DNA of 64,000 nucleotides from Candidatus Babeliales bacterium. GTDB taxonomy: Bacteria > Babelota > Babeliae > Babelales > JANWKD01. The notes under the pieces are model-generated. The model did no database searches. It was given only the letters and a program-made list of their open reading frames with translations, and had not been told where the DNA came from. The translations under genes and the position numbers were made by a program. The stretch covers positions 320,001 to 384,000 of the forward strand of contig OY969622.1 in assembly GCA_963701665.1 (NCBI GenBank), in the 5' to 3' direction. Each line of letters opens with the position of its first letter. Within the stretch, counting starts at the first letter, position 1. Positions 1 through 64,000 of this stretch are shown in pieces.

Positions 1-1044
1 TTTTGCAAAATTAAAATCTCGCTCATCGTGTGCAGAACATTTAACAATACCAGTTCCATAATCTGCTAAGACAAAATTAGCTACCCAAATAGGCAAATCG
101 CCATTACCAAGAGGATCAACAATATAACGCCCGGTAAAAATTCCTTCAGGTTCTGCAATATCACGATCTTCACATCGTTTTTTTATAAGGTACTGACAAT
201 AATCGAGAATTTCTTGTTTGTTAGGCACACCAACAAGGAGTTCAGGAAGTAACTTATGATCGGGTGCGATAGTTACAAAAGTATCGGCAAAACAACTTTC
301 AAAGTGTGCTGAATAGGTTTGAATGGTTATATTAGAATCTTTTACGGGTGCAGTAAAAAGGAGCCCCTCGCTTTTGCCGATCCAATTGCGCTGCATTAAT
401 TTTACTTTTTCAGGCCATTCGAGTGTATCGAGGCCATCAAGTAATTTTTGCGCATACGAGGTAATACGCAAAACCCATTGTGGAATCTTTTTTTGCTCAA
501 CTGGAGTGCCACAGCGTTCACAACAACCATCAATGACTTCCTCATTAGCAAGACCCGTTTTATCAACAGGGCACCAATTAATTGGCATGTTTGATTCGTA
601 GGCAAGGCCAGCTTTATACATTTGCAAGAAGATCCATTGCGTCCATTTATAGTAATGGGGATCAGTGGTATTAAGTTCTTTGGACCAATCATAGAGTGCA
701 CCAACTTCCATTAACTGTTTTTTAAAGTGGGCAATATTTTTTGCAGTGCTTATCTGCGGCAAGATACCTTTTTTTATAGCATCATTTTCTGCAGGAAGCC
801 CGAAAGCATCCCAACCCATTGGATGTAATACATTGTAGCCTTGTAACCATTTCTTGCGTGCAAAGACATCAGAGAGTACATAGCCGCGCCAGTGTCCTAC
901 ATGCAGGCCCGAGCCAGATGGGTAGGGGAACATATCTAAGCAATAGTATTTTTTCCCATCACCAGTTGGGCGCGCTTGCCCTATTTTATGTTCAGCCCAA
1001 TACTGCTGCCATTTTTTTTCAACATCTTTAAACGGGTAACCCAT
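1..1044 (-). CDS. leuS: Leucyl-tRNA synthetase, N-terminal part (runs off the window)
   Basis: Manual translation from ATG at 1044 gives MGYPFKDVEKKWQQYW...LDMFPYPSGSGLHVGHWRGY (HIGH motif), GWDAFGLPAEN and MQRNWIGKSEG, all typical of LeuRS. Not in the ORF track because it has no stop in the window. Confidence 0.97.
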   Translation of the reverse strand, partial: MGYPFKDVEKKWQQYWAEHKIGQARPTGDGKKYYCLDMFPYPSGSGLHVGHWRGYVLSDVFARKKWLQGYNVLHPMGWDAFGLPAENDAIKKGILPQISTAKNIAHFKKQLMEVGALYDWSKELNTTDPHYYKWTQWIFLQMYKAGLAYESNMPINWCPVDKTGLANEEVIDGCCERCGTPVEQKKIPQWVLRITSYAQKLLDGLDTLEWPEKVKLMQRNWIGKSEGLLFTAPVKDSNITIQTYSAHFESCFADTFVTIAPDHKLLPELLVGVPNKQEILDYCQYLIKKRCEDRDIAEPEGIFTGRYIVDPLGNGDLPIWVANFVLADYGTGIVKCSAHDERDFNFAK

Positions 1045-1103
1045 CTGATTCCTTACATGCACAAATTTATTTAATGTATATCATTGTAACATAGAGATTA
1101 TTT

Positions 1104-1988
1104 TTATTTAATCTCTGGCTTTTCTTTGTTCCAATAGTTTTGCCATTGCTCAATTTTTGTATGATACCAAATACGTGTAGCGGTAGATGGATGATCTCCG
1201 TTAATACCACTTGTATTACCGTTATGCGCAAGAAGTTTTGTATATAATTTTCTTCCTGCTCTGCCTCCTTGAGGAAGTACAAATGCAGCAATTATATCAC
1301 ACTCAGCTTCAACAGTTTTGTGCAAAAACGGATATTCTATTCTATTGGGACTTTCTATAGGAAGATCAAAACGCTCGAAGCAGTGCTGAGATAAATATCT
1401 ATTGAGTGCGATGCCGCTAACAAGGGTAATAGCGGTACCAGTGGCGAATCGCAACGGCTTTTTACGAGTGACACTGGCAGCAATGGTAACCGGTATCCAC
1501 ATTGGTGCTAATGCGGTGCACCCTACGCTCAAACCAAAAAAATGAAGGTTTGCCATGTGATAATGCGGATTTAGGTACGCATTATGTTCAAGTACAACAT
1601 GAGCCTGTTCATGAGCAAGTCTTGATTCTATTTCTTCTTGTGTAAGTTGGTCGTGTTGACGTGTCATATGAATGAGATTTCTACCATTGGTAATAGCATT
1701 ATTCCATGTTGAACAGCCATTCTGTTTTAACGTTTCAATCATGTCCGAGCTCATATATTTTACTAAAATGGCCGTATTTTTATGGAGATATCCTTTTTCT
1801 TGATATAAAGCGAGGGTATCTTGGTTAATTGTTTGAATTTCTGATGGTGCATCTTCTGTGCCGCATGCTGCAAGATAGTGTGTTTGTTCTTTTTCAATTG
1901 CCTCTTTAATATGCGGTGCCATGCCATAATTTACAGATGTTACTATGCTCATAAGAATAATAACAATCCATCTTTTTTTTATATACAT
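1104..1988 (-). CDS. M48-like zinc metalloprotease with signal peptide
   Basis: LAHEQAH (HExxH), downstream EAECD and HPS..R motifs of the M48 family. Confidence 0.7.
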   Translation of the reverse strand: MYIKKRWIVIILMSIVTSVNYGMAPHIKEAIEKEQTHYLAACGTEDAPSEIQTINQDTLALYQEKGYLHKNTAILVKYMSSDMIETLKQNGCSTWNNAITNGRNLIHMTRQHDQLTQEEIESRLAHEQAHVVLEHNAYLNPHYHMANLHFFGLSVGCTALAPMWIPVTIAASVTRKKPLRFATGTAITLVSGIALNRYLSQHCFERFDLPIESPNRIEYPFLHKTVEAECDIIAAFVLPQGGRAGRKLYTKLLAHNGNTSGINGDHPSTATRIWYHTKIEQWQNYWNKEKPEIK

Positions 1989-2099
1989 GTAAAATTCCTT
2001 ATTATTTAAAAATAAAAAAATATAACAGTGTCCTTAAGAATAAAAATCCTAGAGGGGCACTAAACTTCGATTATATAAACAAAATAATTATGATTGCGC

Positions 2100-2243
2100 T
2101 TAAGCGCAAAATGAGAATAAACGTAAGGGGAACAGTAAGCTAAATGAGCTGTAGTTTAAGAGAAGAGAAATAGCCGAAATGATAGGCATAGTGGCAGATT
2201 TGCTGGAGGTACGAGAATAATTGGGTTTCATATCTGGCGACAT
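2100..2243 (-). CDS. Candidate Leu-rich leader peptide (47 aa)
   Basis: MSPDMKPNYSRTSSKSATMPIISAISLLLNYSSFSLLFPLRLFSFCA*. It has a strong RBS (TAAGGAG), 7 Leu codons in the last 21, and is followed by hairpins and a U-run upstream of the M48-leuS unit. Confidence 0.55.
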   Translation of the reverse strand: MSPDMKPNYSRTSSKSATMPIISAISLLLNYSSFSLLFPLRLFSFCA

Positions 2244-2432
2244 GAGAGACTCCTTATTAAAATAACGATACTAACTATTTCTAATATATCATAATTTTAT
2301 ACTTTTGCAAGAAATTTTTCAAATTGAGTTTTTTCCCTATTTTACAGGTAGGATTTTAGGAAAACATTGAATATTGGTTAATGGTAAAAATATACTAAAA
2401 GAAGATTATTTGAGGGATTTAAGGGGAAAGTA

Positions 2433-4409
2433 ATGAAAAAATCTATATTATTTTCTTGTGCACTCGTATGTTTTAGCATGCTTTGTGCGGAAGATTGGTT
2501 TGATTTTGCCTATAAAAATATAGAATATGTAACTGGTTTTTTTAAACCGCATAATGAAGCTTTATTCCAATCATATAAAAAACAAGTAACCGATTTACAG
2601 GATAAAATTACGGTTCTTCTCAAGCAGGCACAATCAAACGGTGTATTACCTGATGCAACAAAAAAAACCGTTGATGCGCTGCAAAAACAGCAAAACGCCT
2701 TGCTTGATAAAGCAACAAATGATTTAGATTCATATGATGTTACTATGCTGCAACAAATTGTTGGTAACCAGCAAGCAGTTATTGTGCAGCTTATAGATGG
2801 CTGGGATTATTTGTATGATTTTTGGGAAAAAAATGCGCTCGGCGCATTAAAGTCTGCAGCAAATCTTAACAATCCCTTTAGAAATAATGTCGCGAGTGTT
2901 GTGCAAGGTGATCAATTATTGCCTGATGAAAAAGATACCTTCTTAAAAAACCGACAAGCAACGGTGCAAAAAGGATTTACTACGTTTTTTAATCAACAAA
3001 AAAATCCCATTAAACTTGGCTATGTTGCTCCCGGTGGCGGCTATCGTGCCATGATATTAACAACGGGCTATCTCACGGCGCTCGAGGAAACAGGTCTTTT
3101 AGATGCAACGAGTTATTTGAGCGCGCTTTCCGGTTCTACGTGGTTTTTGATCGCGTGGTTATTTTCAAATATGTCGGTGCGCGCGTTTCGAGATGCACTC
3201 GTTTCGAAGGTACAAGATAAAAAATTTAATGTGCAAACGATCGCTTTTGATGCTTCAGGGTACATTGCAAATGATTATTTAGCATCGTTAGTTGCCGATC
3301 TGTGGCCGAAATTTTTATTTAATCAATCAATAAGTTCAGTTGATGTGTATGGATCATTATTATCACGCACCTTATTGAGTGATCTTGCAAAAAAATCTCA
3401 TTTAACTGATACATGGACACAAGTGAAAGATGGTAAAAAGCCGTTTCCGCTTTTTAGCGCCGTATGTGTTTATAATGATAATGTAGGAAAACAACAGTAT
3501 AGTTGGAATGAATTTACGCCGCTTGAAGTGAGAAATTTAGAATTTAAGCTCTCGACGCCAAGTTATTCTTTTGGTAGTGAATTTAATGCAGGAAAATCAA
3601 AAGAAATTGCGCCGCAACAAGCACTTGGCTATTTGATGGGGACTTTCGGTTCAGCATATTTATTGGATTTAATTGATCTTGAAAAAATTATCAGTGGGTT
3701 GAAAGATCAAGCAGCACAAAAGATGGGCAGTGAAGCAACGCAATACATCATTGCTGCAACATTAGTTAATCTAATCAACGTGTTGCCAACATGGGTTAAC
3801 AATGTACGCGTGTCTCCTTCATCGACATTCAATCCTTATAAAAATAGCACGTACGCAAATGTGCCGAAATCATTAACAACGAGTGATCAACTTATGTATG
3901 TTGATGCGGGAATTGCATGTAACGTTCCTGTTCTGCCGCTCTTGCGTTCATCGCGTCAAGTGCAGGCAATTATTATTGGTGATACATCAGGTGATAATCC
4001 TAAGGACAATGAAGAGCCTGGCGAGTTAAATAAATTTTTTGCTGATGCTAAACGCTTATATAGCTATGTGTATACCCGCGTTGATGATAAATCTACCCCA
4101 ACATTACGTTTGTATAAAGATATGCAACATCCAGCAGCCCCTCGCCTTATTTATGTTAATTTTGTTAAAGATGATGCGTTGCTAAAAAAAGCAAAAACAA
4201 ATCCTGCATTGCAAAAAATTATTGATGATTGCAAGCTCGCAACGTTTGATTTTAATTGTATTAATTATCAAGATGGCTTCTGCCGGTTTTTCAATTTTGA
4301 ATATACTGTTGAGCAATTTAAGCAATTGGCTGGCATCGGTGAATTTAATATTAGGGCGAATGTAGAAACTATAAAGGCATTTTTAAATAAAGAATTTTAT
4401 GGTAAGTAA
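2433..4409 (+). CDS. Lysophospholipase/cPLA2-type (PLA2_B) phospholipase with signal peptide
   Basis: GGGYRAM oxyanion motif, LSGSTW nucleophile elbow and YVDAG catalytic Asp. Confidence 0.85.
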   Translation: MKKSILFSCALVCFSMLCAEDWFDFAYKNIEYVTGFFKPHNEALFQSYKKQVTDLQDKITVLLKQAQSNGVLPDATKKTVDALQKQQNALLDKATNDLDSYDVTMLQQIVGNQQAVIVQLIDGWDYLYDFWEKNALGALKSAANLNNPFRNNVASVVQGDQLLPDEKDTFLKNRQATVQKGFTTFFNQQKNPIKLGYVAPGGGYRAMILTTGYLTALEETGLLDATSYLSALSGSTWFLIAWLFSNMSVRAFRDALVSKVQDKKFNVQTIAFDASGYIANDYLASLVADLWPKFLFNQSISSVDVYGSLLSRTLLSDLAKKSHLTDTWTQVKDGKKPFPLFSAVCVYNDNVGKQQYSWNEFTPLEVRNLEFKLSTPSYSFGSEFNAGKSKEIAPQQALGYLMGTFGSAYLLDLIDLEKIISGLKDQAAQKMGSEATQYIIAATLVNLINVLPTWVNNVRVSPSSTFNPYKNSTYANVPKSLTTSDQLMYVDAGIACNVPVLPLLRSSRQVQAIIIGDTSGDNPKDNEEPGELNKFFADAKRLYSYVYTRVDDKSTPTLRLYKDMQHPAAPRLIYVNFVKDDALLKKAKTNPALQKIIDDCKLATFDFNCINYQDGFCRFFNFEYTVEQFKQLAGIGEFNIRANVETIKAFLNKEFYGK

Positions 4410-4447
4410 TACGAGTTCGATGAGTGACTATGCTGCAGGTAACGCAT

Positions 4448-4600
4448 ATTGGAAACAAAATTGTCATTGCGAGCGTAGCGTGGCAATCCAATTATAAAAT
4501 TAGTTCCTTTAAGGAATTAATTAAAGTTTGGATCCCCACGGTTCTGAACCCTGCGAAGCTTCAGCGAAGAAGGGCCAAAGCCTCGGGATGACATCTTTGG
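4448..4600 (+). repeat. REP/RPE-like palindromic element, copy A
   Basis: GTCATTGCGAGC..CGTGGCAATCC - AT-rich palindromic spacer - GGATCCCCACGG..CCTCGGGATGAC. The same core occurs at 5126, 13753 (inverted) and 17376/18562. Confidence 0.85.
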
Positions 4601-4654
4601 GTTTATTGCCTGCATGTCATTGAGTTAGCGTTAAATGATAAAAGAAGGAGTGTC

Positions 4655-5041
4655 GTGAAAAAAAAATTACTTGTTATAAATGCATTACGCAAACAATACT
4701 ATAAAGATTGTCACATTCTTGGTTCAATCAACGTATCTTTGGATGACTTAGGTGCCTATGCGCAAAAGCTTGATAAAAACATGCCTATTGTTGTGTATTG
4801 TGCTTCCTATTCGTGTCCTGTGAGCCGCAAAGCATGGCATATTTTGAATGACTTGGGTTTTACCAATGTGCGCGCGTATGAAGGCGGTATGGCCGAGTGG
4901 ACACAAAAGGGATATTTGGCTAAAGGCGCGTGCCAAGAAGAATATTTGAGTCGCCAAGAAAGCTCAGAAACGAGTGATGTGAAAACAATTACTGCTGAAG
5001 CATTAAAGGCTGCAATGGAAGAGGCGGGCTTGTTGCAGTAG
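4655..5041 (+). CDS. Rhodanese-like domain protein
   Basis: HILGSIN, VVYCASYSC and YEGGMAEW motifs; GTG start with AGGAG RBS. Confidence 0.85.
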   Translation: MKKKLLVINALRKQYYKDCHILGSINVSLDDLGAYAQKLDKNMPIVVYCASYSCPVSRKAWHILNDLGFTNVRAYEGGMAEWTQKGYLAKGACQEEYLSRQESSETSDVKTITAEALKAAMEEAGLLQ

Positions 5042-5071
5042 TCAGTCATAACAGTATACTTACTAATATAA

Positions 5072-5300
5072 CGCAAATTCGATAAATTAAAGTTGGCTGC
5101 GCGAAGATAACATTGAAAACAAATTGTCATTGCGAGCGAATGCGTGGCAACCCAGCTTATAAAAATTAATTCCTTAAGGAGTTATTAAAGTTCGGATTCT
5201 ACTTCGTTAAAACTTCGTAGAACAGGTCCCCCACAAGTCCTTCGAAGCTCGACAGAGCGAAGTAGGAACGGCTGGCGCCTCGGGATGACATTCTTGGGTT
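5072..5300 (+). repeat. REP/RPE-like palindromic element, copy B, with two nested hairpin modules
   Basis: Core spans 5126-5289 with inserts at 5197-5226 and 5238-5267. The left flank 5072-5125 matches the reverse complement of 13903-13956. Confidence 0.85.
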
Positions 5301-5358
5301 CATCGAATGTGCATTGATGTTTTGCTTATAATGATAAAACTTAACAAGGATTGAGCTC

Positions 5359-5994
5359 ATGACCAATGTTCAAAAAACAGCCACCTCTCAGCACGCAGCA
5401 GTTCATGATGAGATGATTTTAGTGGTGAAACGTGAGCATCTTTTTGCAAAAGAAGCAGCATGGAACGGCCTAAAAGAAGTGCAATTTGATGCATATCTAA
5501 AACTGATTCAAGAGAAGAAGCAGTTTTTGCCTCGGGCACATATGGAAGTTGATCCTGCGTATAAGCAAATTATTCCGTATCTTATTTTTACCCATGACAA
5601 CAAATATTTCTTGATGCAACGCTCAAGCAGCGGTGGTGAAAAACGACTCAAAAACAAATATACATTGGGCATTGGTGGCCATATCCGTCAAGAAGATATG
5701 ACGCATGATTCTATTTTTGAATGGGCACGCCGCGAATTTCATGAAGAAGTAAATTATCATGATGATTTCACTATCGAACCATTGGGAATCCTCAATGATG
5801 ATTCTAATCCAGTCGGGCAGGTGCATATTGGCTTTGTCTTTTTATTAAGAGGCGCAACAGAGTCCATTAGTGTGAATGAAGAATTAAAAAGCGGGCGCTT
5901 GGTAAGTCTTGCAGAATGTAAATCTCAAGGCGATACTCTCGAGACCTGGAGCCAACTTGTTGTATCCTTCCTAGAAAATAGAAAAAAGAAATAA
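5359..5994 (+). CDS. NUDIX-family phosphoesterase (YmaB-like)
   Basis: YKQIIPY, LGIGGHI, REFHEEV and VGQVHIG motifs. Confidence 0.8.
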   Translation: MTNVQKTATSQHAAVHDEMILVVKREHLFAKEAAWNGLKEVQFDAYLKLIQEKKQFLPRAHMEVDPAYKQIIPYLIFTHDNKYFLMQRSSSGGEKRLKNKYTLGIGGHIRQEDMTHDSIFEWARREFHEEVNYHDDFTIEPLGILNDDSNPVGQVHIGFVFLLRGATESISVNEELKSGRLVSLAECKSQGDTLETWSQLVVSFLENRKKK

Positions 5995-6046
5995 AACATA
6001 GCATTCAGATGCCCACTTTATATATGCTCTTTGTGCAGGGAGTAAA

Positions 6047-6102
6047 GCCCGGTCTTCGCTTGCAATAGAAGATCTTCGAAGCGAAATTGAGCTTCGACGG
6101 GC
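6047..6102. repeat. Stand-alone GCCC...CTTCGACGGGC hairpin repeat
   Basis: Near-identical to 30245-30300 and related to the reverse complement of 51564-51613. Confidence 0.8.
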
Positions 6103-6120
6103 GATGAAGGAGTACTAATT

Positions 6121-7026
6121 GTGGGCATAGCTGAATCATTTTTATATACTGTGCAGATTTTTAAAAAAGGTTTTTTAGTCTGCCTCAAATATCCGCTGCT
6201 TTTTCTCTATCCTTTTATAAGCTTTGGTATCTTCTTAACTGTTGAAGCTCTCGTCTGGGTTTTAATATATTTCCGCTATGGTATTCATTTCTTTAATGCT
6301 GATACCCTGGAACTGTGGGGATTAATTTCGCTTTGGGAATTGAGTTTTTTTATTCTTGTGTTAATTGCCCCTCTTTATTTCCTTATCATGGTTAACATGA
6401 TTATGATGCAAGTTTGCGTTGCTCACACGATTTTTCAAACATTGTCATCACTTCGTTTAAGTGCCTACGAAAGTATTGCGACTGCTTTCCATCAGCGCAA
6501 GCTTATTATGCAGTATGCCTGGGCAAAAACGATTGTTATTATTGGTGGCGAAACGCCGCTGAAACATTTTTTAAAAAAATGGGCACATCATTTTGGGATT
6601 GCTGATTTTTTGATCCAAGCAAAATCAGATAAATGGATTGAAGTGACAACGCTTATGGTTCCTCTAATTGCAACTAGGGACAATTCTCTCAAGGAATTGA
6701 TTGATGATTCGGCAACGATTATGGAAAAAAATTTTGGTGCTGAGCTTTATGCCATGCCACTGTTTGCAGAGCTTTTTATAATTACAACGGTTATTGCCTG
6801 TTACAGCCTTGAAACACTCGTTAGTTATATTTGGAACGAGGGTGTGGGCGTTGCACTTATTTTTTTTATTTTAGGACTTTTCTTGACCATCATGATGATG
6901 GCGGAAGGGATTTTTTACACGGCCGTGTATCAATATTGTTTAAAGCAGCCGTTATCAGTGTTTACGCCTGAGGATATTACCAAAGGTTTTGAAAGAGTAG
7001 AAAATCAAGAAAAAGAGGAGCAGTAA
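6121..7026 (+). CDS. Multi-pass membrane protein
   Basis: 301-aa ORF with AGGAG RBS and several hydrophobic helices. Confidence 0.7.
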   Translation: MGIAESFLYTVQIFKKGFLVCLKYPLLFLYPFISFGIFLTVEALVWVLIYFRYGIHFFNADTLELWGLISLWELSFFILVLIAPLYFLIMVNMIMMQVCVAHTIFQTLSSLRLSAYESIATAFHQRKLIMQYAWAKTIVIIGGETPLKHFLKKWAHHFGIADFLIQAKSDKWIEVTTLMVPLIATRDNSLKELIDDSATIMEKNFGAELYAMPLFAELFIITTVIACYSLETLVSYIWNEGVGVALIFFILGLFLTIMMMAEGIFYTAVYQYCLKQPLSVFTPEDITKGFERVENQEKEEQ

Positions 7027-7724
7027 TGATAGTCTGGTCATTACAAAGAATGGTTGAGAAATTGCGCATCGATGGTATTCATTCGGGCGCTTTAGTGATT
7101 TATTTTATTGGTATGATGGGTATGTTGCTCCTTGGTTGTTCAGTTTTTAATTTTTTACCCACACTTTATTATGTTACCTTTGGCGGCATTAAACATTATC
7201 TAGAAGCTCAGGCCGCACCTTTACCGTTAGTGATTCACGTGTTTGATATATGGCATATATGGTTTTCGTTGCTCATGACGGTGATTGTGATTCTTGGGAT
7301 TGCATGGTGTTATTGCACTAATGGACGCGGCGATAAAAAACAGTTTATTATGCGTTTTATTTGTTTAAATTGGCCGCTGAGCCTTCGCATTCTTGTAGTA
7401 ACAGGAATGCTTTTTGCTGCTGGCATGATGTTACTGACCGGCTGGTATGCGCCGAAACTCAGACAGCTAGCTGAAAGTTCCGAACAAAGCGACACTCAGA
7501 CAAAAATGACACCATTAACAATGTTTTCAAGCATAATTAAAAAAGTTTCTGTTCCTATGCTCATAGGAAAAATTACTATGGTGCAGGAGGCAAAGAGCCT
7601 TTATGATCAAATTAGTATCATTAGTTTTTATATATATTGTTTGACGCACCTTGCCGCACTGCTTTGTGCCATTTGGTATTTCATTGTTATGCAACGGTGT
7701 TTTAAAACTATTGCATCTTCTTAG
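7026..7724 (+). CDS. Membrane protein, hypothetical
   Basis: Start overlaps the upstream stop (TAATG); about 4 hydrophobic segments. Confidence 0.7.
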   Translation: MIVWSLQRMVEKLRIDGIHSGALVIYFIGMMGMLLLGCSVFNFLPTLYYVTFGGIKHYLEAQAAPLPLVIHVFDIWHIWFSLLMTVIVILGIAWCYCTNGRGDKKQFIMRFICLNWPLSLRILVVTGMLFAAGMMLLTGWYAPKLRQLAESSEQSDTQTKMTPLTMFSSIIKKVSVPMLIGKITMVQEAKSLYDQISIISFYIYCLTHLAALLCAIWYFIVMQRCFKTIASS

Positions 7725-7763
7725 ATGTCTGTAGTATAACGATAAAAAAAGGAGAATATTTGT

Positions 7764-9164
7764 ATGAAGAGGATTATTTTTTTGAGTCTGTGTTTAGCGA
7801 GTAACACATGGGTAAGGGCTGATTTGTCACAGGATTTAACTACATTAACAGCACGATTAGATGTTTTGGCAAATGCCTTAAAACCCAGTATTAAACCAGT
7901 TACAATAAAGCCTGTGATTACTCAACCACTATTGCAAAATGTGCCAATAATTACTGCCCCAAACCTTCCTAGTGAAGTATCAAGTAAGCAATTGGCAGTC
8001 TTGTTGCCTGATACGCAAAGGACATTTCTGGAATTAGCAACTGATATGAATAAATTTATTAGAGTTTTAGGTAATTTCGTTCAATCTACAAAAGGTCAGG
8101 TGAATCCTATTGCAGCGCCTGCTCAAAGGAATCTTGTGCGTCTGCTTAATGATTTAAAAGTGTTACTAGATGAATATAATATGGAAGGAAAAATTTATAC
8201 ATTAAAAAATTTGATAGAAAAAATTAATCAATTGAGATCACAAGCTTCAACTGAAGATGCAAAAGTTGTTTCTAAATTCTTAACAGATATTCTCAATGAA
8301 ATCAATAAGTTTCTCCAATATCTAGATAAGGTTTATGTGGAACATGAGAAGCCATGGGAACGAGTTATTTTTACATTTAACCCTGATGTCAAAGGATACT
8401 CACAGAAAGCATCTGCAACATATCATTTTGATCATGCAGTTATACATCGTGAGGCAATAGACAGATTATTGAATATTGTTGCAGACATTGAACAAATGTT
8501 GCCCTATTGGAAAAATGTTGCTGAAACTAAAGTGCAAGGTGGTGCTCCGTCACCAACAAAACAAAACATAAAGCTTTCTCGGGTAGAAATCTATAGCCCA
8601 AAGAATATAGATGAAGAATTACAAAAGAAAGTTAATGTTGTTCATGCTGCATATGAGATTGTTCAAGGTGATATGTTTAGTGTTGCAGTAGCACTTAATG
8701 ATTTTCTGGGGGAATTAACCGACCCAACAGTGATATCTGCTGCTTTTGAAGATCTCATGCAGCGTTATAGTGATCTTCAAAAAAGGATTCTAACATTCAA
8801 AGATACTTTAGAAAATAATCTTTCATCGGTAGAAGGTCTAAGTGGCAACAGCCGTGTAGAAGTGTATAAATTTCTAAAATCCATCAGAAAAGATTTTAAA
8901 TATTTTGCCAGAGACATAAGCAAGAAAATTGATGATAATGCTCATGAGTTGCAATTACCTTTGTTAACATATAAAGGAAAATCAAATTCTGCATGGCATT
9001 TTGTTCTGAGCTTAATTTATCACTTGGGTCCAAGTAGAATGTTGAAACCTGCCCATCACAGAGTATCTCCTCGTGAGGGTGGTGGTTATCAAAATGAACC
9101 TTGGCCAGACACTTTTGCTGATGAATTCAAAAAGATAATGAAAAGTTGGATGCCAAAACTATAA
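7764..9164 (+). CDS. Secreted helical hypothetical protein (paralog 1)
   Basis: Signal peptide; N-terminal half clearly homologous to 9261-10700. Confidence 0.8.
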   Translation: MKRIIFLSLCLASNTWVRADLSQDLTTLTARLDVLANALKPSIKPVTIKPVITQPLLQNVPIITAPNLPSEVSSKQLAVLLPDTQRTFLELATDMNKFIRVLGNFVQSTKGQVNPIAAPAQRNLVRLLNDLKVLLDEYNMEGKIYTLKNLIEKINQLRSQASTEDAKVVSKFLTDILNEINKFLQYLDKVYVEHEKPWERVIFTFNPDVKGYSQKASATYHFDHAVIHREAIDRLLNIVADIEQMLPYWKNVAETKVQGGAPSPTKQNIKLSRVEIYSPKNIDEELQKKVNVVHAAYEIVQGDMFSVAVALNDFLGELTDPTVISAAFEDLMQRYSDLQKRILTFKDTLENNLSSVEGLSGNSRVEVYKFLKSIRKDFKYFARDISKKIDDNAHELQLPLLTYKGKSNSAWHFVLSLIYHLGPSRMLKPAHHRVSPREGGGYQNEPWPDTFADEFKKIMKSWMPKL

Positions 9165-9175
9165 TTGCTATTTTA

Positions 9176-9206
9176 AAGGAGCGCGGTGAAGCGCTCCTCT
9201 AACTTT
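9176..9206 (+). terminator. Intrinsic terminator
   Basis: AGGAGCGC-ggtgaa-GCGCTCCT followed by a T-run; related to the hairpin at 10739. Confidence 0.65.
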
Positions 9207-9260
9207 TTATTCCTCATAGCTATATATATGATCATGAACGAAAAAAAGGAGAATGATCGC

Positions 9261-10700
9261 ATGAAAAAGATTATTTTTTTGAGTATATGCTTAGTAAGTG
9301 GCACAGTTCTAAAAGCTGATGTGCGACAGGACTTGTCTATATTAGCAATGAGTTTGAATACTTTGGCAGAAACATTGAAGGTGCAGCCTGTTATAAAGCC
9401 TATAATTCCCCCTCAACAACCACCGCAAAAACCACCATTGCAAAATGTGCCAATAATTACTGCTCCAAACCCTCCTGGCCAAGTATCAAGTAAGCAATTG
9501 GCGGTCTTGTTGCCTGATGCGCAAAGGACATTTATGGAATTAGCAACTGATATGAACCAATTTATTAGAATTTTAGGTAGTTTCGTTCAATTTACAAAAG
9601 GTCGGGTGAATCCTATTGCAGAATCTGCTCAACTTAACGATTTAGCTGTGTTGCTTAGTCAAAGATTTATGGGCGACAAAATTTATACGTTAAAAAACTG
9701 GATAGACAAAATTAATCAATTAAGATCACAAGTATCACCTGAAGATGCAAAAATTGTTTTTGCATTTTTAGCGGATATTCTGGATCAAATTGATAACTTT
9801 ATGCGTTATCTAAATGAAGTTTATGATAAATATAAGGCTGAATGGGAACGAGTCACTTTTGTATATAAATATCCTTTCGAAGGGTATGCGCAGAAAGCCC
9901 CTGCAAGTTATCATTTTTATAATACAATTATTCAGGTTGGAGCAATAACCAGATTAGAGAATGTTGTTAAGGATCTTAAACAGATGTTGCCATATTGGGA
10001 AAAGCGAGCTGAAACTAAAAAGCAAGGTGGTGCGCAAATAGCACAGGGAAAATTTACTCCGATAATACCGCCTCCTGCTGAAATTCAAGTAGTACCTTCA
10101 ATTGCTAATTTCGAGGATATTAATTTGGCGTCAATTGGACTTCCTCTGGATCAAGCTGCGGGCGACTTTGAAGGTTATATGCATGCTGTGATTGAAAAAG
10201 TGGAGGAATTTCTGAAGAAAGTTGTGTCATCAGATAAAGATTTACGCATATTTAATGAACTTGTTGCTTTAATTAAAAAATTCCAAGATGTTTCTAAAAG
10301 ATTGAACGATGAATTAATTGATTTTAATAAACAGTCAAATCAGTTTACTCAAGAGGATGCCAAGATTGTTGTTAAATTCTTAAAAGGTATACAGACAAAT
10401 ATGAATAATTTTAATCAATGGATTACAGCAGCTGACCAAAGAAATTTTTCTAATTTACAAAACATTAGGTTTATATATAAAAGTCTTGTGATGACACCAA
10501 ATGCTCCAGCTGGTGATAAATTTATAGAATTTGTTGTAACACCTATTAGTCAAATAATGCAAAGAGGTACTGAGCCTAATTTGGCAAATGTGTTAAATGA
10601 TTCTATCTTGGATTGGGAGGAGAAAGTTAATCCTTCTACTTCGCCAATAGGTGGAAAAGGTCCAGGGTATGAAAAGGTGGAATCTTGGATTAACACATAA
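9261..10700 (+). CDS. Secreted helical hypothetical protein (paralog 2)
   Basis: Start reassigned to MKKIIFLS (AGGAG RBS). Shares LQNVPIITAPN..VSSKQLAVLLPD..RTF.ELATDMN and other blocks with paralog 1. Confidence 0.8.
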   Translation: MKKIIFLSICLVSGTVLKADVRQDLSILAMSLNTLAETLKVQPVIKPIIPPQQPPQKPPLQNVPIITAPNPPGQVSSKQLAVLLPDAQRTFMELATDMNQFIRILGSFVQFTKGRVNPIAESAQLNDLAVLLSQRFMGDKIYTLKNWIDKINQLRSQVSPEDAKIVFAFLADILDQIDNFMRYLNEVYDKYKAEWERVTFVYKYPFEGYAQKAPASYHFYNTIIQVGAITRLENVVKDLKQMLPYWEKRAETKKQGGAQIAQGKFTPIIPPPAEIQVVPSIANFEDINLASIGLPLDQAAGDFEGYMHAVIEKVEEFLKKVVSSDKDLRIFNELVALIKKFQDVSKRLNDELIDFNKQSNQFTQEDAKIVVKFLKGIQTNMNNFNQWITAADQRNFSNLQNIRFIYKSLVMTPNAPAGDKFIEFVVTPISQIMQRGTEPNLANVLNDSILDWEEKVNPSTSPIGGKGPGYEKVESWINT

Positions 10701-10738
10701 TTTGCCTACGTTTTTTGCTGTTTAATCTTGATGGTTAA

Positions 10739-10772
10739 AGAGGAGCGCTGTTAAGCGCTCCTCTTACTTTTT
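10739..10772. terminator. Intrinsic terminator between convergent genes
   Basis: AGAGGAGCGC-tgttaa-GCGCTCCTCT. Confidence 0.7.
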
Positions 10773-11274
10773 ATTCCTCTTCTTCACACTCTTCATCATC
10801 ACATTCTTCTTCTTGATCGATTGTAATGATATTCATGAGTGCCAATGCTGTCATAACCGGACGGAAATGATCAATATGTTCACGCGTAATATCCAGTTCA
10901 TCAGTCATTGATTCTTCAAATTCTACGTATTCATCAAAACGCTCATGAGCATTATGCAACCAATCCGATGTTTTAATCAACTCGCGCAATGCGTGTTCTA
11001 ATGATTTGGTAGTTGCTTGAAAATAGTTATGACGCTCGTCATCGCCATAGCAATCAGTCAGTTGCGCGCGGGCAATTGCTAACTGCGCAACTAGTGACGC
11101 GCGTTTTGAGTGATCAAAATTAGAAAGTAAAGCACAATTATTGATTATTGCATCAAGAGCTTCGAGAAGCCCATCAAAGGCATCATCATCCTGCCAGACT
11201 ACTTCCCAATCAATGGTGACCATTTGATCTTTGTAATCATTAATAGTGGAAAAAAGTTCTTCTTTATAATCCAT
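10771..11274 (-). CDS. Acidic hypothetical protein
   Basis: 167-aa ORF with a D/E-rich tail. Confidence 0.7.
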   Translation of the reverse strand: MDYKEELFSTINDYKDQMVTIDWEVVWQDDDAFDGLLEALDAIINNCALLSNFDHSKRASLVAQLAIARAQLTDCYGDDERHNYFQATTKSLEHALRELIKTSDWLHNAHERFDEYVEFEESMTDELDITREHIDHFRPVMTALALMNIITIDQEEECDDEECEEEE

Positions 11275-11442
11275 GCCAGGGCCTTTCTTCTTGATAAATG
11301 ATAAAAGTATGCTGTTAATAATATCATACTATTGTCAATCAGACAATTTCTATTTGTATAGCAGGGCAATCCTTGCCGAAAGGGAAGCTTTTCTGTTAAC
11401 CTTTAATAGGACTTAGTGATTAGCAGAAAAAATAGGTGTTTT

Positions 11443-12633
11443 ATGACTTTTTATAAGAGAAATTTAGAAAAAAAGCTTAAAGAATTCAGGAAATTTCCAG
11501 TTATTGCCCTTTTGGGGCCCCGGCAATCTGGTAAGACTACCTTGGTACGGCATACCTTTAAAAACTATGTTTTTTTGAATTTGGATGATCTTGAAATTTT
11601 GAATCTTATTAAAAGCGACCCTAAAGGACTTTTAAGAAAATACGAAAATGAGCATGGTATTATTCTTGATGAGTTTCAAAATTTTCCTGAATTATTATCA
11701 TATATAAAGGTTATTGTTGATGAAAAAAATAGGCCAGGTTATTTTGTTTTGACTGGTTCTCAAAATTTTTTAATGAATGAGGCTATTACGGAGTCATTAG
11801 CAGGGCGGGTTGGTATACTGACGTTACTACCGTTTTCGTTAGATGAGTTAACTAAAAATAAACTGATTGATGATAAACATCCAGAAAAAACACTCTTTCG
11901 TGGTAGTTATCCACGTGTTTATATTGATACCTTTACGCCGTTAGAAGTGTACCCTTCGTATATTCAAACATACTTAGAACGCGATGTGCGCCAACTTGTC
12001 AATGTAACAAATCTAGGTACGTTCCAAAAGTTCATTAAGTTATGTGCTGCTCGTATAGGTCAACTGCTTAATTATACTGATTTGGCAACGAATTGTGGCA
12101 TTAGTGTGTCCACCGTGCATCAATGGCTTGCGGTTCTTGAAGCAAGTTATATTGTTTTTTTGTTACGTCCTCATTGGCAAAATTTTAATAAGCGTATAAC
12201 AAAAACACCTAAACTATATTTTTACGATACTGGCATTGCTTGCTCATTATTAGAGATTACCTCTGAAAAAAGCTTGGCATTAAATCCTTTCTACGGAAAT
12301 CTTTTTGAAAATTATATCATTGCTGATTTTTACAAACAATTTTTTAATGAAGGGTTGCAAGCACCATGCTATTTTTGGCGCGATAAAAATGGCGATGTTG
12401 AAGTTGATTGTTTGATTAACAAAGATGCACACTTAATTCCCATTGAAATCAAATCAGGGGAAACATTTATGCAGAATTATTTTAATGCACTTAAAAAATG
12501 GAGCTCTTTTGCGCAACAGCCAGAAAAAAATAATTATGTTGTGTATGGCGGCACTAAGTCATTTTCAGGAGAACAAGGAAATTTGGTGCCTTGGTATGAT
12601 TCAGGTGAACTTATAAAAAAGATCAAAGAATAA
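11443..12633 (+). CDS. AAA_14/DUF4143 ATP-binding protein
   Basis: GPRQSGKT Walker A, ILDEFQ Walker B, LTGS, KTPKLYFYDTG and EVD..IPIEIKS. Confidence 0.92.
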   Translation: MTFYKRNLEKKLKEFRKFPVIALLGPRQSGKTTLVRHTFKNYVFLNLDDLEILNLIKSDPKGLLRKYENEHGIILDEFQNFPELLSYIKVIVDEKNRPGYFVLTGSQNFLMNEAITESLAGRVGILTLLPFSLDELTKNKLIDDKHPEKTLFRGSYPRVYIDTFTPLEVYPSYIQTYLERDVRQLVNVTNLGTFQKFIKLCAARIGQLLNYTDLATNCGISVSTVHQWLAVLEASYIVFLLRPHWQNFNKRITKTPKLYFYDTGIACSLLEITSEKSLALNPFYGNLFENYIIADFYKQFFNEGLQAPCYFWRDKNGDVEVDCLINKDAHLIPIEIKSGETFMQNYFNALKKWSSFAQQPEKNNYVVYGGTKSFSGEQGNLVPWYDSGELIKKIKE

Positions 12634-12674
12634 TTTTTTGTGGATCTAGTATTCTGAAAGCTAAGTAAGTCTTT

Positions 12675-13421
12675 TCAACGTGCTCGTGCATGCACGATGC
12701 AAGAAGGTCCGCTGCTACGCAACCAAAGATCTTTATGGAAATAAACAACGTCAAAGCCTGCTTTTTCAAGAAGGTCTTTAAGTTCGTCATCACTATACCA
12801 GACAAGCTGTAAAAGCTCATTTTCTTGTTCTTGCACGATGCCATTGACTAAAAGTTCATAAAAACAAAGTGCATCAGCTTGTTTTCGTTCAAGATTAAAA
12901 ACATAACGAGTGGTTAAACGAATTTTTTTGCTTTCATCAAGAGTTACTAATCGAACGTATGATTCTTCATTAATTTCAGGAACAAAAATATCAAGTAAAA
13001 GATCTCCATGCTGGTGCATGTGCAAGTGAAGTTTTTGTAATGCTTGTAATGCTACGTCTTTATTGGTGATGAGCTGAAATGAAGCAACGGCAATAGTCAC
13101 CGTAGTATATTTGTGTGGCACATTGAGATTTTCAAGTGATTGTTCATAGAGATTTGCTGCAATATGTGCTTGTGCACATCGTTGTCGACACCGTTCGAGC
13201 ATACTTGGAGAATTATCTACACCATCAACATAGTATCCACGCTGCACGAGTGGGATTAATAGTCGGCCAGAACCACACATCGCTTCTAAAATTCTGCTTT
13301 CGTCTTTTTTCATGAATGAGCTGTAGAAATCAAGTTCACGTTCGGTTGCAAATTTTTTGGTAGCATCATAAAACATGCTACATAATTTGCCGTAAGCAGT
13401 GACTTGTGATGTTTTGTTCAT
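12675..13421 (-). CDS. Class I SAM-dependent methyltransferase
   Basis: LEAMCGSGR and GVDNSPSML motifs. Confidence 0.88.
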   Translation of the reverse strand: MNKTSQVTAYGKLCSMFYDATKKFATERELDFYSSFMKKDESRILEAMCGSGRLLIPLVQRGYYVDGVDNSPSMLERCRQRCAQAHIAANLYEQSLENLNVPHKYTTVTIAVASFQLITNKDVALQALQKLHLHMHQHGDLLLDIFVPEINEESYVRLVTLDESKKIRLTTRYVFNLERKQADALCFYELLVNGIVQEQENELLQLVWYSDDELKDLLEKAGFDVVYFHKDLWLRSSGPSCIVHARAR

Positions 13422-13486
13422 AAGTATTTAATTTCCGCACATGAATTCATTATGAAACTGGCATTAACAAAAAAGGCAGATAATTT

Positions 13487-13639
13487 TTATTTTCTATGAG
13501 CACCCATGTGCCGTGCTCTAATACTTGCTTCTGCTTTTTCGCGTGTGCTTGAATGTGCAATCACTTTCCATTTTCCACGTTCATGTTTCAGGATTGGCCA
13601 TCCTTTAGTTTTTGTTTTTCTGCCAACTTTATAGGGCAT
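13487..13639 (-). CDS. Small basic hypothetical protein (50 aa)
   Basis: MPYKVGRKTKTKGWPILKHERGKWKVIAHSSTREKAEASIRARHMGAHRK*, with an AAGGAG RBS. Below the ORF-track length cutoff. Confidence 0.65.
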   Translation of the reverse strand: MPYKVGRKTKTKGWPILKHERGKWKVIAHSSTREKAEASIRARHMGAHRK

Positions 13640-13752
13640 AGTAACTCCTTTTACTATAAAAAGAGTTTACAAATTTTATCAAAATTCATTCAAGAGAACT
13701 AAGGTTTTCTCGTTGATGCGGATTCGATATAAATTGTGCAATCAGCAAGAAT

Positions 13753-13956
13753 GTCTTCCCGAGGCTTTAGCCGTGGGGATCCAGAACTTTAATAAATTCC
13801 TTAAAGGATTAATTTTATAATTGGATTCTACTTCGTTAAAACTTCGTAGAACAGGTTGCCAGCTCCTTCGAAGCTCGTAGAGCGAAGTAGGATCGCAATG
13901 ACAATTTTGTTTTCAATGTTGCCTTTGCGTAGCCAAATTCAATGTATCGAATTTGC
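13753..13956 (-). repeat. REP/RPE-like palindromic element, copy C (inverted), with nested modules
   Basis: Reverse complement of the copy A/B core, with modules at 13826-13855 and 13864-13892. Confidence 0.85.
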
Positions 13957-13957
13957 A

Positions 13958-14527
13958 TTATTCATCTTTATATCTGCACGATTGGCAGGTGATGAATTCC
14001 CATGCAATTTTTTTCAATTCACGTAATTCCGGTGCCGTAGACCAATAGTCGGGATCTGCGTGTAATTGAGTTTCGAGAAAGTTAATCAAAGGGGATACTT
14101 TATTGCCTATTTCTCGATTTTTTATGCGGTATGCTTTGTAGGCAATGGTAAGGGGTGTTTCATGATGATCATTAACATCGTTAACTTCAAGACCATTCTC
14201 ATATACTAAGGTGCGTAAAAGTGGTTTGTATCTTTCAATAAGATTATCAAAACTGGAAGCATGTTTTTGAGCTACTAAGTTTTCCACTATGCAATGAATA
14301 AGACCGTTATGAGGTCCATAATGATAGGATCTTAATGTTTTTGCTGGAAGCTTATCTAATTCTCTTTTGATTGATTTAGGATGGAAAATATGGTGTTGAA
14401 TGAAATCTTCGAGTGCCACATCAGATGGTAATGATTCGGATGGTTCTGCTATTTGTACTTGTTCCTGTTCCATGCATTGCGATGTTATAACTATAAAGCT
14501 TGCCAAAATTGATGTAATGATTTTCAC
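13958..14527 (-). CDS. Secreted hypothetical protein with a degenerate ankyrin-like motif
   Basis: Signal peptide followed by MEQ; VNDVNDHHETPLTIA. Confidence 0.65.
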   Translation of the reverse strand: MKIITSILASFIVITSQCMEQEQVQIAEPSESLPSDVALEDFIQHHIFHPKSIKRELDKLPAKTLRSYHYGPHNGLIHCIVENLVAQKHASSFDNLIERYKPLLRTLVYENGLEVNDVNDHHETPLTIAYKAYRIKNREIGNKVSPLINFLETQLHADPDYWSTAPELRELKKIAWEFITCQSCRYKDE

Positions 14528-14536
14528 GTTGTTCCT

Positions 14537-14920
14537 TTATCTACCTCTTTGTAGTGCAGCTGCGTAATTGAATTGGTAAAAATAATCTTGCCAAAATTTA
14601 TCCGTTGAAGAATATACATTATCATACATGAAGTAGTCAATGAGGCATTCGCGAACAAGAAGGAGCTCTTTTAATGTGCCATTTTTATGTTTCGGATCTG
14701 CAATAGTAAAATCTAAAAGTTCTATTGCTCTTTCAAATGCATCATGACTATATTCTAAGTTCCCTTTGTTTCTCCATTGAATGGTACGATCAACATCGCA
14801 TCCAACATTTGCTAATTGTTCCAAAACAGAAAATTTGAACCAACGGCCTTCGGCAAGTGTTGAATGTATGATTTTTTTCTTTTTTAAATCTTCGATAGTT
14901 TTTTCTCTTGTTATACGCAT
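14537..14920 (-). CDS. Conserved hypothetical protein
   Basis: GRWF..SVLEQLANVG..V.R...W pattern; start uncertain (the ORF is open to 15001). Confidence 0.65.
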   Translation of the reverse strand: MRITREKTIEDLKKKKIIHSTLAEGRWFKFSVLEQLANVGCDVDRTIQWRNKGNLEYSHDAFERAIELLDFTIADPKHKNGTLKELLLVRECLIDYFMYDNVYSSTDKFWQDYFYQFNYAAALQRGR

Positions 14921-15020
14921 GTGTTCTTGAGTATACATGATGTCCAATGAATCCGAGCAGATTGCTATAAAATTGCAAAAATATATAGCATAGTATAACA
15001 AAAATATGTCGAAAGCATAA

Positions 15021-15062
15021 AAAAAAGAGCTTTCAAAAAGTGACTTTTGAAAGCTCTTTTTT
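15021..15062 (-). terminator. Intrinsic terminator
   Basis: AAAGAGCTTTCAAAA-agtgac-TTTTGAAAGCTCTTT. Confidence 0.75.
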
Positions 15063-15079
15063 AATACAGTTTTTTTAGC

Positions 15080-15463
15080 TTATTTTACAAACCAAAAAAC
15101 GAGTGCGTAAGCTATGAAGCGAGCAATGTGATAACCAGCGTCGATTAATAACACTTTAGTATCACGGCCTGAGAATTGGTAGTTGATGCATAATGAAAGT
15201 GCAACTAACACACCAACAAGCGCGCCTACAAAGATGTTCTGTTCTAATGAAGCTGAGTTCATTACTAATTTTTGGAATCCGATAGCAGCAAGAAGTGAAC
15301 ATATAAAGGAGATAACGTACGGCGTAAAACCGGCGTTTTTCATCTGTGTTTCGGATACGCCTGCAGCTTGTGCCCAGATTTTTCCAAATAGTACTGAGTA
15401 CCAAAGTGCGCCTAAAGCGAAGCTTGAAACAGTAGCGATTGCAACTGGTAATAAATTAAACAT
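15080..15463 (-). CDS. DUF1761 family membrane protein
   Basis: GALWYS..FGK.W and IDAGY motifs; 4 TM segments. Confidence 0.85.
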   Translation of the reverse strand: MFNLLPVAIATVSSFALGALWYSVLFGKIWAQAAGVSETQMKNAGFTPYVISFICSLLAAIGFQKLVMNSASLEQNIFVGALVGVLVALSLCINYQFSGRDTKVLLIDAGYHIARFIAYALVFWFVK

Positions 15464-15698
15464 TAAAACCTCATTTGTTAATAGGTTAATATATATAAAC
15501 CAAGAATTATACTACTATGCAATATAATTCCTCTTTATAAGTTTATAGAAATTTATAAGTTTGTCCATACCAAATATTGTTTCAGATAGGATTATATGAG
15601 AAAATTTAACCTATTTTACCCTGTAATTTTCAGCGTACAAATTTTTAGGGTATAATGGTATAAAAATACCTCTATAAGCCCTTTTTTGGCAGCCCCCC

Positions 15699-16760
15699 TT
15701 GAAACCTCAAAACACTCTATTTCTTACCCCTCCCTTACTCTCCCCTGATCATATACGGGAGAAAATTGCCTGTATTCGTGCCCACCGTGAGCGGATTTTC
15801 AGGGTTGGCATTGAGGTATTGAAAGAAAAACTCATAGTCCATAATTATGGCCATGGCGGTGCCGGGTGGACGTTCCTTTTTGGGTGCGTTAATGAGGCTG
15901 TGCGCCAGTTCCAAAAGCAGGTGCCACAAAACCCTAAATGTGCGCCAAAAATCAAGGTGATCGGCGCAGGTTGTTATGGCCTGTTGACTGCCATAACGCT
16001 GTTCAAAAAAGGGTATGATGTTTCCTTAGTGGCGCACGCGCTAGAAGAACTTCCCTCAGGCAAAGCCGCGGGCTTCTTTTTCCCGAGGGCACGCAAATGC
16101 TCAACGCCTCAAGAACGAGCTGAGTTTTTTGCGCGAGCGCGCGAATCATATCAACAATACCTCAACATTATCGAGGGCAGTCATCCGTTTTTGAAACGAG
16201 GGCCGAAGTTGGTGCCCGCATATTTTGGCCCGGATATTGATCCTGGTTTTGCTCCGTTCATTGAAGAAGGGCTTATTGAAAAACCTGAACGAGTGAGCAT
16301 TTCATTCGGTGGCAGCAAAATATATGATGTGCTGGCGTATAACATTGTTTTTATTAATCCACCGGTATTAATGCAAGAATTATGGTGTGTTTTTAACGAG
16401 TGCGCTATACCAATCGAGCGTCGAGAAATTCGCTCGTTTGACGAGATTCAAGAATCGATCATTTTCAATTGCGCGGGCATGGGGGCCAAAAAGCTTGCCA
16501 ACGATATGCGCATGGTTCCTGTGCAAGGGCATTTAATTACGCTAAAAAATCAACCAGATGTTACCGCATTACAATATCTTCTTAATGTGAAAGTTGTCAT
16601 GCACGATGAACATGGCAGAGTGCGTGATGAGCTTGTTTATTTTGCGCCGAATGGCGAGGGGATTCTGGGTATTACTTTTTTGCGAGGGCAATCTGAAGCG
16701 AGTGCCAACCAGCATGAATTCGAGCGACTTTTAAAGCGTAGTCGTGATTTTTTTGGGTAA
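15699..16760 (+). CDS. FAD-dependent oxidoreductase, D-amino acid oxidase-like
   Basis: VHNYGHGGAGW, VIGAGCYGL, FNCAGMGA and PVQGHL motifs. Confidence 0.8.
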   Translation: MKPQNTLFLTPPLLSPDHIREKIACIRAHRERIFRVGIEVLKEKLIVHNYGHGGAGWTFLFGCVNEAVRQFQKQVPQNPKCAPKIKVIGAGCYGLLTAITLFKKGYDVSLVAHALEELPSGKAAGFFFPRARKCSTPQERAEFFARARESYQQYLNIIEGSHPFLKRGPKLVPAYFGPDIDPGFAPFIEEGLIEKPERVSISFGGSKIYDVLAYNIVFINPPVLMQELWCVFNECAIPIERREIRSFDEIQESIIFNCAGMGAKKLANDMRMVPVQGHLITLKNQPDVTALQYLLNVKVVMHDEHGRVRDELVYFAPNGEGILGITFLRGQSEASANQHEFERLLKRSRDFFG

Positions 16761-16822
16761 TGACAAGCATGTTCTTGCAAAAAACGAGTGCAGTTCAGTA
16801 CAGTTACGAAAGAAAGGATTGT

Positions 16823-17248
16823 ATGAGTGCACTTATTGTTCGAGATGATGTTGTTATTCCTGAAGCAGAATTAGAAATTACGGCAAGTACTGCTGGTGGT
16901 CCCGGCGGCCAACATGTCAATAAAACTGCTTCACGCATTACCATTCGCTGGAATGTCAAAAATTCTGCAGCGCTGACTGATGAGCAAAAACAGCGCGTCA
17001 TGGATAATCTTGCATCGCGGTTAACAACAGAAGGAGATTTTATGGTGCACAACAGTGAATCACGTAGTCAACAACACAACAAAAAAAATGCGCTCAATCA
17101 ACTTGCTCATGAAATTCGCAAAGCACTGCATGTACCAAAGAAACGTATGAAAACAAAAATTTCTGAAGGTGCCAAAGAAGTGAGGCGCAAGCAAAAATCA
17201 CATCGCTCTGAAATCAAAAAAATGAGAAGCAAAAAAATCGACTACTAG
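16823..17248 (+). CDS. arfB: Alternative ribosome rescue factor B
   Basis: GPGGQHVNK, SRSQ..NK and a basic C-terminal tail; start reassigned to MSALIV. Confidence 0.93.
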   Translation: MSALIVRDDVVIPEAELEITASTAGGPGGQHVNKTASRITIRWNVKNSAALTDEQKQRVMDNLASRLTTEGDFMVHNSESRSQQHNKKNALNQLAHEIRKALHVPKKRMKTKISEGAKEVRRKQKSHRSEIKKMRSKKIDY

Positions 17249-17383
17249 AGGTTAATATCAACTCGTGACATTTTGTCACGAGTTCGATCTTTTTTTATTA
17301 ATCAAAATCTTACGTACTATGTATTATTTGTACGTTGTTACATTGTGCAGCAGAAATAATATTGGAAACAAAATTGTCATTGC

Positions 17384-18561
17384 TGTATGTGTTCAGAGTT
17401 TCGGTGAATAATTTTTGGCACAAAGAGACAAGCAGAGTTAAATTGAAAATTTTTTAATTCCCTTAAACGGGTGTGCTCGATTCCTTCAACAAAGCTGATG
17501 GAATTTTACCATCCAAACCTTGATGGGGCCGATGTTCATTATGATAGAAATTATAGCCAAGAACAGCATCTTTTAGTTCATCAATTGTGTTAAATATAGA
17601 TCCTTCAATAACTTCATCATCAAAAGAACGCCAAAATCTCTCAATTTTTCCATTTGTTTGAGGCTTATAAGGGAGGGTTCTTCGGTGCTTAATAGCAAAA
17701 TGAAGTAGCAATCTTTCAAAAGGATGATTTTTTAATCTTTCTGGACCTGAACAAAATTCAGCACCATTATCAGTTAAAGCTTCATCAAATGTGATACCGT
17801 ATCGTTGGTTCATATGCAAAATGATATCCATCATAGCAAAAGTCACATCTATTGCTTTGAGAGATTCAATTACTTCAACCCAAACTATTCTAGAGAAGTC
17901 ATCAATAACTCCCAGCACAAAATATTTCTTTTTAGGTTCAGATTGCACAATTTCTTTAGGTAAGTAATGGCAATCTATATGGGCTAATGACCCTGCGAAT
18001 GTTCTCACGATCTTTCTTTTTTCCTCTTGTACTCGTTTAGTTAACTTAGAAACGCCATATTTTCGTAATGTTCGATATACTGAACTTGCAGAACAACCCT
18101 TTTTAATCAAGGGATTTTTTTTGAGGGCTGCGGCAATAACATACCTATTTAAACCTGATTTCCGATACTCTAAAATTTGTTTTACAAGACTATCATCTGC
18201 AAGCGGCATTTCTTCAAACTTAGGCTTGGGACCGCGTCTTATAGGCAACAAAAGTTCGGGAATTTCCTGAGCAGCTTTGTAGCGTCTGTAAAGCTTATAA
18301 AAATTCTGAAAACAGAGTTCTCTGGCTTCAAAAAATTCTCGAACACGCTTAAATTGAGGGTGTTTTTTTGACTTAACAAGTTCGTATTCTTCCACATATT
18401 TTAGCATATATTTAATTGAATTGCTTGCTAAAGTACGATACGATGTATTTATACCCATAAAAGGAACTCCTGTTAAAATTGTTAATATTTGCATATTTAA
18501 TTCTAACTCTGATTTCCCTTTGTGGGTATCTTTTTATTCACCGAAATTATGAACTTCTACA
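17384..18561 (-). mobile_element. IS481-family insertion sequence, 1178 bp
   Basis: TGT...ACA ends; imperfect IRs TGTATGTGTTCAGAGTTTCGGTGAATAA and TGTAGAAGTTCATAATTTCGGTGAATAA; 5-bp target duplication ATTGC at 17379-17383 and 18562-18566. Confidence 0.92.
17463..18494 (-). CDS. IS481-family DDE transposase
   Basis: HIDCH, IDDFSR, TDNGAEF, PQTNGKIERF and YHNEHRPHQGL motifs. The true start may be MGINT at 18458. Confidence 0.92.
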   Translation of the reverse strand: MQILTILTGVPFMGINTSYRTLASNSIKYMLKYVEEYELVKSKKHPQFKRVREFFEARELCFQNFYKLYRRYKAAQEIPELLLPIRRGPKPKFEEMPLADDSLVKQILEYRKSGLNRYVIAAALKKNPLIKKGCSASSVYRTLRKYGVSKLTKRVQEEKRKIVRTFAGSLAHIDCHYLPKEIVQSEPKKKYFVLGVIDDFSRIVWVEVIESLKAIDVTFAMMDIILHMNQRYGITFDEALTDNGAEFCSGPERLKNHPFERLLLHFAIKHRRTLPYKPQTNGKIERFWRSFDDEVIEGSIFNTIDELKDAVLGYNFYHNEHRPHQGLDGKIPSALLKESSTPV

Positions 18562-18751
18562 ATTGCGAGCGCAAGCGTGGCAATCCAATTATAAAATTAG
18601 TTCCTTTAAGGAATTAATTAAAGTTTGGATCCCCACGGCTAACGCCTCGGGATGACATGCCGGTATTCATTGCGCTAATTAGAAGTTACAACTTCAGTCC
18701 GTGACAAAATGTCACGACCTCACTTGCCTCTGAAATTAAGCGATGCTTGTA

Positions 18752-20248
18752 TCAACTCGGATATACTTTCAAATTTGTTGCAGATAGATAGGGATTAATT
18801 TCTGGATTTTGTAATTCAGCAATAGTCGAGCAACAAGCTGCAGCAGGATCGCCTGAAGCAGTAAGTGCGCCAACCCAATATTCGTTGCCGGGATATGAAT
18901 TGCCATCCCATGCATAACAAGCAACTAATAATTTACCAGCATCATGCCCTTTTAATGGGTCTGCGGGATTTCTTTGAGAAAAGTGTATCGTAATTGCATT
19001 AGTATGTGTCTTGAAGATACCACCATTTTTAACCTCACCGAATGAATGTATATAGTCAGGAAACCAGATGAAATTGAGATCCGAAATATATGATAAATCA
19101 TGGTGCTTTATAATATCTGCATAGGTGTCGATCATCAATTGCCATTGTTCATTAATTATTCTCCATACACCAAGGCCAAGACCGACGACTTGCACATAGG
19201 CCCGCTTACCTTGTTGTTGAGCGCGTTTATGTGCATCCAATAAAAAAGGCTCGAGTACTAATTTTAGACGTTCTTTATATACAAAACTGTCGAAATATTT
19301 TTTGCCTCCTTCAAAAGGAATGTATCTTCCTGAAGTATCCTGTTGTGCTTGTTCATACGTAGGAAAACTAAAACCATAGAGCGTAGACCATAAAGCAAGA
19401 GCTTTGTTCGATGTATTGCCCATACCGTAACCATGATTTTGAATATTTTGCTCAGGCGTAATAATTATGTGTTGCCATTCCATTAAGCCCTGTCTTTCAA
19501 ATCGTGCACCAACTAAACCGGCATAAATGCCTTTGGGTTCATAAGTTCCTGGTAATCCCGGCTGAGCTTTATTGTTTCGATCGCCATTATTAATGAAATA
19601 GGTTGGTACTGATACACCAAGAAGTGCCGCAATTTGCATTTCGTCATATGAAAGATAATCAGAAAGAATTAATGGTGGCTGTTCATGATTCGTTCCTATT
19701 GCTTCAAAGCCGCCCGCTCCTTGTGTATACCCATCTCTTAAAAGATAAGTATCAGCCGCCGTCATAAACATTAATGGACGCTTTGTAAGAAGGCGTTCAA
19801 CAAATGCTATATGATCCATCGTTGCATATAAACCTTTTTCTTTCTGAGTACCATGCTGTCGTTTGAAATTCAAAAAATTATGAATGAGCGTTACAGTTTT
19901 TTGATGTAGTAAAGGATAGGTGGAGCGCGCTTGTTCAACTATTTCAGTTTGTTTATGTATATCATGTGCTGCAATTGCGTTAATTCTATTTGCATGGGTG
20001 GGAAAAAGTGATTTTTTGCCTTTTTTAACTGCTTTTTTATCAAAATATTCAGAATTTTTTACGAATGCGAGAAATTCATGATTAACAGTAGATTTAGGAG
20101 GAACTTTTGCTGATGGTTTTTTTAAAACCAGTAAACTGTTATGCAGGGAATCGAGAGTTGAGTGCAAGCTTGTTAATTCTTCTGCTAGATGTGCTAGCAT
20201 CATTCTGCATATAACAAGACAGGCTATCATTAATAAAATTTTTTTCAT
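18752..20248 (-). CDS. DUF4804-family (MavL/Larg1-like macrodomain) protein with signal peptide
   Basis: YLSYDEM, GLGLGVW and YAWDGNSYPGNEYW.G.L.ASGDPAAACCS motifs. Confidence 0.8.
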   Translation of the reverse strand: MKKILLMIACLVICRMMLAHLAEELTSLHSTLDSLHNSLLVLKKPSAKVPPKSTVNHEFLAFVKNSEYFDKKAVKKGKKSLFPTHANRINAIAAHDIHKQTEIVEQARSTYPLLHQKTVTLIHNFLNFKRQHGTQKEKGLYATMDHIAFVERLLTKRPLMFMTAADTYLLRDGYTQGAGGFEAIGTNHEQPPLILSDYLSYDEMQIAALLGVSVPTYFINNGDRNNKAQPGLPGTYEPKGIYAGLVGARFERQGLMEWQHIIITPEQNIQNHGYGMGNTSNKALALWSTLYGFSFPTYEQAQQDTSGRYIPFEGGKKYFDSFVYKERLKLVLEPFLLDAHKRAQQQGKRAYVQVVGLGLGVWRIINEQWQLMIDTYADIIKHHDLSYISDLNFIWFPDYIHSFGEVKNGGIFKTHTNAITIHFSQRNPADPLKGHDAGKLLVACYAWDGNSYPGNEYWVGALTASGDPAAACCSTIAELQNPEINPYLSATNLKVYPS

Positions 20249-20452
20249 GGTATCCTCCGCAACTATTTTAGCATTAAAATTAAAAAAGTTTAAGTTAGGC
20301 TATTGATTAATCTATTGTTTTTATACAAATAGAAAAAAATAAAAGAGGGTACGGGTCGTTCTTTTTACATATTTTTGTATCATTGATCATTGGATTTTTC
20401 TATTTTATCATAACTATGCCAATAAAAAGCAATTATTAAAAAAGGATTTCTC

Positions 20453-20851
20453 ATGAGTAAAGAATTACATCATGTTTTTAAAGCAATCAAAGAACATAAA
20501 TTAGATCAGGTTAAGGTAGCTATAAAAAATGATCAATCATTAGCAAACACCAAAGATGATAAAGGGCATACAGCTCTTAGTATCGCAGCAGAATGTGGCA
20601 CAACGGGCATTATTGACTATCTGCTCAAGCATGGTGCACATATCAACCACCAAGTTCCTCCACACTCATATACGCCGCTTATAATTGCAATACGCGCAGG
20701 AAAAGCCGATATCGTAAAATATCTCCTTGATAGTGGCGCTGACTTTCGGTGTAATGATGATCAAGGCAAGGATGCTTTATGGCATGCTCAACAACAAAAG
20801 CAGCAGGATATTATTGCTCTTCTACAAAATGCTGCAGGAACAAAATTTTAA
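20453..20851 (+). CDS. Ankyrin repeat protein
   Basis: GHTALSIAA, YTPLIIA and GKDALWHA repeats. Confidence 0.9.
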   Translation: MSKELHHVFKAIKEHKLDQVKVAIKNDQSLANTKDDKGHTALSIAAECGTTGIIDYLLKHGAHINHQVPPHSYTPLIIAIRAGKADIVKYLLDSGADFRCNDDQGKDALWHAQQQKQQDIIALLQNAAGTKF

Positions 20852-20880
20852 CATCGGCTTTACATCAAGATGAGAAACGC

Positions 20881-21765
20881 ATGAAGCAAAGGATTTTTTG
20901 GCTATTGTTTTTTAGCATACTTTTTTATCGGCACCTTTCAGCCGTATCAATTGTCTACAACTTTAGAATAGCACAAATCACCAAGCAGCCGCTTGCAGAA
21001 AACGAGCGTGATCAGAGGCTTGCTATTATTCTTCCTTTCGATCAGTTTCAAAAAAAGCATTATGGTGTTTTTCAAAATTTTGCGGGAGCGCTTGGTGCAT
21101 GTATTTACGGCGTAGAATCTTTTTATGCACGCGCTGATTTTGCGTTCTCATATATAAAAGAAACATTTGATCACATGACGACGTTCACCGGTATACAAAC
21201 TGATGATCTTCTGTTTACGGCGGGTTATAACTTTAAACAAGAACACGGACGTATTACATTGTCAGGATTATTTGGCGTGCCAACGCATCGGATTGTTGAG
21301 CTCAAACATGTTGCATTTGGCTACAGTCAAGTTGGTTTGGGTCTTCAAGTTGATGGTGCGGTTAATTTTGAGGATGAACGAGCGTTTCTTTATGGCGCGC
21401 GTTATATTTATTTTGTCCCTCGCCATGCTAACGATGATGTTGGCGTAAAGCATAAATTTACGGTAGGGCAAACGGTAGATTTACTTGCCGCGTATAAAAA
21501 AAATTGGCCGGTGCATGGGATTGAATTTGGGTATACTGCGCGCTTTTTCTTTGCTGCTTCAGTGCAGCCTCCTTTTGATGATGAAGTAAAAAGATTAAAT
21601 TATATTCGTAGCAACTTTTACACCGTATATAAATACAGGTTCTATATTCATGAACATCCTCAACGGTTACTCTTTAACGTTTCCTATGGATTTGATCACA
21701 CACCAAAACATTTTGGTAACAAATATATTGTGACTATCTGGGGTTCGTGGAATATAAGTTTTTAA
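20881..21765 (+). CDS. Putative outer-membrane beta-barrel protein
   Basis: Signal peptide, aromatic/Gly-rich alternating strands and C-terminal Phe (WGSWNISF). Confidence 0.6.
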   Translation: MKQRIFWLLFFSILFYRHLSAVSIVYNFRIAQITKQPLAENERDQRLAIILPFDQFQKKHYGVFQNFAGALGACIYGVESFYARADFAFSYIKETFDHMTTFTGIQTDDLLFTAGYNFKQEHGRITLSGLFGVPTHRIVELKHVAFGYSQVGLGLQVDGAVNFEDERAFLYGARYIYFVPRHANDDVGVKHKFTVGQTVDLLAAYKKNWPVHGIEFGYTARFFFAASVQPPFDDEVKRLNYIRSNFYTVYKYRFYIHEHPQRLLFNVSYGFDHTPKHFGNKYIVTIWGSWNISF

Positions 21766-21788
21766 TGGCAACAGCGAAAGGGAATGCG

Positions 21789-22208
21789 ATGTTTCAAAAA
21801 TTTCTTATCAGTTTGTGCTGTGTACTAGCACCTATGATGGTATACCAAGATCTTCGTGCTACGAGCGGGAAGAAAAAAGATACTTCGCTGCAGCAAATGA
21901 GTGAAAGTAGTAAAGTAACGAGCAAAAAGAAATATCGAAATAAGAAAAAAAAGAAATCAATCATACTAGAGGAAGATGCTACAGCGCCAGAGCAGGATGA
22001 TGATGCTTGTGAAGAGATGTGTATCATGGTGCCAGCATTAGGTTTTGGTACGTTAGCGGTGCACGCATCATTTGCTACTGAATTCGATTCGGAAGATGCC
22101 GATCATTTGGGGGCTGGAATGGGAGGAGCCTTTGTAGGTGCTGCCATTGGAAAAGGGGCACATACGTGCTATAGATGGTGCTTCCCTAAAAAAGAAAAGC
22201 AAGATTAA
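21789..22208 (+). CDS. Hypothetical protein with Lys-rich tract and Gly-zipper-like C-terminus
   Basis: Signal peptide, KKKYRNKKKKK, GAGMGGAFVGAAIG. Confidence 0.6.
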   Translation: MFQKFLISLCCVLAPMMVYQDLRATSGKKKDTSLQQMSESSKVTSKKKYRNKKKKKSIILEEDATAPEQDDDACEEMCIMVPALGFGTLAVHASFATEFDSEDADHLGAGMGGAFVGAAIGKGAHTCYRWCFPKKEKQD

Positions 22209-22310
22209 GATTATTGCACAAGTGAGTTTTTGCAATTTTTGTATTTCTAATTTTTACATTTGATGCTACTATTGTAAAAAAAATTCACCGCATACTTAAA
22301 GGATCACATC

Positions 22311-22943
22311 ATGGTAAAAAAAATTGTTCTCATGCTTTCTTTAGCAGTAATAGGAACAGCCAAGCCCTTTTCTCTCGATAACATGTTGAAGGGTTTGTTC
22401 CCGGCTGCACTATTTAAGCAATTGCGTGAAGACCAAAAAGAAGCCTTCTTAAACCTTGAAAATAATGTTGATGATGTTGATGTTAACATTACTACGCATT
22501 ATAATTGGCGCCATGATGAATATCACACAAGTTATAACTATCAATTTGCAACACCTGAAGCGAGAGCAACATTCTGGAATTATCAAACTGCCGAACAAGC
22601 ACTCAACAGCCAGCTCATGATTACGACATTAGGTGACGGCTTTATTCTTGGCGCACTCGTTGCATGTTTAAATAAAGCATTGAAAGGCGATCGTTTTAAT
22701 AAAAAAGCGATCGTTGCAACTATCGCTGCTGCACTCGGTATAGTGCTCTATCAAAATAAGAAACTTGGCAAAACCCCTTACTTTGATGCCGGATTGAATA
22801 AATGGGATAATCAATTTGAGAATGTAAGTTTTTATACGGTCGGCAGAGTTTTGAGTGCACTTGCTGCAGCAAGCGCGAGCTATCTTGGTACTGATTACGC
22901 ACTTTCACGCGCTGCGCAGATAGTTCAGGATGTGCGTTCCTAA
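22311..22943 (+). CDS. Hypothetical membrane protein
   Basis: Signal peptide plus hydrophobic segments; AAGGA RBS. Confidence 0.7.
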   Translation: MVKKIVLMLSLAVIGTAKPFSLDNMLKGLFPAALFKQLREDQKEAFLNLENNVDDVDVNITTHYNWRHDEYHTSYNYQFATPEARATFWNYQTAEQALNSQLMITTLGDGFILGALVACLNKALKGDRFNKKAIVATIAAALGIVLYQNKKLGKTPYFDAGLNKWDNQFENVSFYTVGRVLSALAAASASYLGTDYALSRAAQIVQDVRS

Positions 22944-22959
22944 AAAATAAAAAAAATTC

Positions 22960-23009
22960 GCAATAAAAAAAACTGGCACTTTTCAAAAGAGTGCCAGTTT
23001 TTTTATTGC
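22960..23009. terminator. Bidirectional terminator
   Basis: GCAATAAAAAAAACTGGCACT-tttcaaaag-AGTGCCAGTTTTTTTATTGC between convergent genes. Confidence 0.8.
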
Positions 23010-23040
23010 AGCTCAATGATAGATAATTTTTAGAAGAATT

Positions 23041-23397
23041 TTATGGCAGCGTGACCCATATAAGCAATCCACACAGCACGAGAAGTGGCAATACAACAAG
23101 TATAAATCCCAATCGCGAGCTTTTATAGCTTTTTGCGAGTCGTAACTTATTGCGCATATTTTTATAATCAATCGATGATAAAACAATCAACAAGCAGCCC
23201 CAAAGAATCAGCGTTTCTCCAATAATATGTGCTATTATTCTATGAGTATCGCTTTTAAAACTGATTAATCTGAGAATGGCCATTCCTCCTGCCATTGCAG
23301 TGAGTGCTGTTCTTAGCCAAGCAGAAAAAGTACGCTCTAAGGCAAGTAATGTGCGTTCTTCTGCTAATACTAGATTGTTCATTTCTTCATTTTCCAT
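23041..23397 (-). CDS. DUF202/YidH family membrane protein
   Basis: LA.ERT.LA.ERTF.AW.RT motif. Confidence 0.85.
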   Translation of the reverse strand: MENEEMNNLVLAEERTLLALERTFSAWLRTALTAMAGGMAILRLISFKSDTHRIIAHIIGETLILWGCLLIVLSSIDYKNMRNKLRLAKSYKSSRLGFILVVLPLLVLCGLLIWVTLP

Positions 23398-23409
23398 TTT
23401 TCGCTCACT

Positions 23410-24375
23410 TCATTTCTTATTAAATACATCAGACATTATTTTATTTGCTGCTGTAATGATTGCTCGTATGGCAGGAGCTTGTGTAATAGCATTTATTAAA
23501 AGACAATCATGAATCACGCCAAGCGTACGGAATGCTGCAACAGGAACGCCTGCTTGCATAAGTTTGCGCGCGTACGCTTCACCTTCATCACGTAACACGT
23601 CATTTTCATTAACAAAAATTAACGCGGGTGGTAACTTTTTAAGTTGGTCAAATGAAGCTTGCAATGGCGAGGCTAAATGTTTTTTTCTATCTGCTTTGTT
23701 CGGAACGTACGCATCCCAAAACCATTCCATGGCAGGTTTTGTAAGCCAAGGCCCATCGGCAAATTGTTTATAGGAAGGTGTATTAAAATTTGCATCGGTT
23801 GTCGGATAAAAAAGAACTTGCATTTTGAATTGTGGTCCGCCGCGTTCTTGTGCCATCATTGCTATTGCCGTTGCCATAAGGCCACCAACACTGTCGCCAG
23901 CAATTATCATACGCGAACTATCAATATTAAGTTCCTTACTCTGTTCTTTAGCCCATTGAGCAGCAGCATATCCTTGCTCGTGCGCTACCGGATATTGGCC
24001 TTCTGGCGCAGGCGTATAATCTACGAATACCACCACAGCTTGGGTGCCATGGGCAATTTCACGGACTAATCGATCATGCGTGTTTTTATTACCCAGTACC
24101 CAACCGCCGCCGTGTATATAAATAATGACGGGCAAAGCTTGTGTTGCGCCTTTCGGACGTACGATACGTAGGTTAATAGGTCCATGTGGTCCCGTGATTG
24201 TACGATCTTCACTTTCGGTGTTCTTTGTGTCAACAGGTCCTTTTTGCAAATCATCAAGAAGTTTACGTGCATCTGCATACGAAAGTTTGTATAAAGGTTT
24301 GCCACCTTGTTTGGCAAGTGCATCTAAAAATTTTTGGATAATTGGATCTAAAATTAAGGTACTCATAGTATTCAC
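23410..24375 (-). CDS. Alpha/beta hydrolase (HSL-family esterase)
   Basis: HGGGW, GDSVGG, D.LRDEG and H motifs. Confidence 0.92.
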   Translation of the reverse strand: MNTMSTLILDPIIQKFLDALAKQGGKPLYKLSYADARKLLDDLQKGPVDTKNTESEDRTITGPHGPINLRIVRPKGATQALPVIIYIHGGGWVLGNKNTHDRLVREIAHGTQAVVVFVDYTPAPEGQYPVAHEQGYAAAQWAKEQSKELNIDSSRMIIAGDSVGGLMATAIAMMAQERGGPQFKMQVLFYPTTDANFNTPSYKQFADGPWLTKPAMEWFWDAYVPNKADRKKHLASPLQASFDQLKKLPPALIFVNENDVLRDEGEAYARKLMQAGVPVAAFRTLGVIHDCLLINAITQAPAIRAIITAANKIMSDVFNKK

Positions 24376-24503
24376 AAAACCTTCACAATAAGTTATCGAA
24401 TATTTTACTTATTTGGCACTATAGAAAAAAGATATATTGAAATGCAAGAACGTAATTTTCCAGATTATGAACAGGGTATGATAAAAAAAGAAGTAGATGC
24501 TTT

Positions 24504-25049
24504 ATGAAAAAAGTTTTACGAGTATTTACCGTTGGACACTCAACCAGATCGATAGAAGATTTTTTAGAGCTACTCAAACATTACACTATTAATGAACTTG
24601 TTGATATTCGCACAATCCCAAAATCACGGCATAATCCACAATTTAGTGGTGAAGAATTAGCACATGTTTTGAGAAATCATCATATTGGTTATCGTCATCA
24701 AAAAAATTTGGGCGGCTTGCGGCATGCTCATGCTGATTCGATTAACACGGCTTGGCATAATGCTTCATTTCGCGGATTTGCAGATTATATGCAAACGGAA
24801 GAATTTAAGGATGGCATAAAAGAGCTTATTGAAATTGCACATAAAAAAACGGTAGTAATTATGTGCGCCGAGGCTGTTCCTTGGCGATGCCATCGATCTT
24901 TGATTGGCGATGCTTTGTTAGTGCAAGGAGTGGATGTTGAAGATATTTATAGCATAACATCAAGTAAGCCTCATACATTGACCCCTTGGGCTAAAGTGCA
25001 GGGCACAACAGTCACATACCCCGCAACGGAGGATATATCTAATGGCTAA
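24504..25049 (+). CDS. DUF488 family protein
   Basis: TVGHST, LVDIRT.P.SR and MCAEAVPWRCHR motifs. Confidence 0.92.
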   Translation: MKKVLRVFTVGHSTRSIEDFLELLKHYTINELVDIRTIPKSRHNPQFSGEELAHVLRNHHIGYRHQKNLGGLRHAHADSINTAWHNASFRGFADYMQTEEFKDGIKELIEIAHKKTVVIMCAEAVPWRCHRSLIGDALLVQGVDVEDIYSITSSKPHTLTPWAKVQGTTVTYPATEDISNG

Positions 25050-25090
25050 AAATTTTAAAGTTGGCGATCTTGTAGAATGGAATTCCCCAA
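25042..25090 (+). pseudogene. Truncated DUF2945/HVA1-like gene remnant
   Basis: MAKNFKVGDLVEWNS with a GGAGG RBS, overlapping the DUF488 stop; similarity ends abruptly. Confidence 0.55.
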
Positions 25091-25116
25091 GCGAGGAGAG
25101 TACAATGTTACAAAAA

Positions 25117-25785
25117 TTATTTTTGTGATGTTGAAGTTAGATTTTGCCTAAAATTTACGAGTACTTTTTTTCTTGCGGTGTACCAGGTATTTGATGGTTT
25201 TAAGTGCCTTATATCTTCGACACAGCCCTTGGAATAAGGGCATCCTTCTTCTTGCATATGTTCTTGATAGGATGGACTTTTTAGATAAAAACCAATGCTA
25301 GGCACGGGCATGGTAGGTTTCTCTAGTATTTCTTCAGCCCAAGGTAGTTGTTCTAGGCGTATTTTATTAAATTCTTCTGATTGTGCTACTACGCACTTTA
25401 TTGCATGGAAAAAAGGTTTAAATTCTAAGTAATGTATTATTCTATGGATTATTATTTTTGGATCATCATAACATACAGCATCCTGAAATGTTCTAATGTA
25501 ATGTCGTGCAAACCATTCAACAGCAGTTTTAAAGTACTCATTCTTTTCAGTAGAATCGGGTTGCGGAATGAGATCTCCGTTAGTATCTAAATAGCCGCCC
25601 TGTTTTAGATGTGCCACTATAACATGCTCTATATCTTCTATATGCCCATTGTTTGCAAGTACCAAATATGCAGGCAAAATTTCGTGGCTTTCATTTTTTG
25701 TATAATACTCTTCCATTGATAGTGCAGGAAGAAAACTAAAGAATAAAATGAGTGATAGAATTTGAGAACGTGCATGTTGTATCAT
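25117..25785 (-). CDS. Secreted hypothetical protein
   Basis: Signal peptide followed by MEE; AAGGA RBS. Confidence 0.7.
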   Translation of the reverse strand: MIQHARSQILSLILFFSFLPALSMEEYYTKNESHEILPAYLVLANNGHIEDIEHVIVAHLKQGGYLDTNGDLIPQPDSTEKNEYFKTAVEWFARHYIRTFQDAVCYDDPKIIIHRIIHYLEFKPFFHAIKCVVAQSEEFNKIRLEQLPWAEEILEKPTMPVPSIGFYLKSPSYQEHMQEEGCPYSKGCVEDIRHLKPSNTWYTARKKVLVNFRQNLTSTSQK

Positions 25786-26083
25786 ACTATTCCTTATTTA
25801 AAAATATATTTTGAACAAGAATGTACGGCTTTTACCGGAGCAAGTCAACTTTAGCGACTCGCCAAAATAGTTAGGATGACGAGAATAATGCTAAATGCAT
25901 CATGCCTTTAAAATTACTTGATTCGTTACCATACTTATAGTACGGTAACGAAAAAATAACAAAAACGTAACAAGCCTAAAGGAGTCGCATGTAAAAAAGA
26001 AAGCGAGTGCTCGGAGAATTTGACGTATCGACCATGTTTGGTTGGCGTTGAGCGTAATGATTAAAAAAATAAAAGGAAGTTTT

Positions 26084-27427
26084 ATGTTTATGAAGAAATC
26101 TTTTAGCAAGGCCCCAGCATTGACAACGTTATCGTTGCTATCTGTGTTGGCAATGCCATTTTATGTATATGCAAATGGCTATGAAGTTCAAGCAGAATTC
26201 ACCGGAACACCAACTTTAACCAGTCCTCCGCCTAATGCTGATGAGTTCGGCGTGACTGTTGCTATACCAAATGACGAGCTGGTTGTTGTAGGAGCACCCG
26301 GAGCTACGCCAGATGGACTACCGCAAGCTGGAGCTGTTTATTTTTTTGACAGGGACGGAAACACATGGTCACCTTCTCAGACGCCGTATACAAATCCTAA
26401 TGCAGGTAATCTTGTAGCCGATGTTGTTATTGCCGCGCGGGACCAATGGTTATTTGTACCTGCCAATGGAACGCCCTTAAATCAACCAAATCCTCAGCTG
26501 AAAGATTATTCGGGTGCGATTTTAGTCTTCCAACTTAACGAAGAAAACAATGAATATCAACTCGTTCAAACAATATTCAATCCTGATGGAACGATTGATG
26601 ACAGCTTCTTTGGTTTTAACTTAAGCTATAACGGCGGAGACTGGATGGTCGCAGGAGGCGTCAATGTCTCTAAAGCCTATTTTTTCAAGCTGAACAGTTG
26701 GACAAACCAATGGGAATTTAAACAATCAGTGTCAGTAATAGGTAATACTATGACAACGGGATACGTATTCCCATGCATCTTTGGTACACATGCCTTAATC
26801 TCACAAGTAATTCCTTCAATTCCGAACGCCCAATCTAATGGCGCTGTATTTGCTTATGAACTCGATGGCACTCAATGGAATTATACCCAAACGCTCGCTG
26901 GAATAGATACTGAATTTTCAATAACATATACCTGTTATGACGCTTATGGTGAGTTCATCGCTATCAGTGGTTACAATGCTATGGTGAGTGCGCCTCAAGA
27001 TACAGATACTGCTCCGGGGAGTCACCAGGTAGCTGGAGCTGTATACTTTTATAGTTTACATAATGGACAGTGGCAGCTCAATGCCAAAGTGTTATCGGAT
27101 CAGCCTAGCACTCTGTTTGGATTTGGTTTAGCTATCGATGGCGACACTGCTGTCATTGGAGATTGCGGTCGAAAGGTGAATCACAATATCTATCAAGGAG
27201 CACTTAAAGTGTACCAAAAACAAGGGAATACATGGATACCATCATCATTGCTTATTGATCCGAATGGAAGAGCTTATGATTTCTTTGGCGGTGGCGGCGT
27301 TGACATTAACGCTGGCTACATAATGGGTGGAGACGATACATTTTCTACTACCTATTTCCCAGCGACTTTCCCCGGCAAAAATAATAACCCATTCAATAAT
27401 GGAAGAGCTGTATTATACAGTAACTAA
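26084..27427 (+). CDS. FG-GAP (integrin-alpha-like) beta-propeller protein
   Basis: Repeated FG..VA...VVGAP...AGAVY...W blades; signal peptide. Confidence 0.82.
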   Translation: MFMKKSFSKAPALTTLSLLSVLAMPFYVYANGYEVQAEFTGTPTLTSPPPNADEFGVTVAIPNDELVVVGAPGATPDGLPQAGAVYFFDRDGNTWSPSQTPYTNPNAGNLVADVVIAARDQWLFVPANGTPLNQPNPQLKDYSGAILVFQLNEENNEYQLVQTIFNPDGTIDDSFFGFNLSYNGGDWMVAGGVNVSKAYFFKLNSWTNQWEFKQSVSVIGNTMTTGYVFPCIFGTHALISQVIPSIPNAQSNGAVFAYELDGTQWNYTQTLAGIDTEFSITYTCYDAYGEFIAISGYNAMVSAPQDTDTAPGSHQVAGAVYFYSLHNGQWQLNAKVLSDQPSTLFGFGLAIDGDTAVIGDCGRKVNHNIYQGALKVYQKQGNTWIPSSLLIDPNGRAYDFFGGGGVDINAGYIMGGDDTFSTTYFPATFPGKNNNPFNNGRAVLYSN

Positions 27428-27535
27428 AAACATCATTGGATGTAATGTATAATTAACTTCAGAGAGGTCTTTTGTAGTGAAATAATTCCTATAGAGGCCT
27501 CTCTGACACTTTTAAGTTAAAATCAGGCCCGATCG

Positions 27536-27591
27536 GATATTGATTTCAGGTTACAACACATCTAGACGGTGTTTCGATCGTTTAATATCAC
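27536..27591 (+). repeat. Decayed copy 1 of the recombinase C-terminal tail sequence
   Basis: Translates DIDFRLQHI*TVFRSFNIT; matches 30833-30890. Confidence 0.75.
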
Positions 27592-27675
27592 TGGGTATAC
27601 CCGGTTGACAGACCCTATCTTTTCCTATATTATTAATTCTAATAGAATATTTACTTAATTAAGGGGCGCTTTGGG

Positions 27676-29802
27676 ATGACAATGATGCGTATTGTGTGTT
27701 TTTTTTCTTTCCTATTCTGTTTTGCTGTTCAATCAGTGGGGGCAATGGAATTAAGCTCATTGAAAGAATTTACTGATGAAGAAATAACTATTTTCATTAA
27801 GGACAATCTTCAAGAAATTCCTCGATTAGTTGGGTTATTATTAAATCAAGAAAAGCTATTCGATTTATATGATCATTTTGTTTGTGAGCAGATAGGAAAA
27901 GATGAATATATAAGAGAATTGAAAAATATTGATGCAGCTCTTTTACACATAAGCAAAACAGTACTTCATTGTCCTGAACGATTAAAAGTATTTATAAATC
28001 CAATAACCCAATATATACATCTACTTAAAAATCAAAAAAATCCCTTGAGCTTAGAACAAAAAATAAGCATTATTAAAAATCTTCGTGATAAATACGTGCA
28101 GATCAAAAATAGGTGTACAGTACTCATAGCGCAAATGAATAATGCCTATAGGCGCACCAGTTGCTTAGAAATAGCTAGTACTGATGAAAAAGATAACCCA
28201 AAAAAAAATCGACACTTAATTTCAAAACAGGAATTAGGGTTTATGGATTCATCTTTGGACTCTCATTTTTGCACTTTTATGCACAATATTTGCAGGACAC
28301 TCGAAATCCAAGGATATCTTGCCGAAGTAATTGTATTTGTTCATCAATCACTCAAAGAACTTGATCACAGACTTACTATATATAGAGAAACATTGTCGCA
28401 GAGTAATGTTTTAGAAAAAAATGAGAATGTTGGAAATATTCCTAATGCACGGCCCGGTGAATATGCCTATATAATAAAAAAACCTAAATCTCTTGAAGCT
28501 TGTTATGTTGCATATATTATTGGTGGTCTTTCAAAAGATCCTGCTGCCTTCGATAAGCTTGGTGGGATTGCCTTATCATTAATTAATCATCAAAACGAAG
28601 AAATAAGGGATTATGCAAAATTAGCATTAGCAAAAAGTAACTTTGATCGAGCCTTAGATCACTATATAAAATTAGTTAAAATTTTCTTAAAAATTTACGA
28701 CCAAGATCCAATAATGAAATACTTCGAAACAGCTTATCAAGTGAATGCTCTCAATAATCCATCAATATCTTTCCTACCTTGTTCCCTTTTTCGTTTTATG
28801 CATCTTTTAAATCAAGCAAATAACAATCTTAATGAAGTTCGAGAATATTCTGAAAAATTAACTGTTATCAACGGCTTACTCGGTTATACAGAAGAGTTTC
28901 TTAATGAATATAAGGCAAACCAAAAAACATATGCTACCAATTATAAAAGATTAAAAGACACTTTAAGAAGTTTGATGCCTAAATGTCCTACATCGCAACT
29001 GTATACTATGACTCGGTACTTAAATGAGAGTTCTTTGGAGCCATATTGTTTGGAGACTGTTCTTAAAGGTAATTTCTTAAGCGATGAAGAAATTCAAATA
29101 ATCTTAAGGATGCGAAAAAATAAGCCCACAAGCACGACAGAAGATGTGGCGGCAAATGTTGTTGATGTGAGAACAGTACCGGAAAAAAAACAAAAAAATA
29201 TAAAAAAAGTTCAGCCTAAAAAGAAAAAAAGAAGTAGAAGAAAAAATCAGGGAAAAAACAAAAAAAGAGAAGAAGCATCGGAAAAAGAAAATCCTGAAAC
29301 AAAATCTCTCGATCAAAAACAAACAAATTCACAAAAAATTCGTCTTGCGGATAAGAAAATTGCAAAAAAAATTGTTGATAGTGAAAATAATATGACACTA
29401 TCTGTATGTTGCATGAAAGATCCTGATCCTGCAGCAGGTAAACTTATAATTTACGATGATCGTGTTCAACAATGGTTCACAGATCCCCAGAAAGCACTTG
29501 CTCAAAAAGGATTTGCTGAACATGATCCACGCAGAGATACTTCTATTCCGTTCCACAGCTTTGCAAAAGACATTGACAAATACGCTCTAAAATGGGGATT
29601 CAAAAGAGCAGGCCAAAATAATCATGGAAAACATGTAACAGAAATATATTTGCCAGGCTTTATTGAAAAAGATGGAACCTTCTTCGAGGGACTTTTCGTT
29701 TACGTCATAGATGTAAAAATGCTTTGTTATCACAGATTTTTTACTATTTGTGATTGGCATCAAAAACTTGCTGATGAATGGCAAGTAGATTTTGAAGAAT
29801 AA
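27676..29802 (+). CDS. Large secreted hypothetical protein with K/R-rich tract
   Basis: 708 aa; signal peptide followed by MEL; KKKKRSRRKNQGKNKKR. Confidence 0.8.
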   Translation: MTMMRIVCFFSFLFCFAVQSVGAMELSSLKEFTDEEITIFIKDNLQEIPRLVGLLLNQEKLFDLYDHFVCEQIGKDEYIRELKNIDAALLHISKTVLHCPERLKVFINPITQYIHLLKNQKNPLSLEQKISIIKNLRDKYVQIKNRCTVLIAQMNNAYRRTSCLEIASTDEKDNPKKNRHLISKQELGFMDSSLDSHFCTFMHNICRTLEIQGYLAEVIVFVHQSLKELDHRLTIYRETLSQSNVLEKNENVGNIPNARPGEYAYIIKKPKSLEACYVAYIIGGLSKDPAAFDKLGGIALSLINHQNEEIRDYAKLALAKSNFDRALDHYIKLVKIFLKIYDQDPIMKYFETAYQVNALNNPSISFLPCSLFRFMHLLNQANNNLNEVREYSEKLTVINGLLGYTEEFLNEYKANQKTYATNYKRLKDTLRSLMPKCPTSQLYTMTRYLNESSLEPYCLETVLKGNFLSDEEIQIILRMRKNKPTSTTEDVAANVVDVRTVPEKKQKNIKKVQPKKKKRSRRKNQGKNKKREEASEKENPETKSLDQKQTNSQKIRLADKKIAKKIVDSENNMTLSVCCMKDPDPAAGKLIIYDDRVQQWFTDPQKALAQKGFAEHDPRRDTSIPFHSFAKDIDKYALKWGFKRAGQNNHGKHVTEIYLPGFIEKDGTFFEGLFVYVIDVKMLCYHRFFTICDWHQKLADEWQVDFEE

Positions 29803-29818
29803 ATATTGTGACAACTGC

Positions 29819-29885
29819 TTTCACGTTACAGCACTTCCAGATGGTATTTCGATCATTTAATATCGCTCTAAAGGAATACTAAAAA
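29819..29885 (+). repeat. Decayed copy 2 of the recombinase C-terminal tail sequence
   Basis: Translates FTLQHFQMVFRSFNIALKEY*; matches 30838-30904. Confidence 0.8.
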
Positions 29886-29897
29886 TGTTTTGAGCTT

Positions 29898-30206
29898 TTA
29901 ACTTGCTGGTTTTAAATGAAAAGCAAATACCGCAAGAAAAAAACCAATTATTGAAATTATTTTAAATAATTTTTGATTCATTTTTTCTGCAGGAGAAATC
30001 CCACCGTATGTTTGAATTTCCCAGCCTTTTTGACCTAAAACTGATGTTGCTATTGGGATAATACTAAAAGATTGGAACCCTTGGATAAAGCTCTTAGAAA
30101 AAAAATGAAAAGTGTTTATCCAAATTGCCAAGCAATGAATGAAACATATCAGTATAAATGATATAATAGCTGCTTTACAATATGACTTTATGACATTTTG
30201 AATCAT
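29898..30206 (-). CDS. Small membrane hypothetical protein
   Basis: 102 aa with hydrophobic segments and an AAGG RBS. Confidence 0.55.
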   Translation of the reverse strand: MIQNVIKSYCKAAIISFILICFIHCLAIWINTFHFFSKSFIQGFQSFSIIPIATSVLGQKGWEIQTYGGISPAEKMNQKLFKIISIIGFFLAVFAFHLKPAS

Positions 30207-30244
30207 AATAATAACCTTAAAACATTAAAAGACTGGCCGTGCCA

Positions 30245-30387
30245 GCCCAGTCTTCGCTTGCAATGGAATGCCTTCGAAGTGAAACTGAGCTTCGACGGGC
30301 AATCTACGCCATCATTCCGTTAAAGGAACTGGCGAAGCCAATCGTAGCCAAATTACACATCGAAGTTTTTCCCCATGCAGGCGTAGA
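30245..30387 (-). repeat. Palindromic repeat downstream of GIY-YIG, homologous to the tRNA-Ala 3' flank
   Basis: Reverse complement aligns with 51477-51613. Confidence 0.85.
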
Positions 30388-30391
30388 ATTA

Positions 30392-30634
30392 TTATAGCAG
30401 TCTTTTCTTTCTAAATTCCCTACCCGATCCAGATTTTAGAAATTCTTCAAATGCATATGCTTTTAATTTATCTTGAAATGCTGCATAAAAAAACAATTTC
30501 CAAGGTAAATATTTTGCGGTATGTGGTGTTGTCCCAGCATTATGATTAGAAAGTCTTTTTTCTAAATCCTCAGTACAACCAACATATATCTGATTAGGGA
30601 GATTTATGGATTGGATAATATAAACGTAATGCAT
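30392..30634 (-). CDS. GIY-YIG nuclease family protein
   Basis: YVYII..IYVGCT.DL.KRL..HN...E.FLKSG.GR motif. Confidence 0.92.
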   Translation of the reverse strand: MHYVYIIQSINLPNQIYVGCTEDLEKRLSNHNAGTTPHTAKYLPWKLFFYAAFQDKLKAYAFEEFLKSGSGREFRKKRLL

Positions 30635-30671
30635 CTGGTGAGTCCAAAGAAAATAAAATTTATTAAATGTT

Positions 30672-30790
30672 GGCCTGCCGGTCCTCCTGCGCCAAGGCTC
30701 CGGCGGACAGCCTACGTTTTCACTTTTCTCTTAGTATCAATTTCATTTAAAAAGATGGCCGCGCCAGCCGGAGTTCGGAAGAACGTAGGC
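30672..30790 (-). repeat. Palindromic repeat upstream of GIY-YIG
   Basis: GCCTACGTT...AACGTAGGC stem plus a CCTCCTGCGCCAAGGCTCCGGCGGAC hairpin; same architecture as 30245-30387. Confidence 0.65.
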
Positions 30791-30901
30791 TGGTGTCACA
30801 TAGTGGATGTATTCAGGAACAATATTTTGACCATAGATTTTACGTTACAGCACATCCAGACGGTGTTTCGATCATTTAATATCGCCCTAGAAGAATGCTA
30901 A
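30791..30901 (+). other. Putative severed C-terminal tail of the serine recombinase (distal att junction)
   Basis: WCHIVDVFRNNILTIDFTLQHIQTVFRSFNIALEEC* begins with the same TGGTGT (Trp-Cys) codons that end the recombinase (QA-WC-AR*). Confidence 0.65.
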
Positions 30902-30953
30902 AAAACGCCTCCTGGTTATTGGAAGATTAATGTTTATTTTTTTAAAAAGATTG

Positions 30954-32159
30954 TTAAAAAAGAGTTACAAGAAGAGTTTTTATGAATAACTCCTGTGCCA
31001 AAGGTTTTGTTTGTTTGTTATATTTTTCAAAACTTAATGAATTTGTATCAAAATTTTTTACAAATTCTGACAGTGCTTTAAGTGAAAGGAATGGAATAGT
31101 AAGAGCTGCTCCAGTGAGAGGATGAGGACTTGTTCTGGCATCACCCCAAAGAATAATTGGCCTTCCTTGATAGGAAATAGCTCCTTCTGTGGCAAGTGCT
31201 GGAATAAAATTGACAAAGGAAATAACATCAGTCGCATCAGAAAATGGTATGGATGTGGGTTGATTTTTTTTTGTAGCATAAAGATACCAGTAAATTGCTG
31301 GATTATTTGGCACTAATGAGAATTTTGTGTCATTGGGTTTAATTGCTGCTAATCTTTTTATTTGTGATTGTACTCCGTTGCCAACCAAAGAGACTTTAAA
31401 ACCCCAATTAACGTTTTCTCCTGATATTCGTTCTTTCTTTAATCCCGGTAAAAGTTTAGTTTCTGATTCATATCGCAATGCAGCAACTCCATGAGTTGTG
31501 TATTCAGGAAAATTTTTAAAGTTAAATTTCTTTATAAATTTAGGATTTTTCTGCTTTGCTAAAGTATTTGCTCCAGTTGATAGAATGATTACTTGCGCAT
31601 CATCTTGAATTTCTTTTAATTGCGTTTTTTTTCCATAAAGAATATCTACTTGATGCTTTTGACAGATATGAGCAAGGGCATTTTGAAAGTCACCTATAGC
31701 GATTCGATAGGAACGAAGCTTAGTAGGATTATCTAGTTCCATTTCAAATTGAATAAGTTGTTGTTCTTTTAAAAATAGATCAAGCTCTGGGAATTCATTT
31801 TGAATGAACTGAGGAACATTAATGGAAACATTTTGCCAGCGTCGATCAAATTCTTCCTTTGTTCGCTTTTCGTGTACACAAACCCTGTGACCATCTCGAG
31901 CTAATGCAAGTGCTGCTATAAGACCACTTGGTCCAGCTCCTAAAATAGCTACCTTCTTTGAATCACAAGATGCAATATCATTATCGTTAGGATATTCGTA
32001 TGTTTCTGTAGGTGCGTTGTAGTGAGGATTCCGAATGAAAAATTCGCGAATTAGGTCTCGATTATTGTAATGAGGATTATCAGATAGAATCTCTTGGGCT
32101 TTTTTAATTACTAGAGGAACTAATTGTTCTGTTGCAGAATTTTGAAAATTTTCCTCCAT
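30954..32159 (-). CDS. FAD-dependent monooxygenase/oxidoreductase
   Basis: VAILGAGPSGL, HEKR and WGDA...HPLTG motifs. Confidence 0.8.
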   Translation of the reverse strand: MEENFQNSATEQLVPLVIKKAQEILSDNPHYNNRDLIREFFIRNPHYNAPTETYEYPNDNDIASCDSKKVAILGAGPSGLIAALALARDGHRVCVHEKRTKEEFDRRWQNVSINVPQFIQNEFPELDLFLKEQQLIQFEMELDNPTKLRSYRIAIGDFQNALAHICQKHQVDILYGKKTQLKEIQDDAQVIILSTGANTLAKQKNPKFIKKFNFKNFPEYTTHGVAALRYESETKLLPGLKKERISGENVNWGFKVSLVGNGVQSQIKRLAAIKPNDTKFSLVPNNPAIYWYLYATKKNQPTSIPFSDATDVISFVNFIPALATEGAISYQGRPIILWGDARTSPHPLTGAALTIPFLSLKALSEFVKNFDTNSLSFEKYNKQTKPLAQELFIKTLLVTLF

Positions 32160-32249
32160 TGCAGCAAGAAAGCTAATGCTTGAGAAAATAATTAAAACAA
32201 TTGTTTTTTTATTAATAAAAATATTTCTGATTTGTTCTATAGCTTTTTC

Positions 32250-32552
32250 CTAATTAGAGTTTTTAAAAGATGAGGCAGTTTCCCATATCTCAGTGCTTAT
32301 ATTAAATGCTGGCCTAACAAGGTTGAGAAAACGATATACTGAAATCCTATCATGTTGTAACACATTATTAATAAATTGAATCGACATGCCGATTTCAATA
32401 TTATCTCCTTTGCATTCATCTACAGCAAATTTAAGATCGTCATTTAATAGCCGTATATATTTTTCGGTCTCTAAATTATTTATCATTTTTTTCCTAATGT
32501 ATGTTACAACCAATTGTTTTTTAGCCCAAAGATAACTCTGACAATTTTTCAA
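32250..32552 (-). pseudogene. Gene fragment in frame with the FAD oxidoreductase, separated by TAG
   Basis: TTG start without an obvious RBS; the frame stays open for 30 codons after the TAG into the ATG at 32159. Confidence 0.35.
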
Positions 32553-32653
32553 ATCAAGTTTCTGACGAAAAATTATTTACTTGATTTTATTTCCAAATCG
32601 AATATACTCTCCCTTTGTAGTAATTGAAGTATCTCTTCATCAAAGGAACAATC

Positions 32654-32779
32654 ATGTTCTTGCCTAACAGAACTCAGATTCTGTATCTCCCTTCACAAAA
32701 TTGGCTTGCAATGGGCCTCATGGCTATTTATTTAGTATTTCGTGAGATTATTGAGCAAGATAACTGCTGCGCAGCTTAA
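32654..32779 (+). CDS. Small hydrophobic peptide (41 aa)
   Basis: MFLPNRTQILYLPSQNWLAMGLMAIYLVFREIIEQDNCCAA*, with an AAGGA RBS and TTGATT-N16-TATACT upstream. Confidence 0.45.
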   Translation: MFLPNRTQILYLPSQNWLAMGLMAIYLVFREIIEQDNCCAA

Positions 32780-32879
32780 CCCAATCGTTAGTTCCTAAAT
32801 TCCAAAAATGGTTTTATAACCATAAAAATTTAAAAAAAGAAATTTAAGATATTTTCAAAAATATCTTGAGGAGATTTGT

Positions 32880-33116
32880 ATGAGAAATCCCCCTAGAGTA
32901 AATATAATATTATCTGTTGATGATAGAAGAAACTTTGTTGATCTTTTTGTAATATTGATTGCGGTTGACAGAAGAGTTAACGCAAGAAATAAGCCTAGAG
33001 CAAAGAAAAGCACAAAAGCAAAAACTAAGCGCAAAGAAATAGGCTCGCAAGTGCGGGCCTTGTTTTTTGTTATCAATCGTATTACCATTGAGCTCTTGAA
33101 AGGTATCTTTTTTTAA
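32880..33116 (+). CDS. Small basic protein upstream of rep
   Basis: GAGGAG RBS; co-directional with rep. Confidence 0.6.
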   Translation: MRNPPRVNIILSVDDRRNFVDLFVILIAVDRRVNARNKPRAKKSTKAKTKRKEIGSQVRALFFVINRITIELLKGIFF

Positions 33117-33135
33117 AAGCTAGTGCAGACAACAT

Positions 33136-34245
33136 ATGATCGACACCATTGTTTTTATTCTCGGCAAAGATAGCTTTCAAATCATTCATCCTGATAAATT
33201 CCAGCCTTCTGCAGCACTCTTGTTATCAACGTATTCTACAATACAGGCAAAACAGAACCCAACACGTCATGAACTCCTGAAAGGGAACTATAAGCCTCGC
33301 TTAACGCTGCAAAAGCGCCTTGATGCAAATGGCCATTTAGATCTCGTGTTAAAGGTTGAGCTTTCTTTACCAAAGCTTTTATTTGGCAATAATGTTGATG
33401 AGCTTTGCTATAAAGATTTTCCTCTAGTCATCAAAAAATTAGCGGCTGTGTTGCAGGAAATGGGCATTGAGACAACAGCGCAAGCCCTAGAGCATGCACC
33501 GCTCTCTAGCGTGCATTATGCCAAGAACATTCCCTTAACGGACGGCTCTACGCCCTATCATTTCATTAATAAAATCAAAGAAGCAAACATTAAAATCTCT
33601 CTAGACACAAACCAAACTGATTATCGCAACGATGGCCACAGTTATAAATGGCATTGCAACTCATATGAAGTTGTTTTCTATGATAAGATTCAAGATTTGG
33701 AAAAAGCCAAGAAAAGCAGCAAGCGATCGATTGATAAAGATAGTGCAATGAATCATTCGCTTTTCCCCTTTTTCAGGAAAAGAAAGAAATTTGAGATCCT
33801 TCGGATGGAAGTTCGATTGAATACACGGAAAAAAATAAAACAGTTGTTTAAAACGCTGGGGATAAAATCTGATTTAACATTAAAGAAGTTATTTAAGCCT
33901 GCAATTGCAAAGAAGGTTTTGTTGTATTATTTAGATGAACTGGAGTCAAAAAGGCCTGCCTTGCTTGATTATAAGCCTGCTCATGAAAAGGCTTTGCTTG
34001 CTGACTTAGTTCTTAATAATCCAGAATTAAGCCCTCGACAAATTATCCAGCTCTTTGGCTTAAAGCAAGCATTCAATGTTATGAGCCCTAGAGAGTTAAG
34101 AATGATATTTGCAAAATATAATCAGCGAGCTTGGTATAGGCTGATGAGTGATGCAAAGAAAGTGAAGTTGCCGATTGCACATCGGCCTCTAGCAGTTATT
34201 CGTAAAGAGTTAGCAAAGTTTAAGACATTAAATATGAAATTTTAA
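33136..34245 (+). CDS. Phage/plasmid replication initiation protein (Rep_trans/gpII-X-like)
   Basis: N-terminal MIDT, SLPKLLFGNN, FYDK and LRMEVR pattern typical of gpII/X-type rolling-circle initiators; located within an integrase island. Confidence 0.65.
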   Translation: MIDTIVFILGKDSFQIIHPDKFQPSAALLLSTYSTIQAKQNPTRHELLKGNYKPRLTLQKRLDANGHLDLVLKVELSLPKLLFGNNVDELCYKDFPLVIKKLAAVLQEMGIETTAQALEHAPLSSVHYAKNIPLTDGSTPYHFINKIKEANIKISLDTNQTDYRNDGHSYKWHCNSYEVVFYDKIQDLEKAKKSSKRSIDKDSAMNHSLFPFFRKRKKFEILRMEVRLNTRKKIKQLFKTLGIKSDLTLKKLFKPAIAKKVLLYYLDELESKRPALLDYKPAHEKALLADLVLNNPELSPRQIIQLFGLKQAFNVMSPRELRMIFAKYNQRAWYRLMSDAKKVKLPIAHRPLAVIRKELAKFKTLNMKF

Positions 34246-34256
34246 ATAGGGATTCA

Positions 34257-34808
34257 ATGGATATATCAAAACGACAAGAAAATTTTGAGCGTGCTCGTGA
34301 ATATATGAAAAAGCATATTGGCGAGCCATTAACACATGAACTTATTAATTCTATCCATGCAGAAATGGAACAAGTTCATGGATATAGAACTGGATCAGGA
34401 GCACCACCAGTTAAGAATGATTCTAAAATAGTTTATTGGCCTCCTGTAAGTAATGTTGTGTATAGTATTCCAGCAGAAATGCAGAAGCTTCTTGAATTGC
34501 ATAATCGCTCTCAAGAGCCAGCTATAGAACTTGCAGCTAAATTGCATTGGGGAATTGTTAAGATACATCCCTTTCTTGATGGCAATGGACGGACTGCACG
34601 TATCCTTTTTTCCTTCGTGCTTCTTAATCATGGTTATGATGATAATGTATGTAAAAAACTAGAAGAACATTTTGAATCCAATAAGAAAGAATATTTTGAT
34701 GCTCTTGATGATGGCCAAATATCATATCTAAGTTATGATAATGCAAGTCAGCAATGGTTAGCATATGTATGCAAAGCATACGAAGAAGTTAAATCGTTAT
34801 TGTCTTGA
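34257..34808 (+). CDS. Fic-domain protein
   Basis: Canonical HPFLDGNGRTAR motif. Confidence 0.93.
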   Translation: MDISKRQENFERAREYMKKHIGEPLTHELINSIHAEMEQVHGYRTGSGAPPVKNDSKIVYWPPVSNVVYSIPAEMQKLLELHNRSQEPAIELAAKLHWGIVKIHPFLDGNGRTARILFSFVLLNHGYDDNVCKKLEEHFESNKKEYFDALDDGQISYLSYDNASQQWLAYVCKAYEEVKSLLS

Positions 34809-34902
34809 AAATAATAATGATTAAATTTGTGAACAGCTGCTGCACAATTATAAATTTGAAGAATAGTTTAGGGTAAGACTTCAAAGAGTGCATTTAAGAG
34901 CT

Positions 34903-35253
34903 TTATTTATGCAAAGCAACTGCCTCATGTACGATTTTTGCGATTGTTTTTAGGGTAGGATTACCTTTTTTAGAGAAAGCTTGTGTAATGGTTGCTCTTG
35001 TTAGATTTGTCTTGGATGCGATGTGCGTTCTATTTACACATAAATAGGCATCCAATATTTCCATAAATGTTTCAGTGTCATTTTCGATTAAGCATTCTAG
35101 CAATGCTTTAGCAACTTCATTCTTATTTCTAAAAAATTCTGATGCTTTTGAAGCATGTAATTTTGATTCATCAATTTTAATGGGTTGCAAATCGTCTAAG
35201 GATAATACGTGCTTTTTTAATGTCTTTTTCTTGTTCATTTTTGTGTCCACCAA
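34903..35253 (-). CDS. Addiction module antidote (HTH antitoxin)
   Basis: S.KGNPTL.T HTH motif, downstream of and overlapping the toxin gene. Confidence 0.85.
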   Translation of the reverse strand: MVDTKMNKKKTLKKHVLSLDDLQPIKIDESKLHASKASEFFRNKNEVAKALLECLIENDTETFMEILDAYLCVNRTHIASKTNLTRATITQAFSKKGNPTLKTIAKIVHEAVALHK

Positions 35254-35470
35254 TAATTAAAACAATTTTCTTATGACCAATACGACTAAAGTATACTCTC
35301 CAGCCATTCTTCCATCTTAATTCAGCAAGATTATCACCTAACGGTTTTGCATCGCCAAGGTGTTCATCGTGTTCTATACGACTTATTCGAGCTTTAACCT
35401 TGACTTGTTCTTTCTTGGTTAAATTATTCAACCAGTCTAAATAATCATCTGTTTCTTGGATTTGTATCAT
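35177..35470 (-). CDS. RelE/ParE (HigB-like) toxin, addiction module killer protein
   Basis: WL..L...RI.RI...GD.K.LG...ELR...G.RVYF...GG.K..Q.KDI motif. Confidence 0.88.
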   Translation of the reverse strand: MIQIQETDDYLDWLNNLTKKEQVKVKARISRIEHDEHLGDAKPLGDNLAELRWKNGWRVYFSRIGHKKIVLIIGGHKNEQEKDIKKARIILRRFATH

Positions 35471-35557
35471 GTTTTAGCCAAATAAAGAATTTATTACCTA
35501 TCTACTGACTATTATATCATGCGCATATTATAATTGTCAATGGTATGGTAAAAATTC

Positions 35558-35663
35558 ATAAGATGCAGGGTTTGGAACCTGTATTAATTCTTACATGGGT
35601 TCTGAATGCATCCATCAAGAGCCGGTTACTTCACTCCAGAAATAATACTTTGCTACAATGCTA
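35558..35663 (+). repeat. ~105-bp direct repeat, copy 1
   Basis: Aligns with 36775-36884; contains a GATGCA..GAACC.TGTA/TACA.GGTTC..TGCATC hairpin. Confidence 0.85.
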
Positions 35664-35669
35664 ATGAAA

Positions 35670-36662
35670 TTACTTTATTAAAAAATCTTCTAATTCTGGA
35701 ACTATCTTACCGTTGAAAAATTCCTTAATATTCACAGCATCAGGCGGTATTGCTTGACCACTAGAATTCAAAATGAAATTCTCACCTAAAGTTTTTACAT
35801 TTTCATAACCAAGACTTTTCAATACTGGTAGAATGTTATCTATATGAACACCACCAGCCAAAATAAAAATATTGTCATTAATACTTTGATACATATTATG
35901 CATTATAAGAGCATTTAAAAGTTGTGAATCATAATAAAAGATTAAAGCTTCCTTCTTTTTTTCGGATGACCAATTTAAAGGAATTCTTCCATATGCTTTT
36001 TCTAAAGCATTATCGTATTGTTCTTTATATGTTAATAAAGGCAATATGTCTTTTAACGACTTCTCAGAATTTTTTAATGCCTCAAAAAAATCTTTACAGT
36101 CTTCTAAAATGGAATAGTAAATATCTAATATTTTTTTATAGTATGCATTGAGAATTTCATTATCATCATAACCTTTTATTTCTTGGGCAATTTTATTTGA
36201 AACATTTAAAGCAGAAGAAGCTTTTATATAGCCCCAGAGTGAAACTTTCTTAGGAGATCTGAATTCTACTGTTTTATTAACGATGCCATTATAATGACAA
36301 CGAGAAGCTAATGAATTAAGAGGACAGCCTGAGGCATCGTTTTTTACTTTCTCAAGTTCTTCTCGTGATCTATAATAATTTGAAGATTCATATTTTAAAG
36401 GATCTTCGAATATCATTTTCATTCCCTGATTGGTAGTGGCTTGATCTTCCACGATGACATTTGCATTTAATGATTTAGCTGATAATAAAATATCATTGGT
36501 TTGTGCATGACAGATGTTTAAGGGCACATCGCCATGAAAATCATAAAATAAATAAATGATTTTATTATTGTTTGGCAATTGGTCAATTTTATAGATGTAA
36601 CTAAAAGCAGGAAAAATAATATTACATAAAGATAATAAAATTATATAGAATTTTTTGCCCAT
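35670..36662 (-). CDS. Secreted hypothetical protein (cargo)
   Basis: 330 aa, signal peptide, very AT-rich, GGAG RBS. Confidence 0.75.
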   Translation of the reverse strand: MGKKFYIILLSLCNIIFPAFSYIYKIDQLPNNNKIIYLFYDFHGDVPLNICHAQTNDILLSAKSLNANVIVEDQATTNQGMKMIFEDPLKYESSNYYRSREELEKVKNDASGCPLNSLASRCHYNGIVNKTVEFRSPKKVSLWGYIKASSALNVSNKIAQEIKGYDDNEILNAYYKKILDIYYSILEDCKDFFEALKNSEKSLKDILPLLTYKEQYDNALEKAYGRIPLNWSSEKKKEALIFYYDSQLLNALIMHNMYQSINDNIFILAGGVHIDNILPVLKSLGYENVKTLGENFILNSSGQAIPPDAVNIKEFFNGKIVPELEDFLIK

Positions 36663-36774
36663 TCTTGTCTCTCCATTTCAAATTGAAATAAGCTAAGGAT
36701 AGATGCCAAGATAATATTATAATTTAATTTTATAAAATTGCGGATCTTCTTGTCAAGCTTATAATAAATGGCCT

Positions 36775-36884
36775 ATAAGATTCAGGATTTTGAATCTGTA
36801 TTAATTCTTAAATTGGTTCTGAATGCATCCCATCAAGAGCCTGTAATTTCACTCTCGAAATAATACTTTTATGCTACAATGCTA
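36775..36884 (+). repeat. ~105-bp direct repeat, copy 2 (recombinase upstream region)
   Basis: Aligns with 35558-35663 and ends in an extended -10-like TGCTACAAT. Confidence 0.85.
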
Positions 36885-36929
36885 TGGTCTAAAAATTACA
36901 TAATAATCATAAGCATTAGAGTATTCATC

Positions 36930-38396
36930 ATGAAAGCTATTGTCATTGCTCGTGTCAGCACAGAAGAACAAAAAGAAGCGGGCTTGTCATTGCCAGCTCA
37001 AGTTATGCGCCTTGAGAATTATTGCAAAAGCAAAGATTTTGATATTGTTCAAAGCTTTAGTTTTGATGAGAGCGCCTATAAAGATGATCGTGCGGAATTT
37101 GATCGCATCTTTGATTTCATCATGCAGCAAAAAGAAAAGATTGCCATTTGTTGTGATAAAGTCGATCGGCTTTCTCGCAATATGTTTGATAAGCGCGTAT
37201 CATTTCTCTATGAAAAGGCATTGCGTGATGAAATAGAACTGCACTTTGTCTCAGATGGTCAGATCATTAATAGCCGCATTTCTGCATCTGCAGCAGAAAA
37301 ATTCCATTTTGGCATCAGCCTCGGTTTGGCAAAATATTATTCAGATGCCATTAGTGACAATGTCAAACGAGCGTTGGAGCAGAAATTACGAAAAGGCGAG
37401 TGGCCTGCAAAAGCGCCCTATGGCTATCAAAACGTGCGCTACGCCGATGGCAAAGCCGATATTATTGTTGATGAATATTCATCACGCATCATTCAAAAGG
37501 CTTTTGAACTCTATGCAACAGAAGCATTTTCAATGGATCTACTACGGCAGAAATTGAACAAAGAATATGGCTTGAATTGGTCGAAAGGGTATGTGGATCA
37601 TCTGCTTAAGCTGCAATTTTATTGTGGTATCATGGTCTGGAATGACAAAATGTTTCCTCATCGTTATCCGCCTCTTATCTCAACAGATCTTTTTAAGAAG
37701 GTGCAACAAGTGAAAATGAACTTTAACAAAAAGCCCGTCAAATATGCCGGCATGCCGTATATCTATCGTGGGCTCATTCGTTGTGCAGAATGCGACCTTG
37801 CTATAACGCCGGAAAAGCATAAAGGCTATGTGTATTATCATTGCACACAATATAACGGCAAGCATGGAGCGCAGTGGCTACGACAAGAGGAAATCACCAA
37901 GCAACTAGAAAAAGTTTTTAAGAATTTGATAATGCCACAAGAAATAGTGCAGCAAGTTGTAGCAACACTCAATGCTGTTCATTTGGAAAAAATCGAATTT
38001 CATAACAAACATTTTACGAGGCTTACTAAAGAACACAAAGAGACCACTAAAATGCTCGATTCTCTTTATATGGATAAACTCAAGGGGAGAATTACTGAGA
38101 GCGAGTATGACAGATTTTACACAACACTCCGTGATCAAATCACTGATATTGATATTCAACTAGGCCAATTACAAGAGGCTGAAGATAACTACTATATTAC
38201 GGCAAAATACATACTGGATCTATCAAGCCGAGCATATGAATTGTTTGTGAGTTCTGAAGTTGAGGAAAAACGGCAGCTTATCAAGCTTATACTATCGAAC
38301 TTAAGGCTAGAGGGGAAAAAGCTCGTATTTGACGCTAAAAAACCGTTTGATTTGATACTAGATTATGGGGATCGTCAAGCATGGTGTGCCCGATAG
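36930..38396 (+). CDS. Large serine recombinase
   Basis: ARVST catalytic Ser, DRLSRN, APYGY recombinase domain, C..C...YYHC zinc ribbon and coiled coil. The last 5 codons lie inside tRNA-Arg. Confidence 0.95.
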   Translation: MKAIVIARVSTEEQKEAGLSLPAQVMRLENYCKSKDFDIVQSFSFDESAYKDDRAEFDRIFDFIMQQKEKIAICCDKVDRLSRNMFDKRVSFLYEKALRDEIELHFVSDGQIINSRISASAAEKFHFGISLGLAKYYSDAISDNVKRALEQKLRKGEWPAKAPYGYQNVRYADGKADIIVDEYSSRIIQKAFELYATEAFSMDLLRQKLNKEYGLNWSKGYVDHLLKLQFYCGIMVWNDKMFPHRYPPLISTDLFKKVQQVKMNFNKKPVKYAGMPYIYRGLIRCAECDLAITPEKHKGYVYYHCTQYNGKHGAQWLRQEEITKQLEKVFKNLIMPQEIVQQVVATLNAVHLEKIEFHNKHFTRLTKEHKETTKMLDSLYMDKLKGRITESEYDRFYTTLRDQITDIDIQLGQLQEAEDNYYITAKYILDLSSRAYELFVSSEVEEKRQLIKLILSNLRLEGKKLVFDAKKPFDLILDYGDRQAWCAR

Positions 38397-38458
38397 GATT
38401 CGAACCTATGACCTACGGATTAGAAATCCGTTGCTCTATCCAGCTGAGCTACGGGCAC
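38382..38458 (-). tRNA. tRNA-Arg(TCT)
   Basis: GTGCCCG acceptor stem, ACGGA-TT-TCT-AA-TCCGT anticodon arm, GGTTCGAATCC T-loop and encoded CCA. Confidence 0.97.
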
Positions 38459-38522
38459 ATGGCTAAAAGATAAGATGTGAAGAAGTATATCTTAGAACAA
38501 AATTAATCTCAATGCTAAATAG

Positions 38523-38550
38523 AAAAAGCGGGCTTAAGTGCCCGCTTTTT
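38523..38550 (-). terminator. Intrinsic terminator
   Basis: AAAAAGCGGGC-ttaagt-GCCCGCTTTTT. Confidence 0.8.
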
Positions 38551-38574
38551 GTTTACAATGAAAGAAAATTTTGT

Positions 38575-38730
38575 TTATTTATTTTTGCGATACACGCGTT
38601 CAGATTTAGGAAGTTTGCTTAATGTTTTTCTAGATCTTTTAACGAGGCCTTTTTTAGTTGCAACGCGCGCATTTCTTCCATGTTTTTTAGAATTGCGGCC
38701 TTTTCTTTTATTCATTGGCTTGCTTATCAT
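38575..38730 (-). CDS. Small highly basic protein (51 aa)
   Basis: MISKPMNKRKGRNSKKHGRNARVATKKGLVKRSRKTLSKLPKSERVYRKNK*, with a purine-rich RBS and a terminator downstream. Confidence 0.65.
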   Translation of the reverse strand: MISKPMNKRKGRNSKKHGRNARVATKKGLVKRSRKTLSKLPKSERVYRKNK

Positions 38731-38853
38731 TTTGTTTCCCCTTTTTTATTGAAATATCTAACCCTTATAGAAGGATTTTTCTATTTGACAATTTTAATAA
38801 AATCAATATACTAAAATCATACTGTAAATTACAATATATTATATGGAGACTCT

Positions 38854-39912
38854 ATGCTTTTTTTTACTAAAAAATTGTTTTTTCCCATGCTATGTGCCTT
38901 ATCGATTGCATTATTGCATCAATCATCGTGCGCAATGATACATATGCCTATAGAAACTCTTTATAAATCATGGTTTAAGCCAGATCGTCGCTTGCCAACA
39001 CTTGAGCAACTGAATATTGTTACCTTTTTGCCAATCGAGCATTGTGCAGATGAAAAAACGATTATTAATGAAGATACACATGGCCGCAGTGAAATTATAA
39101 AATTACTTGAAAAAAGGGAAGGAATAATCAAAGTCGGCGATAAACTGTATAGGGTTCACCGTGGCATTCCCGAAGAAATTAGCGCCATCAAAGAGCCAAT
39201 TAATCTCTATCTGGGTGGCGTTTCCAACGCATGTAACCCGCATGCTTTTTCCATCTATAAAGGAATCAAAGAGGGGACGATGCAAGGTGCTTGCGTAATA
39301 TTTGAATGTCCCGAAACTCGTCGTAGTTTTAATTTTTGCCAAGAACAAGATCTTCATTGTGTTGAACTTGCTTATAATGATCTTTTAAAAAAACATGCTG
39401 ATGCTCAAGTTATTTTAAAAGGTGGTTGTAAAGGAGCATCAGTTCTTTTGCGTTTTCTAGCAGAAAAAGCTGAAGCTGGTGATATTGATAGCTTAAAAAA
39501 TATTAAAGCGTTTATTGCGAGTTATCCTCCAATTTCAGTGAAAGATGCGTTAAAAGATATTCGTTATGGCGGAGCGCTGGGTTATTGGTTCTGTCGATTT
39601 ACCTTGCCAAATTATAATCCTCATGCAAAAACAATTTTTGATGCAACAGCTTTTCCTAAGGATATTCCTGTGCTTCTTTCATGCCTTCCACAAGGATTTG
39701 ATAGGATGACTGATCGTGATGAAATGGAACGAATCGAAAAGCATCTCACTTGCCTGGGGGCAAACATAGAATTCTTTGTATCTAAAGGTTTTGCAAAAGA
39801 TAGCAATGGCAAAGAGATAAAACTTGGCCATGGAAAATTAGGCAGGGCACAAGATTATCGAGAAACAGTGAAAGAATTTTTGGCAAAGCATACGTCACTA
39901 AAAGATACTTAA
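38854..39912 (+). CDS. Secreted alpha/beta-hydrolase-like protein
   Basis: Signal peptide; GGCKGAS resembles a nucleophile elbow with Cys; downstream D and H candidates. TTGACA/TATACT promoter upstream. Confidence 0.55.
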   Translation: MLFFTKKLFFPMLCALSIALLHQSSCAMIHMPIETLYKSWFKPDRRLPTLEQLNIVTFLPIEHCADEKTIINEDTHGRSEIIKLLEKREGIIKVGDKLYRVHRGIPEEISAIKEPINLYLGGVSNACNPHAFSIYKGIKEGTMQGACVIFECPETRRSFNFCQEQDLHCVELAYNDLLKKHADAQVILKGGCKGASVLLRFLAEKAEAGDIDSLKNIKAFIASYPPISVKDALKDIRYGGALGYWFCRFTLPNYNPHAKTIFDATAFPKDIPVLLSCLPQGFDRMTDRDEMERIEKHLTCLGANIEFFVSKGFAKDSNGKEIKLGHGKLGRAQDYRETVKEFLAKHTSLKDT

Positions 39913-40424
39913 TAAAGATTATTAATAAGCAATGCCTTGATTTGATTACTATCAACTAAGTTTGGATTAATTTCAAAAAAATATAATAATTGCCATGCTT
40001 GTGTTTTTATTGCCTGTGGACTTTTTGGTATATCCCACGATGGATAAACTCTCAATGCCCTTTTTCTATCCTGTTCGTTTTTGGATAAAATTTTATGCTC
40101 TAGTAATATATGTTTTGGAAAAATAAAGTATCCGAAGCGATTGCCATGCCGAGCATTAACTATCAATATATCAAATTGATCTTGTACATCATAAGGAATA
40201 ATAGTCCCAACTTTATTTCGTTTCCAAAAAGTTACAAATTGACCGACTTTGGTGGGAGTTATTTTTGCTGTTCTAAATTTAACAATATGATCTTGAAGCT
40301 TAAATTGACAAGCCCCATATTCTTGGCTTTCTTTTTCAATTATTACATCTGTACTTGTCATACCCATCGGTTCAAATAGATATTTTTGAGCAATAAGAAG
40401 TTCAGAATAAATATTTGCACTCAT
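39909..40424 (-). CDS. MepB family protein
   Basis: ESQEYGA, FRTAKITPTKVGQFVTFWKR and RVYPSW motifs. Confidence 0.9.
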   Translation of the reverse strand: MSANIYSELLIAQKYLFEPMGMTSTDVIIEKESQEYGACQFKLQDHIVKFRTAKITPTKVGQFVTFWKRNKVGTIIPYDVQDQFDILIVNARHGNRFGYFIFPKHILLEHKILSKNEQDRKRALRVYPSWDIPKSPQAIKTQAWQLLYFFEINPNLVDSNQIKALLINNLY

Positions 40425-40444
40425 AGTTTTGCGTTACGATCTTT

Positions 40445-41950
40445 TTACTGCGACTGTGATACGTATATTTTATCAAATTCTTTCGCAGCATCGAGAAGTA
40501 ATGCATGATTCTTATCACTCAAATCTTTTGACGTAGCGATTGAATCATACACTTCGTGATATACCGATTTAACATAACTCAAAAATTGAAGAGCAAAAAG
40601 TTGCACGTCTTTGAGTGGAATAGGTGCCAAAATATTCTCACGCAGTAAGAATAATAAGACGGTTTCATCAATGAAGGAATACGTGATGTGTTGTGGCTGT
40701 TTGAGCAGTTCAACGGCAAGTGCGCCACGAGTAAGTCGTTTTTGAGAAATGATATCAAGTTCTGTGCCAAATTGTGAAAAATCAAGCAACTCATGATACT
40801 GAGCAAGTTCCAAGCGCAATGCTTTGGTAACTTTTTTAATTGCTTTTGTCTGTGCAGCACTGCCAACACGCGATACTGATAATTCTACGTTCACGGCCGG
40901 GCGAATGCCTTGGTTGAATAATTTTGTATCTAAGAAAATTTGGCCATCAGTGATCGAAATTAAATTTGTTGGAATGTATGCCGTGATATCATCACCTTGA
41001 ATTTGAACGATTGGCAATGCCGTCAATGAGCCGCCGCTCAACAATTTACCCGCACGTTCAAGTAAGCGCGAGTGCAAGAAAAATACATCGCCAGGATATG
41101 CTTCGCGTCCAGGTGGTCGGCGCAATAAGAGTGACATTTCACGGTAGGCGATTGCATGATTACTGAGATCGTCGTAGACCACTAACACATCTTGGCCGTT
41201 ATCACGGAAATATTCGCCAATTGTGCAGCCAACATATGGTGCTAAATATTGATTCAACACTGATTCAGCAGCATCTGCAGCAACAATGACGCAATATTCT
41301 AGGGCATTATGCTCTTCAAGAGTACGGATCATGCGCGCTAGATTTGCTTGTCGTTGGCCGATGGATACATAAATACAAAAAACATTTTTACCTTTTTGAT
41401 TCAAAATGGCATCAAATGCAAGTGCTGTTTTGCCGGTATTTCTGTTGCCAACGATAAGCTCACGTTGGCCTTTACCAATGGGAAATAACGCATCAACAAC
41501 GAGCGTTCCAGTTTGCAGTGGCTCATCGATCGGGCTGCGCTCGATAATGCCAGGAGCCATTGCTTCAACAGAGCGGAACTCGCTCGCAACAATGTCGCCT
41601 AAACCATCAATGGGGACACCAATTGCATTCACCGTGCGGCCTAAAAGGGTATTGCCAACAGGAATTTTGAAGACGCTGCCTGTGCGTTTTGCCACTTCAA
41701 GCTCAGCAACGGGAACCGCTGTATATAATAAGAAAATAGCAACGTAATCTTCTTCAAGGCTTAAAATAATTCCTTTATTGCCACCTTCAAATTCGATGAG
41801 TTCGCCATAGATTGCTTTCTTAAGGCCATAGACTTTCGCGATATTATCACCAACTTGAATAACAATACCAATCTCTTCTAAAGTGCCTTGAGGAGTACCT
41901 TGTAATGATTTTTCAAAAAGTGAAACGAGATCAGCACTTTTTATATTCAT
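40445..41950 (-). CDS. atpA: F1 ATP synthase subunit alpha
   Basis: PIGKGQRELI.G.R.TGKT, RRPPGREAYPGDVF and SITDGQI motifs. Confidence 0.98.
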   Translation of the reverse strand: MNIKSADLVSLFEKSLQGTPQGTLEEIGIVIQVGDNIAKVYGLKKAIYGELIEFEGGNKGIILSLEEDYVAIFLLYTAVPVAELEVAKRTGSVFKIPVGNTLLGRTVNAIGVPIDGLGDIVASEFRSVEAMAPGIIERSPIDEPLQTGTLVVDALFPIGKGQRELIVGNRNTGKTALAFDAILNQKGKNVFCIYVSIGQRQANLARMIRTLEEHNALEYCVIVAADAAESVLNQYLAPYVGCTIGEYFRDNGQDVLVVYDDLSNHAIAYREMSLLLRRPPGREAYPGDVFFLHSRLLERAGKLLSGGSLTALPIVQIQGDDITAYIPTNLISITDGQIFLDTKLFNQGIRPAVNVELSVSRVGSAAQTKAIKKVTKALRLELAQYHELLDFSQFGTELDIISQKRLTRGALAVELLKQPQHITYSFIDETVLLFLLRENILAPIPLKDVQLFALQFLSYVKSVYHEVYDSIATSKDLSDKNHALLLDAAKEFDKIYVSQSQ

Positions 41951-41958
41951 GATAATCC

Positions 41959-42495
41959 TTATATCTCATTGTTTTTTAAAGCTCGTAATTGTTGAGCGAG
42001 CGAATATTCTAAAAGAAATGTGCTGCTTTGTGCGCGAATGCCAGCGATGAGTTCTTTATCTATTGTGGTAGTCGCTATGATCGAGCGGCCTGTTTTTGCG
42101 GCAAGATATTTTTTTACGCTATCAAGCTGATTATTTGATAAAGCCTGAGCACTTTTAATGGAAAATGGCATAATGCCATGCCGCTCTTGATAGAGCTCTA
42201 TAATGTTGTTACATACATCTGCAAGTAATTCAATTCTTTGATCTTCAAATAACAAATGCACTATCGGTGTTAGCGATGCAGGTATCTGTGCTGTGGCAAG
42301 AAAATGTTCTAGGCATTGCTTTTTTTGCGCCGGCGAAAGTGCAGGCACCATGAGTAAAACGAGTAATGAGTGGTGTTTTTGTATGTACGGGAGTGCTTTG
42401 ATAAGATCATCATAATCTTGGTTTGTGAATGAATTACTAAAAACGTTTAAAAAAGCAGTAGCATATTTTTTTGCAAGAATAGAACGGCTGTTCAT
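41959..42495 (-). CDS. atpH: ATP synthase subunit delta
   Basis: A..YA.A N-terminus, IDKELIAGI; position in the operon. Confidence 0.88.
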   Translation of the reverse strand: MNSRSILAKKYATAFLNVFSNSFTNQDYDDLIKALPYIQKHHSLLVLLMVPALSPAQKKQCLEHFLATAQIPASLTPIVHLLFEDQRIELLADVCNNIIELYQERHGIMPFSIKSAQALSNNQLDSVKKYLAAKTGRSIIATTTIDKELIAGIRAQSSTFLLEYSLAQQLRALKNNEI

Positions 42496-42986
42496 GCATG
42501 ATCCTCGAGATGCTGAAAGAGTGTATCGATATATGCTTGCGCGCGTGCGGGATCTTGATACTGTTGTGTAAGTATTTCTTTCGTGTTTGTGATAATTTTA
42601 GGAATAGCATGGTGATATGCTTCCTTTTTTGCGCGATAGACTTCTTGTTGTTCTATTTTTTGTTCAAGAAGACGTTGCAGATGCTGATTATTTTCTCCTT
42701 GCTCGCGCATCTGTTTATTATGGGTAGTTGCCCATCCCTCAATTTTCTTTTGTAACACTTTCGCAATTAATGCTTGTTGAGCAATAGCAGTTTCTATATT
42801 TGCTTCCTGGTTTTGCAATCCTCGACGTTCATGTTCAAGGTTAGGAATGATGGCCTGGCGTTCACGCATTTTTTGATAGAGCTGTGCGAGCAGTTTTTTA
42901 TGAATATAATACCAACAGAGTGCTATGAAAATAGCAAAGTTAAGAACTTTGAATAGAGCGGTGATGAGCAACGCTTTATCACTCAT
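42492..42986 (-). CDS. atpF: ATP synthase subunit b
   Basis: LNF.IF TM segment plus coiled coil; position in the operon. Confidence 0.75.
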   Translation of the reverse strand: MSDKALLITALFKVLNFAIFIALCWYYIHKKLLAQLYQKMRERQAIIPNLEHERRGLQNQEANIETAIAQQALIAKVLQKKIEGWATTHNKQMREQGENNQHLQRLLEQKIEQQEVYRAKKEAYHHAIPKIITNTKEILTQQYQDPARAQAYIDTLFQHLEDHA

Positions 42987-43332
42987 GAGTAAGCCTTGCT
43001 ACTAACGCGTGAGCAACTTCTTTTGTATCAATGTTGATAGCAGGATGAACGCGCGTTTTGTGTGCGAGGGTGATTGATTGGCGAATCTCGTGATCAACGC
43101 GTGGTATTGTTTGAGCAAAACTAATTTGAAATTCACGCCATTGTTCATGCTTGAACTGTTCCTTCATGCCTACCCGCTCTTGAGCCTGTTTTAAGAGATC
43201 TTGGTGTTCTTTTTTTTCATTGAGGTCATTCATCATAGCGCGTGTCCATGGTTTGATCAACAAACGTTCAAGAATAATAAAACCAATGATGATGTGAATG
43301 ATCTGGACAAAAAAAGTGGCATTAAAATTCAA
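42979..43332 (-). CDS. ATP synthase subunit b' (divergent)
   Basis: N.TFFVQ..H TM segment and L.KP; TTG start; lies between atpE and atpF. Confidence 0.7.
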   Translation of the reverse strand: MNFNATFFVQIIHIIIGFIILERLLIKPWTRAMMNDLNEKKEHQDLLKQAQERVGMKEQFKHEQWREFQISFAQTIPRVDHEIRQSITLAHKTRVHPAINIDTKEVAHALVARLTHE

Positions 43333-43343
43333 TTGTGGGACCT

Positions 43344-43592
43344 TTAGCGATTAAAAAAGATAAGGATCAAAGCAATAAGAAGTGCATATAATGCTGAAGA
43401 TTCCACAATAGCTAATGCCATAAACATTGTTTTAGTAATGTTATTAGCGCTTTCAGGGTACTTACCTATGTTCTTACATGCTTCAGCGCCGATTAATCCC
43501 TGGCCATACGCGGGCGCAATACAACCGATTCCCATAACAAGTGCCGCCCCGATCGAAGCTGCCGCTTTGACAATATAGATTCCGTCTTCCAT
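43344..43592 (-). CDS. atpE: ATP synthase subunit c
   Basis: Two TM helices with PAYGQG, YPE loop and ESSALY. Confidence 0.95.
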   Translation of the reverse strand: MEDGIYIVKAAASIGAALVMGIGCIAPAYGQGLIGAEACKNIGKYPESANNITKTMFMALAIVESSALYALLIALILIFFNR

Positions 43593-43805
43593 GATCGTTC
43601 CCCACTGTAGTAATATGATTTGATAAATTTATTTTAGTTTAACTCTCTTTTTTGAATTTTTACAAGGATGATACAGCATTTTTTTCAAATTATAAGCAAA
43701 AATGGCATAATTGTAGGGTTTAAAGCTATTTTTGGTAAGAAAGTTCGAATTTTTCAGATATTGAGCTACTATTGGGGAAGCACACCAAAAAGAAAGGAAT
43801 AAGCG

Positions 43806-44198
43806 ATGAAAAAAGTCATATATGTTTGTATACTGCTAGCTTCATTTTCCTCTGCTCTTTATGCAATGGAAGATGCCTTATCGGTCGAACTACAGGCGCA
43901 AAAAGCATTTGCTGAGGAAAGAGCAGCTAATAAAAAGACAATTGAGGATCTGAAAAAACGTGTCGCAGCAATGGAAAGGCTGCAAAAATCTATTATTGTC
44001 CATGACCAAATGCAATTAAAAACCTATAGAAAATATGCACGTGACTTAGACCCTAATTATGTGTTGCCCAATGGTGAATTTAATGTGGGATACTATGAAG
44101 CAACAAAGGAGAAGCAGGCGAAAGAGAAGAAATGGGCGGTAGAAAAACTTGAGCACGTATTAGTACTAGCGCAGAATATGGAAAACACAAAGAAATAG
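43806..44198 (+). CDS. Secreted coiled-coil hypothetical protein (paralog 1)
   Basis: Signal peptide followed by MED; RKYARDLDPNYVLPNGEFNV. Confidence 0.75.
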   Translation: MKKVIYVCILLASFSSALYAMEDALSVELQAQKAFAEERAANKKTIEDLKKRVAAMERLQKSIIVHDQMQLKTYRKYARDLDPNYVLPNGEFNVGYYEATKEKQAKEKKWAVEKLEHVLVLAQNMENTKK

Positions 44199-44241
44199 AT
44201 GCCATAATAGTTAAACATCAATAAAACGAAAGGAATTATCA

Positions 44242-44895
44242 ATGAAAAAATTTGCAAAAGTTTGTGTATTATTTGTATCTTCATCTGTTCTTTATGGCAT
44301 GGACAGTATATCTCGAGATCTTTCCGAGCTGGAAAAAAGCCTTATGAAAAGCGAAATTGATGAGCTGAGAGAACGTATTGAAATGGTAGAGAAGCACCAT
44401 AAAGATATCATGAATATATTACGTGGTCGGCCAGAACTGGTTATTATGAGTGAGGTGCTTCAAGTTATACCGGATGAAAAAAGAACACCAGCCCAAAAGC
44501 AACTTGCAGTTTTTAGAAAATTTGCCAGAGACATGCATCGCGATTATGTACTGCCTACTGGTGAATTTAATGTAGAATTCTATCTAGAACGCAAAGAAAG
44601 AATTAGAAAGTCAAAACTATATAAAGATCTTGCGGAAAATTTAGATGGATATATAGATAGAAAAAAGAAAGAATTAGTTGTAGAGGAAGCAGAAGAAAAG
44701 AGGCAGCCGGACGTCGACGCATTTAAAAAAGCTGAAGCAGAGTACTACGAGGCAAAAAGGGTTAGAGAAACATTTTTAGCTACCAGACAAGAATACAAGG
44801 CAAATAGAAGTAGCAAGAAGAGAAGCCAAAGCGATTCTGGCCCGCGAAGCCCTCGCTACCTATGTAGCAGCGAGAAACAACATAAAGATAACTAG
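44242..44895 (+). CDS. Secreted coiled-coil hypothetical protein (paralog 2)
   Basis: Signal peptide followed by MDS; RKFARDMHRDYVLPTGEFNV. Confidence 0.75.
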   Translation: MKKFAKVCVLFVSSSVLYGMDSISRDLSELEKSLMKSEIDELRERIEMVEKHHKDIMNILRGRPELVIMSEVLQVIPDEKRTPAQKQLAVFRKFARDMHRDYVLPTGEFNVEFYLERKERIRKSKLYKDLAENLDGYIDRKKKELVVEEAEEKRQPDVDAFKKAEAEYYEAKRVRETFLATRQEYKANRSSKKRSQSDSGPRSPRYLCSSEKQHKDN

Positions 44896-44896
44896 G

Positions 44897-46498
44897 TTAT
44901 AACAGTATTTTAATAAACATCCACAAAGAATTTGCTGCAAAAATGCCAGACCAGAATGGATACTGGCCTTCTTTATCTTTAACAAAAACGCTCGACAAGC
45001 CGCCTAGAACGAGGGGGAGTGCAAGATTTGTCGGCATTAATAAGCCACCAAGCACCATGATTGCATTTATTTTTAATTCTTTGAGTATGGAAGCAAAAAG
45101 CGCGCCAAGAATGAGTGCATAATAATCAAATGATTGTACCATAACAAGCAACGCTCGCCCTCGGCTTCGTTGAGCAAGAAGTTGAGCGGATCCCAATCCT
45201 AAACGCGTGATGAGCAACCAGAAACACGCGCCAATTACGAGCGCACAGACGATGAGGCCAAGCCATTGCCAGCAACGAATCCTTTTTGATGGCAGCGAAC
45301 TTAAATAGCCCAATTTTCTGCCAAACAAAAGTTCAACGGCAATGCCGCCACAAATTTCAACAAACGTTGAAATAATCGTGATATGTACTGGATTGGAACC
45401 AAAAAACATCATCGCAGGAATCATGACGAAGGTGGCATAACGTGCCATTGGAGCGATACCGGCTTTTCCGCCAATAACAAGTAATTGATAGGTACATACT
45501 GCCGTTGCAAGTAAAAGATATACAAAAGCAAGCAGCGAAAATTCAAAATAATAAAAGAATGCATAGGAAATCAGTAAAAAAAGGCACCATTGTAGTAAGG
45601 TATTTTTTGTAAAATGCCCAAAAAAGTTTTCGGCATTCTTTTTTTCCTGTTTTGTTCCCCAAAGCCCTTTAAATGCTGAAGGAATTGTCAGAAAACTTAT
45701 CAAGGCACCATACGCAACCATACCGCTTGAAAAAGCAACTAAAAAGTCGTTGAAGGCAAGTTGCGTAAAGCATGCGGCATGAATAGGCAGGCATGCAAGA
45801 TTTTTTGCAAGAATGCCAATGCCAAGAGGAATTGCAATTGAGCGCCCTGCAATAAAACCAATTGCCCATAACATAGGTAGTTCTGCTAAGGAAATGGTAA
45901 GCGCAGGGATAGTGATCATGCGATATGATAATGATGGCAATAAGGTCATGCTTGATGGTATTGAGCGTATGAAACTAACAAGAACGCTATAAAGGAAGCT
46001 GATGACAAAACCAACAGAAAGTTGGCGTGTATTCTTGTGTGAATCTTGAGCAGCGATCATTTTATACGATAGCTCGCCAATGGGGAACGGCATTTTTTCT
46101 ATGACTAAACAACGGTTTTCAAAAAGGTTTGCAAGCAGAATGCCATAAAAACCTGCACAAAATACTAATGCACCCATCACGGCACAAAAAAAGAGTGGAT
46201 TGGCAACCCACGTAGCAAAAAGGTTTTTATCAAGGAAGTACAGGGTAGGAAATGCAAATGCGCACGCAGTTGCAACAATACCGCCCACGGATGCACCAAT
46301 GGTAACGAGTGCAATTGATTGATGGCGCGTGTTTACCGATATTGTGCGCGCGCAAAGGGCAAAAATGATGCTCGTACCTAACACAACCGTGGAATCAATC
46401 CATGGCCCCAGCATAACTGCCATTGCTATATAACTTAAAATTGCGGTGGAGGCGCATGAAAAAAGTATGGTAAGTAAAAGCGTTAGAAATGGTATCAT
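44897..46498 (-). CDS. Multi-pass transporter, OPT/YSL oligopeptide-transporter-like
   Basis: More than 12 TM segments; F.FPTL and E.MPFP.G motifs. Confidence 0.6.
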   Translation of the reverse strand: MIPFLTLLLTILFSCASTAILSYIAMAVMLGPWIDSTVVLGTSIIFALCARTISVNTRHQSIALVTIGASVGGIVATACAFAFPTLYFLDKNLFATWVANPLFFCAVMGALVFCAGFYGILLANLFENRCLVIEKMPFPIGELSYKMIAAQDSHKNTRQLSVGFVISFLYSVLVSFIRSIPSSMTLLPSLSYRMITIPALTISLAELPMLWAIGFIAGRSIAIPLGIGILAKNLACLPIHAACFTQLAFNDFLVAFSSGMVAYGALISFLTIPSAFKGLWGTKQEKKNAENFFGHFTKNTLLQWCLFLLISYAFFYYFEFSLLAFVYLLLATAVCTYQLLVIGGKAGIAPMARYATFVMIPAMMFFGSNPVHITIISTFVEICGGIAVELLFGRKLGYLSSLPSKRIRCWQWLGLIVCALVIGACFWLLITRLGLGSAQLLAQRSRGRALLVMVQSFDYYALILGALFASILKELKINAIMVLGGLLMPTNLALPLVLGGLSSVFVKDKEGQYPFWSGIFAANSLWMFIKILL

Positions 46499-46754
46499 GA
46501 GTTCCTCATTACTGCTTAAGAATGCATATACAATAATTGCCTTTAAGAATAGCACATTATAAAGACTTTTCTATTGATAGAAAATACATAATTTATGCTT
46601 TATGAATTGCGCGCGTTCTAAAAAAAATCCTTAAACTAGTGCATAATTTTTCACTATTTTTTCTAATAGAAACTAAATTGTTGCAAATATTTTTTGCGAT
46701 CTGTTACCCTTGAGGTAAGAACGATTGATAAAAATAATGAGTGAGGAGATAGTA

Positions 46755-47501
46755 ATGATTCTTAATATAAAAAGATATATGCTTCTGATGAGTATTCTTT
46801 TTGTAACCAATGTATGTTCTTATCAAGGTTTTTTGCGAAAAGATACTATTTCACCAAGAGTTTTAGTTAATGGTGGGTTTAAATCCAAATATAATACTGA
46901 ACAATACACAGTTTTTAGCCGTGCAATGGCAAATAATAAAGTTGAAGTTGTACAAAAATTGTTGGAAACCAAGGCGGTTAATGTTCCAATGGTTCTCGAT
47001 GCTATAGCAAAAGAGCATAATATGGTTATGCTTGAGCAACTTTTGCAGAAAGGTTGTATCAAAGGAGATTGCAAGCTTATCTGTAACGGCAAAAAAGTAT
47101 CATTGGTTGATTTTGTTATTTCGCAAAATATAGCGCTCAGTAATTTACCTGATTCAATGGTAGTAAGTATGGTAAAAAATGGTGCAAGTATTAACAGACT
47201 GATTGGCGATGAGCGTGTTACGCCGCTCTTTAAAGCTTTACAAGCAAAAAATGTACCATTGTTTGAAACGTTATTAACACAAGGTGCAGATCCTGCGTTA
47301 AAAAATAAAGATGGAAATTCAGTAGTAAGTTACCTAAAAGATAATATGAATACGAGTGAACAGTTTTGTTCAGCGCTCGTTTCGCATGGTTTTGATATAC
47401 AAAAAGCCGCTTTAGCCAAACGAGGGAGAAAATTCACCGTTGCTCGCAAAAAAATGAAACACTCGTGGGGCAAAAGCATGATGGCGCAAAGTTTTAATTA
47501 A
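46755..47501 (+). CDS. Secreted protein with ankyrin-like repeats
   Basis: GASIN...VTPLFKAL...LLTQGADP..KNKDGNS. Confidence 0.7.
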   Translation: MILNIKRYMLLMSILFVTNVCSYQGFLRKDTISPRVLVNGGFKSKYNTEQYTVFSRAMANNKVEVVQKLLETKAVNVPMVLDAIAKEHNMVMLEQLLQKGCIKGDCKLICNGKKVSLVDFVISQNIALSNLPDSMVVSMVKNGASINRLIGDERVTPLFKALQAKNVPLFETLLTQGADPALKNKDGNSVVSYLKDNMNTSEQFCSALVSHGFDIQKAALAKRGRKFTVARKKMKHSWGKSMMAQSFN

Positions 47502-47568
47502 CATTCTCTTTATAGCTACTGATTTTTAAAAGAGGAAGAGTAACATCTTCCTTTTTTTTGTTTGTATA

Positions 47569-48657
47569 TTATGCTTGTGACCCTTGAGAAATTAAGAACG
47601 CTTCTATGAATGGCATTATGTCGCCATCAAGCACCAAATCTGGTTGTGGCGATTCGTAGTCAGTGCGATGATCTTTTACCATTTTATAAGGATGCAATAC
47701 GTACGAGCGAATTTGCGATCCCCACTCAATTTTTTGTTTCTGTACTGATGATGCTTTGGCAAATTCTTCTTCTTTTTGTTTTTGTACTAATTTTGCCATG
47801 AGCATTTTCATGGCTGTTTCTTTGTTTTGTAATTGAGAACGCTCGTTTTGGCATTGTACGACCGTGTTTGTTGGTATATGTGTGATGCGTACGGCAGATT
47901 CTGTTTTATTAACATGCTGCCCGCCAGCACCGCCGGCGCGGTAGGTATCAATACGTAAATCTTTTGGATCAATGGTTATGGCAACATCGGCAACTTCGGG
48001 CGTGACGCTTACTGCTGCAAATGAGGTGTGGCGTCGCTTATTAGCATCAAAGGGTGAAATGCGTACGAGGCGGTGAACGCCTTGCTCGCCTTTTAACAGG
48101 CCGTACGTTTTTTTGCCTTTTACATACACGGTCGCGGATTTAATGCCGGCGCCCTCGCCAACTTGGTAATCAAGAACGCTCGCATTAAATTTTTCCCGCT
48201 CGCAAAAGCGTACGTACATGCGCAACAAAATTTCGGCCCAATCTTGTGATTCGGTGCCACCCGCGCCAGAGTTTATAGTTAAAAAACACGCGGCATTATC
48301 TTGTGCCTCATGCAGCAAAAGATCGATTTTGAATTTTTTAATGTTGCGGCAGAGCTCCAGGACGTCCTGTTTAAGGGATTCTAGCTCGTTTTCATTCTGA
48401 GCAAAAAGCTCAATAAGATCATAAAGTTCCTTGTGGGTGCCGACAATATGATGGTAATGATCGCGCTGGAGTTTTATTTTTTGTAGCTCTTTGCTGATTT
48501 CAGCCTGCTCAGGGTGTTGCCAGAAATTTTCCTGCTTGCTGATAGTAGTAAGGTTCTGAAATTCCTGCTCTAGGTTAGCCGTTTGCCAGTATTCTTTAAT
48601 AACGCCTAAATCAGGTTCAGCATTTTTAAGATAGTCTTTTAATTCATCAATAAGCAT
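47569..48657 (-). CDS. prfB: Peptide chain release factor 2
   Basis: SPF tripeptide, GAGGQHVN and IEWGSQIRSY; the ORF is uninterrupted. Confidence 0.97.
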   Translation of the reverse strand: MLIDELKDYLKNAEPDLGVIKEYWQTANLEQEFQNLTTISKQENFWQHPEQAEISKELQKIKLQRDHYHHIVGTHKELYDLIELFAQNENELESLKQDVLELCRNIKKFKIDLLLHEAQDNAACFLTINSGAGGTESQDWAEILLRMYVRFCEREKFNASVLDYQVGEGAGIKSATVYVKGKKTYGLLKGEQGVHRLVRISPFDANKRRHTSFAAVSVTPEVADVAITIDPKDLRIDTYRAGGAGGQHVNKTESAVRITHIPTNTVVQCQNERSQLQNKETAMKMLMAKLVQKQKEEEFAKASSVQKQKIEWGSQIRSYVLHPYKMVKDHRTDYESPQPDLVLDGDIMPFIEAFLISQGSQA

Positions 48658-48950
48658 GCGCTAATGTTCCTTTATATAGAGTATATAAAGATACCATAAA
48701 AAATATGCTCAACCTAGAAATGAAAAATTACTAATTCAGGAATAGTGGCAAAAGATCATTAAATTTATCATTGGTCCCCATATTTAGGACCGAGTTTTAA
48801 GGCATATTGGAAAAGAGGTTACTAGGAGGCCGGTAGCGGATATGTTGTTGGAGATACATATAATTAAGGTAATTCAAAAGCCATGCTATGGAGGCAGCGC
48901 CGAGTAATCCAGTTAGTAATGAAAAATTTATAAAATTTAATTATAAAAAA

Positions 48951-48978
48951 TTGACAAATGAAAAATATAGAATATAAT
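48951..48978 (+). promoter_or_regulatory. Consensus sigma70 promoter
   Basis: TTGACA-N16-TATAAT with an A-rich UP region. Confidence 0.6.
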
Positions 48979-49373
48979 AAAACTATATACTTTACAATCA
49001 GCAGTGCCAACAGGCTTATATGGGTAAGTTATTGAAATAGGTAGTCTATCCCACTTAATCAGGTTGGCCTTTTTATAATGAACTTTGTTAAGTTGATGGC
49101 CAAAAAGTAAGCTTCCTAAGACAAAGATTATTATTAAAAAAAGTGAAATTTCTGCACAAATACACTCAAGAATTTTATTAGCACAAAAGAAAATGAAGAA
49201 GAAAAGCGGAAAAGTTTTCATCTTCGCCGTTAATAATAATGCACTATTTGGGAGCTCTCTTCCAGAGCATTAATTGACAAGAAAAAGGGCTGTTTTTGCC
49301 ACAAAAACAGGAGGGTAAAAATACCTGTTTTTTTGGTGAAAAAAGTTTTTAAAAAAAAAAGAAAAAAAATTTG

Positions 49374-49401
49374 TTGACTTCGCATATAATACCTGTATAA
49401 T
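49374..49401 (+). promoter_or_regulatory. rRNA operon promoter
   Basis: TTGACT-N16-TATAAT preceded by long A-tracts; boxA-like TTCTTTGAAA near 49487. Confidence 0.7.
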
Positions 49402-49559
49402 TTGTTTTGTATTTGAAAAATAAATCGCAAACGAAATCAATGCATCGTGCATCAAGCACTTAGCTTTTTTGTCTGAAAATTTTGATTTCTTTGAAATTCA
49501 CGAGAAATCCTAAAAATTCGCTTATGAGTCTTACGAAAGTATATCTTTATCATAAATTT

Positions 49560-51103
<1,544 letters not shown>

Positions 51104-51249
51104 CGAGGGAGAAAAGTGATTCAAGAGCTTCGGCTCTTTGATCTTTAAGGTGTAAATTAAGAAACTTCCGTAAGATTCATAAGCGTAAAAATAATTACTA
51201 TATTAACGCGCGTCGCGTGTTGATAAAAAATAAACTAAGTATATAAAGC

Positions 51250-51326
51250 GGGCCTATAGCTCAGTTGGTTAGAGCACCCCGCTGATAACGGGGAGGTCAG
51301 TCGTTCGAGTCGACTTAGGCCCACCA
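51250..51326 (+). tRNA. tRNA-Ile(GAT)
   Basis: Cloverleaf with CCCCG-CT-GAT-AA-CGGGG and CCA. Confidence 0.97.
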
Positions 51327-51400
51327 GATGTGGGTTAAGTTGCAAGATTGATCTGTTCCGCAGTGGTTGTTACTTACCAAGTTGCTTCTAGATTTTTCTA

Positions 51401-51476
51401 GGGGATGTAGCTCAGCTGGTAGAGCGTCCGTTTTGCACGCGGAAGGTCAGCGGTTCGATTCCGCTCATCTCCACCA
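51401..51476 (+). tRNA. tRNA-Ala(TGC)
   Basis: GGGGATG acceptor with G3:U70, TCCGT-TT-TGC-AC-GCGGA and CCA. Confidence 0.97.
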
Positions 51477-51613
51477 ATCTACGCCTGCATGGGGGAAAGC
51501 TTCGATGTGAAATTTGGCTTCGATTGGCTCCGCCAGTTGCTCTAAGGAATTGATGCGTAGATTGCCCGTCGTAGCTTGCCAAGCCGGAAGGCGTGGATAA
51601 GCGAAGACTGGGC
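51477..51613 (+). repeat. Palindromic repeat abutting the tRNA-Ala CCA
   Basis: Homologous to the reverse complement of 30245-30387. Confidence 0.85.
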
Positions 51614-51744
51614 CCCGAATCTATCTTAGTGATTCTCGTGAAATAAAAAATTTCTTGTGATCTTTGAAATATTTGTAATATAAGCGTCTAGCAAATTCAA
51701 AAAGAATTTTAGTTATTTACTGATCATTAGTCATAAAAATTTGT

Positions 51745-54764
<3,020 letters not shown>

Positions 54765-54906
54765 ACTTTTAACTTTTCTATGACTGTTGCAGATCGGTAG
54801 AGAAACTATAAAACCTAACGCTTATATTACAAATATTTCTCGCAAGAAAAAATTTGAAAAATTTGATCAACGTGGTATCTTGAATAAGAACCTTGATCTA
54901 AAAATT

Positions 54907-55023
54907 TCCTGGTGGAAATAGCTGTGGGGAAACACCCGTTCCCATCCCGAATACGGCAGTTAAGTCTACGGCGCTGATGATACTTGTCTGGTAACGGACT
55001 GGAAAAGTAGGTACTGCCAGGTT
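54907..55023 (+). rRNA. rrf: 5S rRNA
   Basis: CCTGGTG..CACCCGTTCCCATCCCGAA..TGCCAGG. Confidence 0.96.
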
Positions 55024-55029
55024 TAAATT

Positions 55030-55066
55030 AAAGAGGCACTATTTAAAAATAGTGCCTCTTTTTTTC
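55030..55066 (+). terminator. rRNA operon terminator
   Basis: AAAGAGGCACTATTT-aa-AAATAGTGCCTCTTTTTTT. Confidence 0.85.
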
Positions 55067-55079
55067 TTTTAAAACTTTT

Positions 55080-56351
55080 TTATTCCTCGTCTTTTGGTAT
55101 TTTCAATTTTTCACTCACAATTTTATTCGTGATGTTTTTCATTTTTTGTTTATATCTTTTTTTATCATTCTCTGGGATCAAATCATGAGAATAGAACAAT
55201 ATATTGCTGCTTGGATTCAAAAGAAGTTGATCGGTAAAAAGTAATCGTGCTTGTACATTTTGAATACCTGGAATGGCAGCTGGTGTGTTGGTATATTTCT
55301 CTAATAATCTCGATAATCTAAATCTTCCTTTTTTAATATGTTTTATAATTTTTGCATAGAGCGGATCTTTTTCTTTATCTTTTTTGAATTGTTCTCTAAT
55401 TTTTTTCAAAATCGGTTCTGTTCCGCCAGAGAAAGTAGGGGGTCTTGTTAATGATGAGCGTGCAAGATTATCAATCACGGCAACAAGTTCACGTTCATAA
55501 GGAATACCTTGTACCCATGCAACGTATCCTACATCATCAACAATGGATTTTGGGATAAAAATTTGTAACAATACTTGTTCGCGTGGTTCTCCATGTGCTG
55601 CGATTTCGGGAGAAAGATATTGTTCATTTAGCGCTAAAATATCATCAAGATATGTTTCTGGTGCATCATATATTTTGAGAATGCCTTTGATGATTTGCGC
55701 ATCGACTTTGGCATGACTTTTGGGTTTTAAGAAATAATCAAAAGTACTTTCACCTTCAAAGCCCACATTACCAAATAGGGCGAGGTTGACTGATAGCAGC
55801 GAGGCTCTATGCCCAGGACTGTTATCGTTAATTAATCCTTCTGAACTAATTTCATTCATCAAAAAATCAGTTACATTTTGTTGCACAAATGCTTGCCAGC
55901 GTAAAAATCTAAATTTAGGCAAGGTTGTTGTAAGGGGACGTAATGCTTTGGTGAGTTCTAACATTAAATCTTGTGGAACGAGCCACGCCTTGCTAAAGGC
56001 ATGATAAAAAACATAATGTGATTGCTTATATTTTTTTTCAAGTGCTAAGATTTTTGCAAGAAATTTTTTACCACGAGCTTCTTTTAAGATAGGATATTTT
56101 TTTTTAACGAGTTTTTTGATTGCAGGAATACTTAATAAGGCTTCCGTTTGGGTATATCTTTGTTGCAGAGGTGGGGGCAGTTTTTTAATGGCATCACTTA
56201 AAGCTGTAAGTTGCTTTGCAAGATGATTAAGTTCTCTATTTAAAACCTCATAAGGGTGGTTGACTTTGGGAGGTGCCATTTCTATTGATTGTGGCAAAAG
56301 TGGCAAGTGCCATATAATAAAAAGAATTAAAATTTTACTACATAATTTCAT
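55080..56351 (-). CDS. Secreted hypothetical protein
   Basis: 423 aa, signal peptide, AAGGAG RBS; YVFYHA, LLSVN..LFGN..GEST and QARL motifs. Confidence 0.8.
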   Translation of the reverse strand: MKLCSKILILFIIWHLPLLPQSIEMAPPKVNHPYEVLNRELNHLAKQLTALSDAIKKLPPPLQQRYTQTEALLSIPAIKKLVKKKYPILKEARGKKFLAKILALEKKYKQSHYVFYHAFSKAWLVPQDLMLELTKALRPLTTTLPKFRFLRWQAFVQQNVTDFLMNEISSEGLINDNSPGHRASLLSVNLALFGNVGFEGESTFDYFLKPKSHAKVDAQIIKGILKIYDAPETYLDDILALNEQYLSPEIAAHGEPREQVLLQIFIPKSIVDDVGYVAWVQGIPYERELVAVIDNLARSSLTRPPTFSGGTEPILKKIREQFKKDKEKDPLYAKIIKHIKKGRFRLSRLLEKYTNTPAAIPGIQNVQARLLFTDQLLLNPSSNILFYSHDLIPENDKKRYKQKMKNITNKIVSEKLKIPKDEE

Positions 56352-56510
56352 AGCGCTCCTTTTATGATTTGTAATTTATAATGAAAGTTTATATCCTTTA
56401 AATGCAATATTTTCGTAAGGACATAATTTCTAAGAAATAATGCGGTTCTTTTTTTTTGTGGTAGACTTTTTCTTAGATACAATATTAATCAAAACTTAAA
56501 AGGGATTTTT

Positions 56511-56966
56511 ATGAATCTATTATTCAAAAAACTTTTGTGCGCGATGAGCTTTATGGTGTTACCTCTTTCAATGCGAGCGAATGAGCCAAAAGAGTTCACT
56601 TTGCAAGATCTATCATCTGAAGAACAGCAACAGTTATTTCAGGAAATGATGTTAAGAAAATTGGTTATGGAAGTATTAATAGATTTATTGAGAACAAACG
56701 TAACAACAATTGATTGGTTGTTAGAAAATTATTTAGTACATCCAGAAGAAAGTATCAAAAAGATTATGCATGTTGTACAGCTTCATAGCAAACATCGCTG
56801 GGAGAGTATTCTCAGCACGTTCGCTTCCGAGCTTGGCATTAAGAGTGAAGAAGATTATGCAAGTTTCATGAATGAAAGTGCTGTCTTCTTGCGCCAGGTA
56901 ACTGCTTCTGAGCTGGAAAAATGGCTCTACTGTTCTGCACACGCCGGAATGATGCGTAAACAATAA
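56511..56966 (+). CDS. Secreted hypothetical protein
   Basis: Signal peptide; terminator follows. Confidence 0.7.
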   Translation: MNLLFKKLLCAMSFMVLPLSMRANEPKEFTLQDLSSEEQQQLFQEMMLRKLVMEVLIDLLRTNVTTIDWLLENYLVHPEESIKKIMHVVQLHSKHRWESILSTFASELGIKSEEDYASFMNESAVFLRQVTASELEKWLYCSAHAGMMRKQ

Positions 56967-56977
56967 CAAAAGCTTAA

Positions 56978-57012
56978 ATGCCCCAGGAAAAAATCCTGGG
57001 GCATTTTTTTTA
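56978..57012 (+). terminator. Intrinsic terminator
   Basis: ATGCCCCAGGA-aaaaa-TCCTGGGGCAT followed by a T-run. Confidence 0.8.
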
Positions 57013-57029
57013 TAACAGGAAAAAATGCA

Positions 57030-57263
57030 ATGATAAAAATTGGAGCTATTTACGAGCATTACAAAGGAAAGAAATATAAAATAATAGCCATTGCTCGTCA
57101 TACTGAAACACTTGAAGAGTGTGTTGTGTACCAAGCGCTATATCATGATGACGCATTTGGAGATAACGCATTATGGATTCGTCCATTAAGTATGTTTATG
57201 GAATCAACTGAATATAATGGCATACTGCAATCGCGATTTAAATTGTGTTCTCTAGAAATATAA
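57030..57263 (+). CDS. DUF1653 family protein
   Basis: YEHYKG..Y, HTET.E..VVYQALY, W.RP..MF and RF motifs. Confidence 0.9.
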   Translation: MIKIGAIYEHYKGKKYKIIAIARHTETLEECVVYQALYHDDAFGDNALWIRPLSMFMESTEYNGILQSRFKLCSLEI

Positions 57264-57343
57264 AGCTGAAGTGCTAGTTGCTTTTTAATATGCGTTCTCT
57301 AAAATAGGGAAAAACTAACGGCACCATCATAAAAAGGAGCAGC

Positions 57344-58057
57344 ATGGTAATGAAAAAATTTATTTTCATCTTATTTATTCTTATCTTCAATGGCAGTTTT
57401 GCAGAAACATATTACAGCCAAATTGGCCAAGATGAATTTATGCACAAAAATTTTTTTCTTGATAAAACTGATGGCACTTTTGTCGATATCGGTGCGGGTG
57501 GTGTTAAGTTTAGCGATTCATTATTCTTCGAGCGTCGAGGGTGGCGGTGCGTGTGCATTGAACCACATCCGCGCGCGTTCAATGAGCTCGTAACAACCCG
57601 CGCGTGTTTATGTATTCAAGCGTGCGTTTCAGATGTCGAGGGCGTTGCTAAATTTTTAGAAATTAGGGGCGCGTGCGAAATGTTAAGCGGGTTAATTGAT
57701 AAATATGACCCTCGCCATGTTAATCGTATTATTTTTGAAGTACAACAAAATCGCGATTCGTATCAAATAATTGATGTTCCCTGTGTCACATTGAATTCAG
57801 TGCTTGAAGAAGCTGGCATTTCACATATTGATATTCTCAAATTGGACACAGAAGGTGGAGAAAAAGATATCTTAAAATCCATTGATTTTGAGCGTTACAC
57901 TATTGACGTAATTTGTGTTGAAGATAATTATAAAGATCCTGAATTTTTCGAAATTCTTGAGCCTAAAGGATTTGTTTTAGTTAAAGCACTGCAATTTGAC
58001 CCGAATAGTACTGAGCGTGAACTTATTTTTAGAAATAAAAACTTTCTATCAAATTGA
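57344..58057 (+). CDS. FkbM family methyltransferase
   Basis: YSQ.GQD, FVDIGA, IEP and LKLDTEG.E motifs; N-terminal signal peptide. Confidence 0.9.
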   Translation: MVMKKFIFILFILIFNGSFAETYYSQIGQDEFMHKNFFLDKTDGTFVDIGAGGVKFSDSLFFERRGWRCVCIEPHPRAFNELVTTRACLCIQACVSDVEGVAKFLEIRGACEMLSGLIDKYDPRHVNRIIFEVQQNRDSYQIIDVPCVTLNSVLEEAGISHIDILKLDTEGGEKDILKSIDFERYTIDVICVEDNYKDPEFFEILEPKGFVLVKALQFDPNSTERELIFRNKNFLSN

Positions 58058-58080
58058 TTGAAAAAATAAAAGGAGAGTCG

Positions 58081-58992
58081 ATGTTTAAAAAGATAGTATC
58101 AAGATCATGTATTACATTTTTTTTGATCTTTATGACAAGTTCACTGTTTGGGTTAGAGCTTGAGCCGATCCCCTATATTGACTTTGATATATCAATGCAA
58201 AGATATCGTTTTGAAGATTTTTTGAAAACAGATGAGCGCCATATAGCAGTTTATAATCTTTTTAAATCTCTGTATCAAATTACAAGTCCGCTTATTTTTA
58301 AGCCAGGAAATTATGTACGAATTCCAAAAAAACTTCATTTTATTTGGCTTGGAAGGCCGTTGCCAGAAGAATATAAAAAGTATATATATTCTTGGCAGGA
58401 ATTCCATCCAGATTGGGAATTTAAATTATGGACTGAAGCTGATCTGCCGACATTTAATTTTATCAATAGAGATATTTTTGATGAAGCAAATAATTATAGC
58501 CGAAAAGCAGACATTTGGTGTCTGGAAATTCTAGAACAATTTGGCGGTCTATATCTTAATATTGATTTTCAATGTCTCAAAAGAATGGATACGTTACACT
58601 ATACCTATGATTTTTATATTGCGATGCAGCCCCTGGATACGAATATTGTACAAATAGGTACAGGGTTGATTGCTGCAATACCTAATCATCCAATCATACG
58701 TTTCATGAGAGAACAGATACGTGAAACGAGACATATAAAACAAATTATTGTCGCAACAGGTCCTGTTTTTTTTACGAGAAAGTATGTTGAGTATTATGTT
58801 GCTTGTGGTGGCAAATGTCTTGAACGTAATGTGGTATTTCCAGCAAGTTATTTTTACCCGTGTGGGTATACACAACGGACACAACCACTTGAAGAATGGT
58901 ATAAAGATGAAGCTAAATTAGCATATGGCGTTCATTGGTGGGCAGGCAGCTGGCTCGGTAAAGAAGCCTTTGTTCCAGGAGCTTATCAATAA
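58081..58992 (+). CDS. GT32 (DXD sugar-binding) glycosyltransferase, degenerate motif
   Basis: IPKKLHFIWLG, HPDWEFKLW, GGLYLNID, TGP and HWWAGSW motifs. Confidence 0.85.
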   Translation: MFKKIVSRSCITFFLIFMTSSLFGLELEPIPYIDFDISMQRYRFEDFLKTDERHIAVYNLFKSLYQITSPLIFKPGNYVRIPKKLHFIWLGRPLPEEYKKYIYSWQEFHPDWEFKLWTEADLPTFNFINRDIFDEANNYSRKADIWCLEILEQFGGLYLNIDFQCLKRMDTLHYTYDFYIAMQPLDTNIVQIGTGLIAAIPNHPIIRFMREQIRETRHIKQIIVATGPVFFTRKYVEYYVACGGKCLERNVVFPASYFYPCGYTQRTQPLEEWYKDEAKLAYGVHWWAGSWLGKEAFVPGAYQ

Positions 58993-59047
58993 AATTGGAA
59001 TGAATTATATTCCTTTTACCGCATTAACATTGAAAGAAATATGAATC

Positions 59048-59944
59048 ATGAAGAAATTACAGAATCTGTTTATTATTACTCTATTGTGCGTTAGTAGCCA
59101 TGCTGCACAACATGATATTCCGACGGTTGATTTTAGAACTTCAATGAAAATTGATGCATATCCTAATATATTAAAAAATGAGTACTATAAAAAATTGTTC
59201 ACCTATTTAGAATTATTATATGGTTTGTTTGCACCTGAACATTGTATTCCTTTTGAAAAACCACTCATCCGTAATAAATTTCACTGGATTTGGCTAGGTG
59301 GACCGAATCCAGAACGGCATGAATTGCCTGAAAAGTATCGCGCGTATCAACAAACATGGTTAGATATGCATCCAGATTGGGAATTTTATGTTTGGACCGA
59401 AGCAGATATTGAAACATTTCGTTTTATTAATCGAAGCTTATTTGATAATGCGATGAATTACGGAGAGCAGTCTGATATTTGGCGCTATGAAATTTTATAT
59501 CAAGAAGGTGGTGTGTATCTTGATATTGATGAAGAGTGTTTAAAGAGGATCGATGACTTTAATCATATGTATCATTTTTATATTGGTATCCAACCTCTTG
59601 ATACCCATAATGTACAATTGGGTATTGGCATTATTGGTTCAATCGCGCGGCACCCGATTTTGAAGGAATGCATTGAGCAATTACCATTAACTCCAAAAAC
59701 AAAAAAGACTGTCGCTGTAACTGGGCCTATTTTCTTTACTAAAATATTTACAAGAAAAGCTGGTCAAACTGGTTTACGTGATATTGCACTTCCTCCTTCC
59801 TATTTTTATCCATGCGATTATGAACAAAAAGGTATGCCGAGCGAACTATGGTGTAAGCCAGAATCATATGCAGTGCATCATTGGGCCGGGAGTTGGCTTG
59901 CCCCAGAAGCTCTGTGTCCATTAGCAAGGAGAGAAGGATTGTGA
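59048..59944 (+). CDS. GT32 glycosyltransferase
   Basis: HWIWLG, SDIWRYEIL...GGVYLDID, TGP and HHWAGSW motifs. Confidence 0.9.
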   Translation: MKKLQNLFIITLLCVSSHAAQHDIPTVDFRTSMKIDAYPNILKNEYYKKLFTYLELLYGLFAPEHCIPFEKPLIRNKFHWIWLGGPNPERHELPEKYRAYQQTWLDMHPDWEFYVWTEADIETFRFINRSLFDNAMNYGEQSDIWRYEILYQEGGVYLDIDEECLKRIDDFNHMYHFYIGIQPLDTHNVQLGIGIIGSIARHPILKECIEQLPLTPKTKKTVAVTGPIFFTKIFTRKAGQTGLRDIALPPSYFYPCDYEQKGMPSELWCKPESYAVHHWAGSWLAPEALCPLARREGL

Positions 59945-61602
59945 AAAAAATTTTCTTTAGTTTATTTTTATTTGCTCAATGTTTTTTACCCTCACTTCTA
60001 GCTCTTGAGGAACAAAAGATAGTAGTTGTTATACCTTCGTATAATAATAAGGAATGGGCAGAACGAAATATCGTATCATGTTTGTCTCAGAAGTATGACA
60101 ATTATACTGTTTTGTATTATGTCGACTGTTCCGATGACGGTTCGTATGAATGTATCCAAGAACTTTTGGCACTCTATGACACAGATCATCGTGTAACTCT
60201 CATTCATAATGATATCCGTAAAGGGGCTTTAGCAAATCATTGGGATGCTGTTCATCGCTGTGATGATACTACGATAATTGTACATTGCGATGGTGATGAT
60301 TGGTTGGCCCATAATGAAGTACTGCAACGTGTTAATGAGGTATATGCCGATCCTGAAGTATGGGTTACCTACGGACAATATAGAGAATATCCCGCAAATA
60401 CCCTTGGCCATTGTAGAAGTTTACCATCGCGGGTAATAGAGCAGAATATCTGGCGTTATCTATCATTACCATTACCCACAACGCACCTTAGAACATTTAG
60501 AGCATGTCTGTTTAAACAAATTTTGTTACAAGATCTCATTCACAATGGGACATTCTTGCCAACAGCGGGTGATATTGCCTTCTTCTGGCCGATTTTGGAG
60601 ATGGCAGGTAAACATGTCAGATTCATACATGAAGTTTTGTACGCTTATAATATTGATACTGATATTAATGATTTCAAAGTTCGCCTTGAACAACAACTTT
60701 TTTATTTCAATTTTTTACGCAAAAAAAAGTGCTACGAACCTTTAGCAGAGTTGCCACTAACAAAGAGTACGCAAAAAAATGCACAAGCAGATATTGTTAT
60801 CTTTTCATATAATCGTCCCTTGCAACTCTATGCTTTTTTAGAATCACTTTTTTATTACGTAAAAAATATTGGTACTGTAACGATACTCTGTCGCGCAGAT
60901 AATCAACAATATTCTGATGCCTATACTGAGGTTAGTAAAAACTTTCCTTCAGTTACGTTTGTTATGCAACCTGCACAATTTCCCCAACGTGATTTTAAGA
61001 AAAACCTCATGGATATCATTGAGAACAGTCCAAATGAATATATACTTTTTTCCGTTGATGATATTATTGTGAAAGATGTTTGTGATTTGCAAGAATGCAT
61101 CGATGCACTGCAAAAAACTCACGCCTACGGCTTCTATCTTCGTCTTGGTAAAAATATTACTCAGTGCTATATGCTGAGACGTTCCCATGTGCTTCCATTA
61201 CTCATGCCAATTTCTCAGAATATTTTTGCTTGGCAATTCAAGGATGGATCTTACGATTGGCGTTACCCAAACACTGTTGATATGACGGTATATAAAAAAG
61301 AAACCATTATCGATGCTTTGCGCAAGCTTGATTACACGAACCCAAGTAATCTTGAAGGAAATTGGTTTATTCCTGAATATGTTGACTACGAAAAGGTTGG
61401 TTTGTGTTACGAAACTTCAAAAATCGTCAATGTTCCTTTGAACGTTGTGCAAAAAGAACGCGCCAATGCGCACATGAATATTACGACGGAATATCTTTTA
61501 CAGCTCTTTAACGAGGGTCTAAAAATTGATATAACACCTTTGCATACGTTTGCTAATCAATCTCCTCACGCAGAATATAATTTCTCATTGATCGCTCGGT
61601 AA
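59941..61602 (+). CDS. GT2-family glycosyltransferase with a second GT-A-like domain
   Basis: VVIPSYN, DCSDDG and DGDDWL; second domain has IFSYNRP and F.VDD. GTG start overlaps the upstream stop. Confidence 0.88.
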   Translation: MKKIFFSLFLFAQCFLPSLLALEEQKIVVVIPSYNNKEWAERNIVSCLSQKYDNYTVLYYVDCSDDGSYECIQELLALYDTDHRVTLIHNDIRKGALANHWDAVHRCDDTTIIVHCDGDDWLAHNEVLQRVNEVYADPEVWVTYGQYREYPANTLGHCRSLPSRVIEQNIWRYLSLPLPTTHLRTFRACLFKQILLQDLIHNGTFLPTAGDIAFFWPILEMAGKHVRFIHEVLYAYNIDTDINDFKVRLEQQLFYFNFLRKKKCYEPLAELPLTKSTQKNAQADIVIFSYNRPLQLYAFLESLFYYVKNIGTVTILCRADNQQYSDAYTEVSKNFPSVTFVMQPAQFPQRDFKKNLMDIIENSPNEYILFSVDDIIVKDVCDLQECIDALQKTHAYGFYLRLGKNITQCYMLRRSHVLPLLMPISQNIFAWQFKDGSYDWRYPNTVDMTVYKKETIIDALRKLDYTNPSNLEGNWFIPEYVDYEKVGLCYETSKIVNVPLNVVQKERANAHMNITTEYLLQLFNEGLKIDITPLHTFANQSPHAEYNFSLIAR

Positions 61603-61610
61603 ATTTCATC

Positions 61611-62693
61611 ATGAAAAAATTATTATGGTTCAGCGTAGGTTTTGTAGGATTATTGCAAGCGGCAAGCATTCAGCTTGTGCCGCTTTCAGGGAGTAATAAT
61701 CCTGCTCACTTTTTTGATCGCAATGCACGCGATGATTGTATGAAAGCAGTATGTGATTTGAAAGTTGCTCTTTCCAAATTTGGCTATGAATTACAAGCAA
61801 CCACATTGGAGCAAGCATTTCAAAATAAAGATAAGACCATAGTTTTTGATGCGCCGTGTACTTTTAGTGAAGGCCATGATCCTTCAAACTGGTTTTTATT
61901 TTTATGGGAGCCGCCAACAGTTATCATGCAAACGTATAATCCTTATTATCATAGTTATTTTTCAAAAGTATTTACCTTATTTGACAAATTATACACATCA
62001 AACCAAGTTAAATTTTATTTTCCTCAGCCTTCGTTGAAAATGATTGAAGAGTTAGTCCCCTTTAAACAAAAAAAGTTATGTACTCTTATTGCTTGCAATA
62101 AGTGTTCTCCACATCCTTGGGAATTGTATTCTCATCGTGCAGGGGTGATTAGTTATTTTGAATCGAATGCACCGGAAGAATTTGATTTTTATGGTATTGG
62201 ATGGGATTCTCAAAAGTTTAAAACATACAAGGGCGCCGTTGATCATAAAGTTCCTTACTTAAAGAAATATAAGTTTTCTTTTTGTTACGAAAATATGCTC
62301 AACGATGCTGGCTACATTACGGAGAAAATTTTTGATTCATTTGTGGCAGGTTGTGTGCCCATTTATTTAGGAGCGGTGAATATTAGTTCATATATACCTG
62401 ATAATTGTTTCATAGCACGCGAGAAATTTTCTAGCCTATCTCAGCTCCATGATTTTTTGAAAAACATGACTGAGGAAGATTATAACACCTATCTAGAAAA
62501 TATTCGTATCTTTTTAAGCAGTAAAGAAGCGTTTCTTTTTTCCATTGAATTTTTTATTGATTTGGTGATCGAAATGCTTATTCCTGGCTATGATCAGTCA
62601 GTATTGTTTTCTCAAGAACAACGCGAAAAAATAAATCAAAGTAAAAAAATCTATGCAAAAAGGCATGACACCATTTCGGTGGCATGCCTTTAG
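61611..62693 (+). CDS. GT10 (alpha-1,3-fucosyltransferase-like) glycosyltransferase
   Basis: YKFSFCYEN...GYITEKIFD...GCVPIYLG motif. Confidence 0.9.
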   Translation: MKKLLWFSVGFVGLLQAASIQLVPLSGSNNPAHFFDRNARDDCMKAVCDLKVALSKFGYELQATTLEQAFQNKDKTIVFDAPCTFSEGHDPSNWFLFLWEPPTVIMQTYNPYYHSYFSKVFTLFDKLYTSNQVKFYFPQPSLKMIEELVPFKQKKLCTLIACNKCSPHPWELYSHRAGVISYFESNAPEEFDFYGIGWDSQKFKTYKGAVDHKVPYLKKYKFSFCYENMLNDAGYITEKIFDSFVAGCVPIYLGAVNISSYIPDNCFIAREKFSSLSQLHDFLKNMTEEDYNTYLENIRIFLSSKEAFLFSIEFFIDLVIEMLIPGYDQSVLFSQEQREKINQSKKIYAKRHDTISVACL

Positions 62694-62695
62694 AT

Positions 62696-64000
62696 TTAAT
62701 CTTGTTGATGTTGCACTAAAACGCGTGTCCAAAGAATCATCATAAGTATGATTAAAATAATGCCTAAAATCCCGCCAATGCGTGCACCATAGTATGCATT
62801 AAAAATTGCTTCTTGCGCGGTTGTTAGTATAAAGTAACTGCCAATAACAACTGGTAAAAGAACTTTATCGAATCGCAGTAGTAAGTCGTACGCACAATAA
62901 AATAATCCACCTAAAATAGTTCCTGCTATGAGACACTTTAAGAGTGTCGTTGATTCAATAGAATGTCCCATAGAGAGAATGCCGAATGTTAGGGAAAGCC
63001 CAATGAATAAGATCTTATTTCTTTTCCACCCGTTCGTTAAAACATCACTTGCTAATACGAGTGTCATAAAAGCAGTGGCAGCTTCAATATATGATGTTAG
63101 CACACTGAGTGCAGCACTTAAAAAAGGCAGAAAGGCACTCGCTGCTGCAAAATCTGCAACGCGCGGAATCAAAGATGGACTAAAATACGCGCCGAGTGCC
63201 GATAAACTTGCGGGTATAACACCAATGCTCAATGCTGTAAGAACGCGTGTAACAAAATTATTCTTAAATTGTGGAGAAATAGTGCAAATGTCGACAATGG
63301 ATGCTACTAAGAGTGCAATAGCTGTTGATTGTGCGAGTGCAACGACAAACCATAAAAGAATAGTTTGCCAGAGTTGATGACTAAATGGCTCGATCGTTGT
63401 GAAATGTATAGCTAAGCTAGGCCACATATTTAAGACTTGGATGCCTGATTTGATAAAAAGAATGCCAAAGAATAGTAAAAACGTGCGCATCGAGAAATAA
63501 CGAAAGTTATTGTAAAATCCAAGTAAAACGAGTGCACCAATAAGAAGGAGCGCAAGTAAGAAGTCGCATACCATTTTGATGATAGCTTTCTGTGTTCTTT
63601 CTTCTGTGTATGAGCGTTTCCAAGTTTCTGGGACAAAAATAGAACGGTAGGCATCACTGATGGTGTTGCCCGCTAAACTGATGGTAATGCGTTGTTGCCC
63701 ACCTTCATGTAAATCAGCAATTAAAGGGACTTTAAAAATAAATGTCCAATCTGTTCTATGAGGAAGTTTTTTAGGTGAGGCTGAAATTTCAACCATATCT
63801 TTTGGATTGAGGGCAAATTCTTGCTGAAGAACTTCGTGAGCTTTTTTGCGAGCTTGTTGCAAGGTGAATGATGGCAGTGCTGCATCTTCTGCGAGGATAT
63901 GCCTTTTTTCAAGAGCTGCTTGATCATTGTGTACTATGATTTGATATTCTTCAGCGCGCTGCGTTACATCACCATTGAAATGCACAAGACGCACAAACCA
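62696..64000 (-). CDS. Multi-pass membrane protein, C-terminal part (start outside the window)
   Basis: Open frame to the window edge; soluble domain followed by about 9 TM segments. Confidence 0.75.
   Translation of the reverse strand, partial: WFVRLVHFNGDVTQRAEEYQIIVHNDQAALEKRHILAEDAALPSFTLQQARKKAHEVLQQEFALNPKDMVEISASPKKLPHRTDWTFIFKVPLIADLHEGGQQRITISLAGNTISDAYRSIFVPETWKRSYTEERTQKAIIKMVCDFLLALLLIGALVLLGFYNNFRYFSMRTFLLFFGILFIKSGIQVLNMWPSLAIHFTTIEPFSHQLWQTILLWFVVALAQSTAIALLVASIVDICTISPQFKNNFVTRVLTALSIGVIPASLSALGAYFSPSLIPRVADFAAASAFLPFLSAALSVLTSYIEAATAFMTLVLASDVLTNGWKRNKILFIGLSLTFGILSMGHSIESTTLLKCLIAGTILGGLFYCAYDLLLRFDKVLLPVVIGSYFILTTAQEAIFNAYYGARIGGILGIILIILMMILWTRVLVQHQQD

Follow-up and report, generated by a model that had tools for sequence, protein, structure and literature searches.

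The window, a stretch of 64,000 nt from a Candidatus Babeliales bacterium, harbours an intact 7.6-kb element at a tRNA-Arg(TCT) gene, together with three copies of a direct repeat, each followed by a different gene (Table 1). The element encodes a large serine recombinase (LSR), whose gene runs into the CCA end of the tRNA gene, its last codons being read in the antisense tRNA. Domain matches to PF00239, PF07508 and PF13408 correspond to the LSR architecture, sequence matches in the PDB comprise the A118 and TP901-1 integrases, and a natural homolog whose gene is not split has a predicted fold like that of LSR structures. The third repeat copy starts with the same hexamer, TGGTGT, that is found at the tRNA gene (30791 and 38382) and is, therefore, the left end of the intact element. 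Within the element, the replication-protein-like gene accompanies an LSR in many relatives; the 78-aa ORF preceding it has no family match. LSRs catalyse attP x attB integration and require an RDF to excise; no RDF was identified here. The source genome contains a second LSR that is split in the same way at tRNA-Glu, with the core TGGCGT. The share of the element's words present in a sequencing run never exceeded 9%, with no RNA data set among the runs listed, and the contigs of relatives covering the element contain the integrated junction only; the lack of circles and of coverage over copies 1 and 2 in these data therefore carries no weight as evidence. A scan of IMG/VR with the LSR yielded no confirmed locus.

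Table 1. Features of the repeat region and of the resident element (window positions).
Feature	Position	Strand	Remarks
Repeat copies, shared 51 nt	27539-27589, 29814-29864, 30833-30883		direct orientation
Copy 1, decayed LSR-tail fragment	27539..27589	+	tail codons 15-31; nonsense codon; without att core or arm
Sigma-70-like site	27605..27633	+	11/12 consensus matches; consensus match only; precedes 708-aa gene
708-aa protein	27676..29802	+	signal-peptide-like hydrophobic N-terminus; putative cargo of relic 1
Copy 2, LSR-tail fragment	29802..29885	+	codon 11 to stop; without att core or arm
102-aa protein	29898..30206	-	two hydrophobic segments
Repeat of tRNA-end family	30232..30387	-	
80-aa single-domain GIY-YIG nuclease gene (Ssn-like)	30392..30634	-	PF01541, E 4e-16; between repeats
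Hairpin	30750..30790	-	directly following displaced ACACCA; z -2.17
Left junction core TGGTGT	30791..30796	+	predicted crossover dinucleotide 30795-30796
Copy 3, complete detached LSR tail	30791..30901	+	36 codons + stop; in frame with the LSR's last conserved Trp
FAD/NAD(P)-binding oxidoreductase-like gene	30954..32159	-	inside element
78-aa ORF	32880-33116		precedes replication-protein-like gene
Replication-protein-like gene	33136..34245	+	PHROG 702, E 4.7e-5
Fic/DOC-family gene	34257..34808	+	
RelE/ParE-type toxin and HTH antidote pair	35177-35470 and 34903-35253	-	
110-bp direct repeats	35558-35663, 36775-36884		86% identity; copies of the LSR's upstream region
330-aa gene	35670-36662	-	between the direct repeats
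LSR (Resolvase + Recombinase + Zn-ribbon)	36930..38396	+	ORF open from 36879
Right junction core TGGTGT	38382..38387	+	reverse complement of the last six bases of tRNA-Arg(TCT)
tRNA-Arg(TCT), target	38382..38458	-	

The direct repeat at three sites, which had originally been noted, is real and extends over 51 nt with 82–88% identity; also the translations given for the copies are correct, as is the nonsense change in copy 1 (CAG to TAG, 27563-27565). Over the 51 nt, copy 2 is 82% and copy 3 is 88% identical to copy 1, while copies 2 and 3 have a longer stretch of 84 nt in common (85% identity). In an ungapped scan of both strands of the 1.34-Mb genome with the 51-mer of copy 3, copy 1 gave 45 matches, copy 2 gave 44 and a fourth copy 42; since the next best site in the genome reaches only 32, the repeat is not a product of chance. 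Copies 1 and 2 are truncated at the 5' side: the first 42 nt of the tail are missing from copy 1 and the first 30 nt from copy 2, and their matches to the tail cover only codons 15-32 and 11-34, respectively. Copy 3 reaches 42 nt further left than the shared 51 nt, up to the core at 30791. A genome-wide scatter of the repeat is ruled out by the presence of only five tail-profile sites in the source genome, namely the three in the window, one at the LSR element at tRNA-Glu, and one orphan. This orphan, the fourth copy, is placed at 704 kb of the genome, where it follows an ftsW/rodA-like gene rather than adjoining a tRNA gene, and its similarity begins at core position 6.

The repeats can be identified as the detached 3' end ("tail") of the LSR gene. 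The tail is the piece missing from this gene and not a duplicate of its present end: LSR and tail share the 6-bp core in frame at both junctions, at the CCA end of tRNA-Arg, which bears out the recombinase-tail identity and the tRNA link that had been proposed for the repeat. A natural fusion of LSR and tail exists as a 522-aa ORF in the genome G164, an arrangement of LSR fragment, core and tail is present in G187 and G243, and an LSR C-terminal end directly precedes the tail in 17 of 116 profile matches. Hence the crossover lies inside the integrase gene and exchanges its C-terminus, as in self-splitting integrases of the Mx8, rumA ICE and DsiB type. Among Babeliales-like relatives, 20 tails start with TGG and have a facing tRNA in the locus; in 18 of them, the first six bases coincide with the 3' end of the nearest such tRNA, whereas 10,000 shuffles gave a mean of 5.2 and a maximum of 14 such matches.

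The tail also varies like a coding sequence. Pairwise differences among 42 tails amount to 0.43/0.28/0.56 for the three codon positions, and the pattern persists in tail codons 11-30, beyond the att arm. For the four copies of the source genome, where a comparison of synonymous and non-synonymous changes had been suggested, a synonymous excess is found, although it is small and uneven between pairs (copies 2 and 3 differ in 2 synonymous and 4 non-synonymous codons). The tail profile is present in 105 of the 261 genomes of the order, often in arrays, with tails of one locus and of related genomes not being independent of each other. When the junctions of nine cognate pairs were rejoined, 65 of 117 positions were symmetric about core positions 5/6, compared with 43 for the next axis and 38 for empty sites; the 13-bp arm was picked afterwards, and 25-bp arms gave a weak signal (82 vs 76). 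With the 13-bp arms, the rejoined sites form an imperfect inverted repeat about a predicted 2-bp crossover, as in the attP of an LSR, which requires little identity to attB; the core shared here is 6 bp. The tail is modelled as two helices (pLDDT about 65-69), to which neither a placement nor a function could be assigned.

The genes following the copies, once proposed as candidate effectors, are those originally described, coding for the 708-aa protein, the 102-aa protein and the FAD enzyme, a FAD/NAD Rossmann protein. No Pfam, NCBIfam or PHROG family and no usable match in the ESM Atlas was obtained for the 708-aa protein; in G082, its homolog and a tail are 7.7 kb apart, and the 30 kb read contain neither an LSR nor a tRNA gene. 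By a crude heuristic, signal-like N-termini are common in the source genome (337 of 978 ORFs). The pair of tail and 102-aa gene recurs in G003, with continuous DNA homology and an intact core, and in G183. Homologs of the FAD gene in G001 and G004 are found near a DUF488 gene, and the 4.2-kb locus of G004 is free of a tail; the FAD gene, therefore, need not be element-borne everywhere. The distribution of the cargo is patchy, and in the genomes searched none of the intervening genes behaves as a syntenic core gene.

Between the 102-aa gene and copy 3, a GIY-YIG nuclease gene is enclosed by hairpin repeats. The repeat on one side belongs to a family whose members begin 2 nt past the 3' end of a tRNA or tmRNA gene in 12 of 37 such genes in the source genome, and the hairpin on the other side is likely the former downstream neighbour of tRNA-Arg. 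A single-domain GIY-YIG gene with flanking hairpin repeats dispersed genome-wide is also known from the Ssn nucleases and their SRM hairpins (PMC11893778); here, in contrast, the repeats directly follow tRNA 3' ends, and the word "tRNA" is absent from the main text of that paper.

Taken together, we consider it probable that the repeats are detached LSR 3' ends, copy 3 being the intact left junction, whereas copies 1 and 2 are truncated remnants that likely go back to two related elements inserted earlier. Repeated integration that leaves tails behind, as originally put forward, is the best reading overall, except that copy 3 is no relic but belongs to the resident element. Most likely, the elements that left copies 1 and 2 behind have since lost their LSR; their separate integration is deduced rather than seen, because neither an LSR remnant nor an att core survives beside these copies. 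In the proposed mechanism, attP would lie inside the LSR gene on the excised circle, and the enzyme encoded there would include the 36-residue tail. On integration, crossover at core positions 5-6 would restore the CCA end of the tRNA gene, leaving the LSR body beside it and moving the tail to the far end. With each insertion, the elements already present would be displaced further from the tRNA gene, and later deletions would have stripped them of LSR body and att arms, with a tail and its adjacent gene remaining. Prior to the insertion of the present element, the hairpin/GIY-YIG unit was likely located at the end of the tRNA gene.

Other histories of the array have to be weighed against this. 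Copies 1 and 2 could stem from one older element, in which the tail segment was duplicated around a captured or recombined 708-aa gene, implying two integrations instead of three. Copy 2 indeed starts at, and abuts, the stop codon of the 708-aa gene, the 330-aa gene is likewise flanked by duplicated element DNA (the 110-bp repeat of the LSR's upstream region), and plain tandem duplications with paralogous cargo occur in some arrays (G240 and G173). However, no other local pair differs as much as copies 1 and 2 (9 of 51 positions, against 6 between copies 1 and 3), and copy 1 is missing more 5' sequence than copy 2, so that a further deletion would be needed anyway; we regard this history as unlikely. 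Still less credible is a role of the repeat as an independent small gene or RNA, for instance a directionality peptide, multiplied for its own function. The coding-type conservation and the short ORFs that gene callers make from the tail would fit, but the tail has no start codon of its own and the sequence preceding it varies freely, copy 1 contains a stop, no stable fold is formed, and the natural in-frame fusion to the LSR also speaks against it, which makes this the least probable of the explanations considered.

The repeat had also been proposed to be a cassette recombination site. A working system of this kind, with recombinase-less mini-elements moved in trans by the resident LSR, would be compatible with inner units elsewhere that have intact cores (three in G240; also in G176) or junctions of LSR end, core and tail (G187 and G243) and that could be mobilised in trans. 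An integrase-less unit with intact att sites, as expected of cis-mobilizable or accreted elements, is present in some other genomes (G240) but not at copies 1 and 2. These begin beyond the 13-bp symmetric arm, the shared 51 nt starting 42 nt from the core start, and without core and att arm they cannot be standard LSR sites; moreover, the shared 51 nt vary by codon, unlike a binding site. We consider such a system very unlikely. Integrons employ the tyrosine recombinase IntI and attI/attC sites. The array in the window resembles them in having a recombinase beside a row of variable genes separated by repeats, but the chemistry is that of a serine recombinase and the repeats are coding scars. 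The integron-like character once suggested for the array is ruled out: the IntI profile TIGR02249 had no match over cut-off in the genome, whose two PF00589 genes both lie more than 340 kb from the window; no attC-like single-stranded hairpin was found in the three copies (z-scores from -1.05 to +1.23, both strands); and, instead of co-oriented, mostly promoterless cassettes, one gene is on the plus and two are on the minus strand, with the 708-aa gene preceded by its own promoter-like site.

Split integrases and tandem accretion are already known. Among the closest systems are the Dehalococcoides ssrA islands (PMC3146451), where the 3' end of the gene for the serine recombinase DsiB overlaps att and tandem islands occur, many of them without integration module; their authors propose that the full enzyme is made only on the circle or beside an adjacent island. 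These islands differ in that their target is tmRNA, their repeat is 20 bp long and their module has six genes including DsiA; the present element, in contrast, uses tRNA CCA ends with a core of 6 bp, combines an LSR with a Rep-like gene, and has a defined tail of 36 conserved codons. Streptococcal rumA ICEs (PMC4701971) likewise have att inside a serine integrase gene, with a different C-terminus in the excised form, but they are conjugative and target a protein-coding gene, and the available description mentions neither a tRNA target nor tail arrays. In IntP of Myxococcus phage Mx8 (PMC6070905, PMC4701971) and in archaeal suicidal integrases (PMC8371274), attP is inside the integrase gene and integration swaps or splits the C-terminus, with a change of activity in the case of Mx8. 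Both are tyrosine recombinases, while the catalytic, recombinase and zinc domains of the present LSR all stay on the tRNA side and only the short tail is lost. In tycheposons (10.1101/2020.12.28.424599), new elements push older ones from the tRNA, and remnants and cargo accumulate; partial tRNA copies serve as markers in that case, and the integrases are mostly tyrosine enzymes, whereas here the sole tRNA-derived repeat is 6 bp and the LSR tail is the marker. An LSR at tRNA CCA ends was not found in the published literature searched. A passage of the 2014 Islander paper (PMC4383910) describes serine integrases as not known to target tRNA genes, the main text of an LSR survey preprint (10.1101/2021.11.05.467528), as available, does not contain "tRNA", and the accessible part of PMC12884075 yielded no serine/tRNA statement.

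A wider reading, which we hold only tentatively and as a whole doubt more than we believe, is that the tail acts as a directionality switch: the circle's enzyme with the tail would integrate, and the tail-less chromosomal enzyme would excise or idle. A stacked second element might then rebuild a full gene and attP in the chromosome and drive rearrangements, to which the orphan with its precise junction at 704 kb might belong, up to the point where the inner att arm is lost by deletion; exactly this arm is lacking in the inner copies here, as would follow if its deletion ends the rearrangements. As part of the same tentative reading, the arrays might be among the main ways in which Babeliales-like parasites of protists acquire accessory genes.

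The data show neither an integron nor an effector array. What the window contains is a decayed tandem stack, the outcome of a known process, and the family behind the stack matters more. With its core of only 6 bp, this family would likely escape searches relying on tRNA fragments, and the tail is a usable marker for element ends and tRNA islands across the order (105 of 261 genomes). If the tail changes the behaviour of the enzyme, it would represent a built-in directionality control for an enzyme class used in genome engineering.

A 51-nt repeat was confirmed in triplicate in the window at 82–88% mutual identity, copies 2 and 3 sharing a stretch of 84 nt. Against both strands of the 1.34-Mb genome, the 51-mer of copy 3 gave 45, 44 and 42 matches at copy 1, copy 2 and a fourth copy, and 32 at the next best site. 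The last conserved Trp codon of the large serine recombinase (LSR) gene opens the hexamer TGGTGT, the reverse complement of the last six bases of tRNA-Arg, and a second TGGTGT opens the frame that runs across copy 3. As this core is present at both the LSR end and the start of copy 3, it delimits a 7.6-kb element with a 6-bp core at its ends, carrying genes for an FAD-type enzyme, a Rep-like protein (PHROG 702), Fic, a RelE-type toxin-antidote pair and a 330-aa protein. Copy 3 is thus the intact end of an element, that is, the “tail” or detached 36-codon 3' end of the LSR gene.

Coordinates of the features discussed (window positions unless a genome position or a locus read, L, is named; G, genomes among 261 of the same order)
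Feature	Position	Strand	Remark
rve-type transposase gene	17463-18494		left of array
MavL-like ADP-ribosylhydrolase gene	18752-20248		PF16062, E 3e-123; left of array
Copy 1	27539		tail profile codons 15-32; in-frame stop at 27563-27565
Copy 2	29814		tail profile codons 11-34
tRNA-end repeat	30232-30387		family at 12 of 37 tRNA/tmRNA genes, starting 2 nt after their 3' ends
Second TGGTGT	30791-30796		open frame of 36 codons, stop at 30901
Copy 3	30833
7.6-kb element	30791-38387
Open frame upstream of FAD gene	32160-32225	minus	signal-peptide-like; without ATG, GTG or TTG
110-bp direct repeat	35558-35663 and 36775-36884		86%
LSR gene	36930-38396		Resolvase, Recombinase and zinc-ribbon domains; 3' end runs into tRNA-Arg(TCT) 3' end
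tRNA-Arg(TCT)	38382-38458	minus	LSR target
Fourth copy (tail)	near genome 704,150; L095:14104-14196 = genome 704103-704195	minus
Third LSR	L096, genome 646248-658000		ends in tRNA-Arg(CCT)
Three LSR genes at tRNA-Asn	L065:795-12679		G164
Tail+gene array	L066:5363-8464		G240
Tail+gene array	L068:1574-10690		G173
Palindromes inside tails	L021:4760-4821, L021:3025-3085, L024:16830-16865		G001 and G003

Left of the second TGGTGT lie a hairpin, a GIY-YIG gene and the tRNA-end repeat; in G001, G032, G009 and G023, hairpin and GIY-YIG gene directly follow the tRNA, which fits the DNA left of the core being a former neighbour of tRNA-Arg. In relatives assembled from sequencing runs X1, X2 and X5, the hairpin end and TGGTGT precede the tail, and one 3,493-nt X1 contig, about 93% identical, extends from the tail through the FAD gene to the Rep gene. 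The named LSR homologs that score best carry the labels Candidatus Babeliales, Babeliaceae or Dependentiae/TM6, a single CPR name following further down, so that the host probably belongs to the Babeliales/Dependentiae group as well. The 110-bp repeat duplicates the LSR upstream region and encloses the 330-aa signal-peptide-like gene, and one X1 contig spans the toxin-antidote pair and its first copy. The frame of the FAD gene stays open upstream, where its homologs in G001 and G004 begin with Met; an unusual or a lost start codon is possible.

Two repeat families directly follow tRNA 3' ends (12 and 8 of 37 tRNA/tmRNA genes), and several genes of the GIY-YIG type lie nearby. This arrangement is Ssn/SRM-like, with a preference for tRNAs that the main text on Ssn nucleases (PMC11893778) does not mention.

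The split-gene reading was examined on several grounds. A second LSR of the genome sits at tRNA-Glu; its tail, which has the core TGGCGT, lies at a distance of 4.3 kb, and a repeat of the tRNA-end family seen in the window ends 2 nt before that tail. The more distant third LSR (33%) adjoins primase-like genes, and the tail profile gave no tail for it at tRNA-Arg(CCT). Across 45 long loci fetched for tail hits, 57 distinct tails were present, of which 32 start with TGG; 20 of these face an in-locus tRNA, and 18 have a first hexamer identical to the 3' end of that tRNA (Arg, Asp, Glu, Gln, Asn). Shuffles averaged 5.2 such matches and never exceeded 14; the rows are not independent. TGG is the first codon in 44 of 70 distinct tails, and in the 42 kept after dropping one early stop and one deletion, differences at codon positions 1/2/3 amount to 0.43/0.28/0.56, the order being unchanged in codons 11-20 and 21-30. 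The proposed comparison of synonymous and non-synonymous changes among the genome's own copies yielded no clear ratio, four being too few.

When LSR end and cognate tail were joined in silico for nine elements, the joined sequences were most symmetric, in inverted orientation, about the axis between core positions 5 and 6. With 13-bp arms, 65 of 117 positions agreed, against 43 for the next axis and 38 for empty sites; this arm length was picked after the 25-bp result, from the length of an LSR half-site. With 25-bp arms the lead was small (82 vs 76), one pair being offset by a base. Since similarity of the fourth copy begins at core position 6, it points independently to the same crossover. 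That tail lies directly 3' of a gene which, from its sequence, we take to be ftsW/rodA-like, with no tRNA nearby; a 245-aa gene beside it is matched at 78% by a homolog located in G004 within the tRNA-Arg island.

Joined forms exist in nature: G164 has a 522-aa ORF combining LSR and tail, G187 and G243 carry LSR fragment, core and tail, and in 17 of 116 tail-profile hits an LSR match that extends at least to model position 477 immediately precedes the tail (any LSR match in 22). Among at least 120 full LSR homologs, counting those listed, most end 3–4 residues past the Trp or continue into antisense tRNA, and about seven, judged by eye, have a tail-like end instead. The modelled unsplit enzyme (mean pLDDT 86, pTM 0.46) matches LSR structures; its tail forms two helices (pLDDT about 65–69), from which no function can be read.

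The repeats are therefore quite probably recombinase-tail scars of stacked integrative elements. From this anatomy, we infer the steps of circle formation, integration, stacking and deletion. The excised circle would carry attP inside the LSR gene and encode an enzyme with the tail; upon recombination with the tRNA end, the CCA would be rebuilt from the element's own bases, the LSR body staying beside the tRNA and the tail being displaced. A later element would enter the same end and push the earlier one outward, older LSR genes and att arms being lost by deletion, so that leftward from the tRNA the present element, the hairpin/GIY-YIG unit, relic 2 and relic 1 (copies 2 and 1 with their cargo) would follow. 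Of the original prediction that related elements integrated repeatedly at this tRNA and left their tails, the tail-tRNA link stood and stacking is the best reading, except that copy 3 belongs to a complete element. Alternatively, copies 1 and 2 could stem from one element, duplicated around the 708-aa gene; the 330-aa gene within its 110-bp repeats shows that such duplications occur here, yet we regard this as unlikely.

The further proposals, an integron-like array and, alternatively, the repeat itself as a cassette recombination site, were rejected. The first 42 and 30 nt of the tail are missing from copies 1 and 2, respectively, which consequently lack core and symmetric arm; no LSR remnant was found beside them, and by sequence they cannot be standard LSR sites. 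A genome search gave no IntI over the cut-off, the two tyrosine recombinases both lie far from the window, the copies show no attC-like fold, and cargo gene orientation is mixed. The 708-aa gene has a promoter-like site, in a scan that is weak overall (17 such sites vs 15.5 expected). As to effectors, a crude signal-peptide heuristic accepts 337 of the 978 ORFs that are at least 150 aa long, and 44% of CDS in Chromulinavorax have a signal peptide (PMC6561590), so such a peptide does not single out the cargo genes.

Tail-profile hits occur in 105 of the 261 genomes. In the 20 stretches read, tails commonly form arrays of two to four. These comprise arrays with cores kept, with an LSR piece kept before the core, with 5'-truncated tails as in the window, and tandem duplications, which resemble successive stages of a single course of decay. 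The 102-aa gene after copy 2 has matches in five genomes; in G003 a tail followed by this gene aligns without a break to copy 2 and the gene next to it, the core being present except for its sixth base, and the pair recurs in G183. Matches to the 708-aa protein come from 14 genomes and are full-length only in G000 and G082. In G082 the gene is separated from a tail by 7.7 kb, and the 30 kb read contain neither an LSR nor a tRNA. The FAD gene, matched in three, lies near a DUF488 gene and not inside an element in G001 and G004.

Among the loci read, one of the three LSR genes of G164 is split by an inserted ORF, one is inverted and one is unsplit with its tail. The tail+gene arrays of G240 and G173 are regular; that of G240 has three intact cores and that of G173 an LSR-end fragment repeated before two tails; both are better candidates than the window for mobilisable mini-cassettes. 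Short palindromic repeats occupy the same place (after CCAGA) inside tails of two genomes, and in the congener G001 (L021-L022) the stretch between tRNA-Arg and a decayed tail has the opposite orientation to that in the source genome and holds short LSR fragments only.

Related arrangements are on record: DsiB overlaps attL in tandem ssrA islands (PMC3146451), integrases are split in rumA ICEs (a serine integrase; PMC4701971) and in Mx8 (PMC4701971, PMC6070905), archaea have suicidal integrases (PMC8371274), and accretion occurs at tRNAs (10.1101/2020.12.28.424599). According to the Islander paper, no serine integrase is known to target tRNA genes (PMC4383910), and a search of the open-access literature retrieved nothing that describes split LSRs targeting the tRNA CCA end, or such elements in Dependentiae. 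With split integrases and tandem accretion at tRNAs already known, the split LSR that targets the tRNA CCA end is apparently a new variant with respect to the literature searched.

Follow-up and report, generated by a model that had tools for sequence, protein, structure and literature searches.

An integrative element of a Babeliales bacterium whose large serine recombinase gene appears to be split at its own attachment site

Gene content and boundaries of the element

The window analysed here, a stretch of 64,000 nucleotides from a Candidatus Babeliales bacterium, contains an element of about 7.6 kb integrated at the 3' end of a tRNA-Arg(TCT) gene (38382-38458, minus strand). The left boundary of the element is the core TGGTGT of attL (30791..30796, plus strand), exactly identical to positions 38382-38387 at the tRNA end; the identity spans exactly 6 bp and cannot be extended on either side. 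The right core forms attR (38364..38387, plus strand) together with an arm encoded by the large serine recombinase (LSR) gene, in which column counts over 30 pairs reveal a conserved GATnRTCAA. The host-side flank to the left of the element (30392..30790, minus strand) is composed of a GIY-YIG gene (30392-30634; PF01541) and tRNA-end palindromic repeats.

The LSR gene occupies the right end of the element (36930..38396, plus strand) and encodes 488 aa in its short, integrated form, counted from the ATG at 36930 that is used by homologues. The protein contains Resolvase, Recombinase and zinc-ribbon domains in that order, all above the Pfam cut-off, and the catalytic serine S10 and residues R8, D79, R80 and R83 are invariant among 55 sequences. 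Its gene ends inside the tRNA gene, with the terminal W-C-A-R-stop read from the antisense of tRNA-Arg, as an earlier, sequence-only reading of this DNA had noted. The detached 3' end of the gene (36 codons and a stop; 30791..30901, plus strand), recognized by a leave-out HMM, lies at the opposite end of the element, where it constitutes the element-side arm of attL; it would join the LSR frame after excision.

Between these two parts lie a rolling-circle initiator-like Rep of 369 aa with a Rep_trans/inovirus G2P fold (33136..34245, plus strand; PHROG 702, E=4.7e-5) and a set of cargo genes. The latter include an FAD-binding oxidoreductase-like protein of 401 aa (30954..32159, minus strand; Rossmann-fold Pfam hits), found in none of 79 related loci, and an ORF of 100 aa with no Pfam or PHROG match (32250..32552, minus strand). 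Upstream of rep, a 78-aa ORF (32880..33116, plus strand), without a match in Pfam, PHROGs, NCBIfam or the ESM Atlas, could be a directionality factor or regulator. Rep is followed by a Fic-domain protein (34257..34808, plus strand; PF02661, E=6.6e-18) and by a RelE/ParE-type toxin (35177-35470) with its HTH antitoxin (34903-35253), together spanning 34903..35470 on the minus strand (TIGR02683 and PF21716 above cut-off, TIGR02684 below); the pair is likely to be stabilizing cargo. The Fic gene occurs in 2 of the 79 related loci and the toxin-antitoxin genes in 2 and 1, and these genes were rejected as a core of the family. An 86% identical second copy of the LSR upstream region (36775-36884) is present at 35558..35663 (plus strand), and the two copies bracket a cargo gene of 330 aa (35670..36662, minus strand) with no family match in Pfam, PHROGs or NCBIfam.

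No capsid or conjugation families were detected among 7 proteins compared with PHROGs and 14 compared with Pfam, and the scanned ORFs include no Inoviridae coat or morphogenesis (pI/Zot) genes and no DsiA, ParB-like or Mom genes. Likewise, Pfam, PHROG and NCBIfam scans identified no recombination directionality factor (RDF) among the ORFs of the element, such factors being too diverse to exclude. The inventory of the sequence-only reading (Fic, a toxin-antitoxin pair, no capsid or conjugation genes and no recognizable RDF) is thus borne out. Promoter and terminator scans remained at chance level (37 vs. 33.7 and 7 vs. 5.1, respectively).

The LSR shares its domain order and fold with the A118/LI, Bxb1, phiC31 and SPbeta integrases. 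A model of the homologue P0119 matches the fold of solved serine integrases and predicts coiled-coil helices at residues 335-382 and 388-415, inserted in the zinc domain; in the LSR itself, the coiled-coil region aligns with that of the A118 integrase. Because the short form covers the whole stretch alignable to the A118/LI integrase, the integrated LSR is, by alignment, no crippled fragment and keeps every domain of a normal integrase. Residues 1-486 remain together on integration, and the catalytic domain is not detached.

Members of the LSR family were found in 88 of the 251 genomes of the class searched. Their targets are tRNA-Arg, -Glu, -Asp, -Asn and -Gln genes, with none at ssrA (tmRNA). 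Among the best 120 homologues, 77 end at most 4 residues from the conserved W, 10 have longer tails, and 32 run on through the antisense of the tRNA T-loop, so that this end of the protein is unconstrained. In 41 of 83 LSR ends, the tRNA delimited by ARAGORN begins exactly at the W codon.

The detached tail and the attachment site

The leave-out HMM of the tail was constructed from 29 other loci, excluding the row of the window and the core-encoded columns. When the 52,165 stop-to-stop segments of the genome were scanned with it, the one at 30791 reached 38.6 bits (E=1.5e-9). Related loci yielded 35 matches at E<=0.01 (32 of 79 loci), every one of them in the same orientation as the LSR and upstream of an LSR end, and a tail is present in 27 of the 43 loci that have at least 8 kb upstream. 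The proposal that TGGTGT at 30791 opens a 36-aa tail is therefore upheld. The same split-gene design recurs in two sister elements of this genome, one at tRNA-Glu (4341 bp, core TGGCGT, 35-codon tail) and one of about 13.1 kb at tRNA-Arg(CCT) (core TGGTGC, 27-codon tail). The tail of the latter was chosen by core and flank rather than by HMM, and an HMM of the second tail type missed it.

After removal of 5 partial matches, 30 attL/attR pairs were available for comparison. In 25 of them, core nucleotides 3-6 equal those of the locus's own attR (mean 11.2 and maximum 19 in 10,000 shuffles); 17 of these 25 belong to one clade, and six different cores are matched overall, counting the elements of this genome. 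Identity is concentrated in nucleotides 3-6 (29, 26, 28 and 28 of 30 pairs, against 21 and 16 for nucleotides 1 and 2), which places the predicted crossover at tRNA positions 74-71, independent of the encoded CCA. The site had been assigned to the CCA end of the tRNA; its location at the end of the tRNA stands, and the encoded CCA is not needed.

By itself, TGGTGT is weak evidence for a boundary, with three plus-strand occurrences in the 20 kb left of the element. A chance 6-mer was rejected as the source of the core match on five supports: the tail HMM, the sister elements, an abutting repeat, the genome G001 and the related loci. The end of the palindromic repeat abuts the CCA in 19 of 36 tRNA genes, vs. 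42 of 32,882 TGG sites genome-wide, for a motif that was defined after these sites were seen and then widened to fit the 30791 site; the same repeat end abuts the left cores of all three elements in the genome. In G001, which belongs to the same genus, the repeat and GIY-YIG gene that here lie to the left of 30791 are immediately next to tRNA-Arg(TCT), the arrangement predicted for an empty site. Further left, a decayed second tail (29802..29885, plus strand) shows 85% identity to 30821-30904 (tail HMM E=9.7e-5) and is followed by the same 102-aa gene that follows a tail in genome G003. It is the scar that an older element left at this tRNA.

The substitution pattern indicates that the tail evolves as protein. 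Entropy by codon position is 0.97, 0.57 and 1.37, the third position being the most variable, and stops interrupt none of 32 tails in frame vs. 31 and 32 of 32 in the other frames, an openness that is partly built in by the protein HMM search. The rebuilt attP shows little dyad symmetry (0.39 at the best centre, 0.14-0.33 at others), and its central dinucleotide is not fixed. We provisionally rejected the tail as a separate small gene, given that it is in frame with LSRs in natural fusions. Such fusions arise in tandem arrays (L045, L053, L100 and L121): when a second element inserts at an occupied tRNA end, its tail becomes fused in frame to the LSR already present. Of the natural long forms, P0119 bears a tail of the window type, the only clear case among the best 120 homologues; most others carry a different tail type and resemble the tandem-array chimeras. 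The expectation that full-length homologues end in a similar tail is thus met by P0119 and not by most long forms. In the AlphaFold model of P0119 (pTM 0.43), the short, hydrophobic tail has a pLDDT below 50 from residue 493 and is docked without confidence.

Joining the two cores would exchange the 2 terminal LSR residues for 34. The hypothetical excised circle, computed from the sequence, measures 7591 bp with a joined frame of 520 aa, and ARAGORN finds tRNA-Arg(TCT) whole in both the integrated and excised states. The sequence-only reading had proposed such a circle with an in-frame tail, leaving an intact tRNA on the chromosome; length, frame and tRNA agree with it, and no circle was found. 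Viral contigs contained neither LSR relatives nor stretches with the circle-junction pattern, and the matches in plasmid records were all below 33% identity. Metagenome contigs provided 8 stretches with the pattern, of which 4 are chance occurrences, 1 is a tandem array and 3 are truncated LSRs on contigs without terminal repeats; none is a closed circle. The read mapping suggested earlier as a check gave no circle junction in the four runs examined (each containing 5-8% of the sequence words, and none of them the source run), including run X1, which has a 93%-identical element whose left end did not turn up.

Rep and a candidate nick site in the recombinase gene

Rep is present in 42 of the 79 related loci and is a core gene of the family. 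Its model (pLDDT 86) is best matched in the PDB by RepDE (4cwc; Z 9.1, rmsd 5.0, 226 aligned residues), followed by the Geobacillus initiator (4cij; Z 8.3, rmsd 4.7, 210 aligned) and a next row at Z 5.7; a Foldseek search of the model against the PDB returned nothing at E<=0.001. The closest relationship is to inovirus G2P (Inoviridae G2P, E=2e-6), in line with the gpII/X-like Rep named in the sequence-only reading, and no relatives of Rep were found in phage records. The Rep_trans motifs have been described as N' (D), I (RxD), II, III (YxKxxE) and IV (LxRxE) (PMC5714925). Like the Rep_trans initiators (pT181/pC221 RepDE, pSTK1) and inovirus G2P, the protein combines this fold with an invariant N-terminal D and YxK and RxE-type residues: D3, Y182-K184 and E225 are invariant in 34 sequences, and R223 and D187 are conserved in 33. 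Unlike the initiators, to which it is 10-13% identical, it reads HYxKN at motif I instead of the listed RxD (PMC5714925), and the candidate for its nick site is found within the integrase gene, at a distance of 3.8 kb from rep.

This candidate site (38085..38098, plus strand; predicted join GGnGn^ATTACT) is situated in LSR codons 386-390 and would represent a double-strand origin or an oriT. Codons 386-391 are the top window of synonymous conservation in the LSR (1.27 bits against a median of 0.17; 42 genes). In addition, 15 of 23 truncated copies have their left edge exactly at this site: they begin immediately before ATT, and all 15 have G at -2, while position -4 is G in 12 of them and position -5 in 11. 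Two of the truncated copies (L085 and L095) match the left-end cargo of full elements up to the join base, where the parents diverge, as a product of faulty rolling-circle termination would. The other 8 copies break elsewhere or merely near the site, and the exact breakpoint is confined to the tRNA-Asn clade; of the 4 truncated Babeliae copies, none has it, one being about 10 nt off and three breaking at codons 343-354. No hairpin of note forms at the site (z -0.83). The motif is missing from two divergent LSRs; the element of one of them was checked and carries a Toprim primase-like gene in its place.

Coding sequence, attP arm and origin would then likely coincide in the final 300 bp of the LSR gene. 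We regard as possible, if doubtful, that the internal site is instead an oriT nicked by a MOBT-like Rep_trans relaxase, or the hotspot of another enzyme, and not a vegetative origin. Rep_trans proteins do include the relaxases of ICEBs1 and Tn916 (PMC5714925), and the restriction of the exact breakpoint to a single clade would suit this explanation. The element, however, has no coupling protein or conjugation gene, its Rep is nearest to inovirus G2P, and a serine-recombinase crossover is unlikely at L085, where no dinucleotide at the join is common to the cargo site and the LSR site.

Relation to known systems and proposed mechanism

The idea of a recombinase split by its att site is not new, its precedents being DsiB (proposed in 2011) and the tyrosine integrases of Mx8 and SSV1 (shown). 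IntP of Mx8 is a tyrosine recombinase of a tailed phage, whereas the enzyme described here is a serine recombinase on non-viral elements of 4-13 kb. SSV1-type integrases had been named as the precedent in the sequence-only reading, which holds, and DsiB (PMC3146451) and Mx8 (PMC6070905) are closer. In the ssrA islands of Dehalococcoides, DsiB is a CcrB-like large serine recombinase whose 3' end always overlaps the att site, and it was proposed to be fully functional only on the circle or beside an adjacent island supplying the 3' fragment (McMurdie et al. 2011, PMC3146451). The present element resembles these islands in this overlap and in its tandem arrays, and differs from them in targeting a tRNA rather than tmRNA and in having a Rep_trans initiator in place of the DsiA, ParB-like and Mom genes; the part of the DsiB article covered delimits or tests no conserved tail, and its supplements may show more (PMC3146451). 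Like the element studied here, Mx8 (and Mx9) has attP inside int, at a tRNA-type attB, so that the C-terminus is swapped; the new 3' end alters, rather than abolishes, IntP activity (PMC6070905). The suicidal integrases of SSV1, pTN3 and pT26-2 are archaeal tyrosine enzymes with an att site within the gene, an int(N)/int(C) split that detaches the catalytic part, and chimeras formed from neighbouring elements (PMC8371274). By contrast, in the serine enzyme examined here what moves is only a C-terminal piece of about 34 residues, and the catalytic domain is still encoded in one frame. In phage large serine integrases, direction is set by a separate RDF that repositions the coiled coil (PMC11722253), and no solved chain aligned here has such a tail.

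The word tRNA does not occur in the main text of Durrant et al. (PMC10083194), and the part of the Integrase-On-Demand article covered contains nothing on this LSR family (PMC12884075). Among the publications and passages searched, we came across no account of these elements, nor of an origin located within the gene of a serine integrase. The contribution beyond precedent is the DNA-conserved site in LSR codons 386-390 as the edge of truncated copies.

The sequence supports an attP in the 3' end of the LSR gene, and we consider it probable that the tail, stranded at the far end of the integrated element, is rejoined on the circle, likely giving an integration-proficient enzyme. Excision would produce the 7591-bp circle encoding the 520-aa enzyme. 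The Rep_trans-fold protein would copy it by rolling circle after a nick in LSR codons 386-390, some 290 bp before attP. The long enzyme would then recombine attP with a tRNA end and thereby shed its own tail. Rarer excision would most likely be performed by the tail-less enzyme, and the state of the gene would therefore replace or supplement a directionality factor. Where replication stops too early, at cryptic GGnGn sites within the cargo, attP-bearing mini-circles may be formed and re-integrated in trans.

Other roles for the tail can be weighed against this scheme. The short form may be (nearly) inactive, such that the integrase locks itself and excision depends on a long form, supplied by a newly arriving circle or made with the tail of a tandem neighbour. 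This was proposed for DsiB (PMC3146451) and shown for archaeal SSV1-type enzymes (PMC8371274), and it accords with a tail conserved as protein, with the in-frame fusions in tandem arrays and with the numerous decayed copies and orphan tails. We nevertheless find it unlikely: the short form retains its catalytic, recombinase, zinc and coiled-coil parts whereas SSV1 loses the catalytic part, the tails fused in arrays are often of another type, and repeated change of target tRNA requires regular excision (13 changes in a quick, unfinished tree search, used only to show that targets change). More improbable still is that the tail sets protein stability or dose as a degron or stabilizer, while another small protein, for instance the product of the 78-aa ORF or a SpoVG-like one, determines direction. 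The nature of the modelled tail and the presence of small ORFs of no assigned family before rep would permit this, but the 78-aa ORF occurs in merely 4 of 79 loci, and the integrated C-termini extend over 3 to more than 60 residues with no common end; the tRNA-antisense peptide was therefore rejected as a designed degron. Least credible, and very improbable in our estimate, is the absence of any switch, attP overlapping the gene end for compactness and both forms being bidirectional like CcrB-like recombinases, with a dispensable tail. Although the alignment shows a complete integrase in the short form, and NCBIfam places it nearest to XisF, CcrA and CcrB (none above cut-off), protein-like conservation of the tail persists for about 30 codons, well past an att arm of 20-25 bp.

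The scheme in which the rejoined tail favours integration may tentatively be extended to a widespread family of rolling-circle elements at tRNA genes in Babeliae and Patescibacteria. In its members, the last 300 bp of the LSR gene would combine the coiled-coil return and zinc end, the nick site and the attP arm; the tail would be a built-in directionality module operating without an RDF, tails would be swapped in arrays, and mini-circles would move cargo in trans.

Direction control in serine integrases has so far been understood, in the part of the literature covered, only via separate RDFs that shift the coiled coil (PMC11722253). With two natural forms that differ by 34 residues, the DsiB proposal of 2011 can be put directly to the test. 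The integrated form accounts for 109 of the best 120 database homologues, so that enzymes mined from genomes may be assayed in a tail-less state. Should the tail set direction, the system would offer genome engineering a self-resetting switch with targets at conserved tRNA ends. The family is common in lineages with few described mobile elements.

Architecture of the split recombinase gene

The large serine recombinase (LSR) gene of the element (36930-38396, plus strand) encodes Resolvase, Recombinase and zinc-ribbon domains, and its final codons lie in the antisense of an intact tRNA-Arg(TCT) gene (38382-38458, minus strand). The hexamer TGGTGT (the core) is present at both 38382 and 30791, where the detached 36-codon 3' end of the gene (the tail) begins; the exact match is limited to 6 bp. 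Joining the cores gives a predicted circle of 7591 bp, on which the LSR frame is 520 aa (long form), compared with 488 aa when integrated (short form). The split gene, matching cores and intact tRNA described in the sequence-only reading are thus all present. That reading also named a chance 6-bp match as a risk, and the hexamer by itself is indeed weak proof, since three copies of it occur within 20 kb left of the element. The risk is answered by the tail, by two similar elements and by the flanks. An HMM of 29 tails, all taken from other loci and with the window's own row and the core-encoded columns left out, matches 30791 at E=1.5e-9 in a whole-genome search; the remaining three matches under E=1e-4 are the left end of a tRNA-Glu element and two orphan tails. 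The split design recurs in this tRNA-Glu element (4341 bp, core TGGCGT) and in a tRNA-Arg(CCT) element of the same genome (about 13.1 kb, core TGGTGC), the tail of the latter having been chosen by core and flank. The repeat end that adjoins the CCA in 19 of 36 tRNA genes also adjoins all three left cores, against 42 of 32,882 TGG sites genome-wide, for a motif defined only after the sites had been seen. In G001, a genome of the same genus, the tRNA lies immediately next to the repeat and GIY-YIG gene found left of 30791 in the window (GIY-YIG genes 66% identical). Because G001 is a different species with its own decayed remnants further left, it shows the arrangement of a putative empty site, not the parental allele. 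We have little doubt that the architecture, an LSR split by its own att site at a tRNA end, is real and well supported.

The palindromic repeats (30200-30790 in the window) begin directly after the CCA of these tRNA genes genome-wide, and are followed at three loci by a small GIY-YIG gene. In G001 an older LSR was apparently displaced and cut short by this unit, which may be mobile in its own right. Orphan tail copies at 29802-29885 and 27539-27592, and at genome position 704201 (minus strand), mark older insertions, at least three of which are stacked at the tRNA-Arg site. The copy at 704201 is nearly intact, with no tRNA nearby, and the gene before it is presumably ftsW/rodA-like. A 330-aa cargo gene lies between the LSR upstream region (36775-36884) and a second, 110-bp copy of it (35558-35663), as if the cargo had brought a duplicated promoter region along. 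The third element, L150 (G000:C1:645900-660000), has the same split design with an LSR of 33% identity; it carries a Toprim primase-like gene, a SpoVG-like gene and a PD-(D/E)XK nuclease, and lacks both Rep_trans and the internal motif.

Related loci and the two protein forms

The LSR is matched by 2091 proteins at E<=1e-30, and a match at E<=1e-40 is present in 88 of 251 genomes searched in the class. Among the best 120 of the 2091 proteins, 77 end at most 4 residues from the invariant W485; 32 run through a tRNA T-loop antisense, 10 are longer in other ways and one is truncated. At 79 related loci, an ARAGORN tRNA begins exactly at the W codon in 41 of 83 LSR ends. A three-sequence tail HMM gave 35 matches (E<=0.01) in 32 of these loci, every one upstream of an LSR end and on its strand. 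Third codon positions are the most variable in the tails, and none of 32 contains an in-frame stop, an absence partly built in by the search. In the 30 end pairs left after removal of five partial matches, the two ends agree at core nt 3-6 in 25 (shuffling gave a mean of 11.2 and at most 19), and 17 of the 25 come from one tRNA-Asn clade. Core nt 1 and nt 2 match in only 21 and 16 pairs, respectively, and the crossover is therefore placed, by this alignment, at tRNA positions 74-71, so that an encoded CCA would not be needed. Element sizes range from 1.3 to 11.4 kb; Rep, the initiator-like protein, is found in 42 of the 79 loci, Fic in two, the toxin in two and the antitoxin in one.

In tRNA-Asn-clade hosts (L034, L036, L044, L047, L052, L058, L061 and L078) the left site is without the first two core bases and the right site has TGG; the element itself therefore seems to provide the encoded CCA that the tRNA gene had lacked. 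At L108 and L109 (in G001 and a further genome, G003), a short repeat-like insert breaks the tail at nearly the same codon.

Alignment of the LSR family profile with A118/LI integrase extends to position 466, and the integrated form therefore has all parts of a normal integrase, the tail being extra. The model of P0119, a natural long-form homologue, matches solved serine integrases; its tail is a predicted helix-loop-helix with pLDDT under 50, and the model gives no tail docking. The expectation that long homologues end in a similar tail holds in part: natural long forms occur, most of them with another tail type. This is consistent with tandem arrays, where the tail of a later element is placed on an earlier LSR (L045, L053, L100, L121).

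Rep and a site within the recombinase gene

Rep (33136-34245), originally described as gpII/X-like, matches PHROG 702 (E=4.7e-5), the inovirus G2P model (E=2e-6) and, at low recognition value, Phage_CRI clusters in the ESM Atlas; PF05144 is matched by one of 34 family members. Foldseek on the PDB found nothing, and PDB matches at Z of 8 or more are RepDE and a Geobacillus initiator only. Taken together, these matches bear out the earlier description and support a Rep_trans-type rolling-circle initiator (for the motifs, see PMC5714925).

At many loci only the final 100 LSR codons are present. We collected 23 of these 5'-truncated copies: genome contigs contributed 12, metagenome contigs 3, Babeliae 4, and a new pattern search around a genome of the tRNA-Asn clade the other 4. 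The searches demanded sequence downstream of the site and hence under-count breaks further 3'. The LSR part starts within 0-7 nt of the codon 388 ATT in 15 of the 23; two break near it and six elsewhere, and none of the four Babeliae copies breaks exactly there. In these 15, the five bases leading up to the join look like the native sequence, with G at -2 in all 15, at -4 in 12 and at -5 in 11. In truncated L085, the 40 bases preceding the join match exactly the cargo that directly follows the tail of full element L078; beyond the join, L078 diverges. L095 and L068 repeat this pattern. As an independent line of evidence, codons 386-391 are the top window of synonymous conservation in 42 full-length genes (1.27 bits versus a median of 0.17). 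A second cluster, at codons 437-459 (38240-38310), may be where Rep binds or may be a different cis element.

The breaks and the conservation at codon 388 might reflect an oriT or a hotspot of another enzyme. The simplest reading, towards which we lean, is a candidate Rep nick site: Rep would initiate on the circle within the LSR gene and pass through attP (the site on the circle) and the tail, copying would end at a cryptic cargo site, and the resulting mini-circle would be integrated in trans. Since such copies would need an attP-containing circle, they are indirect evidence for one. A search for the predicted junction patterns in viral and metagenome contigs and in sequencing reads found no closed circle. 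Run X1, from another sample, contains a relative of the element that lacks Fic; its identity is about 93% across 30812-34172 and the toxin-antitoxin pair.

Known systems and the proposed switch

The split design itself has precedents. At ssrA, the CcrB-like recombinase gene dsiB overlaps its att site in every case, and DsiB was proposed to have full function only when on the circle or next to an adjacent island (McMurdie et al. 2011, PMC3146451); integration gives the Mx8 integrase a new 3' end and changed activity (PMC6070905); archaeal suicidal integrases lose their catalytic part (PMC8371274). By analogy, the element would be a variant that works as Mx8 and DsiB do, yet belongs to neither: it targets tRNA ends, is without the DsiA module and has a Rep_trans initiator. 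Literature searches covering main texts yielded no description of the family.

On balance we favor a mechanism in which the element would excise to a circle, be copied by rolling circle and be integrated by the long form, with excision by the short form (for the action of recombination directionality factors, see PMC11722253). The tail-less form most likely performs the rarer excision, and we propose that the state of the gene would thus set the direction of recombination, as a putative switch.
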